DNA from: an uncultured Bacillota bacterium
GTDB lineage: Bacteria > Sysuimicrobiota > Sysuimicrobiia > Sysuimicrobiales > Segetimicrobiaceae
Length of the DNA stretch: 64,000 bases
Reading direction: 5' to 3'
NCBI GenBank assembly: GCA_963804645.1
Contig: CAWDRG010000004.1
Span: forward strand, 32,001-96,000
In this document: piece after piece, positions 1 through 64,000 of the stretch
Position numbering within the stretch: position 1 is the stretch's first letter
Layout: every line of letters begins with the position of its first letter
Translations under genes and position numbers: made by a program
The notes under the pieces: model-generated
Told to the model about the DNA's origin: nothing
What the model saw: the letters and a program-made list of their open reading frames with translations, nothing else
The model's database searches: none

Positions 1-138
1 AGCAGCACCGATATCCGAGCCCGCGTGCGCGAGGGCCGCCCGATCACGTACCTCGTGCCCGAGGCGGTCGAGCAGTACATCAGCACGCACGGGCTGTACC
101 TGAAGGCGGCGTCGCGGGTTCGGAAAGGGGCCGGCTAG
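1..138 (+). CDS. nadD: Nicotinate-nucleotide adenylyltransferase, C-terminal fragment (runs off window)
   Basis: Frame 1 translates [33 protein letters not shown]..., the typical NadD C-terminus. The stop overlaps the rsfS start, matching the usual nadD-rsfS order. Confidence 0.85.
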
Positions 139-476
139 TGGAGGCCCGGCGCAAGGCGCTCCTCGCGGCCGAGGCCGCGGAAGCGAAGCTGGCGGACCGC
201 GTCGTGGTGCTGGATCTGCAGGAGCACAGTCCCGTGACCGACTTCTTCGTGATCGCGACCGGCAGCAACCGGATTCAGATCAAGGCGATCACCGAGGCGG
301 TCGAGGACGCGCTCGGAGAGGCGGGGGAGCAGTCGGGACGGGCGGAGGGCCGTCGCGGCGGCCAGTGGGTGCTGCTCGATTTTGGGGACGTCGTCGTGCA
401 CGTCTTCGATCCGCGCGAGCGCGAGTTCTACAACCTCGAATGGCTGTGGGGAGATGCCCCGATCGTCGAGCGGTGA
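138..476 (+). CDS. rsfS: Ribosome silencing factor (Iojap/RsfS)
   Basis: Motifs DFFVIATG and WVLLDFGDVVVHVF...REFYNLEWLW. Confidence 0.95.
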   Translation: MEARRKALLAAEAAEAKLADRVVVLDLQEHSPVTDFFVIATGSNRIQIKAITEAVEDALGEAGEQSGRAEGRRGGQWVLLDFGDVVVHVFDPREREFYNLEWLWGDAPIVER

Positions 477-512
477 GGCGCCGGGCGATCGAGCCCGCGC
501 GGAGCGCGCGGC

Positions 513-541
513 TGGACCTCGGCGCCGCTGTCCGATATAAT
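513..541 (+). promoter_or_regulatory. Sigma70-type promoter for tRNA-Ala
   Basis: TGGACC (513-518), 17 bp spacer, TATAAT (536-541), just upstream of the tRNA. Confidence 0.65.
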
Positions 542-578
542 GCAGGGGTCCCGCGGGTGCCCGTCCGCGGATCGGCGT

Positions 579-653
579 GGGGCTGTAGCTCAGCGGGAGA
601 GCGCCTCTTTGGCGTAGAGGAGGTCGAGGGTTCAATTCCCTCCAGCTCCACCA
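579..653 (+). tRNA. tRNA-Ala (GGC)
   Basis: GGGGCTG/CAGCTCC acceptor stem with G3:U70, anticodon arm CCTCT-TTGGCGT-AGAGG, TTC T-loop and encoded CCA. Confidence 0.97.
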
Positions 654-680
654 CGTTTTTCAACGTTTCTGAACGCGTGC

Positions 681-1008
681 TCAGCCGCCAGAATCCGTCG
701 GAAGTCCTAGCAACGTATTAGCAATTTCGGCGGCCCGTTTCTGCGCCTCAAGCCGAGGGTGCGTGTACCGCTTGAGCGTAAACGCCGGATTGCCGAGTCC
801 CAGCCGCGCCGCCGCGATCGAAGCGTTTCACGTCGGCCTCAGCCATTTCCGTGGTGATGAGGTGGCGGAAGTCGCCGGACTCAGGCGTGCGTCCGGCGCG
901 CGTCGGCTGCCGTTCGATCTTTAGCGTGGGCAAGGAGCGGTTCAGGTCGACGGCGCCCTCAGAGAGACCAAGCAGTTCGCCTAAGCGCAGCCCGCGACTG
1001 GCGTTCGT
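681..1008 (-). pseudogene. Tyrosine recombinase/integrase remnant
   Basis: Minus strand reads GLRLGELLGL..VDL...TLKIERQ (box I) and DFRHLITTEMAEADV (box II). After a frameshift it reads ARLGLGNPAFTLKRYTH..AQKRAAEIAN (LGH changed to LGL, catalytic Tyr retained). There is an in-frame stop at 1009-1011 and no N-terminal domains. Confidence 0.8.
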
Positions 1009-1398
1009 TCACCCACAGTGCAGACAGTGCTGGTCACAGCTGGGCCACGAGAGCGCTCGCGACCACGCCGGCCGGCGGCAGAAGCCCTACGTGGGTTGAG
1101 TGGTTGACGTTGTCGCGACTACTATCACGCCCCACGGACCACGCAGATGCTCGCCGAGTTTGATCGGCGGAGTTTTTAGGAGAGGATTAAACTCGAGTGC
1201 AAGAGTGTGCTCAACACGCAGATGCCGCTCAACACGCAAATGCTCCTAGCATGACCCTCCTAACGGAGGATACTCGCGGGCACGACGTGACGCGTAGAGT
1301 TAGGCTCGGAAGGGCTACACTGACGTTTCCGCGCAGCCGGACGAGAGCATGGAGTCCGTGGCCTGCACCGGAATAGTACGGCGGAGGGATCTGATACC

Positions 1399-2145
1399 GT
1401 GGACAAACCTCTCAGGTGGTTGGCGACAGGGCCCATGCTGAGATTCGCACCAGCAGCATTGCTGTTGTTTGGGGCGTTGACCCTACTCCCACGAGCCTCA
1501 CTCGCGATCACGATTGTTGATCCGCTACACGGATACTGCGGGGGCGTGGGACAATGCGTCGACAATGGCACCAATAGTCCCACAAGCACGAACCCCCCGA
1601 GCAATTTTGGTTTCACGGTCTCACCGGGATCTGCTTCGGGGGATTTACTGCTTGACGTGCTGGCTCCGGACAACGTAGCGTCTGGTCCCCCGTACGCGAT
1701 CTCGGGGACACTCACAGGCACCGCCCCCCTGTTTAGTGCCACGCCGTGGACCAGCGGGGACTTGGACACGTATTTGGGGATCAGCGCTTCTCCCGCGAAC
1801 CCCATCGGCGCATATCTTCCCTCGACTATAACCGTAGATCCGGGCGCGACGGGCTTCCTCGTGTACCAAGCGGACTTGGGGACGACCACGCTTCAGGGCC
1901 CCTCCAATCCCAATGTGTCGCCCCTTGAGACCCTCGGTTCTTCACTTCCCCAGGGAAGCTACATCGTAGGGTTCTTGAACGAGGGCACCATTGGCGCGCC
2001 GAATTGGGTAGCGACGGCCAACAGCGGCGCCATCTTTGAGACAAGCGCACCCAGCCCTGTGCCTGAGCCGGGCTCGCTCGTCCTCATGTTCACCGGCCTC
2101 GTCGGCCTTGGCGGCGTGGTGCGACGGCGCTTGACCGGTCGCTAA
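1399..2145 (+). CDS. PEP-CTERM sorting-domain secreted protein
   Basis: Signal peptide, Ser/Thr/Gly-rich body, and C-terminal VPEPGSLVLMFTGLVGLGGVVRRR. Confidence 0.9.
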   Translation: MDKPLRWLATGPMLRFAPAALLLFGALTLLPRASLAITIVDPLHGYCGGVGQCVDNGTNSPTSTNPPSNFGFTVSPGSASGDLLLDVLAPDNVASGPPYAISGTLTGTAPLFSATPWTSGDLDTYLGISASPANPIGAYLPSTITVDPGATGFLVYQADLGTTTLQGPSNPNVSPLETLGSSLPQGSYIVGFLNEGTIGAPNWVATANSGAIFETSAPSPVPEPGSLVLMFTGLVGLGGVVRRRLTGR

Positions 2146-2167
2146 ACACAGCGCTGGACTGCAGTAT

Positions 2168-2413
2168 CTAGTTGTCGGAGAAGACCGGGAGTCGATTCCC
2201 GGTCTTCTCTCGTTTGGTACGTCCAGCTTGAGCGTTGACGAGTGGAACCAGTCGCTGGATCAGATTGGGATCACAGCATTTCTCGCGGAGGAAGGCGGCC
2301 GCCGTCGCACCGTCTGGCACTGAGCCAACCTGGACCCACCTGCCGAACCGGCGCGCATGGATCGTACCATCCGAGCACAGCAGGAAATGCGCGTTGAAAC
2401 CAGGTGTGCGCAA
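2168..2413 (-). CDS. Small hypothetical protein or gene fragment
   Basis: 81-aa ORF inside the island with no recognised family. Confidence 0.3.
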   Translation of the reverse strand: MRTPGFNAHFLLCSDGTIHARRFGRWVQVGSVPDGATAAAFLREKCCDPNLIQRLVPLVNAQAGRTKREKTGNRLPVFSDN

Positions 2414-2766
2414 TTTAACAGACGCTACGCCCTTGCCCTAGTACGTTTAATTGGGATGGTATCGGGAGGCAAGGCACGCCATGCCATGGTCTGCACCTGC
2501 CTTCGAATCAGTCAAAGAAGGACCGTGGCTGAAAGGCGGGCCCCGCAATCGGTGAACCGGACCTGGTTATGGAGCACGCGACGACGGTCATGTCCAACAT
2601 CCGGGAAATCTGGCCCGCCCTCACGGACGAGGACGTCCAAGCCATGAACGCCTGGAGGTGGAGCGCCCGCCGCCAAGGAGCGCGAGACCATACGGGACCT
2701 CCTAATAACGGGATCGTCAGCCCATTCGTGGCACGGGCGCACCGAGCACAGAGAGGAGATCGTGCG

Positions 2767-3978
2767 ATGAGTATTATGGCATGGATTGTGGTGGCACTGA
2801 TCACAGGCTGGGTAGCGAAAACGATGATACTGGGCAGAAGGAACTGGGGGACACAAGCGATCATCGCGATCGGGGTGAGCGCCACCCTTCCGTTCCTTGG
2901 GCTAAGCGGGGTCGCATCCGCTCAATCGGCAGTGAACGTCCAGGGAACTATCGCTGCCGTCGATTGCCAGCGCCAAACGATGAGCGTTGAGACCGCTAAC
3001 GGCCGGCAGACATTCGCCGCGTCGGGCAATGCGTTCACGAACGTGGACGCGACAAATCTGCCGTTTTGCAGCCTCGAAGGCTACGTGGGCGCGCCGGCGA
3101 CGGTGTGGCTCGCGCTTGGCGACAATAATCAGCTCCTAGTCACCGAAGTCAACGTGACCGGCCCTGTCGCCACGGCTCCGGCCACAACGGAAGTCGTATC
3201 GACCCTCCCCCTTTGGGGCATCGTCCTCGGCACGGTCGTCGACGCGGGACTCTTGTATCTGGTGACCCGCGGGCCCGACGGAAACTACTATCGATATCCG
3301 TACTATGGCGGATACTACCGGCACTATTACCACTCCGGATACCGACCATACACAGGGTTCTATCCGGCATCGGCTCCGATCATCACGGTCGCATTGGCGA
3401 TCATTGGCGCGGTGATTGGAATGGTGATCGTCGACGGCGACCCGTACATCGTCTCCAACTATGGGGGGCATTACTACCGGTACCCATACTATGGTCCATA
3501 TCATCAGTACTACTACCGACCGGCGTATCAAGGGTATCAGCGGCCGTATGCAGGAGCGAATGTGAACGTATACGTGAATGCGTCGGTGCGTCAGGGAGAC
3601 TCACATTGGGATGCGCCGGCTCACGCCATGGCCCAAGTGTATGGCACTCCGGCTGTACGAGACTTTCCGCAACAGCAGCCGAAGGCGGGGACGCACCAGC
3701 TAACGGGAACACCGTCGCATAAGCCACAGTCCGTGACGCACCAGCCCATGGCACCGGCACCGCAGAAGTCGCAGCCCGCGACGCACCAACCCACGGCACC
3801 GGCACCGCAGAAGTCGCAGCCCGCGACGCACCAGCCCACGGCACCGGCACCGCAGAAGTTGCAGCCCGCGACGCACCAGCCAGCGGGGAAGTCACAGAAT
3901 CAGCAACCGCAGTGTGGAGGTAAAGGGCAGCAGCCCTGCTCGAATCAGGGGAGTAATCAGAACGGGAGTAGTAAATAG
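2767..3978 (+). CDS. Hypothetical secreted/membrane protein with Tyr-rich duplicated motif and Pro/Gln repeat tail
   Basis: AGGAG RBS before ATG 2767, hydrophobic N-terminus, two YYRYPYYG motifs and APAPQKSQPATHQPT repeats. Confidence 0.7.
   Translation: MSIMAWIVVALITGWVAKTMILGRRNWGTQAIIAIGVSATLPFLGLSGVASAQSAVNVQGTIAAVDCQRQTMSVETANGRQTFAASGNAFTNVDATNLPFCSLEGYVGAPATVWLALGDNNQLLVTEVNVTGPVATAPATTEVVSTLPLWGIVLGTVVDAGLLYLVTRGPDGNYYRYPYYGGYYRHYYHSGYRPYTGFYPASAPIITVALAIIGAVIGMVIVDGDPYIVSNYGGHYYRYPYYGPYHQYYYRPAYQGYQRPYAGANVNVYVNASVRQGDSHWDAPAHAMAQVYGTPAVRDFPQQQPKAGTHQLTGTPSHKPQSVTHQPMAPAPQKSQPATHQPTAPAPQKSQPATHQPTAPAPQKLQPATHQPAGKSQNQQPQCGGKGQQPCSNQGSNQNGSSK
3751..3880 (+). repeat. 45-bp coding tandem repeat (~3 copies)
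   Basis: Units GCACCGGCACCGCAGAAGT(C/T)GCAGCCCGCGACGCACCA.. start at 3751, 3796 and 3841. Confidence 0.9.
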
Positions 3979-4249
3979 GTTCTTCTCAGCCCGGGGCGTG
4001 CAGTAACTGGGCGCCCCGGGCTGAGCCCTGCGACATTCCACGGTCTTCGTATAGCAGGTTAGTGACGCGTGGACGGTTTGCGATCTTACCTAAAATAAAA
4101 TCGAGATGTGGCTGGCGGAACGCGTGGCTGTCTACGATCAGAAGAGCGGGGGAGCCGCATCGTGCCGGCTCCCCCCTAGGGCTCGAAAGTCCTAGCAAAG
4201 TATTAGCAGGTACCTCGCAAAGCCAGGAGAAGTAAGGCGCTGCACAGTA

Positions 4250-4304
4250 AGCGCCTCTTTGGCGTAGAGGAGGTCGAGGGTTCAATTCCCTCCAGCTCCA
4301 CCAC
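4250..4304 (+). repeat. attR-type duplicate of tRNA-Ala 3' end
   Basis: Identical to 600-654 and lacks the 5' acceptor strand and most of the D-arm. Confidence 0.9.
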
Positions 4305-4436
4305 CAACGGCCCCACGGGACCGGCGGTCGCCGGAGGCCGCCCCAACACATCTTTGTTACAATACCAAGCGAATACTTAAACGAACGCTTAAAATCGGAA
4401 GACGCGCTACGAGTCACTCCTAGGGGAGGCGATCAC

Positions 4437-4925
4437 GTGAGTCCGATGAAGAACCTGTTTACCGCTGGTGCGCTGCTCGGAATGATGGTCTTGGTGTTCG
4501 GCACGCCGATCTCCAGCTTTGCGCAGGCGCCGCACGGCGGGGACGCCATGCTGATCAGTCAGGTCGAGACCGAGCTCAAGACGGCTACGTTCCATTCGGG
4601 TGAACTCGCGCAGAAAGTGAACGCGCTCGCGGGCGTGCAACTGCATCTGCATCACGTCATCAACTGCCTCGAGGGCCCGAACGGGCCGGATTACCTCGCG
4701 TCCGCCGGGTACCCGTGCCAGGGGCAGGGGAACGGGATCATCCCGGATTTGAAAGTCGCCGTGATGCACATGGTCCCGGGCTCGAGCGCCGCACTGCAGG
4801 AGGCGGAGACGTGCCAGATGCTCGCGTTGCAGGCGGTGGTGTCGAAGGACATCAACGAGGCGCAGCCGTTCGCGCTGGTGATCTCGCGGCATCTGCAGAC
4901 GGCGAGCCAGTATCTCAGCCAGTAG
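4437..4925 (+). CDS. Secreted hypothetical protein, HLHHVxNC motif (paralog 1)
   Basis: Signal peptide, GGAGG RBS and strong similarity to the next ORF. Confidence 0.75.
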   Translation: MSPMKNLFTAGALLGMMVLVFGTPISSFAQAPHGGDAMLISQVETELKTATFHSGELAQKVNALAGVQLHLHHVINCLEGPNGPDYLASAGYPCQGQGNGIIPDLKVAVMHMVPGSSAALQEAETCQMLALQAVVSKDINEAQPFALVISRHLQTASQYLSQ

Positions 4926-4974
4926 CGCGCGGGGACGGGAATACGCGTCAAGGCATCCTGACGCAGGCGGCCGC

Positions 4975-5475
4975 ATGAGTCCGGCGATGCGGCGTGCCGC
5001 GGGCGCGGTCGCGGTAGTGTGCGCGCTCGTGCTCGGTCTGCCGATGTCGGGCCTGGCGGGGAACAGCGGGCAGCTCCCGCTCCAGGATGCCAGCAGCCTG
5101 CTGGTCAGTCAGATCCAGTCCGAGCTCACGACGGCCACCTATCATGCCGGCGAACTCGCACCGAAGGCGACCACGCTCGCGGGCGTGCAGCTGCACCTGC
5201 ACCACGTGTTGAACTGCCTCGAGGGACCGGCGGGGGTGGATTTCTCCGCGGCGGCCGGGGACCCGTGCCAGCGACAGGGGAAGGGGATCATCCCGGACCT
5301 GCAGGCAGCGGTGCAGCAGAACCTGCCCGGCGCGAACGCCGCGCTACAGGAGGCGCACACGTCCCAGATGCTGGCCCTGCAGGCGCTCGCGTCGACGAGC
5401 CTCACGAAAGCGCAGCCGTTCGCGCTGACCGTGTCCAAGCATCTGCAGACGGCGAACAAGTACATCAGCGAATAG
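4975..5475 (+). CDS. Secreted hypothetical protein, HLHHVxNC motif (paralog 2)
   Basis: Signal peptide; shares LAGVQLHLHHVxNCLEGP...AGxPCQxQGxGIIPDL with 4437-4925. Confidence 0.75.
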   Translation: MSPAMRRAAGAVAVVCALVLGLPMSGLAGNSGQLPLQDASSLLVSQIQSELTTATYHAGELAPKATTLAGVQLHLHHVLNCLEGPAGVDFSAAAGDPCQRQGKGIIPDLQAAVQQNLPGANAALQEAHTSQMLALQALASTSLTKAQPFALTVSKHLQTANKYISE

Positions 5476-5489
5476 TCGAGCGGATACGT

Positions 5490-5525
5490 GAGCGGGGCCG
5501 GCGGCTCGAGCCGCCGGCCCCGCTC
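5490..5525. terminator. 36-bp perfect palindrome between convergent genes (probable bidirectional terminator)
   Basis: GAGCGGGGCCGGCGGCTC-GAGCCGCCGGCCCCGCTC, without a U tract. Confidence 0.55.
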
Positions 5526-5556
5526 CCATGTCCAAGGCTATCCGGGCGCGCCGTTC

Positions 5557-7146
5557 CTACTGGGCGACGATCGCGGCCGTGTACCCCGCCGTGCGCACGC
5601 GCCGCGCGAGGGTCTGCGCGTCCTGCTCAGAGCCGAACACGCCGTAGTGCAGGACCGCGCGACCGGGGGCGAACGACGTGAGCGTCAGTGTCGGCATGAG
5701 CCCGATGTCGAGCATCGCGACGGCGCGGCGCTCGGCCACGACGCGCGGCAGCGGTCCCGAGACCACGAAATAGTGGTGGGGTGCCGGAGGCGCGGCCTGC
5801 CGGGCGCTCGGATGGCGTGCCGTGCGCGGGGCCCGAGCGAAGTGTCTCGTCGAGCGCGCCGCCGCCGGCTGACGCGCGGCAAGGGGAACGTTCGCGGGCG
5901 CCGCCGTGCGTTCGATCGGATCGTGCCGGAACTCCGCGACCACCGCGGGCGCCGGCGCCGGCGTGCCGTGCTGCGGCGGCGCCGCACGCAGCCACCCGGT
6001 GGAGCCGAGCGCAAACCCGGTGATCAAGGCCACCGCGACTGTCGCTACTGGCACGAAGAAGCGGGCTGGCCCCACGGCGCGCTCGCGGACCGCGGCGAAC
6101 GGCACCGCCGTCTCCGACAGAGGGGACTGCCGCCGCGCGCGTGCGTGGTCCGTACGGTACGCTCTCGTCGTCCCGAACAGGCGCCGTTCGGCCGCGTCCA
6201 GGAGATGTTCGAGATCCGCGCCGTCCCCCGGCCAGGTGGCCGTGCCCCACGTCATGCCAAACGGTGCGAGGCTTCCGTCGTCGGTCTCGAGCTCCAAGCG
6301 GCGCAGGCCTAGCGACGCGAGCGTTTTTTGGGCTTCGAGCGCCGTGGCGCCGGTGAGCAGCAGGAGAAACCCGTTCCCGCCGTAGCGGATCGCCAGATCC
6401 TCCGGCCGGATCTCCGCGGCGAGGATTTCTGCGACCCGGAGGGGCACGCGGTTTGCGCCGTCCTCGAACAGCGCCGCTTCATCCCCATCCGTATCCATGA
6501 CCGCGATGGTGAAGCTGCGGTGCGTCCGGGCCGCCTCCGCGACCTCGGCCTCGACGCGGTCGGCAAACGCCCGAAGGTGCGCGACCTCGAGCGTCCCGAC
6601 GTCCTGGGCGAGGCCCGTCAGCGGATTCGCGTCCGAGACGTCCCTGAGGTGCCGGTCGAGATGGCGCGTGACCTCGAGGGCGCCGGCGAGATACCGGCCG
6701 ACCGCGGTCAGGAGCGCCAGATCGGCCTCGCGCAGCATATTCGGGCGGGGACGTCCCACGCACAGCACGCCGACTGGCTGTCCCCGGACCTTGAGCGGCA
6801 CGTACACGGCGCAGCGGATGCGGGCGCCGCCGGCCCCGGCGTCAATTTCTCCACGGGAGACGAGGATGGTCCGGCCCGACCGGAGGACCGTCTCCCAGGG
6901 GCCGCGGTCCGCCGGGATCGAAGCGCCGTCGGCGTCGGCGAACAGCCCCGACGCGGCCCGCACGACGAGGACCTCGTCCGCGTCGTCGTCCAGCATGGCG
7001 GCGGCGCACGAGTCGTAGCCGAGTTCGCTCCGAAGCGACCTCAGCACGGCGTGCAGGAAGTCGGTGAGGCTGAGCGCGGTCGCGGACTCCGCGGCCAAGC
7101 ACTCAAGAAACGTCGCGATCTTGTTGAGTCGGGTCTCTGGCGGCAT
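5557..7146 (-). CDS. GAF + degenerate GGDEF + TM + SPOR-like protein
   Basis: GAF (VPLKVRGQPVGVLCV), GGDEF fold (IRPEDLAIRYGGNGFLLLL, AAERRLF), one TM helix and C-terminal YGVFGSEQDAQTLARRVRTAGYTAAIV (SPOR-like). Start estimated at ATG 7146. Confidence 0.7.
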   Translation of the reverse strand: MPPETRLNKIATFLECLAAESATALSLTDFLHAVLRSLRSELGYDSCAAAMLDDDADEVLVVRAASGLFADADGASIPADRGPWETVLRSGRTILVSRGEIDAGAGGARIRCAVYVPLKVRGQPVGVLCVGRPRPNMLREADLALLTAVGRYLAGALEVTRHLDRHLRDVSDANPLTGLAQDVGTLEVAHLRAFADRVEAEVAEAARTHRSFTIAVMDTDGDEAALFEDGANRVPLRVAEILAAEIRPEDLAIRYGGNGFLLLLTGATALEAQKTLASLGLRRLELETDDGSLAPFGMTWGTATWPGDGADLEHLLDAAERRLFGTTRAYRTDHARARRQSPLSETAVPFAAVRERAVGPARFFVPVATVAVALITGFALGSTGWLRAAPPQHGTPAPAPAVVAEFRHDPIERTAAPANVPLAARQPAAARSTRHFARAPRTARHPSARQAAPPAPHHYFVVSGPLPRVVAERRAVAMLDIGLMPTLTLTSFAPGRAVLHYGVFGSEQDAQTLARRVRTAGYTAAIVAQ

Positions 7147-7441
7147 GGCTTGCGCCTCCTCTGCGAGCGTCGCCGAACCGCTAGTGATCCCCCCACCGTA
7201 GCGTATGCCCACGCCGGCGGCTCCGCAGACCGGGCGCCGGCGCCCGTCACGCCCCCCACGGGATCGCGGCGCGGAGGATCTCACCGGCGCGCGGCCGTAT
7301 ATGCTCCTCGTGTTCCGGGAGTCGACGCGGAGGTCGCGCCGCGGGCGGCGCCCTCCCGGCGCTCATCCACACCGAGATGCTCACGCAGTTGACGCAGGGG
7401 GGACTGACCTTGGACGCGGGGGGCGTGGGGGACGAACGACG

Positions 7442-7855
7442 GTGTTGATCCTTCCACAGCTCTGGCATCCACTGGTCGTGCACTTTCCGATCGCACTGTG
7501 GCTGGCGAGCACGTTCTTCGATGTGCTGGATCGGCGGCACGCGGACCCGATGTTTCGGCGGATGGCGTACTGGCTCGTCGGGCTCGGTCTGATCGGAGCG
7601 GCCGTCTCGATCGCGCTCGGGTGGACCGACTTGTTCGCCCAAGAGGCCCAGGGCGTCGGGACGGCGCTCATAGTGAAGCACGGCTACCACAGCTGGGCCG
7701 CCTACGTGGCGACCGCGACCTACCTCGCGAATTTCATCTGGCGGTGGCGCACCGACAACACAGCCGCGGACCGGATCCTGCCGCTGTCCCTGCTGGGCGC
7801 GGTGCTGATCGCGCTCACGGGATGGCTGGGCGGCGATCTGCGGAGCGTCATGTAG
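7442..7855 (+). CDS. DUF2231-type membrane protein
   Basis: HPLVVHFPIAL motif, four hydrophobic segments and the C-terminal TGWLGGDL. Confidence 0.8.
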   Translation: MLILPQLWHPLVVHFPIALWLASTFFDVLDRRHADPMFRRMAYWLVGLGLIGAAVSIALGWTDLFAQEAQGVGTALIVKHGYHSWAAYVATATYLANFIWRWRTDNTAADRILPLSLLGAVLIALTGWLGGDLRSVM

Positions 7856-7973
7856 CGCCGGGCCGGTGCGCCGGCGGCGCCCGGGTGGGGAGGGCTGGCG
7901 TTGCGCCGGCACGAAATACGGACGGCGGCGCCGCCGTACTCCCACACGAGGTCAGGCGGACCCGGAGCGCGGC

Positions 7974-10415
7974 ATGAGCGGTCAGTACGATCCGACCACA
8001 ATCGAGGCCAAATGGCAGGCGCGGTGGCAGGCGGACGGCCTGTACCGCGTTCAAGACGATCCGTCGCGCCCGAAGTGCCTCTTCGTGACGATGTATCCAT
8101 ACCCGAGCGGCGATCTGCACATCGGGCATTGGTATGCGATGACGCCGTCCGACGCGAAGGCCCGATACCTCCGGATGCGGGGGTACAATGTCCTGTTTCC
8201 GATGGGGTTCGACGCGTTCGGACTGCCGGCGGAGAACGCGGCGATCCAGCACGGCATCCACCCGTTCAAGTGGACGATGGCCAACATCGAGCGGATGCGC
8301 GGCCAACTGCGCTCGATGGGCACGATGTTCGATTGGACGCGGGAGATCGTCACGTGCCGGCCCGACTACTACGTCTGGAACCAGTGGTTTTTCCTGAAGT
8401 TCTATGAGGCGGGGCTCGCCTACCGCGCCATGGCCGCCGTGGACTGGTGTCCGAACTGCAACACGACGCTCGCGCGCGAGCAGGTCGTCGGCGCCGACCG
8501 CGTCTGCGAGCGCTGCGGCACGCCGGTGATCAAGAAGGACCTGGAGCAGTGGTTCTTCCGCATCACCAAGTACGCCGACGAACTGCTGGATTTCAGCCGG
8601 ATGGAGTGGCCCGAGCGGGTCCAAACGCTGCAGCGCAACTGGATCGGCCGCAGCGAAGGGGCCGAGATCGTCTACACGAGCGAGCGGGGAGATCCGATCA
8701 CCGTCTTCACCACGCGGCCGGACACCCTGTACGGAGCGACGTTTCTCGTGCTGGCGCCCGAGCACCCGCTCGTCGAGGCGCTGACCACGCCGGAGCACCG
8801 CGCGGCGGTCGCCGCGTACGTCCAGCGCACCCGCCGCGAGACCGAGATCGAGCGCCTGTCGGAGGACCGCGAGAAGACCGGCGTCTTCATCGGCGCCTAC
8901 GCGCGGCACCCGCTGACGAACGCGCGGATCCCGATCTACATCGGCGACTACGTGCTGCTGTCGTACGGGACCGGCGCGATCCACGCGGTCCCGGCGCACG
9001 ACACGCGCGACTTCGCGTTCGCCGTGAAGTACGGCCTGCCGATCCCGGTCGTGATCGCGCCGCCGGATTGGGACGGGAAGCCGCTGCGGGAGGCGTACGT
9101 CGGCGAGGGCGTCATGGTCAACTCCGGGCCGTTCGACGGCACCCCGAGCCACGAGGGGCGGCGCCTCGTGACGGAGGCGCTCGAGCGGACCGGCCGCGGG
9201 CGGGCGGCCGTGACGTACCGGCTGCGGGACTGGCTGATCAGCCGCCAGCGCTACTGGGGGACGCCGATTCCGATCATCTACTGCCCGTCGTGCGGCGCCG
9301 TGCCGGTGCCGTACGCGGACCTGCCGGTGCTGCTGCCCGAGGACGCGGAGTTTCTGCCCACCGGAGAGTCCCCGCTCAAGCACAACGAGCGGTTCCTCCG
9401 GACGACGTGCCCGAAGTGCGGGGGGCCCGCCGAGCGCGAGACCGACACGATGGACACGTTTGTCGACTCGTCGTGGTACCAGTTTCGCTACCTCGACCCC
9501 CACAACGCCGAGGCCCCGTTCGGGCAGGCGCCGCTGCGGGCGTGGGCGCCGGTGGATCAATACACGGGCGGCATCGAGCACGCGGTGATGCACCTGATGT
9601 ACACGCGCTTCTTTGCGAAGGTGATGCGCGACCTCGGCCTCGTGTGGTTCGACGAGCCGATGCTGCGCCTCTTCAACCAGGGGATCATTCTCGGGCCCGA
9701 CGGCAACCGGATGAGCAAGTCCCGCGGCAACGTGGTGAATCCGGACGAGTACGTGGGGACGGTGGGCGCGGACGTCGTCCGCGCGTACCTGATGTTCATC
9801 GGGCCGTGGGACGGCGGCGGCCCGTGGAATCCCCGGGGCATCGAGGGCATCCATCGGTTCCTCCTGCGCGTGTGGCATCTGGTGCTCGATCCGCCTCCGG
9901 CGGGGACCGCCGCCGGGCCCGAGGCCGCGGCACTCGTGCGGCGGACGATCCACCAGACGCTGCGCCGGGTGACGGAGGATCTCGAGGGCTTCCGCTTCAA
10001 CACCGCGATCGCGGCGCTGATGGAGTGCACGACCGCGCTCACCCGGCTCAGGGACGAGGGGGCCGCGGGCACGTCCGAGTGGGCGCCCGCGCTGCGGACG
10101 CTCATCCTGATGCTGGCGCCGCTCACCCCGCACCTCGCCGAGGAACTGTGGGAGCGGGTGGGCGGGTCCGAGAGCGTGCACCGCCAGGCGTGGCCGGCGT
10201 GGGATCCGGACGCGGTCCGGGAGGACTTCATGACGCTCGTCCTGCAGGTGAACGGCAAGGTCCGCGACCGGGTCACCGTGCCCGCGGGGTCGGACGACGC
10301 CCGGCTGCGCGAGGCCGCGCTCGAGAGCGAGAAGGTGCGGAAGTTCCTCGACGGCAAGTCGGTCGAAGACGTGATCGTCGTGCCGGGCAAGCTCGTCAAC
10401 GTCGTGGCCCGGTAG
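7974..10415 (+). CDS. leuS: Leucine--tRNA ligase
   Basis: MYPYPSGDLHIGH, RDWLISRQRYWGTPIP, RMSKS and C-terminal VPGKLVNVV. Confidence 0.98.
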   Translation: MSGQYDPTTIEAKWQARWQADGLYRVQDDPSRPKCLFVTMYPYPSGDLHIGHWYAMTPSDAKARYLRMRGYNVLFPMGFDAFGLPAENAAIQHGIHPFKWTMANIERMRGQLRSMGTMFDWTREIVTCRPDYYVWNQWFFLKFYEAGLAYRAMAAVDWCPNCNTTLAREQVVGADRVCERCGTPVIKKDLEQWFFRITKYADELLDFSRMEWPERVQTLQRNWIGRSEGAEIVYTSERGDPITVFTTRPDTLYGATFLVLAPEHPLVEALTTPEHRAAVAAYVQRTRRETEIERLSEDREKTGVFIGAYARHPLTNARIPIYIGDYVLLSYGTGAIHAVPAHDTRDFAFAVKYGLPIPVVIAPPDWDGKPLREAYVGEGVMVNSGPFDGTPSHEGRRLVTEALERTGRGRAAVTYRLRDWLISRQRYWGTPIPIIYCPSCGAVPVPYADLPVLLPEDAEFLPTGESPLKHNERFLRTTCPKCGGPAERETDTMDTFVDSSWYQFRYLDPHNAEAPFGQAPLRAWAPVDQYTGGIEHAVMHLMYTRFFAKVMRDLGLVWFDEPMLRLFNQGIILGPDGNRMSKSRGNVVNPDEYVGTVGADVVRAYLMFIGPWDGGGPWNPRGIEGIHRFLLRVWHLVLDPPPAGTAAGPEAAALVRRTIHQTLRRVTEDLEGFRFNTAIAALMECTTALTRLRDEGAAGTSEWAPALRTLILMLAPLTPHLAEELWERVGGSESVHRQAWPAWDPDAVREDFMTLVLQVNGKVRDRVTVPAGSDDARLREAALESEKVRKFLDGKSVEDVIVVPGKLVNVVAR

Positions 10416-10458
10416 GGGGGCGCGCGAACCTTTTGGCGGTCCGTCCCGTTGTAAGACG

Positions 10459-11085
10459 GTGATGGGCACGCCCGCCGCGCTGGTGTCGATGGCTCGCCCC
10501 AACGCCGCGCACGCGCTGTCGTATACCGCGGAGGAGCTCGCGCGGTACGACGCGATCGTGCAGCGGTACGCCCGCCACGTCTACAACATCGCGTACCGGA
10601 TGGCGGGAAACGAGGCCGATGCCCGGGATCTCACGCAGGAAGCGTTTGTGCGGGTCTACCGGGCGCTGCGCCGGGTGGAGCCGGACGCGCCGCTGGAGAG
10701 CTGGCTGTACCGGATCGTCAGCAACCTGCACATCGACCTGCTGCGCAAGCGGCCGCGCCAGCGCGTCGAATCGCTCGACGCCGCGGTCGACACGCCGCGC
10801 GGCGAGATGCTGCGCGAGCTGCCCGATCCGGGGTCGAGCCCGGAGGCGATCATCGAGCGCGAGCAGCTGGACGGGACGATCCAGCGCGCGCTCGGGACCT
10901 TGAGCGAGGATCTGCGCATGGTAGTGGTGTTGAGCGACATCGAAGGCTATTCGTACGAGGAGATCGCGATGCTTCTGCACGTGCCGCTCGGAACCGTGAA
11001 ATCGCGCCTCCACCGGGCGCGCCAGACGCTGCAGCAGCGCCTCGCGCCGTACGTCGAGGCGCGGCGGCGGGGGTGGGAATCATGA
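10459..11085 (+). CDS. ECF sigma-70 factor (SigE/RpoE-like)
   Basis: DARDLTQEAFVRVY, SWLYRIVSN and YSYEEIA..LHVPLGTVKSRLHRAR. Confidence 0.93.
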   Translation: MMGTPAALVSMARPNAAHALSYTAEELARYDAIVQRYARHVYNIAYRMAGNEADARDLTQEAFVRVYRALRRVEPDAPLESWLYRIVSNLHIDLLRKRPRQRVESLDAAVDTPRGEMLRELPDPGSSPEAIIEREQLDGTIQRALGTLSEDLRMVVVLSDIEGYSYEEIAMLLHVPLGTVKSRLHRARQTLQQRLAPYVEARRRGWES

Positions 11086-11585
11086 CCCTCAACCACGATC
11101 GGGTCGAGCGCCTGCTGTCCTCGTACCTGGACAGCGAGCTCCCGCCCGCGGAGGCGGCGGCCGTCCAGGAGCACCTGCTCGACTGCGCGGAGTGCCGCGA
11201 TGCGTACGAGGGGCTGCGCGCGACGAAGGTGCTGCTCGGGGCGCTGCCGCTTGCGGAACCGCCCGCGGAGTTTTGGGCGGCGGTGCGCGAGCCGCGGCCG
11301 GCGCGGGCGGTCCTCCCGAACGCTCGGCGCCCGTGGTTCCGGCAGCAGCTCGCGTGGGCGTCCGCGGCCGCGGTGCTGGTCGTCGCCGTGGCGGTCACCC
11401 CGGTCGTGCGTGGGACGATCGACCGCCTCCACACGTCCCAGGTCGGACTCGACCTGTACCTCCGCCAGCACGCGGTGCAGATGAGCGCCGAGCCCTTCAC
11501 CGATCGGGCATATCTCGGGCTCGCGACCGGCGACGCCGATCTGGTGCTCGCCGGCGACGCGACCCCGGCGGGGAAGGTTCCGTGA
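11082..11585 (+). CDS. Zinc-binding anti-sigma factor (zf-HC2)
   Basis: LLSSYLDSEL...HLLDCAEC and a TM helix; ATGA overlap with the sigma gene. Confidence 0.9.
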   Translation: MTLNHDRVERLLSSYLDSELPPAEAAAVQEHLLDCAECRDAYEGLRATKVLLGALPLAEPPAEFWAAVREPRPARAVLPNARRPWFRQQLAWASAAAVLVVAVAVTPVVRGTIDRLHTSQVGLDLYLRQHAVQMSAEPFTDRAYLGLATGDADLVLAGDATPAGKVP

Positions 11586-12910
11586 TCAGCCGCGGGCGCC
11601 TCGGCCTCGGGATCGTCGCGGCCGCCGCGCTCGTCTTGGTGGCCGCGGGGGCCGACCGGGCGGCGCCGGCGCCTAACGCCCCGGTGTCGGCGGCGGCGAT
11701 GCTGACGCTTGCCCTCCAGGCGCCGCGCCTCATCGACTACGAAGGCACCAAGGTCGTCACCCTCCCGCGCCAGGGCCGGACGGAGACGATCACCGCCGTC
11801 GAGGCCCACAAGCGGCCGGACATGGTGCGGCTCGAGTACGTGTCGCCGCCGGACGTCGCGGGGCGCCTAATCGTGGACGACGGGCACGCGTCGTGGCACT
11901 ACGAGCCCAGCCATAATGTGGTCTTCGAGGGCCCGACGATGGAGGCCGGTCTGTTCACCGGCGGCATGGCGCAGCTCCGCCGCAACTACCGGGTCACCGC
12001 GCTCGGCACCGACGACGTGATCGGCCGGCCGACGTATCTGATGCTGCTCGAGCCGAACGCGCCGGGCGTCAGCCGCGAGCTGTGGATCGACCAGGCGACG
12101 GGGACCGTGCTGCGCACCGAGGAGCGCGACGAAGCGCGCGGCGTCGTGCTCACGACCTACTTCTCGCGCATCAGCTTCAGCCTCAATCTGCCGGCCGCGT
12201 ACTTTCAGTTCCAGGCGCCGGCCGGGGCGCGCGTGGTCCCGATGTTCACGCTCTCCGGGGACGCACCGAGCTCCAACGCGCTCAGCCGGCGGGCCGGCGT
12301 GACCGCGCTCGTGCCGCCCGTCCTGCCGGATTCCTACGTGTTTACCGGGGCCGCGGTCAGCCGGTTCGGCACCCTGACATCGGTATATCTCCGATACAGC
12401 GACGGCGAGAACCTGTTCTCGCTGTTCGAGGCCCCCGCCGGGTCGATCGGCTCGACGTCCGGGCGGACGATCCAGGTCGGCGCCGCGAGCGGACGCCTCG
12501 TGGATCTCGGCTACCTCCGGGTGCTGACCTGGGAGCAGGGCGGCCTGCGCCTGACCGCGGTCGGCACGATGACGGCGGACGCGCTGACCGCGATCGCGAG
12601 CCACCTCGTCGGCGATCCGGAACCGGCGCTCGTCCAGTCGGTCGCGCAGGCGGCCGCGGTCGATCCGGCGACCGTGACCGAGCTCCGGGGGGAGGGCCTG
12701 ACGTTTCCTGAGATCGCGCGCGCCGTGATGCTCTCGCGGGCGGTCGGCACGGACGTACCGACCGCCGTCCGGTACCTCGCGGGCGGGATCCCCGGGACCG
12801 TGCTGGCCGGCCAGTTGGATATGACCCAGGCGGTGTGGAAGCAGCGCGTCGCGGACGCGCTCGACCGCGCGTCCTCGGTGGGCCCGCACCTGACCGCACC
12901 AAACCCGTAA
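11582..12910 (+). CDS. MucB/RseB-like (LolA-fold) periplasmic regulator with C-terminal extension
   Basis: Signal peptide, RLEYVSPP..GRLIVDDG, VIGRPTY and RELWIDQATGTVLR; third gene of the sigma/anti-sigma operon. Confidence 0.75.
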   Translation: MISRGRLGLGIVAAAALVLVAAGADRAAPAPNAPVSAAAMLTLALQAPRLIDYEGTKVVTLPRQGRTETITAVEAHKRPDMVRLEYVSPPDVAGRLIVDDGHASWHYEPSHNVVFEGPTMEAGLFTGGMAQLRRNYRVTALGTDDVIGRPTYLMLLEPNAPGVSRELWIDQATGTVLRTEERDEARGVVLTTYFSRISFSLNLPAAYFQFQAPAGARVVPMFTLSGDAPSSNALSRRAGVTALVPPVLPDSYVFTGAAVSRFGTLTSVYLRYSDGENLFSLFEAPAGSIGSTSGRTIQVGAASGRLVDLGYLRVLTWEQGGLRLTAVGTMTADALTAIASHLVGDPEPALVQSVAQAAAVDPATVTELRGEGLTFPEIARAVMLSRAVGTDVPTAVRYLAGGIPGTVLAGQLDMTQAVWKQRVADALDRASSVGPHLTAPNP

Positions 12911-12952
12911 TCGACCGACGCGCGGTCCCACGCGCGCGGATCACGAGGTGCC

Positions 12953-13864
12953 ATGATACGGATTCCGCAGCTGCGGCGCGCGGCCGTCGTCGCGATCGCG
13001 GCGCTGATCGGCGCCGCCGGCCCGACGCTCGGCGTCGCGGCACCGGCGGGCCCGGCTCCCCTCGCGAAGGGGTGGGGCCGTGTGGTCGCGTCGGGCATCC
13101 TCTCCTCCGTGGACCGGACGCACGGGCGGGTCCAGCTCGCGGTCTCCGGGACCGGGACGGTGGACTGGTTTGAGGGCGGCACCGCCTGGCGTCAGACGCC
13201 GCTCACGGGGACCCGGACGGTCCGGCTGCTGCCCGCGACGACGCTCGTGGACGCCACGGCGCACGCGCTGCCGCTTGCCGGGGTGCGGCCGGGTGCATTC
13301 GCGATCCTGTGGGGCGTCGCCAGCCCGAACGCGGACATGGCCGGGATGATCCTCGAGGTCGCCACGCCGTCTGCGGGATCGGCGGCCGCCCTGAGCGCCG
13401 CCGCCCCGCAGACGGGCGTGGTCGTTGGTCGGGCGGGGTCGGCGCTCGAGGTCCTCTCCGGCGCCGGGACGCGGCGCACCATCGTCATGACCGCGACGAC
13501 GGGGGTCATGGCCGGCGGCCGGACGGTCGCCGCCGGATCGATCGTCCCCGACGATATCGTGGCGGTCGCGGGGCCGATGAACTCGGACGGGAGCATCGTC
13601 GCGACGAAGGTCACGATCGAATTTTCCGCGCCGAACTCCGCGCGCGTGTCGGGGCCGCTCGAGGAGGTCCTGACTGCGGTCGGCGGCCTCGTGGCCGACG
13701 GCACGATGATCTCCACGTCGGCGGACACGTATCTGCTTCGAAGCGGATCGGGCGTGCCGCTCTCTCAGGCGGCCCCTGGGAGTCTCGTCGTGGCGTACGG
13801 AATTCCCGTGCTCGACGACGCCACCCCGGTCGGGCTCGCCGCGCGCGTGATCGTGCTGCGCTGA
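12953..13864 (+). CDS. Secreted beta-rich repeat protein (DUF5666-like)
   Basis: Signal peptide and repeated OB-like units such as IVPDDIVAVAGPMNSDGSIVATKVTI. Confidence 0.55.
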   Translation: MIRIPQLRRAAVVAIAALIGAAGPTLGVAAPAGPAPLAKGWGRVVASGILSSVDRTHGRVQLAVSGTGTVDWFEGGTAWRQTPLTGTRTVRLLPATTLVDATAHALPLAGVRPGAFAILWGVASPNADMAGMILEVATPSAGSAAALSAAAPQTGVVVGRAGSALEVLSGAGTRRTIVMTATTGVMAGGRTVAAGSIVPDDIVAVAGPMNSDGSIVATKVTIEFSAPNSARVSGPLEEVLTAVGGLVADGTMISTSADTYLLRSGSGVPLSQAAPGSLVVAYGIPVLDDATPVGLAARVIVLR

Positions 13865-13983
13865 GCAGCCCCGGGCTGCGTTCCACGAACGCGCGCGCCG
13901 GGGGCGGGCGCATGGGGCGGGGACGGAAGCAGGCCCGAGGGTGCGCCGAGCCCGGCCACGCCGTCGGGAGAGCAGGGGGGGCG

Positions 13984-14298
13984 ATGGATCTCGCGACGCT
14001 GCAGGCGCAGATCACGGCGACGTTTGGGGCGCGCGACCGCGCCCGCGGCGTGGACGGGACGTTCCGGCGCCTCGTCGAGGAGATCGGAGAGGTCGCGAAG
14101 GATCTCCGCGGCGGCGACCGCGCGGCGCTGGCCCTCGAACTGTCGGACGTGCTCGCGTGGACGCTCAGCGTCGCCGCACTGTGCGGGGTGGACCTCGACC
14201 GGGCGGCGGCGCGGTACGCGGACGGCTGTCCGCGGTGCGGCGCCTCTCCGTGCCGGTGCCCGATGGATCGCCCCGCGACGCCGGCCGACGGATCCTAG
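13984..14298 (+). CDS. MazG-like nucleotide pyrophosphohydrolase
   Basis: LVEEIGEVAK...ELSDVLAW and a C-terminal CPRCGASPCRC. Confidence 0.85.
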   Translation: MDLATLQAQITATFGARDRARGVDGTFRRLVEEIGEVAKDLRGGDRAALALELSDVLAWTLSVAALCGVDLDRAAARYADGCPRCGASPCRCPMDRPATPADGS

Positions 14299-15107
14299 GT
14301 GCCGTAGAGCAGCAGCATCTCCCGGACGAGCGCGGCGGCCACGATCGGCGTCCGGCCGCTCGGATCCAGGGCCGGCGCCACCTCGACGAGATCCATGCCC
14401 ACGACCCGGTGCCCCGCGAGGCTGCGCAGCGACGCCAGCAGCTCCGCGTACGAGGCCCCGTCCGGCTCGGGGTTGCCGGTTCCGGGAGCGTCGCCCGGGT
14501 CGAGCACGTCGATGTCCACCGTCAGGTAGAGCGGGCGTTCGCGCAGCGTGTCGAGCAGCGCCCGGGGGAGCGCGACCTCCGGGGCGCAGTGCAGGCTGTG
14601 CCGCCGCGCGACGTCGAACTCGTCCCGGGTGCCCGCGCGGATGCCGAGCTGCACCAGCGCGCGGCCGTCGTCGAGCAGCCGGCGCATGACCGTGGCGTGG
14701 CTGACCCGCGCGCCCTCATACTCGTCGCGCAGGTCCGTGTGCGCGTCCCATTGGACGACCGTGACGCCCGGGTGGCGGGACGCGATTGCGCGGACGGCGC
14801 CGAGTGTGACGGTGTGTTCCCCGCCGAGCAGGAAGGGCAGGCCGGAGGGCGTACCGCGCTGGATCGCGGAGACCATCGCGGCGGGGTCGAGGCCCTCGAG
14901 GTCGAGGTTCCCGAGGTCGGCGAACGCGAGCGCATCGAGATCCCGGTCGAGGCGCGGGCTGTAGGTCTCGATGCTCTCCGATGCCCGCCGGATGGCGTCC
15001 GGCCCGAATCGGCTCCCGCGCCGGAACGACGCCGTCGCGTCATACGGCGCGCCGATGAGCGACGCGCGCGGTGATCCGGCGGCGCCGCCCGCCGACAGAA
15101 ACCTCAC
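14295..15107 (-). CDS. speB: Agmatinase / ureohydrolase
   Basis: GGEHTVT, DAHTDLRD, DIDVLDPGDAPGTGNPEPDG and DLVEVAP. Confidence 0.93.
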   Translation of the reverse strand: MRFLSAGGAAGSPRASLIGAPYDATASFRRGSRFGPDAIRRASESIETYSPRLDRDLDALAFADLGNLDLEGLDPAAMVSAIQRGTPSGLPFLLGGEHTVTLGAVRAIASRHPGVTVVQWDAHTDLRDEYEGARVSHATVMRRLLDDGRALVQLGIRAGTRDEFDVARRHSLHCAPEVALPRALLDTLRERPLYLTVDIDVLDPGDAPGTGNPEPDGASYAELLASLRSLAGHRVVGMDLVEVAPALDPSGRTPIVAAALVREMLLLYGT

Positions 15108-15952
15108 GGCGCGCGGAGCGCGAGGGCGAGGTAGGGCGGCAGATCCAGCGCGGCGTGGTGGCCGCGCGCGGTGTAGTAGCGGAGGGCAAACCCCTGCGTG
15201 CGGCGCGTGATCTCCTCGACCGGCACCTCGAGGGGATCGCGGCCGAGCGACCCCATCGTAAACGACCAGATGACGCCGGGGTACGCGAGCACCGTGGCGG
15301 TGTAGGTGCGCACGATCGGGAACGCCGGCCGGAGATGGCGCTGGACGGCGGCGATGAGGTCCTGCTGGTACACCGCGGATCCCGACTGGACGACCAGCAC
15401 GCCGTCGGGCGTGAGCCGCCGCGCGATCTGCGCGTAGAACTCCGGGTTGAACAGGCCGACCGCGGGGCCCTGCGGGTCGGTCGAGTCGACCAGGACGACG
15501 TCGAACGGCGCGCCGCCGTCCGCGACGTACGCGATGCCGTCGCCGACGATCAGTTCCGTGCGGGGGTCGTCGAAGGCGCCGCCGCCGATCACATCGAGGT
15601 ACGCGCGGCTCGTCCGCACCACCGCCTCATCGATCTCGACGAGCGTGGCCCGCTCGAGCGGGTGCTTCAGCGCTTCCTCGAGCGCGCCCCCGTCGCCGCC
15701 GCCGATGATGAGCAGCCGCCGGGGCGACGGATGGGTGAGCAGTCCGGGATGGGCCAGCATCTCGTGGTACACGAACTCGTCGCCTTCCGTCGTCTGCACC
15801 GCTCCGTCCAGCACGAGCATCCGGCCAAACCGCGGGCTCTCGTAGATCTCGAGATGCTGGTAGGCGGTCTGCTCCTCGTGGAGGCGGCGCGTCACCTGAA
15901 ACGTCGAGGTGAAGTCGAGGCATCCCTGGTCGGTGATCCATGCCCCTTTCAT
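15104..15952 (-). CDS. speE: Polyamine aminopropyltransferase (spermidine synthase)
   Basis: LVLDGAVQTTEGDEFVYHEM, IIGGGDGG and DSTDP. Confidence 0.95.
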   Translation of the reverse strand: MKGAWITDQGCLDFTSTFQVTRRLHEEQTAYQHLEIYESPRFGRMLVLDGAVQTTEGDEFVYHEMLAHPGLLTHPSPRRLLIIGGGDGGALEEALKHPLERATLVEIDEAVVRTSRAYLDVIGGGAFDDPRTELIVGDGIAYVADGGAPFDVVLVDSTDPQGPAVGLFNPEFYAQIARRLTPDGVLVVQSGSAVYQQDLIAAVQRHLRPAFPIVRTYTATVLAYPGVIWSFTMGSLGRDPLEVPVEEITRRTQGFALRYYTARGHHAALDLPPYLALALRAP

Positions 15953-16428
15953 CGCGCGAGCCCCTCCGCCGTTGGCCAGAACAGCGCGAGGGCAACCGCG
16001 CAGCCCGCCCGCTCGACGGTGTGCTCCGCGACCGCGACGACCACCTCGTCGAGCGGCAGCCCCCGCATGCGGAAGCCCTCCACCACCATCTCGCGGACCA
16101 CGCGTTCCGCTTCGTCCCGCGACGTGTGGCCCGTATGCTCCATGATCACGCCGTGGTGCTCGCGCGCCACGCCCACGCCGATCGCGGCGCAGATCCGGTC
16201 ACCCGCGCGCGCGCTGGCGACGCGGGCATACACGGCGGGCATCAAGATCCCCGGCGGATACGCCGGGAGCTCGATGATGCGCGCGCCCGGCGGCAGGATG
16301 CTCGTCACCCGCAGAAAGTTGAGATCGGCCGCCCCGGCGTCCTGGAGGGCGCGGTCGAACGCGTTGAGCTCCGTGCCTCCCTCGCCGTGCCCTGCGACTA
16401 CGGAAATCGCCTTCGGAAGTTGCCACAT
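15949..16428 (-). CDS. pdaD: Pyruvoyl-dependent arginine decarboxylase
   Basis: GEGGTELNAFDRALQDAG...NFLRVTSILPP self-cleavage motif; in an operon with speE-speB. Confidence 0.88.
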   Translation of the reverse strand: MWQLPKAISVVAGHGEGGTELNAFDRALQDAGAADLNFLRVTSILPPGARIIELPAYPPGILMPAVYARVASARAGDRICAAIGVGVAREHHGVIMEHTGHTSRDEAERVVREMVVEGFRMRGLPLDEVVVAVAEHTVERAGCAVALALFWPTAEGLAR

Positions 16429-16613
16429 AGGGCTAACTATTCCACTCGGTGCGGCCCGCTCTCCTTCGACGCCGTGCGCGGTCACGCGGTAAAGAGGAAA
16501 TTGCGCGTTGCCGCGCAACGATACCGGGAAGACTACGAGTGGGACGATCACCACGATTCGATGCTCAGCGCGTCGGGGCGCGGCCGTCCGATTCGATCCG
16601 AAGGAGGACCGCC

Positions 16614-18272
16614 GTGCGCGCGTGGATCGCGGCCCTTGTGATGGTCCTCGTCGCGGCCCCGTTCGCGTGGCGCGCCGAGCCCGGCTGGTCGGCGCCGGCC
16701 GCGGCCGACATCCCGGGGGCGGCGGGCGCGTTTGGGGTGGATCTGCCCCAGGCCGGGGCGGTCCCGGACGGGGTGACCTGGGCGCGCGCGACGGCCGATT
16801 GGGCCCAGATCGAGCCGGCGCGGGGCACGTTCGTCTGGACGGATCTCGACGCGCAGGTGCGCGCGGCCGCCGCGGCACATCTTCACGTGGTGGTGCTGCT
16901 CGAGCACACGCCGCAGTGGGCCGCGCTTGAGCCGACGGCGCCGCAGCCGGTCTGGGAGCATCAGCCTCCGAAGGACATCGCCGACTGGGCGGTGTTCGTG
17001 CACGTCGCCGCGCGCCGGTACCTCGGCCGCGTGTCCGCCTGGCAGGTCGAACGGTCGCTCGACCTCGTCGACTTTCGCGGTACGACCGCGGATTACCGGG
17101 AGATGCTGCACGTCGTGCGGCAGGAAACACAGCACTCCGATTCGCACGCCCTCGTCGTGGCCGCGTCGCCGGGCGGGGTCGATCTGCCGTACACCAAGGT
17201 GATGCTGGCCGCGGCCGGCGGCGACTTCGACGCGTTGATGCTGTACCCGCGCGGCCGCACGCCGGCGGAACTGACGCCGACGGTACTGCTGGAAGCGCTC
17301 GGTGCGATTCGGACGCGATTGGCGACCGACGGACGGCACCAGTTGTGGCTGGACGGCACGGCCTCCGTGGATCCGGTGCAGATCGCCGCGTCCGCGCTCG
17401 CGGGCGGGGTCGTGCGCGAGTTCTGGCCCCACTTCGACCCGGGCTTGGCCACCGCCGCGCGGCTGCTCGATGGCGCTCGGTTCGTCGGCGCGGTCGACCG
17501 CGGCCCCGACATCGCGGTGTTCGTGTTCGAGAAGGCCGCGGACCCGTTCGTGGTCGGGTGGGCCGCGTCGGGCACGCACGAGATTCCCATCGCCACGTCC
17601 GGCGCCGCCGCGATCGTGGGGCCGACGGGCCAGCCGGTCGCGCCGTCGGGTGCCGCGGGCGTGGTCGCCGTCGCGCCCGCGCCCGTGTTCGTCACGAACC
17701 CCGATCCGGCGCTCGTCCACGACGCCGCCGGCGCCGCCGCGCAGGGGCCGCCGCTGATCCCCGTCGCCCCGGACCGCGATTTCTCGAAGGTCCCGGACGT
17801 GTCCGCGCAGCTCGCCGCGGTGAACGTCGAGCACGGGCTGTACAACCAGAAGTTCCGGACGCTGCCGTCCGGCGCGGTGTTCCCGGTGACCGTCGAGGGG
17901 ACGGACGCGGTCCGCACCAATCCGACCACGGACGCGGTGTATCTGTACTTCGACGTGGCCGACACCTACGCGTACTTCGACGACGGGCGGTACGATCTCT
18001 TGATCGCGATCCAGGTGCACCGCGCCAGCACGGCGCAGCTCGTGGGATTCAACCTGCTGTACGATTCGATGAGCGGCTACCGGTTCACGCCGTGGCAGTG
18101 GGTGGACGCGGGCGACGGCTGGGCGACCTACACCGTGCGCCTCACCGACGCCGCGTTCGCGCACACGTGGGGCTGGGACTTCGCCGTCAACGCCGGCGGC
18201 GACCGCAAAGAGCCGCTCGTCGTCCGGTCGGTCACCGTCACCCGCATCGCCCCGGGCGCGCGGACTCCGTAA
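16614..18272 (+). CDS. Secreted glycoside-hydrolase-like (clan GH-A-type barrel) protein with C-terminal beta-sandwich
   Basis: AAGGAGG RBS, signal peptide, [23 protein letters not shown] and PPKDIADW. The catalytic motifs look degenerate. Confidence 0.6.
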
Positions 18273-18305
18273 CCGCACGTGTCCACGGTGTCCACGGCGG
18301 CGCGG

Positions 18306-18335
18306 TTGCCCGGTGCGCGGCCGGTCGTGTATAAT
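18306..18335 (+). promoter_or_regulatory. Sigma70-type promoter for rpsU
   Basis: TTGCCC, 18 bp spacer, TATAAT. Confidence 0.55.
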
Positions 18336-18387
18336 GGCCACACTGTTGCAATCGTTCGGGGGGCAGTTTGCGCTGGAGGTGGGCCGG

Positions 18388-18558
18388 TTGACCGAGATTC
18401 GAGTTGGCAAGGACGAGACGCTCGACAGTGCCCTCCGCCGGTTCAAGCGTCAGGTCAAGCGGTCCGGCATCCTCACCGACGCGAAGCGCCACGAGCACTA
18501 CGAGAAGCCGAGCCAGAAACGGCGCCGTCGCGCCGCCCGCCGCAACAAGCGCCACTAG
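18388..18558 (+). CDS. rpsU: 30S ribosomal protein S21
   Basis: [19 protein letters not shown]...[19 protein letters not shown] before a TTG start. Confidence 0.95.
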
Positions 18559-18687
18559 CGACCCGGCCGGCGTGTTGCCGCGGCAGCGCGCCCGGGTGGA
18601 CTGCCGGCCGCCCGCACCCAGTGGGGGCGGGGGTGACCCCCGGCCGTGTGCTCCCGTGGGTCGACACCACCGCGTACACGCAGGAGG

Positions 18688-19200
18688 ATGCGGGTGCCCC
18701 AGCCTCGGCGCAAGATGAAGCAGGCGCACAGCGCCGGCGGGGTGGTGTTCCAACAGGACCCCGCCCGCGGTGAGGTCCGCCTGCTCCTGCTGCAGCATGA
18801 GACCGGCAAGTGGATGCTCCCCAAGGGCACGATCGAAGCGGGCGAGACCTCCGAGGCCGTGGCGCGGCGCGAGGTCGCCGAGGAGACCGGCATCCGGAAC
18901 GTTCGGATCGTGTCTGACCTCGGCGAGGAGCGCTACGTGTTCTTCTGGAAGGCCGAGGACACGTATTACGACAAGACCGTCCACTACTACCTGATGGAGT
19001 TTCTCGGCGGCGAGGACGCCTCACCCCAGCGCGAGGAAGGGTTTATCCGGTGCGAGTGGGCGACGTTCGCCGACGCCCTCGAGCGCATCAAGTACAAGGA
19101 GACCCGGCAGGTGGTCCGGCGCGCGCAGGCGGCGCTGGCACGCATCGTGCCGTCACTGGTGGTGCCCACGGAGGTGCAGGATGGTCCCGGAGCGGCCTGA
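18688..19200 (+). CDS. NUDIX hydrolase
   Basis: Nudix box GTIEAGETSEAVARREVAEETG and SAGGVV. Start uncertain. Confidence 0.9.
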   Translation: MRVPQPRRKMKQAHSAGGVVFQQDPARGEVRLLLLQHETGKWMLPKGTIEAGETSEAVARREVAEETGIRNVRIVSDLGEERYVFFWKAEDTYYDKTVHYYLMEFLGGEDASPQREEGFIRCEWATFADALERIKYKETRQVVRRAQAALARIVPSLVVPTEVQDGPGAA

Positions 19201-20533
19201 GGGCGCGGCCACGCATGCGGCCGGAGGGGCCGCCTCACCCGCGTCGTTTCCTTCGGACGCGGAGCGGGACCGGCTGGTGCAGGAGACCCTCGACCGCTAC
19301 CGGCGCTACCTGAACCCGGGGCTCGCGCGCCTCTTCAAGTTCGGCGGCTCGGAGACGGTCGAGTGGGCGGCGTCCGGGTGCCTCGTCTGGGACGTCCACG
19401 GGCGCGAATACGTAGACTGCGCGTGCGGGCCCGCGATCTTCAACGTCGGCCACCGCCATCCGCGCGTGCTCGCGGCCGTGCGCGATCAGCTCGACCGGAT
19501 TCCGATGTCCGTGCGGACGATGCCGAGCGCCCCGCAGGCCGAACTCGCCGAGCGGCTCGCGGCGGTGACGCCGGGCGATCTCCGCTTCAGCTTCTTCTGC
19601 AACAGCGGTGCGGAGGCGGTCGAAGGGGCGCTCAAGCTGGCCCGCCTCGCGACCGGCCGCCCGGGCTTCGTCGCGATGCGCGACGGGTTTCACGGCAAGA
19701 CGTTCGGCGCGCTGTCCGCGACCGGCCGCGAGTTCTACCGTGCCCCGTTCGAGCCGCTCGTGCCCGGCTTCGTGCACGTGCCGTTTGGCGACGCCGCGGC
19801 GATCGAGCAGGCGGTCGGGCCCGAGACGGCCGCGGTGATCCTCGAGCCGATCCAGGGCGAAGCCGGCGTGATCGTGCCCCCGGCCGGCTACCTCCGCGAG
19901 GTCCGGGCGATCTGCGACCGCCGCGGGGTGCTCATGATCGCCGACGAAATTCAGACCGGCCTCGGGCGCACGGGGCGCATGTTCGCCGTGGACCACGAGG
20001 CGGTCACCCCCGACATCATGACGCTCGCGAAGGCGCTCGGCGGCGGGGTGATGCCGATCGGCGCGTTCGTCGCCCGGCCGGCGCTCTGGGACGAGTTTCA
20101 GCGGCAGCCGTACATCCACTCGACCACGTTCGGGGGGAATCCGCTCGCGTGCCGCGCGGCGATCGCGACGCTCGCGGTGCTCGAGGACGAACGGCTGGCG
20201 GACCGCGCGGCGGCGATGGGCGCGCGGTTCCTCGAGGGGCTCGAGGAGCTGCGGCGCCGGCACCCCACGGTGGTGCGCGACGTGCGCGGGCGGGGGCTCA
20301 TGCTCGGCATCGAGTTCACCCACAGCGACTACGCGCTGATGACGGCCGCCGAGGCCGGGCACCGCGGCGTGATTACCTTCTATACGCTCAACAACCCCGG
20401 CGTGATCCGCGTCGAGCCGCCGCTCACGATCACGCCGGAGCTGATCGACCGGGCCGTCGAGGGACTCGACGGCGCGATCGCGGAGGCCTCCCGCGTGCTG
20501 GCGCCGGTGCGCGCGGCTGTGGACGGCGCGTGA
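19181..20533 (+). CDS. Class-III PLP aminotransferase (putrescine/acetylornithine aminotransferase-like)
   Basis: NSGAEAVEGALK, FHGKTFGALS, EPIQGEAG, ADEIQTGLGRTG and LAKALGGG. Confidence 0.9.
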   Translation: MVPERPEGAATHAAGGAASPASFPSDAERDRLVQETLDRYRRYLNPGLARLFKFGGSETVEWAASGCLVWDVHGREYVDCACGPAIFNVGHRHPRVLAAVRDQLDRIPMSVRTMPSAPQAELAERLAAVTPGDLRFSFFCNSGAEAVEGALKLARLATGRPGFVAMRDGFHGKTFGALSATGREFYRAPFEPLVPGFVHVPFGDAAAIEQAVGPETAAVILEPIQGEAGVIVPPAGYLREVRAICDRRGVLMIADEIQTGLGRTGRMFAVDHEAVTPDIMTLAKALGGGVMPIGAFVARPALWDEFQRQPYIHSTTFGGNPLACRAAIATLAVLEDERLADRAAAMGARFLEGLEELRRRHPTVVRDVRGRGLMLGIEFTHSDYALMTAAEAGHRGVITFYTLNNPGVIRVEPPLTITPELIDRAVEGLDGAIAEASRVLAPVRAAVDGA

Positions 20534-23256
20534 GCGGTCGGGCCCTCCCGCCGGGGACCAGCGCGGACGAGGTCCGCGAGACGTTCCTCCGCTACTTCGA
20601 GGCGCAGCAGCACACCCGCGTGCCCAGCGCGTCGCTGGTGCCGGCCGGCGACCCGACGCTGCTGTTCACCAACGCCGGGATGGTGCAGTTCAAAGACGTC
20701 TTTCTCGGCGTCGATCAGCGGCCGTACCGGCGGGCGACGACCGCGCAGAAGTGCATGCGCGTCAGCGGCAAGCACAACGATCTCGAGAACGTCGGCCCCT
20801 CGCCGCGGCACCACACGTTCTTCGAGATGCTCGGCAACTTCAGCTTCGGGGACTACTTCAAGCGTGAGGCCATCCGGTTCGCGTGGGAGCTCGTCACGGG
20901 GCCGTACGGGATCGCGCCGGACCGGCTCGTGTTCACCGTCCTGGCGGACGACGACGAGGCCGCCGACGCGTGGACGGCCCTCGGGGTGCCGGCCGCGCGC
21001 GTGCTGCGGATGGGCGACGCCACGAACTTCTGGATGATGGGCGACGTCGGACCGTGCGGTCCGACGAGCGAGCTGCACTACGACCGGGGGCCGGAGGCGT
21101 GCACGTGCCACCGGCCCGACTGCAGCGTCCGGCTCGACAACGGCTGCGGCCGCTGGCTCGAGATCTGGAACCTGGTCTTCATGCAGTACAACCAGGCGCC
21201 GACGGGGGAGCGGAGCCCGCTGCCGCGGCCGGGCGTCGACACCGGGATGGGGCTCGAGCGCATCGCGTCGGTGCTCCAGGACGTGCCGACCAACTACGAC
21301 ACCGACCTGTTCCTGCCGATCCTCGACGGCCTCCAGCACGAGATCCTCGGGGAGAGCGACGCCGAGCGCGCGGCCCACACGATTGCGTACCGGGTGCTCG
21401 CGGATCACGGACGGGCGATGACGTTCCTCGTCTCCGACGGGGTGCTGCCGGGCAACGAGGGCCGCGGCTACGTGCTCCGCATGGTCATGCGCCGCGCCCT
21501 CCGGTACGCGCGGCAGATGCGCGGCGACGCGGCGGCGCGCGCCCCGCTGACCGCCGCCCCGCTGATGCCGCGCGTGGCCGATCTCGTGATCCGACGGATG
21601 GCCCGCGCGTATCCGGAGCTCGAGCGGCAGCGGGCCCACATTCACGAGGTGCTCGCCGCCGAAGAGGGGCGGTTCGAGCGCACGCTCGACGCCGGGCTCG
21701 AGCGGCTGGACGCGCTGATCGGCGAGACGCGCGCGCGCGGCCTGCGCGCGCTGCCCGGGGCCGAGGTGTTCCGGCTGTACGATACGTACGGGTTCCCGCC
21801 GGATCTGACGCGCGACGTGGCGCGCGAGCACGGCCTTGAGCTCGACGACGCGGGATTCGACGACGAGATGGCGCGGCAGCGCGAGCGGTCGCGGGGGGCC
21901 GTGGCGTTCAGATTCGATGCGCCGGATCGGTCGCTGTACGCGGAGCTCCGGGACGAGGTGGGCGAGACGGTGTTCGTCGGCTACGACGCCCTCGAGGCCG
22001 ACGCGCGGGTCGTAGCGCTGATCGCCGTCGGCCGTCGCGTGGACGCCGTGGAGCAGGGGCAGGACGTCGACGTGGTCGTGGACCGCACGCCGTTCTATGC
22101 TGAGTCGGGCGGGCAGGTGGGCGACACCGGAGAGATGCGCGCGCCGGGTGGGGCGGTCGCGGTGACCGACACGCAGCGTCCCGTGCCCGGGCTGTGGGTC
22201 CACCGCGGCCGCGTGACGGACGGGAGGATGCGCGTCGGCGATACCGTGCATCTCACGGTGGACGCCGCGCGCCGGAGCGACATCAGACGCAACCACACCG
22301 CGACGCACCTGCTGCACCGGGCGCTCCAGGAGGTGCTCGGCGAGCACGCCCGCCAGGCCGGCTCGCTGGTGGCGCCGGACCGGCTCCGCTTCGACTTTGT
22401 GCATCCGGCCGCGGTGGCGCCGTCGGAGCTGGCGCGGATCGAGGATCGCGTCAACGAGCAGATCGTCGCGGCGCATCCGGTCACGACCACCGTGATGCGG
22501 TACGACGACGCGGTCGCGTCTGGCGCGACGGCGCTGTTCGGGGAGAAGTACGGGGACGAGGTGCGCGTCGTCACCGTCGACGACTACAGCCGTGAACTGT
22601 GCGGCGGCACTCACGTGCGCACGACGTCCGAGATTGAGCTGTTCCTGCTGACCGGGGAAGGCTCCGTCGGGTCCGGCATCCGGCGGATCGAGGCGGCGAC
22701 CGGGCGCGGCGCCGTGGAGCGACTGCACGACGCCGAGGTGAAGCTGCGCGAGGCGGCCGCGGAGCTGCGGGTGCCGCCCGACGCGCTGCCGGCGCGGGTG
22801 CAGCAGCTGACCGATCGCCGGCGGGCGGCGGAGCGCGCGGCCGAGCGGGCCCGGGTCGGCGCCGCGGTGCCCGACCTTAATGCGCTGGCCGGCGCGGCTC
22901 GGGATGTGGACGGCATCGCGGTGGTCGGTGCGACGATCGCGGGCGCCACGCAGGGATCGCTGCGCGCGTTCGGAGACCGGCTCAAGTCGAAATTCCCGGC
23001 GGGCGTCATCGTCGCCGCGGGCGGCGCCGACGGGCGTGTGGAGATCGTCGTGATGGCGACGCCGGGCGCCGTGTCGCGGGGCGCGGCGGCGTCGAAGGTA
23101 ATGCAGGCGCTGAACCGCCGGCTCGGCACGCGCGGCGGCGGGCGGCCCGAACTCGCGCAGGGCGGCGGCGGCGATCCGGCCCGGCTGCCGGAAGTGATGG
23201 ACGCGCTGCCCGACATCGTGCGCGAGGTGCTCGCCGCGTCGGAGGTCACGCGGTGA
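20530..23256 (+). CDS. alaS: Alanine--tRNA ligase
   Basis: DPTLLFTNAGMVQFK, HHTFFEMLGNFSFGDYFK, NHTATHLLH and ELCGGTHV. Confidence 0.98.
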   Translation: MSGRALPPGTSADEVRETFLRYFEAQQHTRVPSASLVPAGDPTLLFTNAGMVQFKDVFLGVDQRPYRRATTAQKCMRVSGKHNDLENVGPSPRHHTFFEMLGNFSFGDYFKREAIRFAWELVTGPYGIAPDRLVFTVLADDDEAADAWTALGVPAARVLRMGDATNFWMMGDVGPCGPTSELHYDRGPEACTCHRPDCSVRLDNGCGRWLEIWNLVFMQYNQAPTGERSPLPRPGVDTGMGLERIASVLQDVPTNYDTDLFLPILDGLQHEILGESDAERAAHTIAYRVLADHGRAMTFLVSDGVLPGNEGRGYVLRMVMRRALRYARQMRGDAAARAPLTAAPLMPRVADLVIRRMARAYPELERQRAHIHEVLAAEEGRFERTLDAGLERLDALIGETRARGLRALPGAEVFRLYDTYGFPPDLTRDVAREHGLELDDAGFDDEMARQRERSRGAVAFRFDAPDRSLYAELRDEVGETVFVGYDALEADARVVALIAVGRRVDAVEQGQDVDVVVDRTPFYAESGGQVGDTGEMRAPGGAVAVTDTQRPVPGLWVHRGRVTDGRMRVGDTVHLTVDAARRSDIRRNHTATHLLHRALQEVLGEHARQAGSLVAPDRLRFDFVHPAAVAPSELARIEDRVNEQIVAAHPVTTTVMRYDDAVASGATALFGEKYGDEVRVVTVDDYSRELCGGTHVRTTSEIELFLLTGEGSVGSGIRRIEAATGRGAVERLHDAEVKLREAAAELRVPPDALPARVQQLTDRRRAAERAAERARVGAAVPDLNALAGAARDVDGIAVVGATIAGATQGSLRAFGDRLKSKFPAGVIVAAGGADGRVEIVVMATPGAVSRGAAASKVMQALNRRLGTRGGGRPELAQGGGGDPARLPEVMDALPDIVREVLAASEVTR

Positions 23257-23693
23257 CGCCGGTGCTCGGCCTCGACCTCGGCACGAAGCGGATCGGGGTG
23301 GCGCTGAGCGATCCGACCGACACCCTGGCCTCGCCGTTCAGCACGGTGCCCCACCGATCGAGCCGCGCGGATGTGGCGCAGCTCGCGGCCCTCTGCGCCG
23401 AGCAGCGCGTGACGGCCGTGGTGGTCGGCTGGCCGCGCAACATGGATGGGACGAGCGGGCCGGCGGCCAAGCAGGCGGAGGAGTTCGCGGAGCGGCTGCG
23501 GGCGGCGACGGGGCTTCCCGTCCATCTGTGGGACGAGCGGCTGTCCACGGTGGCGGCGGAGCGGGTGCTGATCGAAGCCGGCGCGCGGCGCGAGCGCCGC
23601 CGGGACGTCCGAGACCGGGTCGCCGCCGTGTTTCTGCTGCAGGCGTTTCTCGACGCCCGGGCGAGACGTCTTACAATCGACGCGTCCGGGTAG
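23253..23693 (+). CDS. ruvX: YqgF/RuvX RNase H-fold nuclease
   Basis: LGLDLGTKRIGVALSD, WDERLST and DRVAAVFLLQ. Confidence 0.95.
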   Translation: MTPVLGLDLGTKRIGVALSDPTDTLASPFSTVPHRSSRADVAQLAALCAEQRVTAVVVGWPRNMDGTSGPAAKQAEEFAERLRAATGLPVHLWDERLSTVAAERVLIEAGARRERRRDVRDRVAAVFLLQAFLDARARRLTIDASG

Positions 23694-23729
23694 ATGAGGT
23701 ACAATAGGGCCGTGAACTGGGGGGACGTG

Positions 23730-25076
23730 ATGACAGGGCGTCGCGCGTCGATAGAGCGCGGCCGGCTCCGGAGAGTCATGCCGGGACCGCGGGGTCGCAC
23801 GGCAGCATCGCCGCCAACCGCGCCTGACGTGTGGAGCCTCCGACGTGTGCTGTCGGCGGTGTGCGTCCTCACCGTGTGCGTGCTGGTCGGCGTGGCGCTG
23901 CCGAGTGGTGCGGCGCTGCCCCTCCCGACCGCGCCGATACCGGCGATGCCGGGCGGGTCTGGGCAGTCGGGCGAGGGCGCCCAAGGCATCCTGCCTGGCG
24001 TGTCGATCGGACCGGCCGTCCTCGGCATGCAGGCCAGCGACCTGCGCGCCGCCCTCGGGCCGTCCGTCCCAGGACCGGGGGGCCAGTTGGTGTTCCCGCG
24101 GTGGCGGATCACCGCGACGATGGCCGCCATCGGCGTCACGCAGCTCACTACGACGAATCCCACGCTCCGGACCCCGACTGGCGCGGGCGTGGGAACGGCC
24201 GAGACTCAGGCGGTGCCGCTCGTCGGTGACTTCAATACGGCGATGACCCGGACCCAGATCGGCAACAACATCATCTCAGTGTTGTTCCCGTTCCAGGGGG
24301 TCGGCTTCTTGTTTCAAAACTCCCGCGCGACCGCCGTGTACGTGGTGCAGCGCATCCCGCTGATCCCGTCGGTGACCGCCCCGCGCGGCGGGGAGCCCGG
24401 CGCCAGCACCGGCGAGGCGAGTGCCGCGGCTCCGACCACGACGCCCGCGCCAACCACGGAGCCCTCCGCCAGAGCCGCGCTCGCAGTGCGCGGTCTCGCG
24501 GAAACGATCAATTTGGCGGGAGTCCTGCAGGTCACCGGACAGCTGGCCAACTCGGGCGCCGGGCCGTCCACCCCGGTGACGCTGACCGCGACGTTCACCC
24601 GTCAGAGCGGCGCCTCGATCCAGCAGCAGGTGGGAGTCCCGGGCCCGGTCGCGCCCGGCGGCTCCGCGCCCTTCGGCCTCAGCACGGTCATCGGCAACGA
24701 CTTGATCACCCGCTACACGATCCAGGGAACCGCGGATTCGGGGATCGCGGAGGTCGCGCGCGCGATTCCCTTCACGGAGTACTCCGCGTTCGCGATCCGT
24801 CAGGTCCAGGTGAACGTCGCGTTGGGCGCGCCGGTCGGGACGGGGAACGGGGTGCAGGCGGTTGTCAGCATCACGAGTACCGGCGCGATTCCCGCCGCGT
24901 GGGTGCGGGACGTCACCGTGCAAATCCCGTTTTCGAACGGGGGCTCGACGACCGTCCACGTCATGCCGGGACAGTCGCCGACGGTGATCGTACCGTCCGT
25001 GCCGGGCCCCGGTGTCACCAACGGGCAGCTGTTCGGCACTCCGCAGATCGTGGCGGTCACGTTGGGAACGGGCTAG
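23730..25076 (+). CDS. Secreted hypothetical protein (PGxSIG-type domain plus Ig/FxLYD-like domain)
   Basis: Hydrophobic signal and a domain shared with the ORFs at 25234 and 58472. TCGACG-17-TACAAT (23677-23705) lies upstream. Start uncertain. Confidence 0.65.
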   Translation: MTGRRASIERGRLRRVMPGPRGRTAASPPTAPDVWSLRRVLSAVCVLTVCVLVGVALPSGAALPLPTAPIPAMPGGSGQSGEGAQGILPGVSIGPAVLGMQASDLRAALGPSVPGPGGQLVFPRWRITATMAAIGVTQLTTTNPTLRTPTGAGVGTAETQAVPLVGDFNTAMTRTQIGNNIISVLFPFQGVGFLFQNSRATAVYVVQRIPLIPSVTAPRGGEPGASTGEASAAAPTTTPAPTTEPSARAALAVRGLAETINLAGVLQVTGQLANSGAGPSTPVTLTATFTRQSGASIQQQVGVPGPVAPGGSAPFGLSTVIGNDLITRYTIQGTADSGIAEVARAIPFTEYSAFAIRQVQVNVALGAPVGTGNGVQAVVSITSTGAIPAAWVRDVTVQIPFSNGGSTTVHVMPGQSPTVIVPSVPGPGVTNGQLFGTPQIVAVTLGTG

Positions 25077-25233
25077 GGCCGGCGCGTGAGGCGGCAGGGG
25101 ATCGTGCGTTCGGCGGCGTAGCCCCGGCGGTGAGGTCGTCCGCAGGCGCACTGAAGCCGGTAGCGGACGGAGAAGCAGGCGACGGTCAAGGGGGGAGCGG
25201 ACCAAGCGTCCCCGCATAGGGAGGAGATAGCGA

Positions 25234-25824
25234 ATGAGAGCCGGTACATGGGTGGCAAGAGTTGCGGGTAGTGCGCTGGCGCTGTGTCTTGCGGTGACGG
25301 GGGCGTGGGGCCAGGCCGTGGCGCCAGAGAGGCTGCCGTATGTGCCCTTTTCCCCGGCCACAGCGTCGTTTGTAATCTTGCCCGGCAGGGCAATCGGCAA
25401 GTGGAACCTGGACGCGAGAATCCCGACCTCGTGGCCCAATTCGAGGCGCAGTACCCTACCATCGGGACCGTGCCGGTGGTGTTCCGACAGGGCAGTGTTT
25501 TCCTTCCATCAGTGGACCGATCCGCCGCTGATCGTGGCTTCGCCGCGGGGCTTCGTGAGCGTGTGGGCACTCGGGACGTACGGCCCGAAGTATAGGACGC
25601 CGGAGAATTTCGGTGAAGGATCGACCGTGGACCAGATCACGGCGGTGTACAAGGACCCGGACTACACAGTCCGCGGTATCACGTACGAGGCACTCATCTA
25701 CAACTCGCTCGGGATCGCGTTTGACACGCCGTGGGATCCGGCGACCAACAACTACGGACTGTCGTGCGGACGACATGGGTGTTCAGGGTCGGGCAAGCGC
25801 AATCGATATTCGAGCGTCCCGTGA
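25234..25824 (+). CDS. Secreted hypothetical protein (PGxxIG-type domain), probably with compensating frameshifts
   Basis: GGAGGAG RBS and signal peptide. An alternative frame at ~25420-25500 reads more protein-like. Confidence 0.55.
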   Translation: MRAGTWVARVAGSALALCLAVTGAWGQAVAPERLPYVPFSPATASFVILPGRAIGKWNLDARIPTSWPNSRRSTLPSGPCRWCSDRAVFSFHQWTDPPLIVASPRGFVSVWALGTYGPKYRTPENFGEGSTVDQITAVYKDPDYTVRGITYEALIYNSLGIAFDTPWDPATNNYGLSCGRHGCSGSGKRNRYSSVP

Positions 25825-25853
25825 ACGGCCCGGTGCTGGCGCGCGGCCACGCC

Positions 25854-25882
25854 TTGACAACAGTCTGGGGGTATGCTTAACT
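25854..25882 (+). promoter_or_regulatory. Sigma70-type promoter upstream of riboswitch/pilT
   Basis: TTGACA at 25854-25859, 17 bp spacer, then TTAACT preceded by TG. The -10 match is weak. Confidence 0.5.
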
Positions 25883-25907
25883 AATCGCAACAGAATAGTT
25901 CCTACGA

Positions 25908-26011
25908 ATCCGTAGGGGCAAACCCGGAGAGATCCGGGGACGCAAAGCCACGGGACAGGCCGGGTACGCCGCAGGGGGGGCGGGACCGGCAAGTCAGCCG
26001 GGTTGTCGGAT
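25908..26011 (+). ncRNA. GEMM-I / c-di-GMP-I-fold riboswitch aptamer (variant)
   Basis: Hallmarks GGCAAAC-stem-GNRA(GAGA)-stem-GACGCAAAGCC ... CAGCCGGGTTG; P1 formed by ATCCG (25908-25912) and CGGAT (26007-26011). Confidence 0.9.
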
Positions 26012-26021
26012 CCGTGATCGG

Positions 26022-26060
26022 GTCCCTCCCGTCTCGTGAATGCTCGGAGGGGCTTTTTTT
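26022..26060 (+). terminator. Intrinsic terminator (riboswitch expression platform)
   Basis: GTCCCTCC...GGAGGGGC stem followed by T7, between the aptamer and pilT. Confidence 0.8.
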
Positions 26061-26166
26061 GTCTCCCCGGAAGTGTGGACGCGGGACGGTCGAAGGCTTG
26101 CGGGTCAAGACAGACATCCGGGCGGATCGCTCGAGACCGAGACGCGCTAGGGGTGCGACACACGCT

Positions 26167-27257
26167 ATGGATATCACCGAGCTGCTGATCATCACGAAGG
26201 AGCGGGACGCGTCCGATCTGCATCTCGCCGTGGGCTCACCGCCGATGCTGCGGGTCAACGGGCGGCTGCAGCGTGTGGACTCGACCGAGGCGCTGACGCC
26301 CGGCGAGGTCCACCGCATGCTGTACGACGTCTTGACGGACGATCAGAAGGCGCAGGTTCGAGGAACGCCACGACCTCGACCTGTCGCTGGAACTCCAGGA
26401 TGTCGCCCGGTTCCGCGTCAACGTCTACAACGATCGATTGGGCGAAGCGGCGGCGTTCCGGCTCATCCCGTCGAAGATTCGGAGCCTCGAGGACCTCGGG
26501 ATGCCGGCGGTGCTCCGGCAGATGGCCGGCAAGGACCGGGGCCTGCTGCTCGTCACCGGGCCCACGGGATCCGGCAAGTCCACCACGCTGGCCGCGATGG
26601 TCGACCTCATCAACACGACGCGCACCGACCACATCATCACCCTCGAAGACCCGATCGAGTTCGTCCACCAGCACAAGCGGTGCATCATCAACCAGCGGGA
26701 GATCGGGCCCCACTGCCGTTCGTTCGAGGCCGGGCTCGTCAACGCGCTGCGCGAGGATCCCGACGTCATTCTCGTCGGCGAAATGCGGGATCTCGAGACG
26801 ATCCAGATGACGCTCACCGCGGCCGAGACCGGTCACCTCGTGCTGGCGACGCTGCACACGAACAGCGCGGCCCAGACGGTGAACCGGATCATCGACGTGT
26901 TCCCGACGCACCAGCAGAACCAGATCCGGGTCCAGCTCAGCGAGGTGCTGCTCGGCGTGCTGGCGCAGTCGCTGGTGGCGCGGCTGGACGACCGCGGGCG
27001 CGTCGCCGCGGTGGAGATGATGATCTGCAATCCCGCGATCCGCAACCTGATCCGCGAGAGCAAGACGTTCCAGATCACGAACGTCATCGACACCGGCGTG
27101 CGAGAGGGTATGGTCAGCCTGGACCACTCGATCAAGGATCTGGTCCGGCGCGGCCTGATCGATCCCGAGTACGGGATGGAGCGGGCGAACGACAAGGAAG
27201 CGTTCCAGCCGACGCCGTCCGGCCAGGTCCAGTCTGGGGCAGGGGCAGCGACGATGA
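26167..27257 (+). CDS. pilT: Type IV pilus retraction ATPase (frameshift near 26355; 3' end ambiguous)
   Basis: MDITELL...ASDLHLAVGSPPMLRVNG, then in a shifted frame RFRVNVY, GPTGSGKSTT, ALREDPD and TLHTNSA. Confidence 0.85.
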
Positions 27258-28361
27258 GCGAGCCGCGCGCTGTGTACGGGCTCGGCGATCTCCTTCGGGC
27301 GATGAAGGAGTCCGATGCGTCAGACATCTATGTCAAGGTCGGGACCGCGCCCACTGCTCCGGATCGCGAACGAGGCGCAGCCCTCTGAGTTCGCCCCGCC
27401 GACACGTGAGGGGGTCGAGGCGATCGTCGCGCCGATCCTGACGGACGTCCATCGGGAGGCGCTGCGCACGATCGGGCACGCGGACCTCGCGTACTCCGAG
27501 ACCAACCTCGGGCGGTTTCGCATCAACGTCTACCAGCAGCGCGGGACCACCGCGCTCGTCGTTCGGCGGGTCCGGTCCGAGATCCCGTCGTTCGAGAAGC
27601 TCAATCTGCCGCCGGTCGTCGGAGAGTTCGCGCTCGCACCCCGCGGGCTGGTGCTGGTGACCGGTCCAGCGGCGGCCGGGAAGTCGACGACGCTCGCGGC
27701 GATGGTCGACTACCGGAATCGCAACCGGCCCGGCCACATCATTACGATCGAGGATCCGATCGAGTATCTCCACACCGATCACATGAGCGCCGTCAGCCAG
27801 CGCGAGGTCGGCACCGATGCCGAGTCGTTCGCGGCCGCGCTGCGCGGCGCGCCGCGGCAGGCGCCCGACGTGCTCGTCATCGGCGAGATGCGCGATTCCG
27901 CCAGCGCGACCGCCGCGGTGTACTTCGCCGAAACCGGGCACCTGCTGCTGAGTACGCTGCACGCGGTCAACGCCAGCCAGGCGCTCGACCGCGTCCTGCA
28001 CATGCTTCCCGGCGACGGCGAGTCGGACATGCAGTCCCAGCGGATGGCGACGATCCTCGTCGGCATCATCTCGCAGCGCCTGGTGCCCCGGGCCGATGGG
28101 ACGGGCGTCGTGCCGGCGGTGGAGGTGCTGCGCGCAACCCCGCGGGTGCGCGAGTTGATCCGCCGCGGCGAGCTCATGCAGCTGCGCCAGACGATGACGG
28201 AGGCGCACGACACGGGGATGCAGACGTTTGATGATGCGCTGTACGGACTGTTCCAGCGCGGGATGATCACGGCGGAAACCTGCCTGGACGCAGCGGAGAG
28301 CCCGAGCGACGTGCGCATGCGCATGCGCGCATTTTCGCCGGTGGGGCGGTCGGCGGGGTAA
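27254..28361 (+). CDS. pilU: Second PilT/PilU-family ATPase (frameshift near 27352)
   Basis: ASDIYVKVG, GRFRINVYQQRG, GPAAAGKSTT, RQAPD, ETGHLLLSTLH and GMQTFDDAL. Confidence 0.75.
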
Positions 28362-28396
28362 TCGATCGCACGGCCGTACGAGGGGGGAGAGGACCG

Positions 28397-29230
28397 ATGG
28401 CACGGGGGGAGCACGCGCAGGTGAAGATCCAGAGCGAGGGGATGCCGGCGCCGGAGCCGGCGGAAGGGTCCGAGCCAGATCAGCTGGCTCGATTTCGGGA
28501 GTACCGCCGCACGGGCGAGCGGCGCCTGCAGCAGGAGTTGATCTGCCACTACCTGCCGCTGGTGTCGAAGATCGCCCGCCGGTACGTCCGGCCGGGGGCG
28601 GCGCTCGAAGATCTCTCGCAGATCGGGACGATCGGATTGATCAACGCGGTGAAGACGTTCGATCCCGAGCGCGGGGTGAAGTTCGAGACGTACGCGTTCC
28701 ATCACGTCGCCGGCGAGATCCGGCATTTCCTGCGGGACGGGCTCGAGCCGGTGCGGCGGCCGCGGTGGGTCCGCAAGCGGTACGGCGATCTCGCGGCGGT
28801 CGTCGCGCGGTCGCAGCAGGAGCTGGGCCGGACGCCGACGCTCGCGGAGATCGCGGTGCGGATGAACATGACCGAGGACGGCGTCGCGGAGATCCTGCAG
28901 GCGTACCACCAGGGACGCGTGCGGTCGATCAACGAGCTGCCCGAGGACCAGGAACTCCGGCACGACGTGGCGGTCCGGGAGCCGCACGGCTCCTGGCAGA
29001 CGCTGGTCGAGGACCGGATCGTGCTGCTGCAGGCGATGGACAGCCTCGCCGCGCTCCAGCGGCAGGTCGTGTACTACCTGTACTATCAAGGATTGACGCA
29101 GAGCGAAGTGGCGGTACGCCTCGGGGTGTCCCAGCGGCACGTGTCGCGCCTGCTGGCATCCGCGCTGCGGCGCCTCGCAGGGCCGCTGCGGGCCGCGGAT
29201 CTCGATGCGCGGTCGGTGACCGCGTCCTAG
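28397..29230 (+). CDS. SigB/SigF/SigG-family sigma factor
   Basis: EDLSQIGTIGLINAVKTFDPERGVKFETYA..GEIRHFLRD and TQSEVAVRLGVSQRHVSRL. Confidence 0.9.
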   Translation: MARGEHAQVKIQSEGMPAPEPAEGSEPDQLARFREYRRTGERRLQQELICHYLPLVSKIARRYVRPGAALEDLSQIGTIGLINAVKTFDPERGVKFETYAFHHVAGEIRHFLRDGLEPVRRPRWVRKRYGDLAAVVARSQQELGRTPTLAEIAVRMNMTEDGVAEILQAYHQGRVRSINELPEDQELRHDVAVREPHGSWQTLVEDRIVLLQAMDSLAALQRQVVYYLYYQGLTQSEVAVRLGVSQRHVSRLLASALRRLAGPLRAADLDARSVTAS

Positions 29231-29349
29231 CCCGCCGGAGTCGCGCGGGCGCCGGCGTGGTTACGGCTGGCGCCCGCGTTGCGTTTCCGGCGGGGGGTCT
29301 GACTGCTTACGATCGGGCCGCCGTGCGCCCCGGCGCAGCACGCGTACGG

Positions 29350-30444
29350 CTAGGCGCCCGGTGCGGCCCCCCAGGCCGTGCGCAGAAACCCCAGCCAATT
29401 GCCGTGCATGATCTCCGCGATATCCCGGGGCGGGTAGCCGCGGTCCTCCAGCAGGCCGACGATATGCTGGAGATCGGCGATCGTGTCCAGGTCATGCGGG
29501 GTCCCCTCACGCCCGAATCCCCCATCCAAGTCGGTGCCGATCGCCGCATGGCGGCAGCTTCCGGCCACCTGGCAGACGTGATCGATGTGCCGGACGACGT
29601 CGCGCAGCGTGATGTGGTCGTTGGGATCGCCGTGACGCCATCCGGGGACGATCATCCAGCAGTCGAGCGCCGCCCCGATGACGCCGCCGCGTTCGACGAT
29701 GGCGCGGATCTGGTCGTCGGAGAACTGGCGCTGATGCGGCGCTAGGGTCCGGCAGTTATTGTGGCTCGCTATGACGGGTCCGTCCCAGCGCGAGAGCGTC
29801 TCCCAGAACGCCTGATCGGACGAGTGCGTCAGGTCGACGATCACGCCGAGCCGGCGCATCTCGCCGAGCAGCGCGACGCCGAGGTCCGTGAGCCCGGTCT
29901 CGGTGCCGGTGCCGCCCGCGTAGCGCCCGGGCCCGTAGTGCGTCAACCCGATCAGCCGTAGCCCGGCGCTGTACCACGCCCCAAGTTCGGCAGGCTCGAC
30001 GATGGGGTCCGCGCTCTCCATGCTGATGACGAATCCCAGCGGCGGCGAGTCGGTCCAGTCCGCGGCCGCGTGCGCGCCGTCCCACGCTTCCCAGTCGCGC
30101 ACGTGCGCGTCCAGGGCGGGGGTGTCCGAGAGGATCCGGACGTGCCCCTGCCGCTCCAGGGCCCGGTAGTACGCGAGCTGGCCCTGCGCCGCGCCGTGCG
30201 CCTGTGCCGGCGTGGCATAATCGATGTGCGGCACCGGGCGGCCGGTGGAGCGCCCGATCAAGGTCGCGAAACTGACGGCGACGCGTCCGCGCCGCATCTC
30301 GGGGTAGGCGACCGTGCCGCGCCCCCGCCCCTTGCCGGGCGTATAATTCTCCTGCGTCCGGATCGTGTACACCGATGCGAGCAGGTCGCGGTTCCACTGC
30401 AGGGCGTTCATGGACAGATCCAAGTGCGCGTCGACGATCAGCAC
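29350..30444 (-). CDS. Membrane dipeptidase (peptidase M19)
   Basis: IVDAHLD, VDLTH, ASHNN and IGTDLDGG. Confidence 0.9.
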   Translation of the reverse strand: MLIVDAHLDLSMNALQWNRDLLASVYTIRTQENYTPGKGRGRGTVAYPEMRRGRVAVSFATLIGRSTGRPVPHIDYATPAQAHGAAQGQLAYYRALERQGHVRILSDTPALDAHVRDWEAWDGAHAAADWTDSPPLGFVISMESADPIVEPAELGAWYSAGLRLIGLTHYGPGRYAGGTGTETGLTDLGVALLGEMRRLGVIVDLTHSSDQAFWETLSRWDGPVIASHNNCRTLAPHQRQFSDDQIRAIVERGGVIGAALDCWMIVPGWRHGDPNDHITLRDVVRHIDHVCQVAGSCRHAAIGTDLDGGFGREGTPHDLDTIADLQHIVGLLEDRGYPPRDIAEIMHGNWLGFLRTAWGAAPGA

Positions 30445-30788
30445 CGTAGGTCTCCTCTCAGCACCGTGTGGTCAAGCACCCGGGCGTGGCAGTTCGGCGG
30501 ACTGGCGTCGAGGTCGCCCGGCTTCTTCCCGTCGAGGCTAGCTCATCCCTGGCGCCGGCGTGCGGCGCCGCGGGAGCGGCTTAGAGCGGGCATCGCCGCT
30601 CCGACGCGTACCACGGGTTCATACTCGATCACGGTGCTCGATCCGCCAGGGAACCAGACTCTCCCCCTCGGCATCAACGATGCCGGGAACATCGTCGGGA
30701 AATTCTGCGCAAAAGCCGACCCGAATAGGGGGGTTAGGCCAACTTTCCTTGCCGGAGTGAAATGGCCATTCCATTGTTTATGCAAAAC

Positions 30789-31550
30789 TCAATAACGACG
30801 GACAAGCCCGCGGAGAGAATCGCGCACGCGTTTGAGCGGCGCGAGCCCTCCATCGCCCAGGTACTGCCTCGCGTAACTTGTCGCGAGGTCCCCCCACTGG
30901 TCGCGCTTGAGCGGAAGGATCGCCCGTGCGTAGCGCTCGAGGTAGGCCTCGTCCACCAACACGCAGAGCGCCATCGGCGCGTCGATCCGGATGAGGTGCA
31001 GGTTCATGCCGACCGCGTGCTCCCACTCTTCCACCGCGCGCTTGCCGTGCTCTCGAACGCTCTGGTGCCGGTGGTCCGTGGGTGGGATGAGATCGTCGAA
31101 CATCAGCACCGTGCCCACCCGGACGTGCGGGGTCAGGAGGCGGAGGGCGTCACGGAATCCTTCATAGAGATCGCAATCGATGACGGCAAACCGCACCTGT
31201 TCGATCCCGTACTCCCGGAGGGGCGCGAGCTCGCCAAACATGCCCTTGATCAACCTCGCCGACACTCCGTGCGCGCGCAGGCGGTCCTGCACCAGCTCCA
31301 CGCTGGTGTCCGAGCACACACCTTCGGCCCAGCCCTGCCGGAGGATCGACCTCAACGGGACCTCGGTCGGCGGCATCCCGGTGAACGAGTCGAACCCGTA
31401 CATGAGGGGGGGCGGTGCAAGATACCGCCGCGCGAGACGGGCCATCGTGAGCAGCCCGTCTCCTCGGTACACTCCGAACTCGACGAGGCAGCCGTCGATC
31501 GGAGCCGCGGCCATCAGTTTGAATGCCCGGTGTGCCAGTCTCCCGTACAC
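30789..31550 (-). CDS. TylF/MycF-family O-methyltransferase
   Basis: VEFGVYRG, YGFDSFTGMP, IDCDLYE and MFDD; GGAGG RBS. Confidence 0.85.
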   Translation of the reverse strand: MYGRLAHRAFKLMAAAPIDGCLVEFGVYRGDGLLTMARLARRYLAPPPLMYGFDSFTGMPPTEVPLRSILRQGWAEGVCSDTSVELVQDRLRAHGVSARLIKGMFGELAPLREYGIEQVRFAVIDCDLYEGFRDALRLLTPHVRVGTVLMFDDLIPPTDHRHQSVREHGKRAVEEWEHAVGMNLHLIRIDAPMALCVLVDEAYLERYARAILPLKRDQWGDLATSYARQYLGDGGLAPLKRVRDSLRGLVRRY

Positions 31551-32292
31551 GCGGTGGCCTCCGTGGCGCCCGACACCTCTTGGGCGGATTTTCCATTATC
31601 TGTGCTGGGACACCTTCTGTTGAAGCAATCCAACTGGCTCTTCGGGGACGAGTGTGACCGACGGCCCCATGAAAGGCGGTTCGGGCCCGTCTGAAACCCC
31701 CAACCCCGGACATGGTCGCGCTGGCCACTGATTTCTCAGACACGTCCCCCTCGGCCTCCTTCCCGCCCTCGTTGGCCGCCACGATCGCCGGCTGCTATCC
31801 CGCGGGTCCGGAACAGCGCCGTCAGCCGCACGATCCCCCCGAGCATCCGCCGTGTCAGGTGCCTTTCCGCGGGGTTCTCAGTCCGTAGCCACACAGGAAA
31901 TCCGGGTAGAGGGGCCCTGGGAGGCCGTGGGGGGCCGAAGGGGGCTGGAGGTACGTATTATTCAAGTAGACAGTATGTTATACTCGTCGGGGTTACTGTA
32001 TCGTCGAAGCGAGCGGGCGGGCGTTGGGGGAGCCGTCCTTGGCCTAGAGTCCACTCCCGTCTGTAACGCGTGGAAGTGGGGCATTTGAGGTAGGAGGAGC
32101 GAAACAAGGGTTCGTCGAACGCCGGAGAGTTTGGGCATGTCGCTGGTGTATGGACGCCGGGCGTAGTGCGTCGGTTGGCGCCGACACTGAAGACGGCCGG
32201 AATCGGCAAGTTGTTGCGCGGCGAGGGACGCGATCCGCAACCGCGTGCTGGGTGGGACCACTCATTGGGGAACGACCTGGGGGTCAAGCTCC

Positions 32293-34167
32293 GTGAAACA
32301 CACCGTAACGCTAAGAATGATCGCAGGCGCACTGCTCCTCGTGCTGGTGGTCGGCCTGGTGTGGACGCCGGCACCTGCGGCCGGCCCGCCGGCGGTTACC
32401 AACATTTCCGTTTCTGAGTCGGGCGGGACGTCTCGAGCTCGGCATCCAGGCGACCGGACCGGTCGCGTACCGTAGTTTCACCCTCGGTGATCCCGATCGG
32501 ATCGTGGTCGACGTCCATGATGCCACGGACGGGCTCCCCCGCGATGTCCTGTCGGTCAAGAAGGGGCCGGTCGACATGATCCGCGTCTCGCAGTTCACCG
32601 ACCGGCCGCCGGTGGTGCGTGTGGTGTTCGTCCTCGTTCGGCCGGCCGCGGCCGACGTGTTGATGGCGGCTCCGTCGACCGTGATGGTCGCGTTCGGGGG
32701 CCCGAGAGCCGACCGCCGCGGCGCCGTCGTCTACGCCCCCGGCCGTGCCTGCCGCGGGCGGGATCCCCGCGGCTGTGACCTCGGGCATTACGGCGACACC
32801 CGCCCCCTCCCATGTGCCGCTTCGTGCCGTCAGCGCGGGCCCGCCCGGCATTGACGTGGTGCAGGGGCAGATCGGGACCAGTACCGGGCCGAGCGGCATC
32901 CTGCTCAACTTGGACCTGCGCAACGCGTCGCTGCCGGACGTGATCGACGCGCTGGCGCGGCTGTGCGGCATCAACATCGTGACGGACAGTTCCATCGCCG
33001 GGCAGGTGACGATTCACCTGGTCGGCGTCACATGCGAGGAGACGCTGACGTTCCTGCTCGAGGCGAACTCACTCGGGTCGCGCCGGATCGGGGATACCCT
33101 GATCGTCGAGCCGGCGTCCAAGCTGGCGCCGCCGCCGGCGGGACCGATCGTGGTGGTGTATCGCCTGCAGTATCTGCAGCCCCCAGTCTCCAACGTGGAG
33201 CCGCTCGTGGGGTCGGTTGGCGCGACGTCCGCGGGAGGGTCCGGCGTCTCGGGAGGCGCGGGGCCGGTCCAGAAGAACGTCCAGGCGCTCGTGGCGCTGT
33301 TCCAAGGCACCGGCGCAGGCATCGGGTACGACGACCGGACGAACTCGCTGATCGTGACGGGGACGCCGGATCAGCAGGCCGCCGTCCAGGCGCTGCTCCG
33401 TCAACTCGATGTGCCGCTCAGTCAAGTCCTGGTCCAGACGCTGGTCGTCGACATCACGAGCCGATTCGATATCCGACCTCGGCGTGGAGTGGTCGCTCGT
33501 GTCTGGCAGCGTGTCGACGCCGTTTGAGTTCAGTGAAGTCTCGGCGCCTCCGGCCGGCTTCCTCGCGATCCAGCCAATCCTGCGGGACGCGCTGTTTGCG
33601 AAGATCCACTTGTTCATTCAGCAGGGACACGCCAAGGTGCTGAGCGATCCGCAGATCGCGACGTTCGACGGCCAAGAGGCCCTCATCTTCGCCGGCGACC
33701 AGATTCCGATCACGAACACGACGACTGCGGGGAACCCGCCGGTCACGTCAGAGACCATCACGTTTCAGCCGATCGGGGTGACGCTGAAGGTCGTGCCGAA
33801 GGTGAACGCGGATCGGACGATCAGCGTGTCGGTGCACCCGGTGGTGACCACCGCGACGTCATTTACGCCCCCGACCCCGACGAACCCGAACGGGCTGCCG
33901 AACATCTCGATCCGGGAAGCGGTGACCCAGCTGACGGTGGCGGACGGTGACACGATCGTCATCGGCGGCCTGATGAAATACTCGGACGTGAAGACGATGA
34001 CCAAATTGCCGTACTTCGGCGATCTGCCGTTCATCGGCGCGCTGTTCCGTCTCCAGAACACGTTGCACACGGAGACAGAAGTGATCATCATCATGACGCC
34101 GACCATTCTGGCCACCGCGACCCCGGCGCGCGCCCGCGGCGCCCCCGGCCCCGACCCGTCGCACTGA
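32293..34167 (+). CDS. pilQ: Secretin with N-terminal AMIN domain (PilQ-like), several frameshifts
   Basis: AMIN-like FTLGDPDRIVVDV/IRVSQFTDRPPVVRVV, N0 LDLRNASLPDVI, N3 YDDRTNSLIVTG..LRQLDVP and secretin IGGL..KLPYFGDLPFIGALFR. Frame changes near 32430, 32705 and 33465. Confidence 0.8.
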
Positions 34168-34205
34168 TGTTCCGGCGGGTCTCCGCGCGGCGCGGCAGCC
34201 GGGGA

Positions 34206-35071
34206 TTGATCGTGTGGAATAGGATCGGAGAGCATCCACGCATTCGCCGCGACGGCCGCGCGGGGGCGTCGTGGAGCGACTGGTCGGCCTCGCCGCGCGG
34301 TGGTCCTCACGGCGGGCGCGGTCGGTCTCGCTCCCGCGGCTGCTTAGACCAGCGCCCACGACCTCGTCATGTCGGGGTGGCACGCATACCAGGCCGGAGC
34401 GCTGCCGCAGGCCAAAGAGGCGTTTCTCGACGCCGCCGAGGAGGCCCCGACGTGGGCGACCCCTGCGGTGTGGCTCGGTGCCGTGCTTGTCGCCCAGGGC
34501 GAGCGGACCGTGGCGGCACGGTGGTTCCAGTGTCCCACTCGCGCGCCATCCTACGATGGCGGAAGCTGGCTACGCGACCGAGTGGCTGGCGCGGCTCGGG
34601 ATCGCGGTGTCACGGCCGCGGTGGCAGGTCGGCACGCTCGAGGGGCTCACGGGGTTCGTGCACGCGACAAACCCGTCGTTGTCCGTCGATCAGGCGCGGT
34701 GGGTCGCGAATGCGATGCGTACCGCGGGGGCCCACGAGGGCGTCGAGGTCAACATCCTGGCCTCCGTCGTCTATATCGAGAGTCGGTTCAATCATCAATC
34801 GATCTCCTCGGCCGGGGCGATGGGGCTGGGGCAGCTCATGCCCGGCACCGCCGCCGGGTTGGGCGTCGATCCCCGGGACCCATGGGGAAACGTGGTCGGC
34901 GCCGCGCGGCTGCTGCACGAAGACATCACCGAGTTTCACAGCGTGCCGCTCGGGCTGGCCGCGTATAACGCGGGCAGCGGCGCGGTCGAGCGCTGGGGCG
35001 GCATTCCGCCGTACCCCGAGACGCAGTGGTATGTGTGGGCCGTGCTGTGGATCCGAGATGGGCTTGCGTGA
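34206..35071 (+). CDS. TPR-like + lytic transglycosylase (SLT) protein, N-terminal part frameshifted
   Basis: IESRFN..SISSAGAMGLGQLMPGTA and LAAYNAG..VERWGGIPPYPETQWYV. Start approximate. Confidence 0.75.
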
Positions 35072-35162
35072 CGGGCCCCGCGCTGACTGAGCGGCGGACC
35101 CCGTCACACGGGATGCACGTAATCCGGTCTCGGCGCGCCTCGAGGACGTAGCCGAGCCGCCG

Positions 35163-36745
35163 ATGGCGAGTTCGCCGCTCGCGCATCCGGGCGTGGCGGC
35201 TGTCCCGAAGCGGGGCCCGCTCGCCGAGGCGCCGATCGCCCGATGGGAGTTCTACTCCCTGCTGGGGGTATGTGTCCTGGCGCTCGGCATCCGGGCGCAG
35301 CTTCTCGGGATTCGTCCGCTGTGGTATGACGAAGCGTTCAGCCTGAGCGTCGCGCGGCGCAATGTCTCCGATATCTGGGCCTATGTCGGCGCCGTCGACA
35401 CGCATCCGGTCGGGTATTACGCGCTGCTGCACGTCTGGATCCGGTGGTTCGGGACCAGTCTCTCGGCGATGCGCGCGCCGTCGATGATCCTGGGCATGGG
35501 CGCGGTCGCGCTGACGTGGTTTGTCGGACGGCGGCTGTTTTCTCCGGCGGTCGGCGTCGTCGCGGCCGGGCTCGTCGCGCTGCACCCGTATCAAATCTTC
35601 AGCAGCAACGAGATGCGGATGTACCCGCTCCTGACGGTGCTCTCGCTCATCTCCACGTGGCTGGTCTCGCGCGCCGTCGAGGTGCCGGGCGACCTGCGGC
35701 GATGGGTCGCCTACGGGATCGGCACGGCGCTGCTCGCGTACACGAGCTACTACGCAATCCTGCTGGTGGCCGCGCAGGTGCTGTGGATCCTGCTGTCGCT
35801 GCCGCGCCGGCAGGGGGTCGCCCGGCTGGCGCTCGCCGGTGGCGTCGCGCTCGCCTGCTATCTTCCGTGGTTTCCGGCCGTCATGGCGCTCGGTGGCCGG
35901 CTGCCGTGGGCCTGGCGGGTGCCGCCGGACGTGTACTATGTGGCCAGCCTGATGACGTCCCAGACCTTCGGCACGTACCTGTTCAACACGGGTACCTATT
36001 TCACGATCGGCCATCTGCCGCTCGTCGACTACCCGCTGCTGACCGTTCCGTTCGCGGCGCTGCTCGGGTTCGGTGTCATCGCGCTCCACCGGGCCAACCG
36101 GTGGGGCGGGGGGCTCGTCGCGGCGTCCTGGCTCGTGCCGCTCGCGCTGGTGCTGGTCGTGTCGTACGCGATGCACCTCCAGTTTGCGTTCCCCCGACAT
36201 CTCGTGTTCATCGAGCCGTTCGCCGCGCTGCTGCTGGCGGGCGCGGTCGTGCACGCGGGCGACGCGTTCTCCGGGCGTGCGCGGGCGCTGGCGTCGCTGA
36301 TCGCCGCGTGTCTCATCCTGACATACGTGATCCCTGCGGTCGCGAACGTCCAGGACCGGCAGATGATGGACTTTCGGTGGGATCTCGCGGCCAAGTACCT
36401 GCAGGTGGAGAGCCGGCCGCAGGATGCGACGGTGTACCTGCCCGCCTCGATGGCCCTGCCGCTCACGTACTATCCCAGCCCCTCGGGGCCAGCGCGTACG
36501 TGCCGCTGTCGTCGTTCCACTGGACCGAGCGCGGGGCGGCTCCGGCGGTGCAGGCGGCGATCGAGACCCTGACCGCGCGCGCCTACCCGAGGATCTGGTT
36601 CGTGTTCAGCGACCCGTGGCCAACCGGCACGGTCGAGGCGGTTGCCGCCGGGCTGGGGCGCGCGGGCTATCGGGCGGGGCCCGTCCAGGATTTTCGCCGC
36701 TTGTGGGTCGCCGTGTTTTTCCGCGGCGCCGCGCCGGCGCGGTAA
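35163..36745 (+). CDS. GT-C (GT39/PMT-like) membrane glycosyltransferase, frameshift near 36490
   Basis: LWYDEAFS, DTHPVGYY, SNEMRMY and many TM helices. The C-terminus continues in another frame matching the paralog at 61029. Confidence 0.8.
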
Positions 36746-37454
36746 GGGCGCCGGGACGGTCACCGGCACGCGGCTGCAGCGCGCTGGCGCTCTGTGCGAG
36801 CCCCGTGTCCGGACGGGTGCGGTAGTACCACGTCCAGATCCCGATGACCACGTTCGCGTCGTTGAGGACCGGGGACCCGCTGTTGCCGGGCTGCGGCGCG
36901 CCCTGAAACTGCACCTCAAACAGGTTGGTTCGGTCCGGCGCCAGGCGCGGCTGCAGCGCTTCGCCGACGGCCGTCCACTCCGAGGCGATCGGCGAGAGAT
37001 GCCCGAACCCCGTGACGCGGACGTGCCCGCCCGGCGTGGGGCCCCCGCCGACCATGAGCGCCGCAAATGCGGGCAGCGCGCCGCGGTGCGCCGTCCCCGC
37101 GGTCAGGAACTCACCTCCCGGGAAGCGATAGCCCCAGGTCGTGAAGCGGAACGTCGATGGGCCGAGCTTGATTTCGGCGACGTCGCGGCCGAGCGGGACC
37201 CCGGTGAGCGGCGGCGGCTGTGTCGGGTCGTACGGGAGGGCCGACGCGCACACGACGCTGGCCGAGTAGAACTCCTGTCCCACGAGCGCCAGCAGCTGAT
37301 AGCGGTCCGGGTGCTGCGCGGAGGGATATACGACGTGGCTGGTCGTGACCGCCGTGCCGTCCGGGGCGACGAAGAACGCGCTGCCCGCGATGCCGGGTCG
37401 CGACGTCGCGGTCTCCACGTTGATCACTTGGAACACGCTGGCGCCCCGGGTCAA
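36606..37454 (-). CDS. Trypsin-like serine protease (signal peptide in shifted frame up to ~37611; true end probably near 36760)
   Basis: GSAFFV, TTSHVV, DVAEI and PGNSGSPVL catalytic-triad motifs. Confidence 0.75.
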   Translation of the reverse strand: MTRGASVFQVINVETATSRPGIAGSAFFVAPDGTAVTTSHVVYPSAQHPDRYQLLALVGQEFYSASVVCASALPYDPTQPPPLTGVPLGRDVAEIKLGPSTFRFTTWGYRFPGGEFLTAGTAHRGALPAFAALMVGGGPTPGGHVRVTGFGHLSPIASEWTAVGEALQPRLAPDRTNLFEVQFQGAPQPGNSGSPVLNDANVVIGIWTWYYRTRPDTGLAQSASALQPRAGDRPGALTAPARRRGKTRRPTSGENPGRAPPDSPRAPARRQPPRPCRLATGR

Positions 37455-37766
37455 GCGGCTGCGCGCGCGCCGCGAGACTGAGCGCGAGCACCAGCCCGGC
37501 GACGAGCGGCCCGCGGACGCACGTCACCGCGCGCGCCGCGCGGGCGCGGCGCCCGGCCTGCCGCCGCGCACCCGGATCTCTGCCCAGCTCTGCGTGCGTC
37601 GTCGCGATCACCCCCGATGGTGCGTCGCTCGGTTCTCACCGCACGGCCGGGCGTTCCTGCGCCGGGCGGTGCACCGCGTGGACCGTTCCAGTCCACCCCG
37701 CGTGCGCACCGGCGGCGGTCCGCCGCGCAGGAAAGACACGGCGCGGAGGAGTAGTGGGTCTACCCG

Positions 37767-38459
37767 ATGAGTACCGACGGCCCACGTATCTTGGTCGTGG
37801 ACGATGAGTTGGCGATCCGGCGCTTCCTCCGCGTCTCGTTGACCGCGCACGGCTACCGTGTGTTCGAAGCGCAGCGCGGCCAGGAGGCGCTCGAGACGGC
37901 GGCGGGTCTGCGACCGGACTTGATCATCCTCGATCTGAGCCTGCCCGACGTCGACGGCATCGAGGTGACCCGCCAGCTCCGCGAGTGGTCCAAGACGCCG
38001 ATCGTGATCTTGTCCGTGCGCGGCCAGGACGACGACAAGATCGCGGCGCTCGACGCGGGGGCCGACGATTACCTGACGAAGCCGTTCAGCACCGGCGAGC
38101 TCCTCGCGCGGATCCGCGTGGGGCTGCGCCACGCCGCCGCGCCCGCCGACGACGCGGTCATCACGGCGGGCGATTTGGTCGTGGACGTGGCGCACCGCGC
38201 CGTGACCGTCGGCGGCCGGCCGGTCTCGCTCACCCCGATCGAGTACTCGCTGCTCCGCGCGCTGGCGCTGCACGCCGGGAAGGTGCTGATCCACCGGCAC
38301 CTGATGCAGGAGGTCTGGGGGCCCGGCTACGACCCGGACACGAACCTGCTGCGCGTGAACATCAGCAAGCTCCGCCACAAGATCGAACCCGATCCGGCCC
38401 GGCCCCGCTATATCCTGACCGAGCCCGGGGTCGGCTACCGGCTGCGTGTGGCGAGTTGA
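37767..38459 (+). CDS. kdpE: OmpR-family response regulator KdpE
   Basis: KIAALDAGADDYLTKPF and LRHKIEPDPARPRYILTEPGVGYRL; adjacent to kdpD. Confidence 0.9.
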   Translation: MSTDGPRILVVDDELAIRRFLRVSLTAHGYRVFEAQRGQEALETAAGLRPDLIILDLSLPDVDGIEVTRQLREWSKTPIVILSVRGQDDDKIAALDAGADDYLTKPFSTGELLARIRVGLRHAAAPADDAVITAGDLVVDVAHRAVTVGGRPVSLTPIEYSLLRALALHAGKVLIHRHLMQEVWGPGYDPDTNLLRVNISKLRHKIEPDPARPRYILTEPGVGYRLRVAS

Positions 38460-38477
38460 CGGGGTGCGCGCGCGTGA

Positions 38478-41213
38478 ATGCGTGCCCTCGGGAGCGGGGT
38501 AGGCGTGGCGCGCGTCCTCGAGCCTGAGCGGCCCCGCCCCGAGGCGCTGCTGGAGCAGGCGGAGACGGAGGAGCGCCACCGCCGCCACGGCAAGCTGAAG
38601 GTGTTTCTCGGCTACGCGGCCGGCGTGGGCAAGACCTACGCGATGCTGGAGGCGGCGCGTGTGCAGCTGGCGCACGGCCGCCGCGTGATGCTGGCCTACG
38701 TCGAGACCCACGGGCGGGCGGAGACCGAGGCCCTGCTCCAGGGCCTCGAGGTGCTGCCGCGCCGGCGCGTCGAGTACCGCGGCGTCGTGTTGGAGGAGCT
38801 CGACCTGGACGCCGCGCTCGCCGCGTCCCCGGAGCTCGCGATCGTCGACGAGCTGGCCCACACGAACGCGCCCGGCTCGCGGCATCCCAAGCGGTACCAG
38901 GATGTCGAGGAGATCCTGGCGGCCGGGATCGACGTCTATACGACCCTCAACGTGCAGCACATCGAGAGCCTGAACGACGTCGTCGCACAGATCACCGGCG
39001 TCACGGTGCGCGAGACGGTGCCCGACCGGATCGTGGAAACGGCCGACGAGGTGGAGCTCGTCGACGTCTCACCGGACGAGTTGATGCAGCGCCTGCGGGA
39101 GGGCAAGGTGTACGTGCCCGAGCAGGCGACCCAGGCGGTGCAGAAGTTTTTCCGCCCGGGGAACCTGACGGCGCTGCGCGAGATCGCCCTCCGCTATCTC
39201 GCCGGCCGGGTCGACCATGCGATGCGGGCGTATATGGGCGCCCACGCGATCTCCGGGCCGTGGCCGGCGGGGGAGCGCGTCCTCGTCTGCATCGACGACA
39301 GCCCGATCGGCGAGCGGCTGGTGCGCGCGGGCCGGCGCCTCGCGTCCGGGCTCGACGCGGAGCTGATCGTCCTCCACGTGGAGACGAGCAGGGACGCCGC
39401 GCTCTCGGAGCCGGCGCTCGACCGGATCGCGCGGACGCTGCGCCTCGCCGAGGAGCTCGGCGCGCGGACGGTGACGCTGCCCGGCTCCGACCCCGCCGAG
39501 GAGATTCTCCGGTACGCGCGGGCCCAAAATGTCAGCAAGATCCTTGTCGGGGTCTCGCACCGGCCCACCTGGTATCGATGGTTTCGGGGCTCGGCCGCCC
39601 GCCGGATCCTCGCGGGGAGCGGCGCCATGGACGTGTACGTCGTCGGCGGGTCGGTGGATGCCCCGGCGCCCGCGCGGCCGATGCGCGTCCGGACGGCTCC
39701 GCGCGCGCCGTATCTCTACAGTCTCGTGATCGTCGGTCTGGTGACGATCGGCTGCGTGCTGGTGCGGCCGTTCATCGCGCCGGCGAATCTCACCATGCTC
39801 TACCTGCTCGCGGTCGTGGCGGTGGCGGTGCAGTGGGGCACGGGGCCCGCGGTCGTCGCCGCGACGCTGGGCGTGCTGGCGTACGATTTCTTCGTGGTGC
39901 CCCCGCGGCTGTCGTTCGATGTGACCGACACGCAGTATCTCTTGACGTTCGCGGCGCTCCTCCTGGTCGGGGTGGTGATCAGCAACCTCGCCGGGCGGGT
40001 CCGGGAGCAGGCGCAGGCGGTGCGCCGACGCGAGGCCTACACGACGATGCTCTACGCGCTGAGCAACGATCTGGCCGCGGCCCGGGACGTGCCGAGCATC
40101 GTGGACGCGGTCGCGCGGCAGATGGCGGCGACATTTGATCGGGACATTACCGTGCTGCTGCCGTCCGGGGAAACGCTCCGGCCGGCGTTTGTGGCGCCGG
40201 GCTTTCCGCTCGATCCGAACGAGCTGGCGGTCGCCACCTATGCGTTCCGGCACGGGGAGCCGGCGGGGTACGGCACCGACACGCTGCCCGGGGCGCGCGG
40301 ACGCTACCTGCCGCTCAAGACCGCTCAGGGCGTCGTCGGCGTGCTGGGCATCCGGCGGCCGCCGGACACCGATGAGCCCCTGACGCCCGAGCAGCGCCGG
40401 CTGGTGCAGGCGTTTGCCAACCAGGTGGCGCTCGCGATTGAGCGCGCGAACCTGGCCGACGTGTCCCGGCGCCTCGATCTATCGCGCGAGACCGAGAAGC
40501 TGCAGTCGGCGCTGCTGAACTCGATCTCCCACGATCTGCGCACCCCGCTCGCGTCGATCACGGGGGCGTTGAGCAGCGTGCTCGACGCGGACGCGGTGCT
40601 CGACGCGCCGACGCGGCGGGAACTGCTCGAGGCGGCCCGCGAGCAGGCCGACTATCTGAATCGGTTGGTCGGGAACCTGCTCGAGATGACGCGGCTCGGC
40701 GGCGGGGCGGTCAAGCTGCGGCTCGAGCGGGTGGACATCGAGGATCTCGTCGGCGCCGTTCTGACGCAGATGGGGGACGCCCTGGACGGACGGGACGTGC
40801 GGATCGTCGTCGAGCCGAACCTTCCGCAGATTCCGATGGATTTCGTGCTGATGATTCAGGCGCTGCTGACCATCGTCGACAACGCGGTCCGGTACACGCC
40901 GCCGAACACGCCCATCGACGTGCGCGCGTGGTATGAGGAGGGCGAGGTCCGGATCCAGATCGGGGATCGCGGGCCCGGGGTCCCGCCGAACGAGGTCGAC
41001 CGCATCTTCGACAAGTTCCACCGGATCCGCCGGCCCGGTGATGCCGGCGGGGTGGGCCTGGGGCTGACGATCGCGGCCGGCATCGTCGAGCTGCACGGCG
41101 GCCGGATTCTCGCGGAAAACCGGCCGGGGGGTGGGCTGGCGGTGACGGTGGTGCTGCCGCAGACCGCGCCGCGCCGGTCCTCGGAGGCGGACGCCGCCGC
41201 GGCGGGCGGCTGA
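38478..41213 (+). CDS. kdpD: Sensor histidine kinase KdpD
   Basis: GKLKVFLGYAAGVGKTYAML, DELAHTN, USP, four TM helices, GAF, SISHDLRTPL and HATPase. Confidence 0.95.
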   Translation: MRALGSGVGVARVLEPERPRPEALLEQAETEERHRRHGKLKVFLGYAAGVGKTYAMLEAARVQLAHGRRVMLAYVETHGRAETEALLQGLEVLPRRRVEYRGVVLEELDLDAALAASPELAIVDELAHTNAPGSRHPKRYQDVEEILAAGIDVYTTLNVQHIESLNDVVAQITGVTVRETVPDRIVETADEVELVDVSPDELMQRLREGKVYVPEQATQAVQKFFRPGNLTALREIALRYLAGRVDHAMRAYMGAHAISGPWPAGERVLVCIDDSPIGERLVRAGRRLASGLDAELIVLHVETSRDAALSEPALDRIARTLRLAEELGARTVTLPGSDPAEEILRYARAQNVSKILVGVSHRPTWYRWFRGSAARRILAGSGAMDVYVVGGSVDAPAPARPMRVRTAPRAPYLYSLVIVGLVTIGCVLVRPFIAPANLTMLYLLAVVAVAVQWGTGPAVVAATLGVLAYDFFVVPPRLSFDVTDTQYLLTFAALLLVGVVISNLAGRVREQAQAVRRREAYTTMLYALSNDLAAARDVPSIVDAVARQMAATFDRDITVLLPSGETLRPAFVAPGFPLDPNELAVATYAFRHGEPAGYGTDTLPGARGRYLPLKTAQGVVGVLGIRRPPDTDEPLTPEQRRLVQAFANQVALAIERANLADVSRRLDLSRETEKLQSALLNSISHDLRTPLASITGALSSVLDADAVLDAPTRRELLEAAREQADYLNRLVGNLLEMTRLGGGAVKLRLERVDIEDLVGAVLTQMGDALDGRDVRIVVEPNLPQIPMDFVLMIQALLTIVDNAVRYTPPNTPIDVRAWYEEGEVRIQIGDRGPGVPPNEVDRIFDKFHRIRRPGDAGGVGLGLTIAAGIVELHGGRILAENRPGGGLAVTVVLPQTAPRRSSEADAAAAGG

Positions 41214-41226
41214 GGGCGGGGGACTG

Positions 41227-41652
41227 TCAGGATGCCGCGCGCTGGCAGGCGCGGCACAGGCCGAGCAGGTCGACGCGATGTCCCTTCACGAGAAATCCGC
41301 TGGCGCCGAGGCGCGCGCCGGTGAGGGACTCCAGGACGCAATCGGAGAGCGCCTCGACCGCGCCGCACCGTTCGCAGATCAGGTGGTCGTGGTGCCGGTC
41401 GGCGAGCCCGAAGTGCGCCGCGCCCCGCAGGTCCATCTGCTCGACCACCCCGGCGGTCCGCAGCCGCTCGAGGATGCGGTAGACGGTCACAAGCCCGAGC
41501 CCCCGGGTCCGCCGGTGCGCGCGCTCCCAGATGTCCTGGCACGTGGCGAGGTGTGAGCCGGCCGCGAGGGCCTCCAGAATCGCCACGCGCTGCGGGGTCA
41601 CCCGCAGCTTCGCGCGGCGCAGCACGTCCGTATATCGATCCTTGGCGGTCAT
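41227..41652 (-). CDS. Fur-family transcriptional regulator (Zur/Fur-like)
   Basis: RVTPQRVAIL, TVYRIL, HHDHLICERCG and C-terminal CRAC. Confidence 0.9.
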   Translation of the reverse strand: MTAKDRYTDVLRRAKLRVTPQRVAILEALAAGSHLATCQDIWERAHRRTRGLGLVTVYRILERLRTAGVVEQMDLRGAAHFGLADRHHDHLICERCGAVEALSDCVLESLTGARLGASGFLVKGHRVDLLGLCRACQRAAS

Positions 41653-41750
41653 GCAGGCGGCTCCGTGGGCCCGTCGTCTGGTTCGTCGATCCGCCGGTCC
41701 CCCAGGGCGTCCGGTCGGCGCCGGGGGCGGGGGCAGGGCGGAGTCGGACG

Positions 41751-42134
41751 CTATCCGGCCGGCACCGCGCTGCGTCGAATGGCCTCCACGATTTCCGACA
41801 CCGGCTGATCCTTGATCAGGAGCCCCTGCAGGCCGCGTTCGCCGACTTTCGCCACGTCCAGCGCGCCGGCGTAGGCCGTCAGGATGAAGATCTTCGTCCC
41901 GGGGACGTCCCGCATGATTGCGCCGGCGGCCGAGAAGCCGTCGAGCCCGGCCATGCGAAAGTCCATGAGCATCACGTCCGGCCGCAGCGACCGCGCGAGC
42001 TGCACGCCTTCGCGGCCGCTCGCGGCCTCCCCGATGACCTCGATCCCGGGCTGAAGGCGGAGCGCCTTGACCAGGCGGGTCCGGTACTCCGTGTTGTCGT
42101 CGACCAGGAGCACTCGAATCGTCTCGCCTACCAT
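41751..42134 (-). CDS. Stand-alone receiver-domain protein
   Basis: VLLVDDN, PDVMLMD, ILT and LIK. Confidence 0.85.
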   Translation of the reverse strand: MVGETIRVLLVDDNTEYRTRLVKALRLQPGIEVIGEAASGREGVQLARSLRPDVMLMDFRMAGLDGFSAAGAIMRDVPGTKIFILTAYAGALDVAKVGERGLQGLLIKDQPVSEIVEAIRRSAVPAG

Positions 42135-42195
42135 CGGTCCGCTCCCGTCTCGGCGTCCGGGCCGGACGAAACCCCCGGGTGGCCGTGGAAAGGCA

Positions 42196-42882
42196 TCATC
42201 GCGCTGTTCCGCCCGACGGCGGCACGAGCCCCGACTTCAGGGCGTAGACGGCCGCCTGCGTTCGGCTGTTGACCTGGAGCTTCTCCATGATGTTGCTCAG
42301 ATGGTTCTTGACCGTGCGCTCGCTGATGCCCAGGTTGGCCGCGATCTCTTTGTTGGCCAGTCCCGCGGCGACGTGCTGGAGGATCTCGACCTCCCGCTGC
42401 GTCAGCGGGGTGACGAGGGGCACGACCTCCTTGATGTCTTCCGTCGCGCGGGCGAACTCTTTGAAGATCTTCGCGGCCATCGCCGGCGCGATCAGGCCTT
42501 CGCCCTCCGCCACCACCCGCACGGCGCGCAGCAGTTCCTCGGGCGACGAGTCCTTCAGCAGATAGCCCATCGCCCCCGCTTTGATCGCCTCGAACAGAAA
42601 CTCCTCGTTCGTGAACACGGTGAGGATGATCACCCGGCTCCGGGGGCTCGTGGTCTTGATGACGCGGGCGACCTCGATCCCGGACGGGCCGGGCATCGAC
42701 ACGTCGAGGAGCACGATGTCCGGGGCCAGCTCTTCCACGAGGCGCAGCGCCTCGTGCCCCGACGACGCCTCCCCGACGACCTGGAGCTCGGGCGCCGCGT
42801 CGAGCAGCCGTCGCACGCCCTGGCGGAACAGCGCGTGGTCGTCCGCGATCAGAATCCGAATCGGTGGCGGTGCGTCAGCCAT
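42196..42882 (-). CDS. NarL/LuxR-family response regulator
   Basis: IADDHALFRQG and LTQREVEIL..GLANKEIA..LGISERTVKNH. Confidence 0.93.
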   Translation of the reverse strand: MADAPPPIRILIADDHALFRQGVRRLLDAAPELQVVGEASSGHEALRLVEELAPDIVLLDVSMPGPSGIEVARVIKTTSPRSRVIILTVFTNEEFLFEAIKAGAMGYLLKDSSPEELLRAVRVVAEGEGLIAPAMAAKIFKEFARATEDIKEVVPLVTPLTQREVEILQHVAAGLANKEIAANLGISERTVKNHLSNIMEKLQVNSRTQAAVYALKSGLVPPSGGTAR

Positions 42883-44989
42883 CTGAACCCCCTGATCCTC
42901 CGAACGGAATCTCCAGCACAACCGTGGTGCCGCGATTCGGCGCGCTCTCGATCTTGAGCGTGCCGCCGACCAGCGCCGCGCGTTCCTGCATGGAGGTCAG
43001 ACCCAAATGATACCCTGTTTGGGTGGTCGTGCGATAGGCCTCGAGGTCAAAGCCGACGCCGTTGTCGGCCACGCGGATGGCACAGTGGCGGTCGTCGGAC
43101 TCCGCGTGGATCGCCGCGGTGCTCGCGTGCGCGTGGGCGTCGACGTTGACCAGCGCCTGCCGTGCGATCGCCAGCACCGCCTGCCGCACGGCGGGGGGCA
43201 GGGTGGAGTCGTCGCCGGTCGAGATCACGGTGACGTCGAGCTCATGGCGGCGCTGAAACTCCCGCGCGAGGTTGCCGAGCGAGTGGAACAGCCGCTGATC
43301 CACGGGGACCGGCCGCCGCAGGTCGGCCAGAAACTCCCGCAGTTCCCGCATGCCCTGCTCGAGCAGGGTGCGCGTCTCTTTGAGTTCGGCCCCGACGTGC
43401 GCGGTGTCCGCCTGAGCGGTCATCGCCGTCAGGTCGGTCTGCAGCAGCGCCGTCGCGAGCGTCTGTGCCAGGCCGTCGTGGATCTCGCGCGCGATCCGGC
43501 GGCGCTCCTCGACGGCTCCGATGTCCGCGATCCGGTGCGCGGTGGTCGCGGTGTCCACCGCGGCCGCTACGTGCGCGCCGATCGCCGCCAGGAGGGCGCG
43601 GTGCCACCGGCCTTCGATCGCGATGCCGAGCCCGAGCGCGCCGATCGTCCGCTCGCCGATGCTGAGCGGCACGCACGCCACCGACGTGTCGGAGGCGCCG
43701 GGCATGCGGGCGACCCGGATCTCGTTCCGCGTCGTGGAGGCGATGAGCTCGGGCAGGAGGCTCCGCGCCGCGGCCCCGCCGATGCCGCGCACGGCGACCA
43801 CCTCGATGTTGCCGGTGTCCTCGCGCTCCGTGGCGAGCAGGGCGAACGACGCCGGGGTGAGGGAGCGGACGAGGTCGAGTAGCGCGGGCCAGATGACGGT
43901 CGGGTCGCGCGTGAGCGCATAGCCGACGCGCGCGTACCCGCCGGCCAGCTCGTGCAGCGTGAAGGCAAACACGCGCTCATGCTGGGCGCGCGCCAGGAGC
44001 CCGGCGGCGCACTGGGCGACGAGTTCTGCCGCTTCCAGCGTCGTCACGGTGAATTGGCGCCCCGTGACCGAGCGGTTGAGGTTGAGGAGCCCGACGGTTT
44101 CCCGGTTGACGACGACCGGGATGCACATCGAGGACGTGATGCCCTCGCGCTCGAGATGCACCGGCAGGGCGACCCCCGGGGTGAGCAGCACCGCGCGTCC
44201 GCCCTGGGCGACCCAGCCGGCGATCCCTTCGCCCAGCCGCGACCCGGCTTGGCGGTGTGCCTCGCTCAATCCGTGCGAGGCGAGGACTTCCAGGTGCTTG
44301 GCCGTCGGGTCCAGCAGCATGAACGACCCGCTGTTCGCGTGGAAGTGCGTCACCGCCGTATCCAGCACGTGCTGAAGGGCGGCCTCGGCCGTGCCTCCGG
44401 CGGCGGCGATGTCCTTGATCGTCGTCAGCGTGCGCGAGACGCCTCTTTGTTCGTCGAAGCGCCGCGCGGCCTCGGCGCCGAGGCTGGCGGTGGCGATCAG
44501 CGTCACCCAGAGGAGGCACCAGGAGATCCAGCGGTCGGGAAAGATCGACCCCGGCGCCAACGGGAACTGGCCGCCGGCCAGGACCGTCGCCATCGCGAGC
44601 CCGCCGAGCTGGCCGGCGAGAATCCCGGTGGCCACCGCGAGGAGGAAGCCGAGCAGCACGAACTCGACCGGAAATCCCGTGACGTGTGCGCCAACGACGA
44701 GAAAGAGCGCGTCGAACGGGAGCATCCAGCGCGCGGCGTCCGCGGCCCGCACCGGATGCCACACCCCGTAGGCGGTGAACGCCGTCATGTAGACGGCGGC
44801 CGCCCCGTACAAGAGAAAGTACAGGCGCGGAGGCGGGCTCGGCGAGGTCGCCGGGAACAGCGCCGCGAGCACGAACAGCAGCACCAGCACCAGCAGCCGG
44901 ACCACCGGGACCGCGTACACCGCGGCCTGCAGGTCGTCCAGCAGCACGGCGTGCCCCTTCGGCATGAGGCGTGCTCGGCTGGTTACCAT
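42875..44989 (-). CDS. Membrane GAF-domain sensor histidine kinase (HisKA_3)
   Basis: N-terminal TM helices, GAF domains, EERRRIAREIHDGLAQ, DNGVGF and GLTSMQER. Confidence 0.9.
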   Translation of the reverse strand: MVTSRARLMPKGHAVLLDDLQAAVYAVPVVRLLVLVLLFVLAALFPATSPSPPPRLYFLLYGAAAVYMTAFTAYGVWHPVRAADAARWMLPFDALFLVVGAHVTGFPVEFVLLGFLLAVATGILAGQLGGLAMATVLAGGQFPLAPGSIFPDRWISWCLLWVTLIATASLGAEAARRFDEQRGVSRTLTTIKDIAAAGGTAEAALQHVLDTAVTHFHANSGSFMLLDPTAKHLEVLASHGLSEAHRQAGSRLGEGIAGWVAQGGRAVLLTPGVALPVHLEREGITSSMCIPVVVNRETVGLLNLNRSVTGRQFTVTTLEAAELVAQCAAGLLARAQHERVFAFTLHELAGGYARVGYALTRDPTVIWPALLDLVRSLTPASFALLATEREDTGNIEVVAVRGIGGAAARSLLPELIASTTRNEIRVARMPGASDTSVACVPLSIGERTIGALGLGIAIEGRWHRALLAAIGAHVAAAVDTATTAHRIADIGAVEERRRIAREIHDGLAQTLATALLQTDLTAMTAQADTAHVGAELKETRTLLEQGMRELREFLADLRRPVPVDQRLFHSLGNLAREFQRRHELDVTVISTGDDSTLPPAVRQAVLAIARQALVNVDAHAHASTAAIHAESDDRHCAIRVADNGVGFDLEAYRTTTQTGYHLGLTSMQERAALVGGTLKIESAPNRGTTVVLEIPFGGSGGSDG

Positions 44990-45110
44990 TTCATCAGGGC
45001 GCGCACCCGGCGGTGAGCGCGGCGTGCGTCATGCGCGGCAGACCTGGGGCGGCGGGTCTCGGGGCGACTGAACCGGTTGAGCTTATGGGGCGCACCCGTG
45101 GGGCGCGGCA

Positions 45111-45686
45111 CTAGCGCAGCGCAAATGCGCGGAGGCTGAGTTCCGCCCGCAGGATCGGCGTCACGGTGGGGGCGGCGCCCTGCTGGAGGGGTTCCTTCGT
45201 GACGCTCACGCTGTCGACCGCGATCAGCCGGGGGAGGCCCTCGGTGGTGTGCAGGAACTCGATGATCTGCGGCCACGTGCCGCGGACGATCATCGTGAAG
45301 CTCAGCGCCTGGACCAGCGGCGACCCCGGGAGGGCAGTGGCAGGGACGCCCTGCGGGAACTCCAATTGGACGAACTGGCCTCCGGCGCCGTCGATTCCCT
45401 GGACCAGCAGCGCCACGATCTGCGGCAGGGCGAGATCGCTCGGGATCTGCTGCTCGGCCCGCTGGAGCGCGGCGACGGTCGCGGCGTGCTGGGCTTTGGC
45501 TTGCGGCAGCCGCGCCGCGGTCGACTGGTCCTGGCTGAGCTGCTGGCTGGACGCCGCCACCTGGCGCTGGGCCGCCTGCAGCCGTGCGACCGCCGGCCGG
45601 AAGAAGACGAGCACGAGCACCACGACAATGGCCAGCGCGGCGCCGACCGCAACGATCGTGATCTCACGTCCGGTGAGCCGCCTCAT
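45111..45686 (-). CDS. pilO: Type IV pilus alignment protein PilO
   Basis: TM helix, coiled coil and VRGTWPQIIEFL..LPRLIAV; follows pilN. Confidence 0.8.
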   Translation of the reverse strand: MRRLTGREITIVAVGAALAIVVVLVLVFFRPAVARLQAAQRQVAASSQQLSQDQSTAARLPQAKAQHAATVAALQRAEQQIPSDLALPQIVALLVQGIDGAGGQFVQLEFPQGVPATALPGSPLVQALSFTMIVRGTWPQIIEFLHTTEGLPRLIAVDSVSVTKEPLQQGAAPTVTPILRAELSLRAFALR

Positions 45687-46243
45687 GGGGTCACCGGACG
45701 CTGGGCGACATTCGCTTCGAACTCGAACGAATAGGTGCGATCACCCTCGATGACCCCGCTCGACTCGCGGGCGTAGGGCAACTGCACGTTGCTGAGAAAC
45801 TGGGCGCTTGACAGCTTGGCGGCCAGCGTCGGTACCGAGGTGTCGGTCAGCGTGCTCCCGTCGATCAGAATCGTATGGTTGGATGCCTTGACGGTCTCGA
45901 ACCACACGTCTTCAGGCACGAGATTGGTCACCGAGGTCAGGGTCTCCGCCCACGGGAACACCGTCGTGCGCACGCTTTCAAAGGACTGCTCGCGCCCCCG
46001 CAGGTTGTTGGTGTCGGCTTCGAGCTGCCGCACCGCGTTCGCGTCCTGGCGCACGGCGGCGAGCTGCTGCTCGAGCGAGCGCTCCTGCGATTCGAGCCGG
46101 TTCGTTTGGGTCAGGATGAGGGTGTACGCGAGCACGATCGGCACGACGGCGACGATGATGCCGATCGCGCGAAACCGCTGCAGCCGGCGCTGACGCCGCG
46201 CCTCGATCAGGCTTGCTGGTAGTAGGTTTGGGGAGAACTCCAC
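45683..46243 (-). CDS. pilN: Type IV pilus alignment protein PilN
   Basis: N-terminal NLLP motif, TM helix and VPEDVWF. Confidence 0.85.
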   Translation of the reverse strand: MEFSPNLLPASLIEARRQRRLQRFRAIGIIVAVVPIVLAYTLILTQTNRLESQERSLEQQLAAVRQDANAVRQLEADTNNLRGREQSFESVRTTVFPWAETLTSVTNLVPEDVWFETVKASNHTILIDGSTLTDTSVPTLAAKLSSAQFLSNVQLPYARESSGVIEGDRTYSFEFEANVAQRPVTP

Positions 46244-46255
46244 GGCCGTGCCTCC

Positions 46256-47224
46256 TCAGGCGACCTTGCGTAGCGCCAGCCCCGCCGCGACGGCGAGGGG
46301 CGCATCGTGATCGAGCAGCTCCTGCGAGATCCCACGTCCATGCGTAAACAGCGAGAGCGGCGCGCCGAGTTCCGTCGGCACGCCGAGTTCTGCGGCGATC
46401 ATCTCGGCCAGCCCGGGTCGAAGCGCCCCGTCTCCACTCAGGACCGCGCGCGCCACCGACTGCCCCTGCGTCTGGGCCTGGAAGTAATCCACAGACCGGG
46501 ACAGGCCCACCAGCAGATTCTGGAGGGTCGGGGCGTCGTCCGCGGCGGCCGCGACCGCGTCATCGGGAGCCGACTCGGACAGGTGCATGCTCCCCACAGG
46601 AATGCTCCGGCAGATCAGCGGCAGACCGTTCTGTACGATCACCAGTTCGGTATTCTCGGCACCCACGTCGATTGCCGCGGTAGGCTGGGGCGTGTCGCCG
46701 AGCGTGCGCGCCAGTGCCAGGGCGGTCGCCTCGATCGCGACGACCTCCAGGCCGGCCTGCGTCATGATTTGGTAGTAGGCCAGGGCTTCCCGCTCGGGGA
46801 CGGCCGCCATCAGGACGTCGAGATGCCGCTGGGGCCCGGTCTTGACCTCCCGGACGACCTGCGCATCCACCACGGCGTCCTCGATCCTTAGTGGAAGGTG
46901 CCGCTCCGCCTCCCACTTGACGGCCGCCTTAAGTTCCTCCGCCGGCATCGGCGGAAACGTGAGGTTGCGGATCAGGACGTTGCGGCCGCCCATCCCGATC
47001 ACCGCCCGGCTGCCCCGCAGTTTGGCTGCGGAGACGACCTGGCGAATGGCGGTCACCACGGCGTGGGGCGCCACGACCATCCCGCCCTCGATGGCCCCCT
47101 CGGGCGTGGCAAAGACGCTCGCGTAGAGCAGCTGAGGCTTACGCCCCGGCCGCACCGCCGCGATCTTGATCGACCGCTTGCTGATGTCTACACCGACCGT
47201 CGACGCGTTGCCTCCGAGCGCCAC
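46256..47224 (-). CDS. pilM: Type IV pilus assembly protein PilM (actin-like)
   Basis: VGVDIS..SIK, WEAERHLP, IDVGAENT, LSGDGA and LAVAAGLALR. Confidence 0.9.
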   Translation of the reverse strand: MALGGNASTVGVDISKRSIKIAAVRPGRKPQLLYASVFATPEGAIEGGMVVAPHAVVTAIRQVVSAAKLRGSRAVIGMGGRNVLIRNLTFPPMPAEELKAAVKWEAERHLPLRIEDAVVDAQVVREVKTGPQRHLDVLMAAVPEREALAYYQIMTQAGLEVVAIEATALALARTLGDTPQPTAAIDVGAENTELVIVQNGLPLICRSIPVGSMHLSESAPDDAVAAAADDAPTLQNLLVGLSRSVDYFQAQTQGQSVARAVLSGDGALRPGLAEMIAAELGVPTELGAPLSLFTHGRGISQELLDHDAPLAVAAGLALRKVA

Positions 47225-47340
47225 GGCTTCCCCCCGGCGGGGCCGTTTGGCCCCACCCGCTCACATATTCGCCGTCCCGGCGTGATTTTCCCTGCCGCCT
47301 GGGTACGGGCCGCCGGATGTTGTGGGCCGTTACACTTGAG

Positions 47341-48717
47341 TCAGTTTCTGCCGAAACCTTCGCTGAAGTAGGTGTCGGACGCCGGCGTCGCGCCGTACCC
47401 TCCGGCCGACTCGCTCTGCTGGTACCCACTCTGCATGCCCACTGAAGTGCCCTTGCGCAGGACGATGGCCCCGGCGGCATGGTTGAACGAGAGATATCCG
47501 TATCCGCTCGAGGGTCCCGCGCCGAGACCAGGGGCCGCAGCGTTCACGTCCTGCGTCGGCTGGATGCTATATGAGGTCGTCAACCCTGCGGTCGCCTGCA
47601 CGCAGCTGGTGGAGAGCGACCGGACCTCCTGGTACGGGCCCGGATCGATCACGACCACATCCCCGGCGTTGAACGGACAGAAGTTCAGAATCGGGTTCGT
47701 GACCGTGATGGATGACGCGCCGGCCGACGCGGGCTGCTGGAGCACGCTCGCGTTCGGCATCGTCTCGACCGGGGTCCCCGCGCTTTCCGCCGTGGCGACG
47801 GCGGGTGAGACGGCGAGCGTACACGTCGCGCTGGACGGCGCGGCGGTCGAGACGCCGGTCACCTGCAGCGGCCCGACGGGCGAAGACTGCGGGCTAATAT
47901 AGACGAAGTTCCCAATCGTGAAGGGGCAGGCGTTGTTCTGCTCCGACACGGAGACCACCGTGGAGCCCGCCGAGGTGTTCGAGGACAGCACGGAGCCAAA
48001 CCCCGGCGCCGAGAATCCCGTGATGCTCGCGTTCTCCGTGCCGCCGCTCTGGCTCACGAACCGGCCGACCCCGTAATTGGTGGTGGGGGCGGGGATGCTC
48101 GACGTGATGTAGTAGTTGGTATACCCTGCCACGGTGGCCGGCACGACCAGGGCGCCCCACGGATAGCTGTTCTTCAGGTTCGTCTGGAAATTCAGGGTGT
48201 AGGCGACCTGGTTGCCGTAGGCCGTCCAGTTGCCGCCGACGTTCACGTTGCCGATCTGACCGTTGTAAACGCACGACCCGGCCTGGGAGATTGCCGCGTT
48301 GGTCAGCAGGATGTTCTCCGACGTCGAGCTGAGCGTTTGGGTGCCGGAGTAGATCGTGACCGGCAAGCCCGGGGCCAAGCCGTTCGCGTTGTCGACCAGG
48401 GCGGAGGAGGCGCCCGAGACCGCCGACTGGCACAACGCGCCGATCACCTGGATCTGGAGCGTCGGCGTGTACGTCGCCTGGCCCGAGTAGGACGGGGTGA
48501 TCGTCACAAACGAGGATTCTTGGAGGTCGGCGATGAGCCGTGACATGCCGGCGCGCGGGTTCTGCTGGGCTTCCAGCTGCCCCTGCAGCAGCGCCAAGCC
48601 GCGGTCCAACGCGTTCAGGAGCTCGTAGGTGCCGATCGCGAAGATCACGAGGATCACCGTGCCGATCAGCAACTCGATCAGCGTATAGCCCCCTTCGTGC
48701 CGTCTGCTGATCATCAT
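47341..48717 (-). CDS. Large minor pilin (PilW-like) with repeated beta domains
   Basis: Class III signal EGG|YTLIELL and a Ser/Thr/Cys-rich body. Confidence 0.8.
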   Translation of the reverse strand: MMISRRHEGGYTLIELLIGTVILVIFAIGTYELLNALDRGLALLQGQLEAQQNPRAGMSRLIADLQESSFVTITPSYSGQATYTPTLQIQVIGALCQSAVSGASSALVDNANGLAPGLPVTIYSGTQTLSSTSENILLTNAAISQAGSCVYNGQIGNVNVGGNWTAYGNQVAYTLNFQTNLKNSYPWGALVVPATVAGYTNYYITSSIPAPTTNYGVGRFVSQSGGTENASITGFSAPGFGSVLSSNTSAGSTVVSVSEQNNACPFTIGNFVYISPQSSPVGPLQVTGVSTAAPSSATCTLAVSPAVATAESAGTPVETMPNASVLQQPASAGASSITVTNPILNFCPFNAGDVVVIDPGPYQEVRSLSTSCVQATAGLTTSYSIQPTQDVNAAAPGLGAGPSSGYGYLSFNHAAGAIVLRKGTSVGMQSGYQQSESAGGYGATPASDTYFSEGFGRN

Positions 48718-48728
48718 CCCGCTCCCCG

Positions 48729-49310
48729 TCAGAAGAAGTTGTGCCGCATGGTAATCACCGTGTAGGTCCGGGTCAGCGGAGTGGTGAGCGAGCCGGGACT
48801 CGCCGGCTCCGTCCATGTCACGACCACCGTGACGATCGTCAGGCTCGGGTTGCCGTTCCCGCTCGCGGTCGGGTAGTTGCACGGATTGCTGGCAACCCCC
48901 TGGCAGTTCGTGGCGCTGATCGTCAGCGTGTACACGACGTTGGCCGCGCTGGCGGTGATCTGGTTCGTGCCCACGCTTCCCCCCTGGTTGGTGTTGAGGC
49001 AGAGGGTGTTGGCGGTCCCGCTGACCGGCGTGAGGTAGGTGAAGCTCTTCAGCTTCATGTCCTCGATGCATTCCTGCGCGAACCGCGCCGCGAAGCTCGT
49101 ATTGCGCCCGGCCTGCGCGTTCAGGCCGGCAAGGGGATAGTACTCGGCGGTCGTGAACGCCAGAAACGCGAACATCGCGACGGCGATCGTGATTTCGATC
49201 AGGGTGAACCCCGCGACCGCCGCCGGCACGGGGGGCCGCTCTGACCGGGCACAGGCAGACAACCGCCTCTGACCGGCATCTGAGACGCGCCGAGGCGGGT
49301 GCGTGTTCAT
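48729..49310 (-). CDS. Minor pilin (PilV-like)
   Basis: AG|FTLIEITIAVAMF, AQECIEDMK and VTVVVTWTE. Confidence 0.8.
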   Translation of the reverse strand: MNTHPPRRVSDAGQRRLSACARSERPPVPAAVAGFTLIEITIAVAMFAFLAFTTAEYYPLAGLNAQAGRNTSFAARFAQECIEDMKLKSFTYLTPVSGTANTLCLNTNQGGSVGTNQITASAANVVYTLTISATNCQGVASNPCNYPTASGNGNPSLTIVTVVVTWTEPASPGSLTTPLTRTYTVITMRHNFF

Positions 49311-49494
49311 GGTTGTCGAGGCACGGTGTCCGGTCGCATTGGGTCGCACCGCTCCCCTGGGTGTCCGCCGGCGCTCCCGCAATCGGGATCGGTCGCCGAC
49401 GGCGCGGCCAACACAAGCCGCCAACCGCCAATATTCGGGTCGACCGCCCCCGAATTCCTGCCGGCACGGTCCGGGGCTCGCCTTGCCGCCGTCC

Positions 49495-49992
49495 TCAGCA
49501 TGCCTTCGGGATGCACGTCATGGTCACGGTGTCCCGCGTCGACCCGGTGAGGAACACGGTGACGGTGAAGGTTTCCCCGTTCTCCAGGCCCGCGTTCGTG
49601 GAGGGGAACGAAACCATCGCCTGACCCAACCCCGACGCGGTGGTGGAGGCCGACTGGATGTAGGGGCTTGTCCCGGTGCCGGTGGTGAACCTCCAAAACT
49701 TCCCGTTCGGCTCGGTGAACCCGATCCCCGTATTCGTGAAGCAGTTGATGCCGGTGGTCGTCACGAGACTGGGATAAGTATTCTGCTGGTAGCACGAATA
49801 CTCGAGCGCCGCCCACTCCTTGGCCATGGTGTTGCCCTCGGCGATCGCGGCCGCGTTTCGCGCCCCCAGATACGACGGGAGCATGATGGCTACCAGCAGG
49901 GCCAGGATGGCTGACGCCATGAGCAGCTCCATCCACGTGAAGCCGGAGTCGTCGGCGAGGACGTCCGCGAGGCGTCTAGACGGCATGCCCAT
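49495..49992 (-). CDS. Type IV pilin, paralog of the major pilin
   Basis: SG|FTWMELL...LPSYLGARN; shares GLENGET and the Cys pattern with 50079-50546. Confidence 0.85.
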   Translation of the reverse strand: MGMPSRRLADVLADDSGFTWMELLMASAILALLVAIMLPSYLGARNAAAIAEGNTMAKEWAALEYSCYQQNTYPSLVTTTGINCFTNTGIGFTEPNGKFWRFTTGTGTSPYIQSASTTASGLGQAMVSFPSTNAGLENGETFTVTVFLTGSTRDTVTMTCIPKAC

Positions 49993-50031
49993 GTTTTCGC
50001 GCGGTGCCACAAGAACCCCTGGGAAACCACA

Positions 50032-50060
50032 GGAGCCTCCGCCCACGGGGCGGAGGCTCC
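50032..50060 (-). terminator. Hairpin downstream of major pilin
   Basis: 13-bp perfect stem GGAGCCTCCGCCC/GGGCGGAGGCTCC with a weak U tract on the minus strand. Confidence 0.65.
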
Positions 50061-50078
50061 ACAGCGAGTCGGTGTGGC

Positions 50079-50546
50079 CTAGCAGCCGACCGGAAGGCAT
50101 GTTGCGCTTGATTGTCCTTGGCTCGTGCCGCTGACGAACATCGTGACGGTGTAGGTCTCGCCGTTCTCAAGCCCGACGTTGTTGGACGGCCATGACACGG
50201 TCAGGTCCGGAGCGGTGGTGCCGGATACCGTGCCGACGTTGTAGGTCGCGCCCGGGGTGCCGGAGACCCAGTTCCAGTACTTGCCCGACTGCTCGTTGAA
50301 CCCGATCGCCGCGTTGCTCGCGCATGCGTTCACGGTCAGGTTCTGCAGATAGCAGCCGTAGGCCAGGGAGCGCCACTCCTGCGCCATTCCGTTCGCCTCA
50401 TCGATCGCGGCTTTATTGCGGGCGCCGAGATAGGACGGCAGGGCGAGGGCGACGAGTAGAGCCAGCACCGCCGCGACCACGACCAACTCAATTAGCGTGA
50501 AGCCCTCTTCATGTGCACGTGCGCTGCGAACCATCCGATTCAACAT
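50079..50546 (-). CDS. pilA: Probable major type IV pilin
   Basis: EEG|FTLIELVVV..LP, strong purine-rich RBS, first in the pilin cluster and followed by a hairpin. Confidence 0.85.
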   Translation of the reverse strand: MLNRMVRSARAHEEGFTLIELVVVAAVLALLVALALPSYLGARNKAAIDEANGMAQEWRSLAYGCYLQNLTVNACASNAAIGFNEQSGKYWNWVSGTPGATYNVGTVSGTTAPDLTVSWPSNNVGLENGETYTVTMFVSGTSQGQSSATCLPVGC

Positions 50547-50766
50547 CGATCCGTTCCCCCCTTTGTCTCTTCGCGGCGATCGCTGGAGCTTGCAGTTTCT
50601 CAGCGCCAACCGACACGACACCTCTTGTCCCTCATACAGAGACTAGGTGATATCGTTGTACCCTGGCAATGGGACTTTCGGCGTCATCTGGTACCAAAGG
50701 ACTAGGTCAAAAACTGCGTGAACACTGCTCACTAAACCGAGCGGTGGGCCGGGTCGCGCGCGGCGC

Positions 50767-51978
50767 CTAGTGGATCGCGCTCAGCAGGCGCCAGAGCGGC
50801 GAGAGAATCGAGACGGCGACGAAGCCGACGATGCCGCCGACGGTGACGATCATCACCGGTTCGAGAATCGAGGCGAATCGGTCCACGGTGTTGCCGACCT
50901 CGCGGTCGTAGAAGTCGGCGATCTTGTCGAGGCTCTCTTCGAGCGCGCCGGTCTGCTCCCCGACGGCCACCATGTTCCACAGCATCGGCGGGAAGAGGGT
51001 GTTCTGGCTCAGCGACGCGGAGATCGACTGCCCCTCTCGCACGTTGACCGCCGTGCTCTCCACGGCCTGCGCGACGATGGCGTTGCCCGAGGCGCGGGCG
51101 ATAATTTCCAATCCCTGGACGATCGGGACGCCGCTGCGGATGATCATGGCCAGCACGCGGGTAAACCGGGCGAGCGCGATCTTCTGGACGAGCTTTCCGA
51201 CCACGGGGATATTCAGTAGCACCATGTCCACGACGCGCCGCCCGCCGTTCGTGCGCCGCATCGCCGTGATGGTGCCCACGATCGCGAGAAACACGGCGAG
51301 GCCGATGTACCAGTACTTCTGCGCCCCCTTGCTGAACGCGATGAGGATCTGGGTCGGCAGGGGCAGCGTGACGTTGAGCGTGTCGAACAGCGTCGTGATC
51401 GTGGGGAGCACGAAGAACACCGCGCCCAACCCGACCGCGATTGAGAGGCCCATGACGACGGACGGGTACGCGGCCGCGGTCTTGATGCGCTGGATCAGCT
51501 CCATGTCCCGCTCGACGTAGTCCGCCAGGTAGTTGAGGACGCGGTCGAGCGAGCCGGCCGCCTCGCCGGCGCGCACGGTGTTGACGTACAGCGGGCTGAA
51601 GATCGCCGGATACTTCGCCATTTCGCCCGACAGCGTGCCGCCGCCCTCGATGCCGATGCGGACGGCGTCGAGCACGTCGCGCAGCCGCAGGCTCTCGGTT
51701 TGGCGCGCGGCCACTTCGAGCCCCGTTACGAGCGGGAGGCCCGAGCCGACCATCGTCGCCAGCTGCCGCGTGAAGACGACCAGAAACTGCCGCGGCACCC
51801 CGGTCATCGTCCGCACTTGCTCGCCGACCGACGGGGCGACGATCTGCTCGCGCAGCAGGGTCGGCATGTAGGACCGCTCGCGCAGCTGCGCGACCACCGC
51901 GCGTTCCGAGTCGGCCTGGATCGTGCCTTCGATCATCCGGCCGCTCTGATCTCTCGCTCGGTACTGGTACACAGGCAT
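50767..51978 (-). CDS. pilC: Type IV pilus platform protein (GspF family)
   Basis: FTRQLATMVGSGLP, AGEAAGSLD, AYP, VGEQTGAL and LEP. Confidence 0.95.
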   Translation of the reverse strand: MPVYQYRARDQSGRMIEGTIQADSERAVVAQLRERSYMPTLLREQIVAPSVGEQVRTMTGVPRQFLVVFTRQLATMVGSGLPLVTGLEVAARQTESLRLRDVLDAVRIGIEGGGTLSGEMAKYPAIFSPLYVNTVRAGEAAGSLDRVLNYLADYVERDMELIQRIKTAAAYPSVVMGLSIAVGLGAVFFVLPTITTLFDTLNVTLPLPTQILIAFSKGAQKYWYIGLAVFLAIVGTITAMRRTNGGRRVVDMVLLNIPVVGKLVQKIALARFTRVLAMIIRSGVPIVQGLEIIARASGNAIVAQAVESTAVNVREGQSISASLSQNTLFPPMLWNMVAVGEQTGALEESLDKIADFYDREVGNTVDRFASILEPVMIVTVGGIVGFVAVSILSPLWRLLSAIH

Positions 51979-51993
51979 CGGCGGCTGTCCCCC

Positions 51994-53328
51994 TTACGCG
52001 GGTCCCGGTTCCGCCCAGGGTACGACGGGCTCGGTGGAGACAGCCCGGCGTGACGCCAGCGCGGCGGTGATGCCGACAAACGTCCAGAAGACATTCGCGG
52101 GCCCGATGTGCGTCCACCCGAACTGGGCCCACACCAAGTAGGCGAGGAGCCCGCAGCCCAGCCCGGCAGTAAAGCGCACGTCCGCGGCCGGCAGCGCGCG
52201 CGTCCACACGATCCGCGCGACGGACTGCAGGGTCAGCAGCCATACCCAGGCGTACGCGGCCAGCCCGGCGAGGCCCGTGCTGAACGCGATGTGCAACACG
52301 TCGTTGTGGGCGATATCCACGATCACGTCGTCACTGCCCATCACCCGCCGGTACTCGTCGGTGCCGATCCCCGGGAGCCGGCCGGCGAGATTGTTGAAGC
52401 CCCAGCCGAACAGGGGCCGCTCCTCGATCAGGGGGATCACGTGCGTCCAGATGTAGAACTTCTGCCTGAGCGACGTGTCCCCTGTATTGAACGATGACAG
52501 CGCCCGGGTGGCGAGCGGGATCGGCTGGGTCGGCATCATCACCGCCGTGATCGCGGCGAACAGCCCCGCCAGGATCAGGAGCCGGGGGGTGCGGTCGCCG
52601 CCCCACAGCAGCCACGCGAGCACCGGGACGACGAACGCGAAGGGGATCCACGCCGCGCGCGTTTCCGAGGCGAGGAGGGCGGCGTACAGGACGCTCGAGA
52701 CGCCGGCGAGCGCCCACCACCGCGGGCCGCGGGTCCCGACGGCCACCGCGATCGCGACCGGGAGCACCAGGCACAGGTAGCCGCCGAGGAGAATCGGGTT
52801 CGCGAGCGTGCCCCATCCGCGCGGGCCAAACTGCAGGCCGACCCCGCCGATCCACAGCGCGAGCGGCACGAGGTAGTATTGGCCGATCGCGAGGATGCAC
52901 ATCAATGTGCCGGTGGCAAACACCCCGTAGAGCACGATCCGGATCTCGCGCGGCGTGAACCGGGCGACGGCCAGGGCCGTGCCGACATAGGCGGCGTACA
53001 CCGGCAGCCCCTCGCCGCGGATCGAGGTGGGGAAGAAGCTGACTTTGAAGTTGGCCGAGAACACCGTGGCGAGCGTTGCCAGCAGGAGAAACGTCAGCGC
53101 GGGCACGTCGAGCGGCATCGGCTCGATGCGGCCCCCCGCTCGCGCGTAGGCGAAGACGCCGAGGGCTAGACCGACGACGACCAGCGTGGCCGCGGTCGCC
53201 TTGAGGTCGTTGGTCGGGAGCAGGAGGCTGATCGCCGAGAACGCCACGACGCTGCCGACGGCCAGCCAGCGTCCGACGGCCTCCTCGGCCGTGCCCGCCG
53301 CGAACGCGAGCACCCGGCTACTCGACAT
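51994..53328 (-). CDS. O-antigen ligase/Wzy_C-family membrane protein (candidate pilin oligosaccharyltransferase)
   Basis: GTLANP, SETRAAW, RPLFGWG, AHNDVL and multiple TM helices; lies between pilB and pilC. Confidence 0.8.
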   Translation of the reverse strand: MSSSRVLAFAAGTAEEAVGRWLAVGSVVAFSAISLLLPTNDLKATAATLVVVGLALGVFAYARAGGRIEPMPLDVPALTFLLLATLATVFSANFKVSFFPTSIRGEGLPVYAAYVGTALAVARFTPREIRIVLYGVFATGTLMCILAIGQYYLVPLALWIGGVGLQFGPRGWGTLANPILLGGYLCLVLPVAIAVAVGTRGPRWWALAGVSSVLYAALLASETRAAWIPFAFVVPVLAWLLWGGDRTPRLLILAGLFAAITAVMMPTQPIPLATRALSSFNTGDTSLRQKFYIWTHVIPLIEERPLFGWGFNNLAGRLPGIGTDEYRRVMGSDDVIVDIAHNDVLHIAFSTGLAGLAAYAWVWLLTLQSVARIVWTRALPAADVRFTAGLGCGLLAYLVWAQFGWTHIGPANVFWTFVGITAALASRRAVSTEPVVPWAEPGPA

Positions 53329-55030
53329 CGACGACCCGGGTGACCCGCAGCACCTCTTCCATCGTGGTGACACCGCTGGCGACCTTCAACAGGCCGTCGT
53401 CCCGCATCGTGCGCATCCCGGCCTGCTGGGCCGTCTCCAGGATCTCGGTCGCGGACGCGCGGCGCAGGATGAGCTGCCGGATCGGGTTGTTCACGACGAG
53501 CATCTCGAAGATCCCGGTACGTCCCGCGTACCCGGTGTACCGGCAGTACACGCAGCCGACCGGTTCGTGGATCTTCACCGTCACGTCCGGGCCGAGGGCC
53601 GCGCGGATTTCCGTCTCCGCGGCCTCGACCGTGCTGGCGGCGGCGGGGCGCTTGCAGTGCGGGCAGAGCACGCGGACGAGCCGCTGCGCGATCGAGGACA
53701 CGAGCGAGGACGTGATCAAGAACGGCTCGATGCCCATGTCGAGCAGGCGGGTGGCGACCGACGGCGCGTCGTTGGTGTGGATTGTCGAGAACACCAAGTG
53801 TCCGGTGAGCGAGGCGTGGATCGCGATCTCCGCGGTCTCGACGTCTCGGATCTCGCCGACCATGATGATGTCGGGGTCCTGCCGGACGATGGCGCGCAGG
53901 GCCGTCGCAAACGTCAGGCCGGCCCGCGGATTCACCGCCATCTGGTTGACGCCCGGGATCTGATACTCGACCGGGTCCTCGACCGTGATGATGTTGTCGT
54001 CGAGCGTGTTCAACTGCGCGATGCTGCTGACGAGCGTCGTCGTTTTTCCGCTTCCGGTCGGGCCCGAGACCAGGATGATGCCCCACGGCAGCCGGATCAA
54101 CCGCTCGAAGCGCTCGCGCAGGTCGGGCCCCATACCGATCTGCTCGAGCGACAGAATGGTATCGGCTTTGTCGAGGAGCCGCAGCACCACGCGCTCCCCG
54201 TGCACCGTGGGGATCGAGGACATCCGGACGTCGACGGTCTTGCCGTTCCCCGCCATCTGGAACGAGCCGTCCTGCGGCGCCCGCCGCTCCGCCACGTTCA
54301 TCCGCGCGAGCACCTTGAAGCGTGCGATCAGCGGGACGGAGGCGTTGCGCGGGATCGTCATCACCGTCTGCAGGATGCCGTCGATGCGGTACCGCACGCG
54401 GACCGACGTCTCCATGGGCTCGATGTGGATGTCGCTCGCCCGGTCCCGCATTCCCCGCGACACGATCAGGTCGGCAAGTCGGATGACGGGCGCGTCGGTG
54501 CGCTCGAGCGCCGAGCCGACGTCCTCGTCTTCCTCCGCTTCCGAGATCGCGCCCGGCCGGGCGGCAATCTCTTCGAGCAGGCCCTTGGCGCGGTCGCCCA
54601 TGCCGTACGAGATCTCGATCGCCGACGCGATCTCGGTTTCCGTCGTGACCACCGGCGCGACGATCATCCCGGTCGCGATCGCGACGTCGTCGAGGGCCAC
54701 GACGTCCAGCGGGTCGGACATCGCGAGCATCAGCCGCGTACCCTCGCGGCGGATGGGAAGGACGCTGTACTTGCGGGCGAGCGATTCGGGGAGCAGCGCG
54801 ACGGCCGCCGGATCGATGTCCTGATGGCGGAAATCCATCATCGGCAGCTCGAGCTGGTGGCTGAGGCCGTGGGCGATCTGGTCCTCGCTGACCCCGACCG
54901 CGACCAGGGCACGACCCAGCCGCTCACCGGTGCGCTGCTGTCGTTCGAGCGCCTGGTTGAGCTGCTCCGGGGTGACCAGTCCCATCTCCGACAGGACTTC
55001 CCCGATGCGCTTGCGCTGCTGTCTCACCAT
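53318..55030 (-). CDS. pilB: Type IV pilus extension ATPase with N-terminal MshEN domain
   Basis: RIGEVL..MGLVT..QL..AL..Q, ASDIHIEP, GPTGSGKTTT, RQDPD and tetra-Cys CPHC/CVYC. Confidence 0.95.
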   Translation of the reverse strand: MVRQQRKRIGEVLSEMGLVTPEQLNQALERQQRTGERLGRALVAVGVSEDQIAHGLSHQLELPMMDFRHQDIDPAAVALLPESLARKYSVLPIRREGTRLMLAMSDPLDVVALDDVAIATGMIVAPVVTTETEIASAIEISYGMGDRAKGLLEEIAARPGAISEAEEDEDVGSALERTDAPVIRLADLIVSRGMRDRASDIHIEPMETSVRVRYRIDGILQTVMTIPRNASVPLIARFKVLARMNVAERRAPQDGSFQMAGNGKTVDVRMSSIPTVHGERVVLRLLDKADTILSLEQIGMGPDLRERFERLIRLPWGIILVSGPTGSGKTTTLVSSIAQLNTLDDNIITVEDPVEYQIPGVNQMAVNPRAGLTFATALRAIVRQDPDIIMVGEIRDVETAEIAIHASLTGHLVFSTIHTNDAPSVATRLLDMGIEPFLITSSLVSSIAQRLVRVLCPHCKRPAAASTVEAAETEIRAALGPDVTVKIHEPVGCVYCRYTGYAGRTGIFEMLVVNNPIRQLILRRASATEILETAQQAGMRTMRDDGLLKVASGVTTMEEVLRVTRVVDVE

Positions 55031-55190
55031 GCCCGAGTCACCATACCGGTCCTGTCAGAGCCACCCGCCCGCCGTGGATTCGCCGCCGACTGTAGGCTAC
55101 GCCTTCTTGGTTTCCGCCGCAATGGGCTGTTCGGCCGGGTGGCGGCCAAATGCCCTACCCGCGCTCCCCGCGGACACCGGGGCCGCCGCT

Positions 55191-56546
55191 TCATCCGGGC
55201 ATCACGACCATCTTGGGATCCGTGCCGATCGCCCGCCCGTCAAGTTCCGCAGTAATCTGCCGCTCGGGAGTCCCCCCCATCTCGATTATTATACCCCGTG
55301 GCGCCTTTCCGTGGACGTCTACGGCCCGGACGGCGGGCCGGTCGGGCTGCTCCGACTCCGCCACGACCACCCCCACGAGGCCGTCGTCCAGCCGGACCAC
55401 GGTGCCGACGGGAAAGAGGCCCCAGGCCTGCACGAACGCCGCGACGAGCCCCGGATCGTACGTCGTGCCGGCCTCGGCTAGCAGCGCGCGCATCATCGCG
55501 TGCGGGCGGCGCCGGGGCAGGGGCGCGCGTGCGCTCGTTTGCGCGTCATACGCGTCCGCGATCGCGACCGCGCGCGAGAAGGGGTGCTGCGCGAGATAGC
55601 CGCCGCGTTCGTGGGCATGGTGTTCCAACGCGGCGACCGTGGCGGCCCGATCCCACCCGGTCGCGTCGCGGAGGAGGTAGGCCCCGGCGTAGGCGTGCCA
55701 CGGCTCGGCGTGCTCTCCGCCCGCGACGGGGACGCGCTCGGAGGCGGCGAACCCGAGGTCGTGCAGATAGCCGGCGAGCCCGAGCGCCTGCAGCGCGCGG
55801 TCGGTGAGGCCGGCCTGCGCCCCGAGCATGAGACACAGGATCGCGACGTTGACGGCATGGTACGGGCTGTCCTCGCTGTGTTCGCCGGAGGCCACGAGCC
55901 GGGCGACGTCCGCCCGAGACCGCGCGAGGACCTGCACGAGCGCCTCGATGACGAACTGCGCGCGGAGCGGGTCCAGCGTGCCCTCGGTCCGGGCGTCGGC
56001 GGCGGTCTCTGCATACGTTTCCGCCGCCCACCGGTACAAGTCCACCGGGGTCCCGTGCACGACGTCTTCCTGCGACGAGCCCCACATCTTGGGCGGTCCG
56101 AAGACGATCTGCGTGATCCCCGACGCCGCGACGGCGTCGCGGAGCCCGCCTTCCATAATGAGCTCTTCGGGTTCCATCGCGAACAGGGCCGCGGTCCGCG
56201 CGAAGTCGTCGCGGGTCACGCCGCGGAGCAGATCGAGACTGCCCACCCCGTGCGCGACCGCGTGCGCCGTGAACTCGGCGATGAAGAGGGGATCGGCCGT
56301 GAGCGGTTGGCGGTTGGCGAGCACCGTGCCTCCCCAGATGTCGTAGCGGATCGCGCGGCGGTGCTCGAGCGCCGTCGCGGCCACGCCGGCCAGTGAGTCG
56401 AGCGCGGACATCACGGTCGGATGCCCGGGCGGGTAGAGTCGGGTGTTCCGTCCGGCGGAGACAAACAGCTTGAGAATCGACAGCAACTGCCGGTGCGGGA
56501 TCTCGGGCGGGTGGGCCGCCAAGCGTGCGGGGTCGCGTGTTGCCAT
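55191..56546 (-). CDS. HD-GYP-like protein (degenerate)
   Basis: HAVNVAIL, LHDLG, EHHAHERGGY, SRAVAIADAYDA, YDPGLV and GLFPVGTVVRL. Confidence 0.75.
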   Translation of the reverse strand: MATRDPARLAAHPPEIPHRQLLSILKLFVSAGRNTRLYPPGHPTVMSALDSLAGVAATALEHRRAIRYDIWGGTVLANRQPLTADPLFIAEFTAHAVAHGVGSLDLLRGVTRDDFARTAALFAMEPEELIMEGGLRDAVAASGITQIVFGPPKMWGSSQEDVVHGTPVDLYRWAAETYAETAADARTEGTLDPLRAQFVIEALVQVLARSRADVARLVASGEHSEDSPYHAVNVAILCLMLGAQAGLTDRALQALGLAGYLHDLGFAASERVPVAGGEHAEPWHAYAGAYLLRDATGWDRAATVAALEHHAHERGGYLAQHPFSRAVAIADAYDAQTSARAPLPRRRPHAMMRALLAEAGTTYDPGLVAAFVQAWGLFPVGTVVRLDDGLVGVVVAESEQPDRPAVRAVDVHGKAPRGIIIEMGGTPERQITAELDGRAIGTDPKMVVMPG

Positions 56547-58423
56547 CACGGCACCGGCGACGCGCCGGTCCGCCGCGCGCGAGTTTGAATTTCGCGGATC
56601 GCCTCTTCGGCGGCGCGGCGGAGCGTGCGCTGCTTCGGGGACATCAGCGGCATCGACGTTCTGACGAACGGTTCGAGGGCCGGCAGCGCCTCGGGCGTGC
56701 CGATCTGGCCCAGCGCCACGATGATCTCGAGGTGGACCGCGAACTCGTGCGGCAGGGGCTCGTGGCCGCTCAGCGCCTCGACGAGGAGGGTCTGGGCCTC
56801 GGGCGTCCCGACGACGCCGAGCTGCGCCGCGACGGCCCGGCGCGTTTCCGGGTCCGCTTCCAGCAGCGTCGCGCTGACCAGCGCCATCGCCTCGGGGGTG
56901 CCCCAGGTGGCGAGGACGCGAACGGCTTCGCGCCGCACGCGCAGGTCCGAGTGCTGCAGGAGGCGTCCGATCTGCCGCAGCGTCCCCGGCTCGTGCATCT
57001 CTTCGAGCACGTCGACGGCGCCGCGGACGAGCCGCCAATCAGGATCGCCGAGCCGCGCAGTGACCGTCGCCAGGTCGGCGCGGCCCATGCGCGCCGCCGT
57101 TCGACAGATCGCTTTGCGCACCGTTGAGCGCTCCTCGGTGGCCAGGGTATCCAGCAGGACCGGCAGCAGATCTTCCCGCAGCGCGTCCCAGAACTCGTCG
57201 ACCGCCGCGGTGGCCGCTTCGCGGTCGCCCGCCGACGCCGGGTCGACGAACCGCATCATGAGTTCGCGCGGCAGGAGCTTTCGAAGGTACGCATGCCCGG
57301 CCGCCGCGTCGTGGTGCTGCAGCGCATCGTGCAACTCGATGAACAGCCGTGCGAGTTGCCCCAAGTCGCGATCCATCGGCAGGTAGGTCATCTCGCGTTC
57401 GATCGCCGTTTTGACCGGCTCCGCCGCCTCCGGCCGGGTCACGCTCAGCACGTTCGACAGAGCGCGCATGCCCTCGAGCCGGATCCCGGCCTCGTCGACA
57501 TCGGTCAGCTCCGAGGTTTCGGGGGGCGCGGGCAGCGCGGTCTCGACCGGCAGCACCTCCGCCGAGTCGTTCGGTGCGGTCGGGACCGCCGCGTCGCCGG
57601 CGCTCTGGAGCGCCGCGGCGAGCGGATCCTCTGCGGCGCGCCGCGCGATCAGCGCCCGCAGCGCATCCGCGTCGGGTCCGACAGACGCCGCGAGCGCCTG
57701 GGCCACGTTCCGGTACAGGCCCGGCCGGTCCTGAGGCAGTGCGTTGACGATCGCGCGCTCGGCGGTGCGCAGCCCCGCGTAGGCGGCTTCGGCGCGATCC
57801 GGCGGCGCAGCCGAGGCGCCGGAAGCGAGCAGGGTGCTGAGCAGGCGCACGGCCTGCTCCGGATCGTGCAGCGGCTGGGGCATGTCTTCGCGCCGCGGCC
57901 CGCGCTCAACGGAGCGATCGAGCGCGACCGGAATGTTCGGCGGCGCCTCAAGGCGGTCGGCGACCGCCCCGGTCTCCTGGAAGCTGATGTGCTCGACCTT
58001 GCGGTCGCGTAGCAGCGGGGCGAAGCCTCCGGCGGCCTGCACGCTGCCGATGGGCATCGTTAAGATGGTGAGGAAATGCTGAATCTCGTCCGCGTCGACC
58101 CCCCGGAGGAACGAGAGGCGCTTGACGCCGCGGGAATCGAGGCTGAACACAAGCGGCGTGACCGTGGCATCTTCGCGGACCTGATCCTCGAAGTCCAGGA
58201 CGAACGACGAGCGCCGGACTTCCAGCACGAGGGGGCCGTACTGCTCGATGTACCTGTCCACCGTCTCGAGGAATCGGTCGACCGGTTCCATCGTGTTGCG
58301 GTGCTGGAAGCTGTAGAGCTGGCTGGCCTTCAGGGCGGTCGCGAGACGCCTGAGCGCCAGCTGCGCCTCCCGGAGCCGGTCGGCACCCTCTGCAGGGCCG
58401 GATGCCTGCACCGTGTAGGCCAT
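56546..58423 (-). CDS. HEAT-repeat protein
   Basis: Repeats DPDWRLVRGAV, HSDLRVRREAVRVL, DPETRRAVAAQLG and IIVALGQIG. Confidence 0.8.
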   Translation of the reverse strand: MAYTVQASGPAEGADRLREAQLALRRLATALKASQLYSFQHRNTMEPVDRFLETVDRYIEQYGPLVLEVRRSSFVLDFEDQVREDATVTPLVFSLDSRGVKRLSFLRGVDADEIQHFLTILTMPIGSVQAAGGFAPLLRDRKVEHISFQETGAVADRLEAPPNIPVALDRSVERGPRREDMPQPLHDPEQAVRLLSTLLASGASAAPPDRAEAAYAGLRTAERAIVNALPQDRPGLYRNVAQALAASVGPDADALRALIARRAAEDPLAAALQSAGDAAVPTAPNDSAEVLPVETALPAPPETSELTDVDEAGIRLEGMRALSNVLSVTRPEAAEPVKTAIEREMTYLPMDRDLGQLARLFIELHDALQHHDAAAGHAYLRKLLPRELMMRFVDPASAGDREAATAAVDEFWDALREDLLPVLLDTLATEERSTVRKAICRTAARMGRADLATVTARLGDPDWRLVRGAVDVLEEMHEPGTLRQIGRLLQHSDLRVRREAVRVLATWGTPEAMALVSATLLEADPETRRAVAAQLGVVGTPEAQTLLVEALSGHEPLPHEFAVHLEIIVALGQIGTPEALPALEPFVRTSMPLMSPKQRTLRRAAEEAIREIQTRARRTGASPVP

Positions 58424-58471
58424 ACCGTTCTCACGCGGCCGGGAGCTGCTGACGTCCGGAGGTGCCGTCCC

Positions 58472-59296
58472 TTACGGGGCGGCCGGACTGGCGTCGCTCG
58501 CGACGAACCGCGCGCTCTCCTCCGAGGAGATCCAGACCCGCGTCATGCCGTAGACGACGTAGCGGAGGTACCCCGAGGTCGAGAGGTAGTCGGTCTCGGC
58601 TGAAAACGGATGCAGGTGGCGAACATCCGGGAGTCCGGTGACGCCGGCCACCCCCGGGATCGTCGTGATGGTGGCATCAGTTGGGCCGACCCGCTGCGGG
58701 ACCGTCCCCGGGAGGGGGGCGGTCGGACCCGCCGTCACGGCCCCGGCCGGCGCCGCGACCGAACTCACGGACGGCGCGGCGGGCACCGACTGCGGCTGCG
58801 GCGCCGCGAGCGGCGCGAAAACCATCACGGCGGCGACCGCGCCGTGTTCGAGCCCGAAGCCGAGCCCAAGCGAGCTGTAGAGCACGCCGGGCATGCCCTC
58901 GACCGCGCCCGCGGTGGAGGTGGTGCCCAGCGCGTGCGTGAGGCTGGCCGCGGGGGTTCCAATGTGGATCCCGTCGATGTCGACTAAGACGCTGTTCGTC
59001 GTGGTCAGGGCCACCACCACGCCGTTGGTGACGTACGCGGTGATGCCGTAGGGGTCGAAGACGTAGGCCAGGGTTCCGTCCGTCCCCGCGAGCCGCACTT
59101 GGGTGACCGGTCCGAGCCGCGAGATCACCGAGTTGATATCAGCGCCGAGTGCGATGCCGCCGACCGATGTCCCTGGCACGACCCCAGTCGGGCTGTCGGC
59201 GTGCACGGCAAACGGCGTCCGGTACGGCAGGGCGCACAGCGCGAGTGCCACGCAGGCGCCGGCCACTAAGATTAAGACGCGCGGCGACCCCATCAT
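58472..59296 (-). CDS. Secreted hypothetical protein (PGxSVG-type domain)
   Basis: Signal peptide; domain shared with the ORFs at 23730 and 25234. Confidence 0.65.
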   Translation of the reverse strand: MMGSPRVLILVAGACVALALCALPYRTPFAVHADSPTGVVPGTSVGGIALGADINSVISRLGPVTQVRLAGTDGTLAYVFDPYGITAYVTNGVVVALTTTNSVLVDIDGIHIGTPAASLTHALGTTSTAGAVEGMPGVLYSSLGLGFGLEHGAVAAVMVFAPLAAPQPQSVPAAPSVSSVAAPAGAVTAGPTAPLPGTVPQRVGPTDATITTIPGVAGVTGLPDVRHLHPFSAETDYLSTSGYLRYVVYGMTRVWISSEESARFVASDASPAAP

Positions 59297-59476
59297 CGGT
59301 TCCCCCCGCTCGGTCTGGGCTCGACTGGTGCCGTGTCGTATAGTATGATCGTGGCCATTATATCGCGTCATCCGGTTTCGTGCCAGTCCAAACGCCTAGG
59401 CATAATGGGGGCGGTCACAAGACAGTATGTCTGGGAGCGAGCGCACGGCCGGTAGGACCCCGGGGGCGTCGGCGGC

Positions 59477-60226
59477 ATGACCGGCGCGACCCTGCTGCTC
59501 TCCTTCATCCTCGGCGCCATGTTCGGCAGCTTCGCAAACGTGCTGATTCACCGGTTGCCCTACGGGGAGTCGATCGTCGCCCCACGGTCTCACTGCCCCG
59601 CCTGCTTCACGACGATCGCCCCCTGGGACAACGTGCCGATCCTGAGCTTTCTGGTGCTGCGCGGACGATGCCGGAGCTGCGGGGCGCCCATTCCGGTCCG
59701 CTATCTCCTGGTCGAGGTCACGATGGGCCTCCTCGCGGTCGCGGTTGTCGCGCACTTCGGCCTGACCCTCGACGCCTTCCGCTTCGGACTCCTGGCGTTC
59801 CTGCTGCTGGTGGTCGTCTGGACCGACATCGAACACGGGATCATCCCGAACGCAGTTACCTATCCGGGAATCGTGTTGGGCCTGGCGTCCAGCGCGCTCG
59901 CCGGTGTGGGGCTGTCGGCGCTCGAGGCGGCCGCGGGCGCGGCGGCCGTGTTTCTCGCGATCTCGATCGTCAGTCGCGGCGGCATGGGCGGCGGTGACGT
60001 GAAACTGGCGGCGATGATGGGGGCGTTTCTCGGCGGCCCGGCGATCATCGTCGCGTTGTTCTTGGCCGTCGCGCTGGGGGCGCTGGTGGGAATCGTGCTG
60101 ATCGTCCTGCGCCTGAGGACGCGGAAGCAGACCATCCCGTTCGGTCCCTCGCTGGCGGTGGGGGCGCTGATCGCTGTCTTTGCGGCTAACGATCTGGTAA
60201 GATGGTATATAACCTGGTTGTGGTGA
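59477..60226 (+). CDS. pilD: Prepilin peptidase / N-methyltransferase
   Basis: GSFANVLIHRLP, SHCPAC, GRCRSC, MGGGDVKL and IPFGPSL. Confidence 0.95.
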   Translation: MTGATLLLSFILGAMFGSFANVLIHRLPYGESIVAPRSHCPACFTTIAPWDNVPILSFLVLRGRCRSCGAPIPVRYLLVEVTMGLLAVAVVAHFGLTLDAFRFGLLAFLLLVVVWTDIEHGIIPNAVTYPGIVLGLASSALAGVGLSALEAAAGAAAVFLAISIVSRGGMGGGDVKLAAMMGAFLGGPAIIVALFLAVALGALVGIVLIVLRLRTRKQTIPFGPSLAVGALIAVFAANDLVRWYITWLW

Positions 60227-60245
60227 CGCCGGAGGTCGGACTGCC

Positions 60246-60974
60246 GTGCTGAATCGGATTCGCGAGTTTTCATATAAGCAACCGGCTGCGACTGCCGTGA
60301 TCGCGTTCCTCCTGATCGGCGTGGCGTTCTTCCGAATTTATCAGACGGCGAACAAGCGAGTGCCGTCCGCGCCGCCTCAGGCCGTCGTGCCCGCCACTCC
60401 GAACCCCAGCACCGCGGCGACCGCCCCTGGCGGTGTGCCCGCCCCGTCGACACCGCCAACGTCAGGCGTGCCGCTGCCGCCCGGGGTCGGCGGGACACCG
60501 ACGTCCCCGTCGGGCGGACTCCCGCTTCCGCCGGGATCGTCCGCGGCGAACGGGGCAGCGCCGGCGGCAAGCGCTGGTGCAGCGGCCGGCCGGCCGGATC
60601 CGTTCGAGGCGCCCGCGGGCTACGTATTCGTTGGGTCGGGGCCGACTCCGAGCAGGCCCGCCGCCGGAGGATCGCGGTCTGGAGCCGGGCTCCCGCCCGT
60701 GCCGCCGCTGCCGCCGGGCCTCGGTGGGGGACCCGGAACGTCCTCGCCCACCGCATCGGCGCCGCCGGCGCCGCTGTACCGTCTGACCGGGGTCCTCGGC
60801 GGACCGCGGGCGGTCGCAATCTTAGTGGATAAAGACGGAAGTCATATCGTGTCCGCCGGAGACGTGCTCGCGCCCGGCGTGCGGGTGCTGGCGATCGACC
60901 CGCTGCACGGCGTGGTGCAGTTGGATCAGTACGGCTCGACGGTCGAGGTGCGTCTGGCCGCGCCCGCAGGTTAA
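60246..60974 (+). CDS. Pro-rich single-TM protein with PilP/GspC-like C-terminal domain
   Basis: RPDPF motif and YRLTGVLGG..AIL...HIVSAGD. Confidence 0.55.
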   Translation: MLNRIREFSYKQPAATAVIAFLLIGVAFFRIYQTANKRVPSAPPQAVVPATPNPSTAATAPGGVPAPSTPPTSGVPLPPGVGGTPTSPSGGLPLPPGSSAANGAAPAASAGAAAGRPDPFEAPAGYVFVGSGPTPSRPAAGGSRSGAGLPPVPPLPPGLGGGPGTSSPTASAPPAPLYRLTGVLGGPRAVAILVDKDGSHIVSAGDVLAPGVRVLAIDPLHGVVQLDQYGSTVEVRLAAPAG

Positions 60975-61028
60975 ATGAGCGGGCGGGCTGGATGACGGCT
61001 TCGCCGCGGGCGTGACTCTCCGCAACGT

Positions 61029-62681
61029 ATGACGGCGCCGAGTTCGGAGGGGGCGCCGCCCGTGGCAGCGGATGGCGGCGCGGGCTGGTCCGCGGGCGCG
61101 CTGGTGCAGCCGCCGGCGGTCGGCGCGGCCGGGACCGTGTGGGTGCGGTGCCCCGCAGTGCTCGTTCGGTACTGGGAGCCGCTCGCGCTGGGCGCGGTGC
61201 TGGTTGTTGCGTGCGCCCTTCGATTCGACCTCCTGAGCGTCCGGCCGCTGTGGTTCGACGAAGCCTTCAGCCTCAACACCGCGAGACAAACGTTTTCGGC
61301 GCTGTGGGAGTTCTTCAAGACGAACGACTCCCACCCGATCGGCTACTACGCACTGCTCTCCGCGTGGATCCGTTGGTTCGGGACCGGGCTCGCGGCGATG
61401 CGCATGTTGTCGCTCTTGTTCGGCGTCGCGGCCGTCGCGCTGACCTGGGCCGTCGGCCGGCGGATGTGCTCGCCGCAGATCGGGGTCGTCGCCGCCGCGC
61501 TGGTCGCGCTGCACCCGTACCAGATCTTCAGCAGCAACGAGCTGCGGATGTACGCGCCGCTCACCGCGCTGGCGCTCGTCTCCACGTGGTGCGTGTGGCG
61601 CGCGGCGGACCCCGGCGCGCCGTGGTGGCGGTGGGCGCTGTACGGGACGAGCGTCGCCGCGATGGGCTACGTGAGCTACTACGCGTGGCTCCTCGTGCCG
61701 GCGCAGGTGCTGTGGCTGGCATCCGTCCTGCCGTGGAGGCGGGCGGCGGTGTGCGCGGGGCTCGCCGGCGCGGTGGCGCTCGCCTGGTACGCGCCGTGGA
61801 TCCCCGTGATTGTGACGCTGCCGCAGCGCCTGCCGTGGGCGTGGCGCACGCCGGTGAATCCGTACTGGCTGGCGAGCCTCCTGACGTCGCAGACGTTCGG
61901 GACGTACCTGTTCGATACGGGGAGTTACTTCACGATCGGCCACGTGCCGTTCCCGACCTATTCCGTGCTGCTGTTTCCGTTCGGCGTGCTCCTCGCGGTC
62001 GGCGTCGCGGTGCTCGGCCGTGTGAACGGGCGCGCGCGCGGGCTCATCGTGCTGTCGTGGCTCCTGCCGATCGTTCTGGTGGTCGTGGTGTCGCTCGCAG
62101 TGGGCCGGCAGTTTGCGTTTCCTCGCCATCTCGTGTTCGTGGAACCGTTCGCGGCCCTGCTGCTCGCCGCCGGGATCGTGCACGCGGGCGGCGCCGCGCG
62201 CCCCGGGTCTCGCGCCCGGCTGGTGCTGCCGCTGATCGCCGGCGGGTTGGTGCTGGCGTTCGCCATCCCGGTGGTCGCGAATGTGAACGACGCGTCGATG
62301 CTGCCGTACCGCTGGGACCTCGCGGCGCAACTGGTCCGCACCGAGATCCGCCGCGGCGATATCATCGTGTACTTCCCGGGCGTCATGTCGGAGCCGCTCG
62401 ACTACTATTACCAGCCGCGCGCCCCCCAGTTGTTTGTGACGCCGTCATCGCACGGATGGACGGAGCGCGACATCGAGCCGGGCATCCGGGAGGCGATCGC
62501 CCTGATCGTAAAAGGATCGTACCGGCGGGTGTGGCTGGTGTTCAGCACGCCCTGGCCGCCGGGCAGCCTCGAGGCGTTCTCGCGTGGGCTCGAACACGTG
62601 GGCTACCGGCAGGGCTCGCTCTCGGACTTCCGCGAGGTGTGGGTCGCCAAGTTCGACCGCACCGCCGCGGCCGTGCGGTAG
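61029..62681 (+). CDS. GT-C (GT39/PMT-like) membrane glycosyltransferase, paralog of 35163
   Basis: LWFDEAFS, DSHPIGYY, SNELRMY and QTFGTYLF shared with the paralog. Confidence 0.85.
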   Translation: MTAPSSEGAPPVAADGGAGWSAGALVQPPAVGAAGTVWVRCPAVLVRYWEPLALGAVLVVACALRFDLLSVRPLWFDEAFSLNTARQTFSALWEFFKTNDSHPIGYYALLSAWIRWFGTGLAAMRMLSLLFGVAAVALTWAVGRRMCSPQIGVVAAALVALHPYQIFSSNELRMYAPLTALALVSTWCVWRAADPGAPWWRWALYGTSVAAMGYVSYYAWLLVPAQVLWLASVLPWRRAAVCAGLAGAVALAWYAPWIPVIVTLPQRLPWAWRTPVNPYWLASLLTSQTFGTYLFDTGSYFTIGHVPFPTYSVLLFPFGVLLAVGVAVLGRVNGRARGLIVLSWLLPIVLVVVVSLAVGRQFAFPRHLVFVEPFAALLLAAGIVHAGGAARPGSRARLVLPLIAGGLVLAFAIPVVANVNDASMLPYRWDLAAQLVRTEIRRGDIIVYFPGVMSEPLDYYYQPRAPQLFVTPSSHGWTERDIEPGIREAIALIVKGSYRRVWLVFSTPWPPGSLEAFSRGLEHVGYRQGSLSDFREVWVAKFDRTAAAVR

Positions 62682-62801
62682 CGCGGCGGACTCCGAGCCG
62701 TGGCGGACGCGGCACCGCTCGTGCCCCCGTCGATCGGCGCCGCGGCGAGTCCCGTGCGACGTCCGTACATGATGCGCGCGGCGCACACGCGTCTCGCCGC
62801 G

Positions 62802-62831
62802 TTGACACTCGCGTCGGTCGAGTGTTATTCT
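62802..62831 (+). promoter_or_regulatory. Sigma70 promoter overlapped by a CIRCE-like inverted repeat
   Basis: TTGACA, 18 bp spacer, TATTCT preceded by TG; TTGACACTC-N9-GAGTGTTAT. Confidence 0.55.
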
Positions 62832-62993
62832 TTTTCTGCGTTCGCGCCCGCCGGGACTGCTTCGTCGTGCTTCACGGGCACGCGTGCTCGCTGGAGGCGG
62901 TGAAGTTGGCGAGGGAAGTTCCCCCGCGTCCGGCGGGCTTCGAGTTCGGTGGGACGATGCGGCGCGGCGATCGAGACGCAAGGGGGTTCCACG

Positions 62994-63311
62994 GTGGGTG
63001 AGGACGAGGACGTCATCAAGTTGCTCGACGAGGACGGCGCGGAGCACGAGTTCAGCGTGGTGGACGTGCTCGACGTCGGGGAACAGCGTTACGCGATCCT
63101 GCAGCCGGTTTCCGCGGGTCAAGACGCCGACACGGCCGTGATCTTTCGCATGGAAGACGAGGCGCTCGTGACGATCGAGGACGACGCCGAGTTCGAGCGG
63201 GTGCGTCAGGCGTTCGAGGAGTCGCACGGCGACGAGGACGAAGCGCCCGCGGACGACTCGGGCGCGGACCACGAGCATTCCTCGGAAGACCACGGATCGA
63301 CCGCGCACTAA
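62994..63311 (+). CDS. DUF1292 family acidic protein
   Basis: IKLLDEDGAEHEF.V..VL.V...YAILQP...IEDDAEFERV. Confidence 0.85.
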   Translation: MGEDEDVIKLLDEDGAEHEFSVVDVLDVGEQRYAILQPVSAGQDADTAVIFRMEDEALVTIEDDAEFERVRQAFEESHGDEDEAPADDSGADHEHSSEDHGSTAH

Positions 63312-63327
63312 CCCGGAGGCGCACGCG

Positions 63328-63816
63328 GTGCACCCCTGGCTGCAGCCCGCGGCTCGGCACGACACGATCTACGACGTCGATCCGCGGCAGCTCACCGCGC
63401 GGGGTCTCCGGGGCCTGATCCTCGACCTCGACAACACCCTGGTTCCGTGGGGGGTCCGCGAGGCCCCCGACGCGCTCGGCGTCTGGGTGCAGGGCGCCCG
63501 CGCCGCCGGCCTGCAGCTGTGCATCGTCAGCAACAACGGGGGCGCCCGCGTCGTGGCGCTCGCGCGCGCCCTCGAGGTGCCGGTGCTGACGGACGCGTGG
63601 AAGCCGCTCCCCGGCAAGCTGCGGCGCGCGCTCGCGATGATGGGCACCACCACCGAGACGACCGCGCTGGTCGGCGATCAGGTGTTCACCGACGTGCTCG
63701 GCGGAAACGGCCTCGGGCTGTACACGATTTTGGTCCGCCCGCAGGGTGGCCACGAGTTCGTGCTGACGCGACTCGTGCGGATGGTGGAGCGCGTCGTGCT
63801 CCGGGGTATGCGGTGA
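63328..63816 (+). CDS. yqeG: YqeG-family HAD IIIA phosphatase
   Basis: LDLDNTLVPW, IVSNN, KP and VGDQVFTDVLGGN. Confidence 0.9.
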   Translation: MHPWLQPAARHDTIYDVDPRQLTARGLRGLILDLDNTLVPWGVREAPDALGVWVQGARAAGLQLCIVSNNGGARVVALARALEVPVLTDAWKPLPGKLRRALAMMGTTTETTALVGDQVFTDVLGGNGLGLYTILVRPQGGHEFVLTRLVRMVERVVLRGMR

Positions 63817-63844
63817 CCCGCGCGCATCGACGGTGGGACCTCTG

Positions 63845-64000
63845 ATGGCCGACCACCTTGCGCGGACGCGCCGCTACCTCGCCGACGCGGGCGTGGACGG
63901 CCTGCTGTTGTTCAAGCCGGAGAACCGACGCTACGCCACCGGGTTCACGGGGTCTGCGGGCCTCGCGTGTGTGACCGCGGGTGACGCGCTGCTCGCGGTC
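63845..64000 (+). CDS. Xaa-Pro aminopeptidase (M24) N-terminus, runs off window
   Basis: VDGLLLFKPENRRYATGFTGSAG, a creatinase-N motif. Confidence 0.75.
   Translation, partial: MADHLARTRRYLADAGVDGLLLFKPENRRYATGFTGSAGLACVTAGDALLAV

Follow-up and report, generated by a model that had tools for sequence, protein, structure and literature searches.

In the textbook view of c-di-GMP-I (GEMM-I) riboswitches, position 92 is a fixed C, the Watson-Crick partner of one guanine of the ligand, and A47 intercalates between both ligand bases, while an A at position 20 is the hallmark of cGAMP riboswitches (positions are numbered as in the Vc2 aptamer of Vibrio cholerae, the prototype of Rfam family RF01051). 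G20 contacts the Hoogsteen edge of one ligand guanine (PMC6140456, available in part). The GEMM-Ib aptamers of Geobacter, such as the Gs1761/pgcA leader, have the same overall fold and a single pocket substitution, with position 20 changed from G to A and C92 kept (PMC6140456 and PMC6456294, in their available parts). They are ON switches to judge by the pgcA terminator, and Geobacter possesses the Hypr GGDEF enzyme GacA; the Hypr signature is a Ser (Ser348) replacing Asp (accessible portion of PMC6456294).

Position 92 has also been altered in Vc2, where the mutants C92U (PDB 3MUR) and G20A/C92U (3MUT, 3MUV) have been described, the double mutant binding c-di-AMP with its U92 paired to adenine in 3MUV (PMC9049102 and PMC7288161, both available in part). 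The pocket change in the RNA described here is identical to that of Vc2 C92U. The latter is a laboratory mutant of a gammaproteobacterial aptamer, however, whereas the U92 studied here is natural, is conserved between two species as well as among environmental strains, and is carried by a different scaffold.

Among natural RNAs, family RF03168 (c-di-GMP-I-UAU) resembles our RNA in having U92, A47 and a 3′ consensus 'UGUC', but has U at position 20 where the RNA described here has G. To our knowledge, the ligand of this UAU variant has not been assigned. Likewise, we know of no natural G20/U92 aptamer with a measured ligand preference, and no report of such a measurement was found in the literature searched. 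Here, we describe a natural G20/A47/U92 riboswitch upstream of type IV pilus retraction genes and weigh which ligand it is likely to read.

Results

A c-di-GMP-I riboswitch with U at position 92

The stretch of DNA analysed (64,000 nucleotides, hereafter the window) belongs to genome G000, which is 96.8% complete and not closed; its sister genome, G004, belongs to the same genus. A GEMM-I aptamer is present in the window at 25907..26011 on the + strand. RF01051, whose gathering score is 35, matches it with 58.1 bits (25907-26010, +; E 9e-9), and a purpose-built model, R1, does so with 87.4 bits. The RF01051 alignment, made with Infernal as the first-pass annotation of this DNA had recommended, spans the whole model (positions 1-87 of 87), bearing out the c-di-GMP-I fold claimed in that annotation.

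The P1 helix pairs 25908-25912 (AUCCG) with 26007-26011 (CGGAU), P2 occupies 25918-25943 and is closed by the GNRA loop GAGA at 25929-25932, and P3 (25946-26004) is lengthened by some 21 nt in a manner specific to the lineage. In the pocket, the consensus '...AAaGGCAAA' aligned to UAGGGGCAAA makes position 20 a G, at 25917, and the consensus 'GACGCAAAg' aligned to GACGCAAAG places A47 at 25944, so that the family's G20 and A47 are both retained. The consensus 'GcUgCCgaa', aligned to GUUGUCGGA, places position 92 at 26006, immediately 5′ of the 3′ strand of P1, where the base is U instead of the family's C (Infernal posterior '*' in all three cases). All three bases and coordinates agree with those originally assigned by hand.

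The register of position 92 is secure independently of Infernal, because P1 covaries. In relatives, AUCCG/CGGAU is replaced by CUUUG/CAAAG and further pairs, with three of the five P1 pairs changed on both sides, and the earlier argument that P1 fixes the register is thereby upheld. Over the whole structure, an alignment of 19 sequences, in which A47 is invariant, has 91.5% paired cells, compared to 45% when the partners are shifted by one column, and two-sided changes occur in 15 of 28 pairs, as the three-way junction of this class would have it.

The window RNA thus resembles Vc2 in its three-helix junction, G20, A47, a GNRA loop on P2, P1 as switching helix and its association with motility or pilus genes; it differs in having U92 for C, a P3 extension about 21 nt longer and a receptor other than the 11-nt motif. 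The loop and receptor had been considered further deviations. The P3 receptor region, with which the P2 tetraloop docks in this class, is indeed not the classical 11-nt motif, but the same region is found in C92 orthologues, and the P2 tetraloop of orthologues is GAGA, GCGA or GAAA. Since these features are common to all C92 orthologues and GAGA is an ordinary GNRA loop, neither is a deviation linked to U92. The J1/2 segment of the window RNA is one nucleotide shorter than in the register of the GGC model. Members of RF03168 have U20 together with U92 and score above 65.9 bits; here position 20 is G, and RF01051, not RF03168, is the best clan match at this site. The element is a genuine c-di-GMP-I-type riboswitch, of a known class and with a known kind of pocket variant.

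Genes downstream of the aptamer

The aptamer is followed by pilT (26167..27388, +), encoding a type IVa pilus ATPase of the PilT/PilU family (TIGR01420, 394.6 bits for 26438-27388), and by a second PilT/PilU-family ATPase gene (27315..28361, +; 366.1 bits). Both exceed the cut-off of this NCBIfam model (319.1), in keeping with the pilus-retraction context proposed previously. The last gene of the putative operon (28397..29230, +) encodes a SigB/SigF/SigG-type sigma factor with Sigma70 r2, r3 and r4 domains, whose match to TIGR02980 (E 4.8e-54) lies under that model's own cut-off.

As assembled, pilT is frameshifted by one extra base near 26352 and has four extra bases near 27238 relative to G004, while the N-terminus of the second ATPase gene is in another frame upstream, with one extra base near 27350. 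Both genes (pilT and pilT2) are intact in G004, and the DNA contigs covering the region, from three runs, have one base fewer at 26352/26354; the 26352 frameshift thus probably arose in assembly or is confined to this strain. The differences at 26352, 27350 and 27238 are probably assembly indels, with the consequence that other frames of the assembly may be affected.

Five further genomes of the same genus have a homologous aptamer. In the one whose downstream ORFs were read, G001 (L071:283-2429, -), the gene immediately following the aptamer encodes a SigB/F-type sigma factor; a small MerR-like ORF and another sigma gene come next, and no pilT genes intervene. The sigma factor may be the conserved core target of the riboswitch.

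Elsewhere in the window, a tRNA-Ala(GGC) gene at 579-653 has the same 3′ half as a partial second copy at 4236-4300, which scores 33.5 bits with the Rfam tRNA model and is not called by ARAGORN. The two tRNA 3′ ends, about 3.6 kb apart, could delimit a small integrated element.

A predicted ligand-induced OFF switch

Upstream of the aptamer, a putative promoter (25854..25882, +) consists of a −35 element TTGACA (25854-25859), a 17-nt spacer and a weak −10-like element TTAACT (25877-25882). The TTGACA and ATTAACT blocks are kept in G004 while the spacer has diverged, and TTGACA also occurs in the G001 leader; the two blocks may form a promoter.

Downstream of the aptamer lies the intrinsic terminator that had been predicted (26022..26060, +), in which GUCCCUCC (26022-26029) pairs with GGAGGGGC (26046-26053) in a GC-rich stem of 8 bp with a 16-nt loop, followed by seven U residues (26054-26060). 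A hairpin and U-tract 3′ of the aptamer are also present in all 12 of the other homologous leaders folded. A consensus scanner run on 25500-26400 called no terminator and no + strand promoter; the 16-nt loop exceeds the limit of this scanner, which explains why the terminator was found by reading and folding instead.

An alternative, anti-terminator hairpin of 7 bp (26008..26025, +) pairs GGAUCCG (26008-26014) with CGGGUCC (26019-26025) across a UGAU loop. It has 26008-26011 in common with P1 and 26022-26025 in common with the 5′ arm of the terminator, is unchanged in G004, and is present in minimum-free-energy folds. When P1 was forced in ViennaRNA, the aptamer and the complete terminator were formed, whereas holding the 5′ strand of P1 free produced the 26008-26025 hairpin, with the terminator reduced to a weak remnant. 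By sequence and fold, terminator formation and pairing of the P1 3′ strand in the hairpin are thus mutually exclusive, as in rho-independent expression platforms. Because the hairpin competes with the terminator and uses the 3′ strand of P1, the layout would be that of a ligand-induced OFF switch, a direction predicted from thermodynamic folds only and opposite to that of the Geobacter GEMM-Ib switches.

Two further pieces of data were set aside. The unconstrained minimum-free-energy fold of 25900-26075 did not reproduce the aptamer and was not significantly more stable than shuffled sequences (z −1.73), and an RNA-library contig, X7, which covers 25877-26071 with 90-95% likeness before becoming unlike the window, shows neither a transcript start nor termination.

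U92 is genuine and, among homologous leaders, lineage-specific

Base 26006 is also T in G004, within the same 'GGGUUGUCGGAU' and in a region where the two genomes are 86% identical over 851 bases. It is T again in contigs that span the site from four public runs, three of peat DNA and one of an RNA library; these contigs differ from the window within the P3 extension and downstream of the terminator, and no difference is listed at 26006. This comparison with related genomes, which the first-pass annotation had called for, rules out a sequencing error as the origin of the U at 26006.

Between G000 and G004, the segment 25890-26038 is almost identical, with a few changes that all fall in the P3 extension and in some cases preserve pairing, while the flanks and the synonymous sites of pilT diverge by about 12%. 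Given this near invariance against such a background, the U92 aptamer is maintained by purifying selection.

Position 92 is C in 14 of 16 homologous leaders, including all nine that precede pilT in other genera of the family (L040-L048) and all the homologous aptamers from five further genomes of the same genus (L068-L072). The two leaders with U are those of G000 and G004, which are sister species, so that a single C-to-U transition took place on one branch; among homologous leaders, U92 is lineage-specific. A C in orthologous leaders had been put forward as evidence against the first-pass reading of the site. Such leaders do prevail, yet the U has been kept in G004.

R1 was run on 70 of 73 sequence sources (L005, L006 and L038, being copies or overlaps, were omitted) and aligned 62 aptamers. 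The 55 distinct ones comprised 49 with G20/A47/C92, four with A20/A47/C92 (all from G000) and the two with U92, in a sample biased toward canonical aptamers, since the relatives' loci were top-scoring matches. An R1 match was present in 11 of 29 pilT-like loci; the remainder may be paralogues. An unpublished genome, G034, enters only the tallies across relatives and loci L059 and L327.

These data also bear on the idea that U92 has almost no effect, or a mildly deleterious one, in a leader whose function is fading, leaving the riboswitch perhaps as a relic. As assembled, both pilT genes of G000 are frameshifted by the extra bases at 26352 and 27350, and C92U strongly lowers the response of Vc2 to c-di-GMP (bioRxiv 10.1101/617340, available in part). 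However, both pilT and pilT2 are intact in G004, which has the same U92; the contigs of the three DNA runs do not contain the additional base at 26352/26354; and conservation is far higher in the aptamer and terminator than in the flanking sequence, with pairing preserved by some of the changes in P3. We consider this explanation very unlikely.

U92 probably reads c-di-GMP with a shifted threshold

Since the leader of the same operon is canonical (G20/A47/C92) in nine other genera and in five genomes of the same genus, the simplest reading is that the ligand has stayed the same. Smith et al. (2010) reportedly described U92 as frequent among natural aptamers and as compatible with c-di-GMP binding. 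In V. cholerae, Vc2 C92U loses most of its response and partly regains it upon over-expression of a diguanylate cyclase, according to the available part of bioRxiv 10.1101/617340. A response to raised c-di-GMP suggests that U92 still reads guanine, presumably as a wobble.

We therefore favour, as the probable account, a transcriptional OFF riboswitch that senses c-di-GMP through a G•U contact, with a shifted threshold, and controls a pilT - pilT/pilU - sigB/F-like operon. When the ligand is absent, the 3′ strand of P1 would pair into the 26008-26025 hairpin, which would occupy part of the 5′ arm of the terminator and allow transcription to read through. Ligand bound in the three-helix junction would hold P1 (25908-25912/26007-26011) closed, the terminator (26022-26060) would form and the retraction ATPases would not be made. 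The ligand would most likely be c-di-GMP, with G20 reading one guanine as usual and the second guanine facing U92 in a G•U wobble where a G-C pair is normally formed. Such a wobble would weaken binding, so that a higher concentration of ligand would be needed to fire the switch. We infer ligand identity, affinity shift and switch direction alike.

Sensing of cGAMP by the window aptamer is unlikely

The first-pass annotation had proposed that a G20/U92 pocket accepts or prefers cGAMP. The aptamer would then bind 3′,3′-cGAMP with its G on G20 and its A on U92, whether as a selective sensor or as one that also responds to c-di-GMP; the orientation of the ligand would be reversed relative to the known A20/C92 cGAMP riboswitches, and pilus retraction would come under cGAMP control. 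The pocket chemistry on which this proposal was built is sound. U92 can form a Watson-Crick pair with a ligand adenine, as in the c-di-AMP-bound Vc2 G20A/C92U mutant (PDB 3MUV; PMC7288161 and PMC9049102, in part). At position 92, A-U would be isosteric with the G-C pair usually formed there, so that in chemical terms cGAMP should fit at least as well as c-di-GMP. In addition, cGAMP riboswitches of Geobacter precede pilus-assembly genes (available part of PMC6456294), and the four A20 aptamers of G000 (see below) hint at a dinucleotide other than c-di-GMP.

The genome itself, however, speaks against cGAMP. Among seven PF00990 matches in G000, six have an intact GGDEF motif; all six carry GHxxGD with Asp at the selectivity position, and none (0/6) has the Ser/Thr of the Hypr-type enzymes that the first-pass annotation had suggested looking for. 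No match to the SMODS cyclase family (PF18144) was obtained in this 96.8% complete genome either. A search with the DncV-like family PF21654 also gave no match in G000, but as the control likewise matched no genome, absence is not indicated in this case. Thus, the two marks of a GEMM-Ib riboswitch, A20 and a cGAMP synthase in the same genome, were not found: 25917 is G, and G000 yielded neither a Hypr GGDEF (0/6) nor a PF18144 match, whereas Geobacter has GacA.

The preponderance of C92 among orthologous leaders (14/16) points the same way, as do the occurrence of U92 aptamers in genomes without a Hypr motif (see the next section) and the finding that Vc2 C92U reads c-di-GMP. A biosensor built on Vc2 C92U is also said to remain selective for c-di-GMP (Kellenberger et al. 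2013). Among 41 related genomes, only one real Ser/Thr-type GGDEF was found, in G032, a member of a different family. We thus doubt the cGAMP reading of the G20/U92 pocket, whether selective or dual, and it is unlikely that the window aptamer accepts or prefers cGAMP; a c-di-GMP sensor with a shifted threshold is the reading that we retain.

Pocket variants are not confined to the window. Four of the seven GEMM-I aptamers of G000 have A20 (C10:166818-166897, C10:167950-168029, C10:180033-180113 and C18:10940-11015; L002, L004, L006 and L007); they would represent either c-di-GMP sensing with altered affinity or the trace of an unrecognised cGAMP source. A20 aptamers occur in 7 of 41 genomes of the same order. 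A Hypr DNA pattern had six matches in the 41 relatives, compared to five for the reversed control, and only one of these, in G032, was a real GGDEF. With A20 in 7/41 genomes and a single Ser/Thr GGDEF, pocket variants look decoupled from known cGAMP enzymes in this order. The G032 protein (L339, G032:C15:35978-39006), from another family of the order, has Thr at the selectivity position ('NDRYGHLVGT...RFGGDEF') and is a candidate promiscuous cyclase outside the lineages in which such enzymes are described.

Two paralogous genes, L001:1-1262 (-) and L004:1857-3076 (+), encode near-identical N-termini ('LGRRSARGTWSRVRRDACCAAVIVAL...') and each follows a GEMM-I aptamer, with G20 in L001 and A20 in L004; this looks like a recent duplication with different pocket bases. 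The window also encodes a degenerate GGDEF-like domain at 6175-6573 (-) (G000:C4:38175-38573; PF00990, 38.5 bits), which has no GGDEF motif ('RYGGNGF' instead) and no GHxxGD block, and may serve as a c-di-GMP receptor or be inactive.

U92 aptamers in other bacteria

To see whether G20/A47/U92 aptamers exist elsewhere, we scanned one genome per species with an exact pattern for G20...U92 aptamers and examined the first 80 matches listed. R1 matched 46 of these loci, and 25 of the 46 were true G20/A47/U92 aptamers; the other 21 were rejected as C92 aptamers with a chance GGYTRTC in P3. Because the U92 scan and a corresponding C92 scan comprise only the matches listed, they give no absolute U92:C92 frequency. 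The U92 hosts among the matches listed are Nitrospirota, Acidimicrobiaceae, Solirubrobacterales, Gemmatimonadaceae, Planctomycetales, Salimicrobium, Sphingobium, Rhizobiaceae, Dongiaceae, Neptuniibacter, Pseudomonadales, Desulfuromonadales-type bacteria, Myxococcota and Bdellovibrionales. Given this spread, and with RF03168 already bearing U92, the suggestion that U92 represents a route to altered specificity not seen before is not supported.

The Hypr-motif DNA pattern had no match in the U92-bearing Neptuniibacter, Salimicrobium and Sphingobium genomes, indicating that U92 is not tied to known cGAMP synthases. The same pattern did detect GHLAGS...GGDEF enzymes in two of the U92-bearing genomes, both of Desulfuromonadales type. 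Hypr GGDEF signalling has been described in Desulfuromonadales-type, Myxococcota and Bdellovibrionales lineages, and these lineages seem enriched for U92, making up 9 of 25 U92 aptamers versus 2-4 of 77 C92 aptamers among the validated matches listed (L073-L152 and L203-L282; taxa from record titles). The corresponding Fisher p values (3.5e-5 to 3e-4) overstate the enrichment, because kin are not independent and the counts cover the matches listed only. In five genomes of such lineages, selected for the presence of a U92 aptamer, U92 aptamers coexist with A20 and C92 types: in 28 aligned loci out of 30, which cover part of 61 matches (L348 and L369 overlapped others and were omitted), positions 20/47/92 read GAC 14 times, AAC 9 times, GAU 7 times, and GAA and GAG once each.

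A pocket unable to exclude cGAMP should respond to it in cells that make it, so that dual or cGAMP sensing is a fair hypothesis in those lineages. As a general explanation, that G20/A47/U92 constitutes a second, independently evolved 3′,3′-cGAMP sensor, with the ligand flipped and its A on U92, or a dual sensor, seems to us less likely still than the cGAMP reading of the window aptamer. If true, it would imply an unrecognised cGAMP synthase in the lineage of G000 and cGAMP control of its type IV pilus retraction.

The variation at position 92 also raises the question of whether the pocket recognises some other natural ligand. Candidates would include c-di-AMP, the linear dinucleotides pGpG and pApG, and cyclic dinucleotides of mixed composition. 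Position 92 can be A or G in some Desulfuromonadales-type aptamers, and Rfam holds pocket variants with no ligand assigned (the GGC and UAU families). The window aptamer, however, has canonical G20 and A47 and differs at one pocket base, and no gene context points to another ligand. Moreover, binding of c-di-AMP by Vc2 took both G20A and C92U and was still weak (PMC7288161 and PMC9049102, in their available parts). Such a ligand is the least probable of the explanations that we have weighed, and c-di-GMP remains the ligand that we favour.

Discussion

For annotation purposes, the window element is one more c-di-GMP-I riboswitch, linking the level of a second messenger to pilus retraction in an uncultured high-GC bacterium. 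Its wider bearing lies in position 92, which is U in natural aptamers from at least a dozen lineages among the matches listed. If U92 only lowers affinity, it would provide an evolutionary dial by which different c-di-GMP thresholds could be set within one regulon. If, on the other hand, U92 admits cGAMP, there would be more cGAMP-responsive genes than recognised so far, chiefly in Geobacter-like, myxobacterial and Bdellovibrio-like bacteria.
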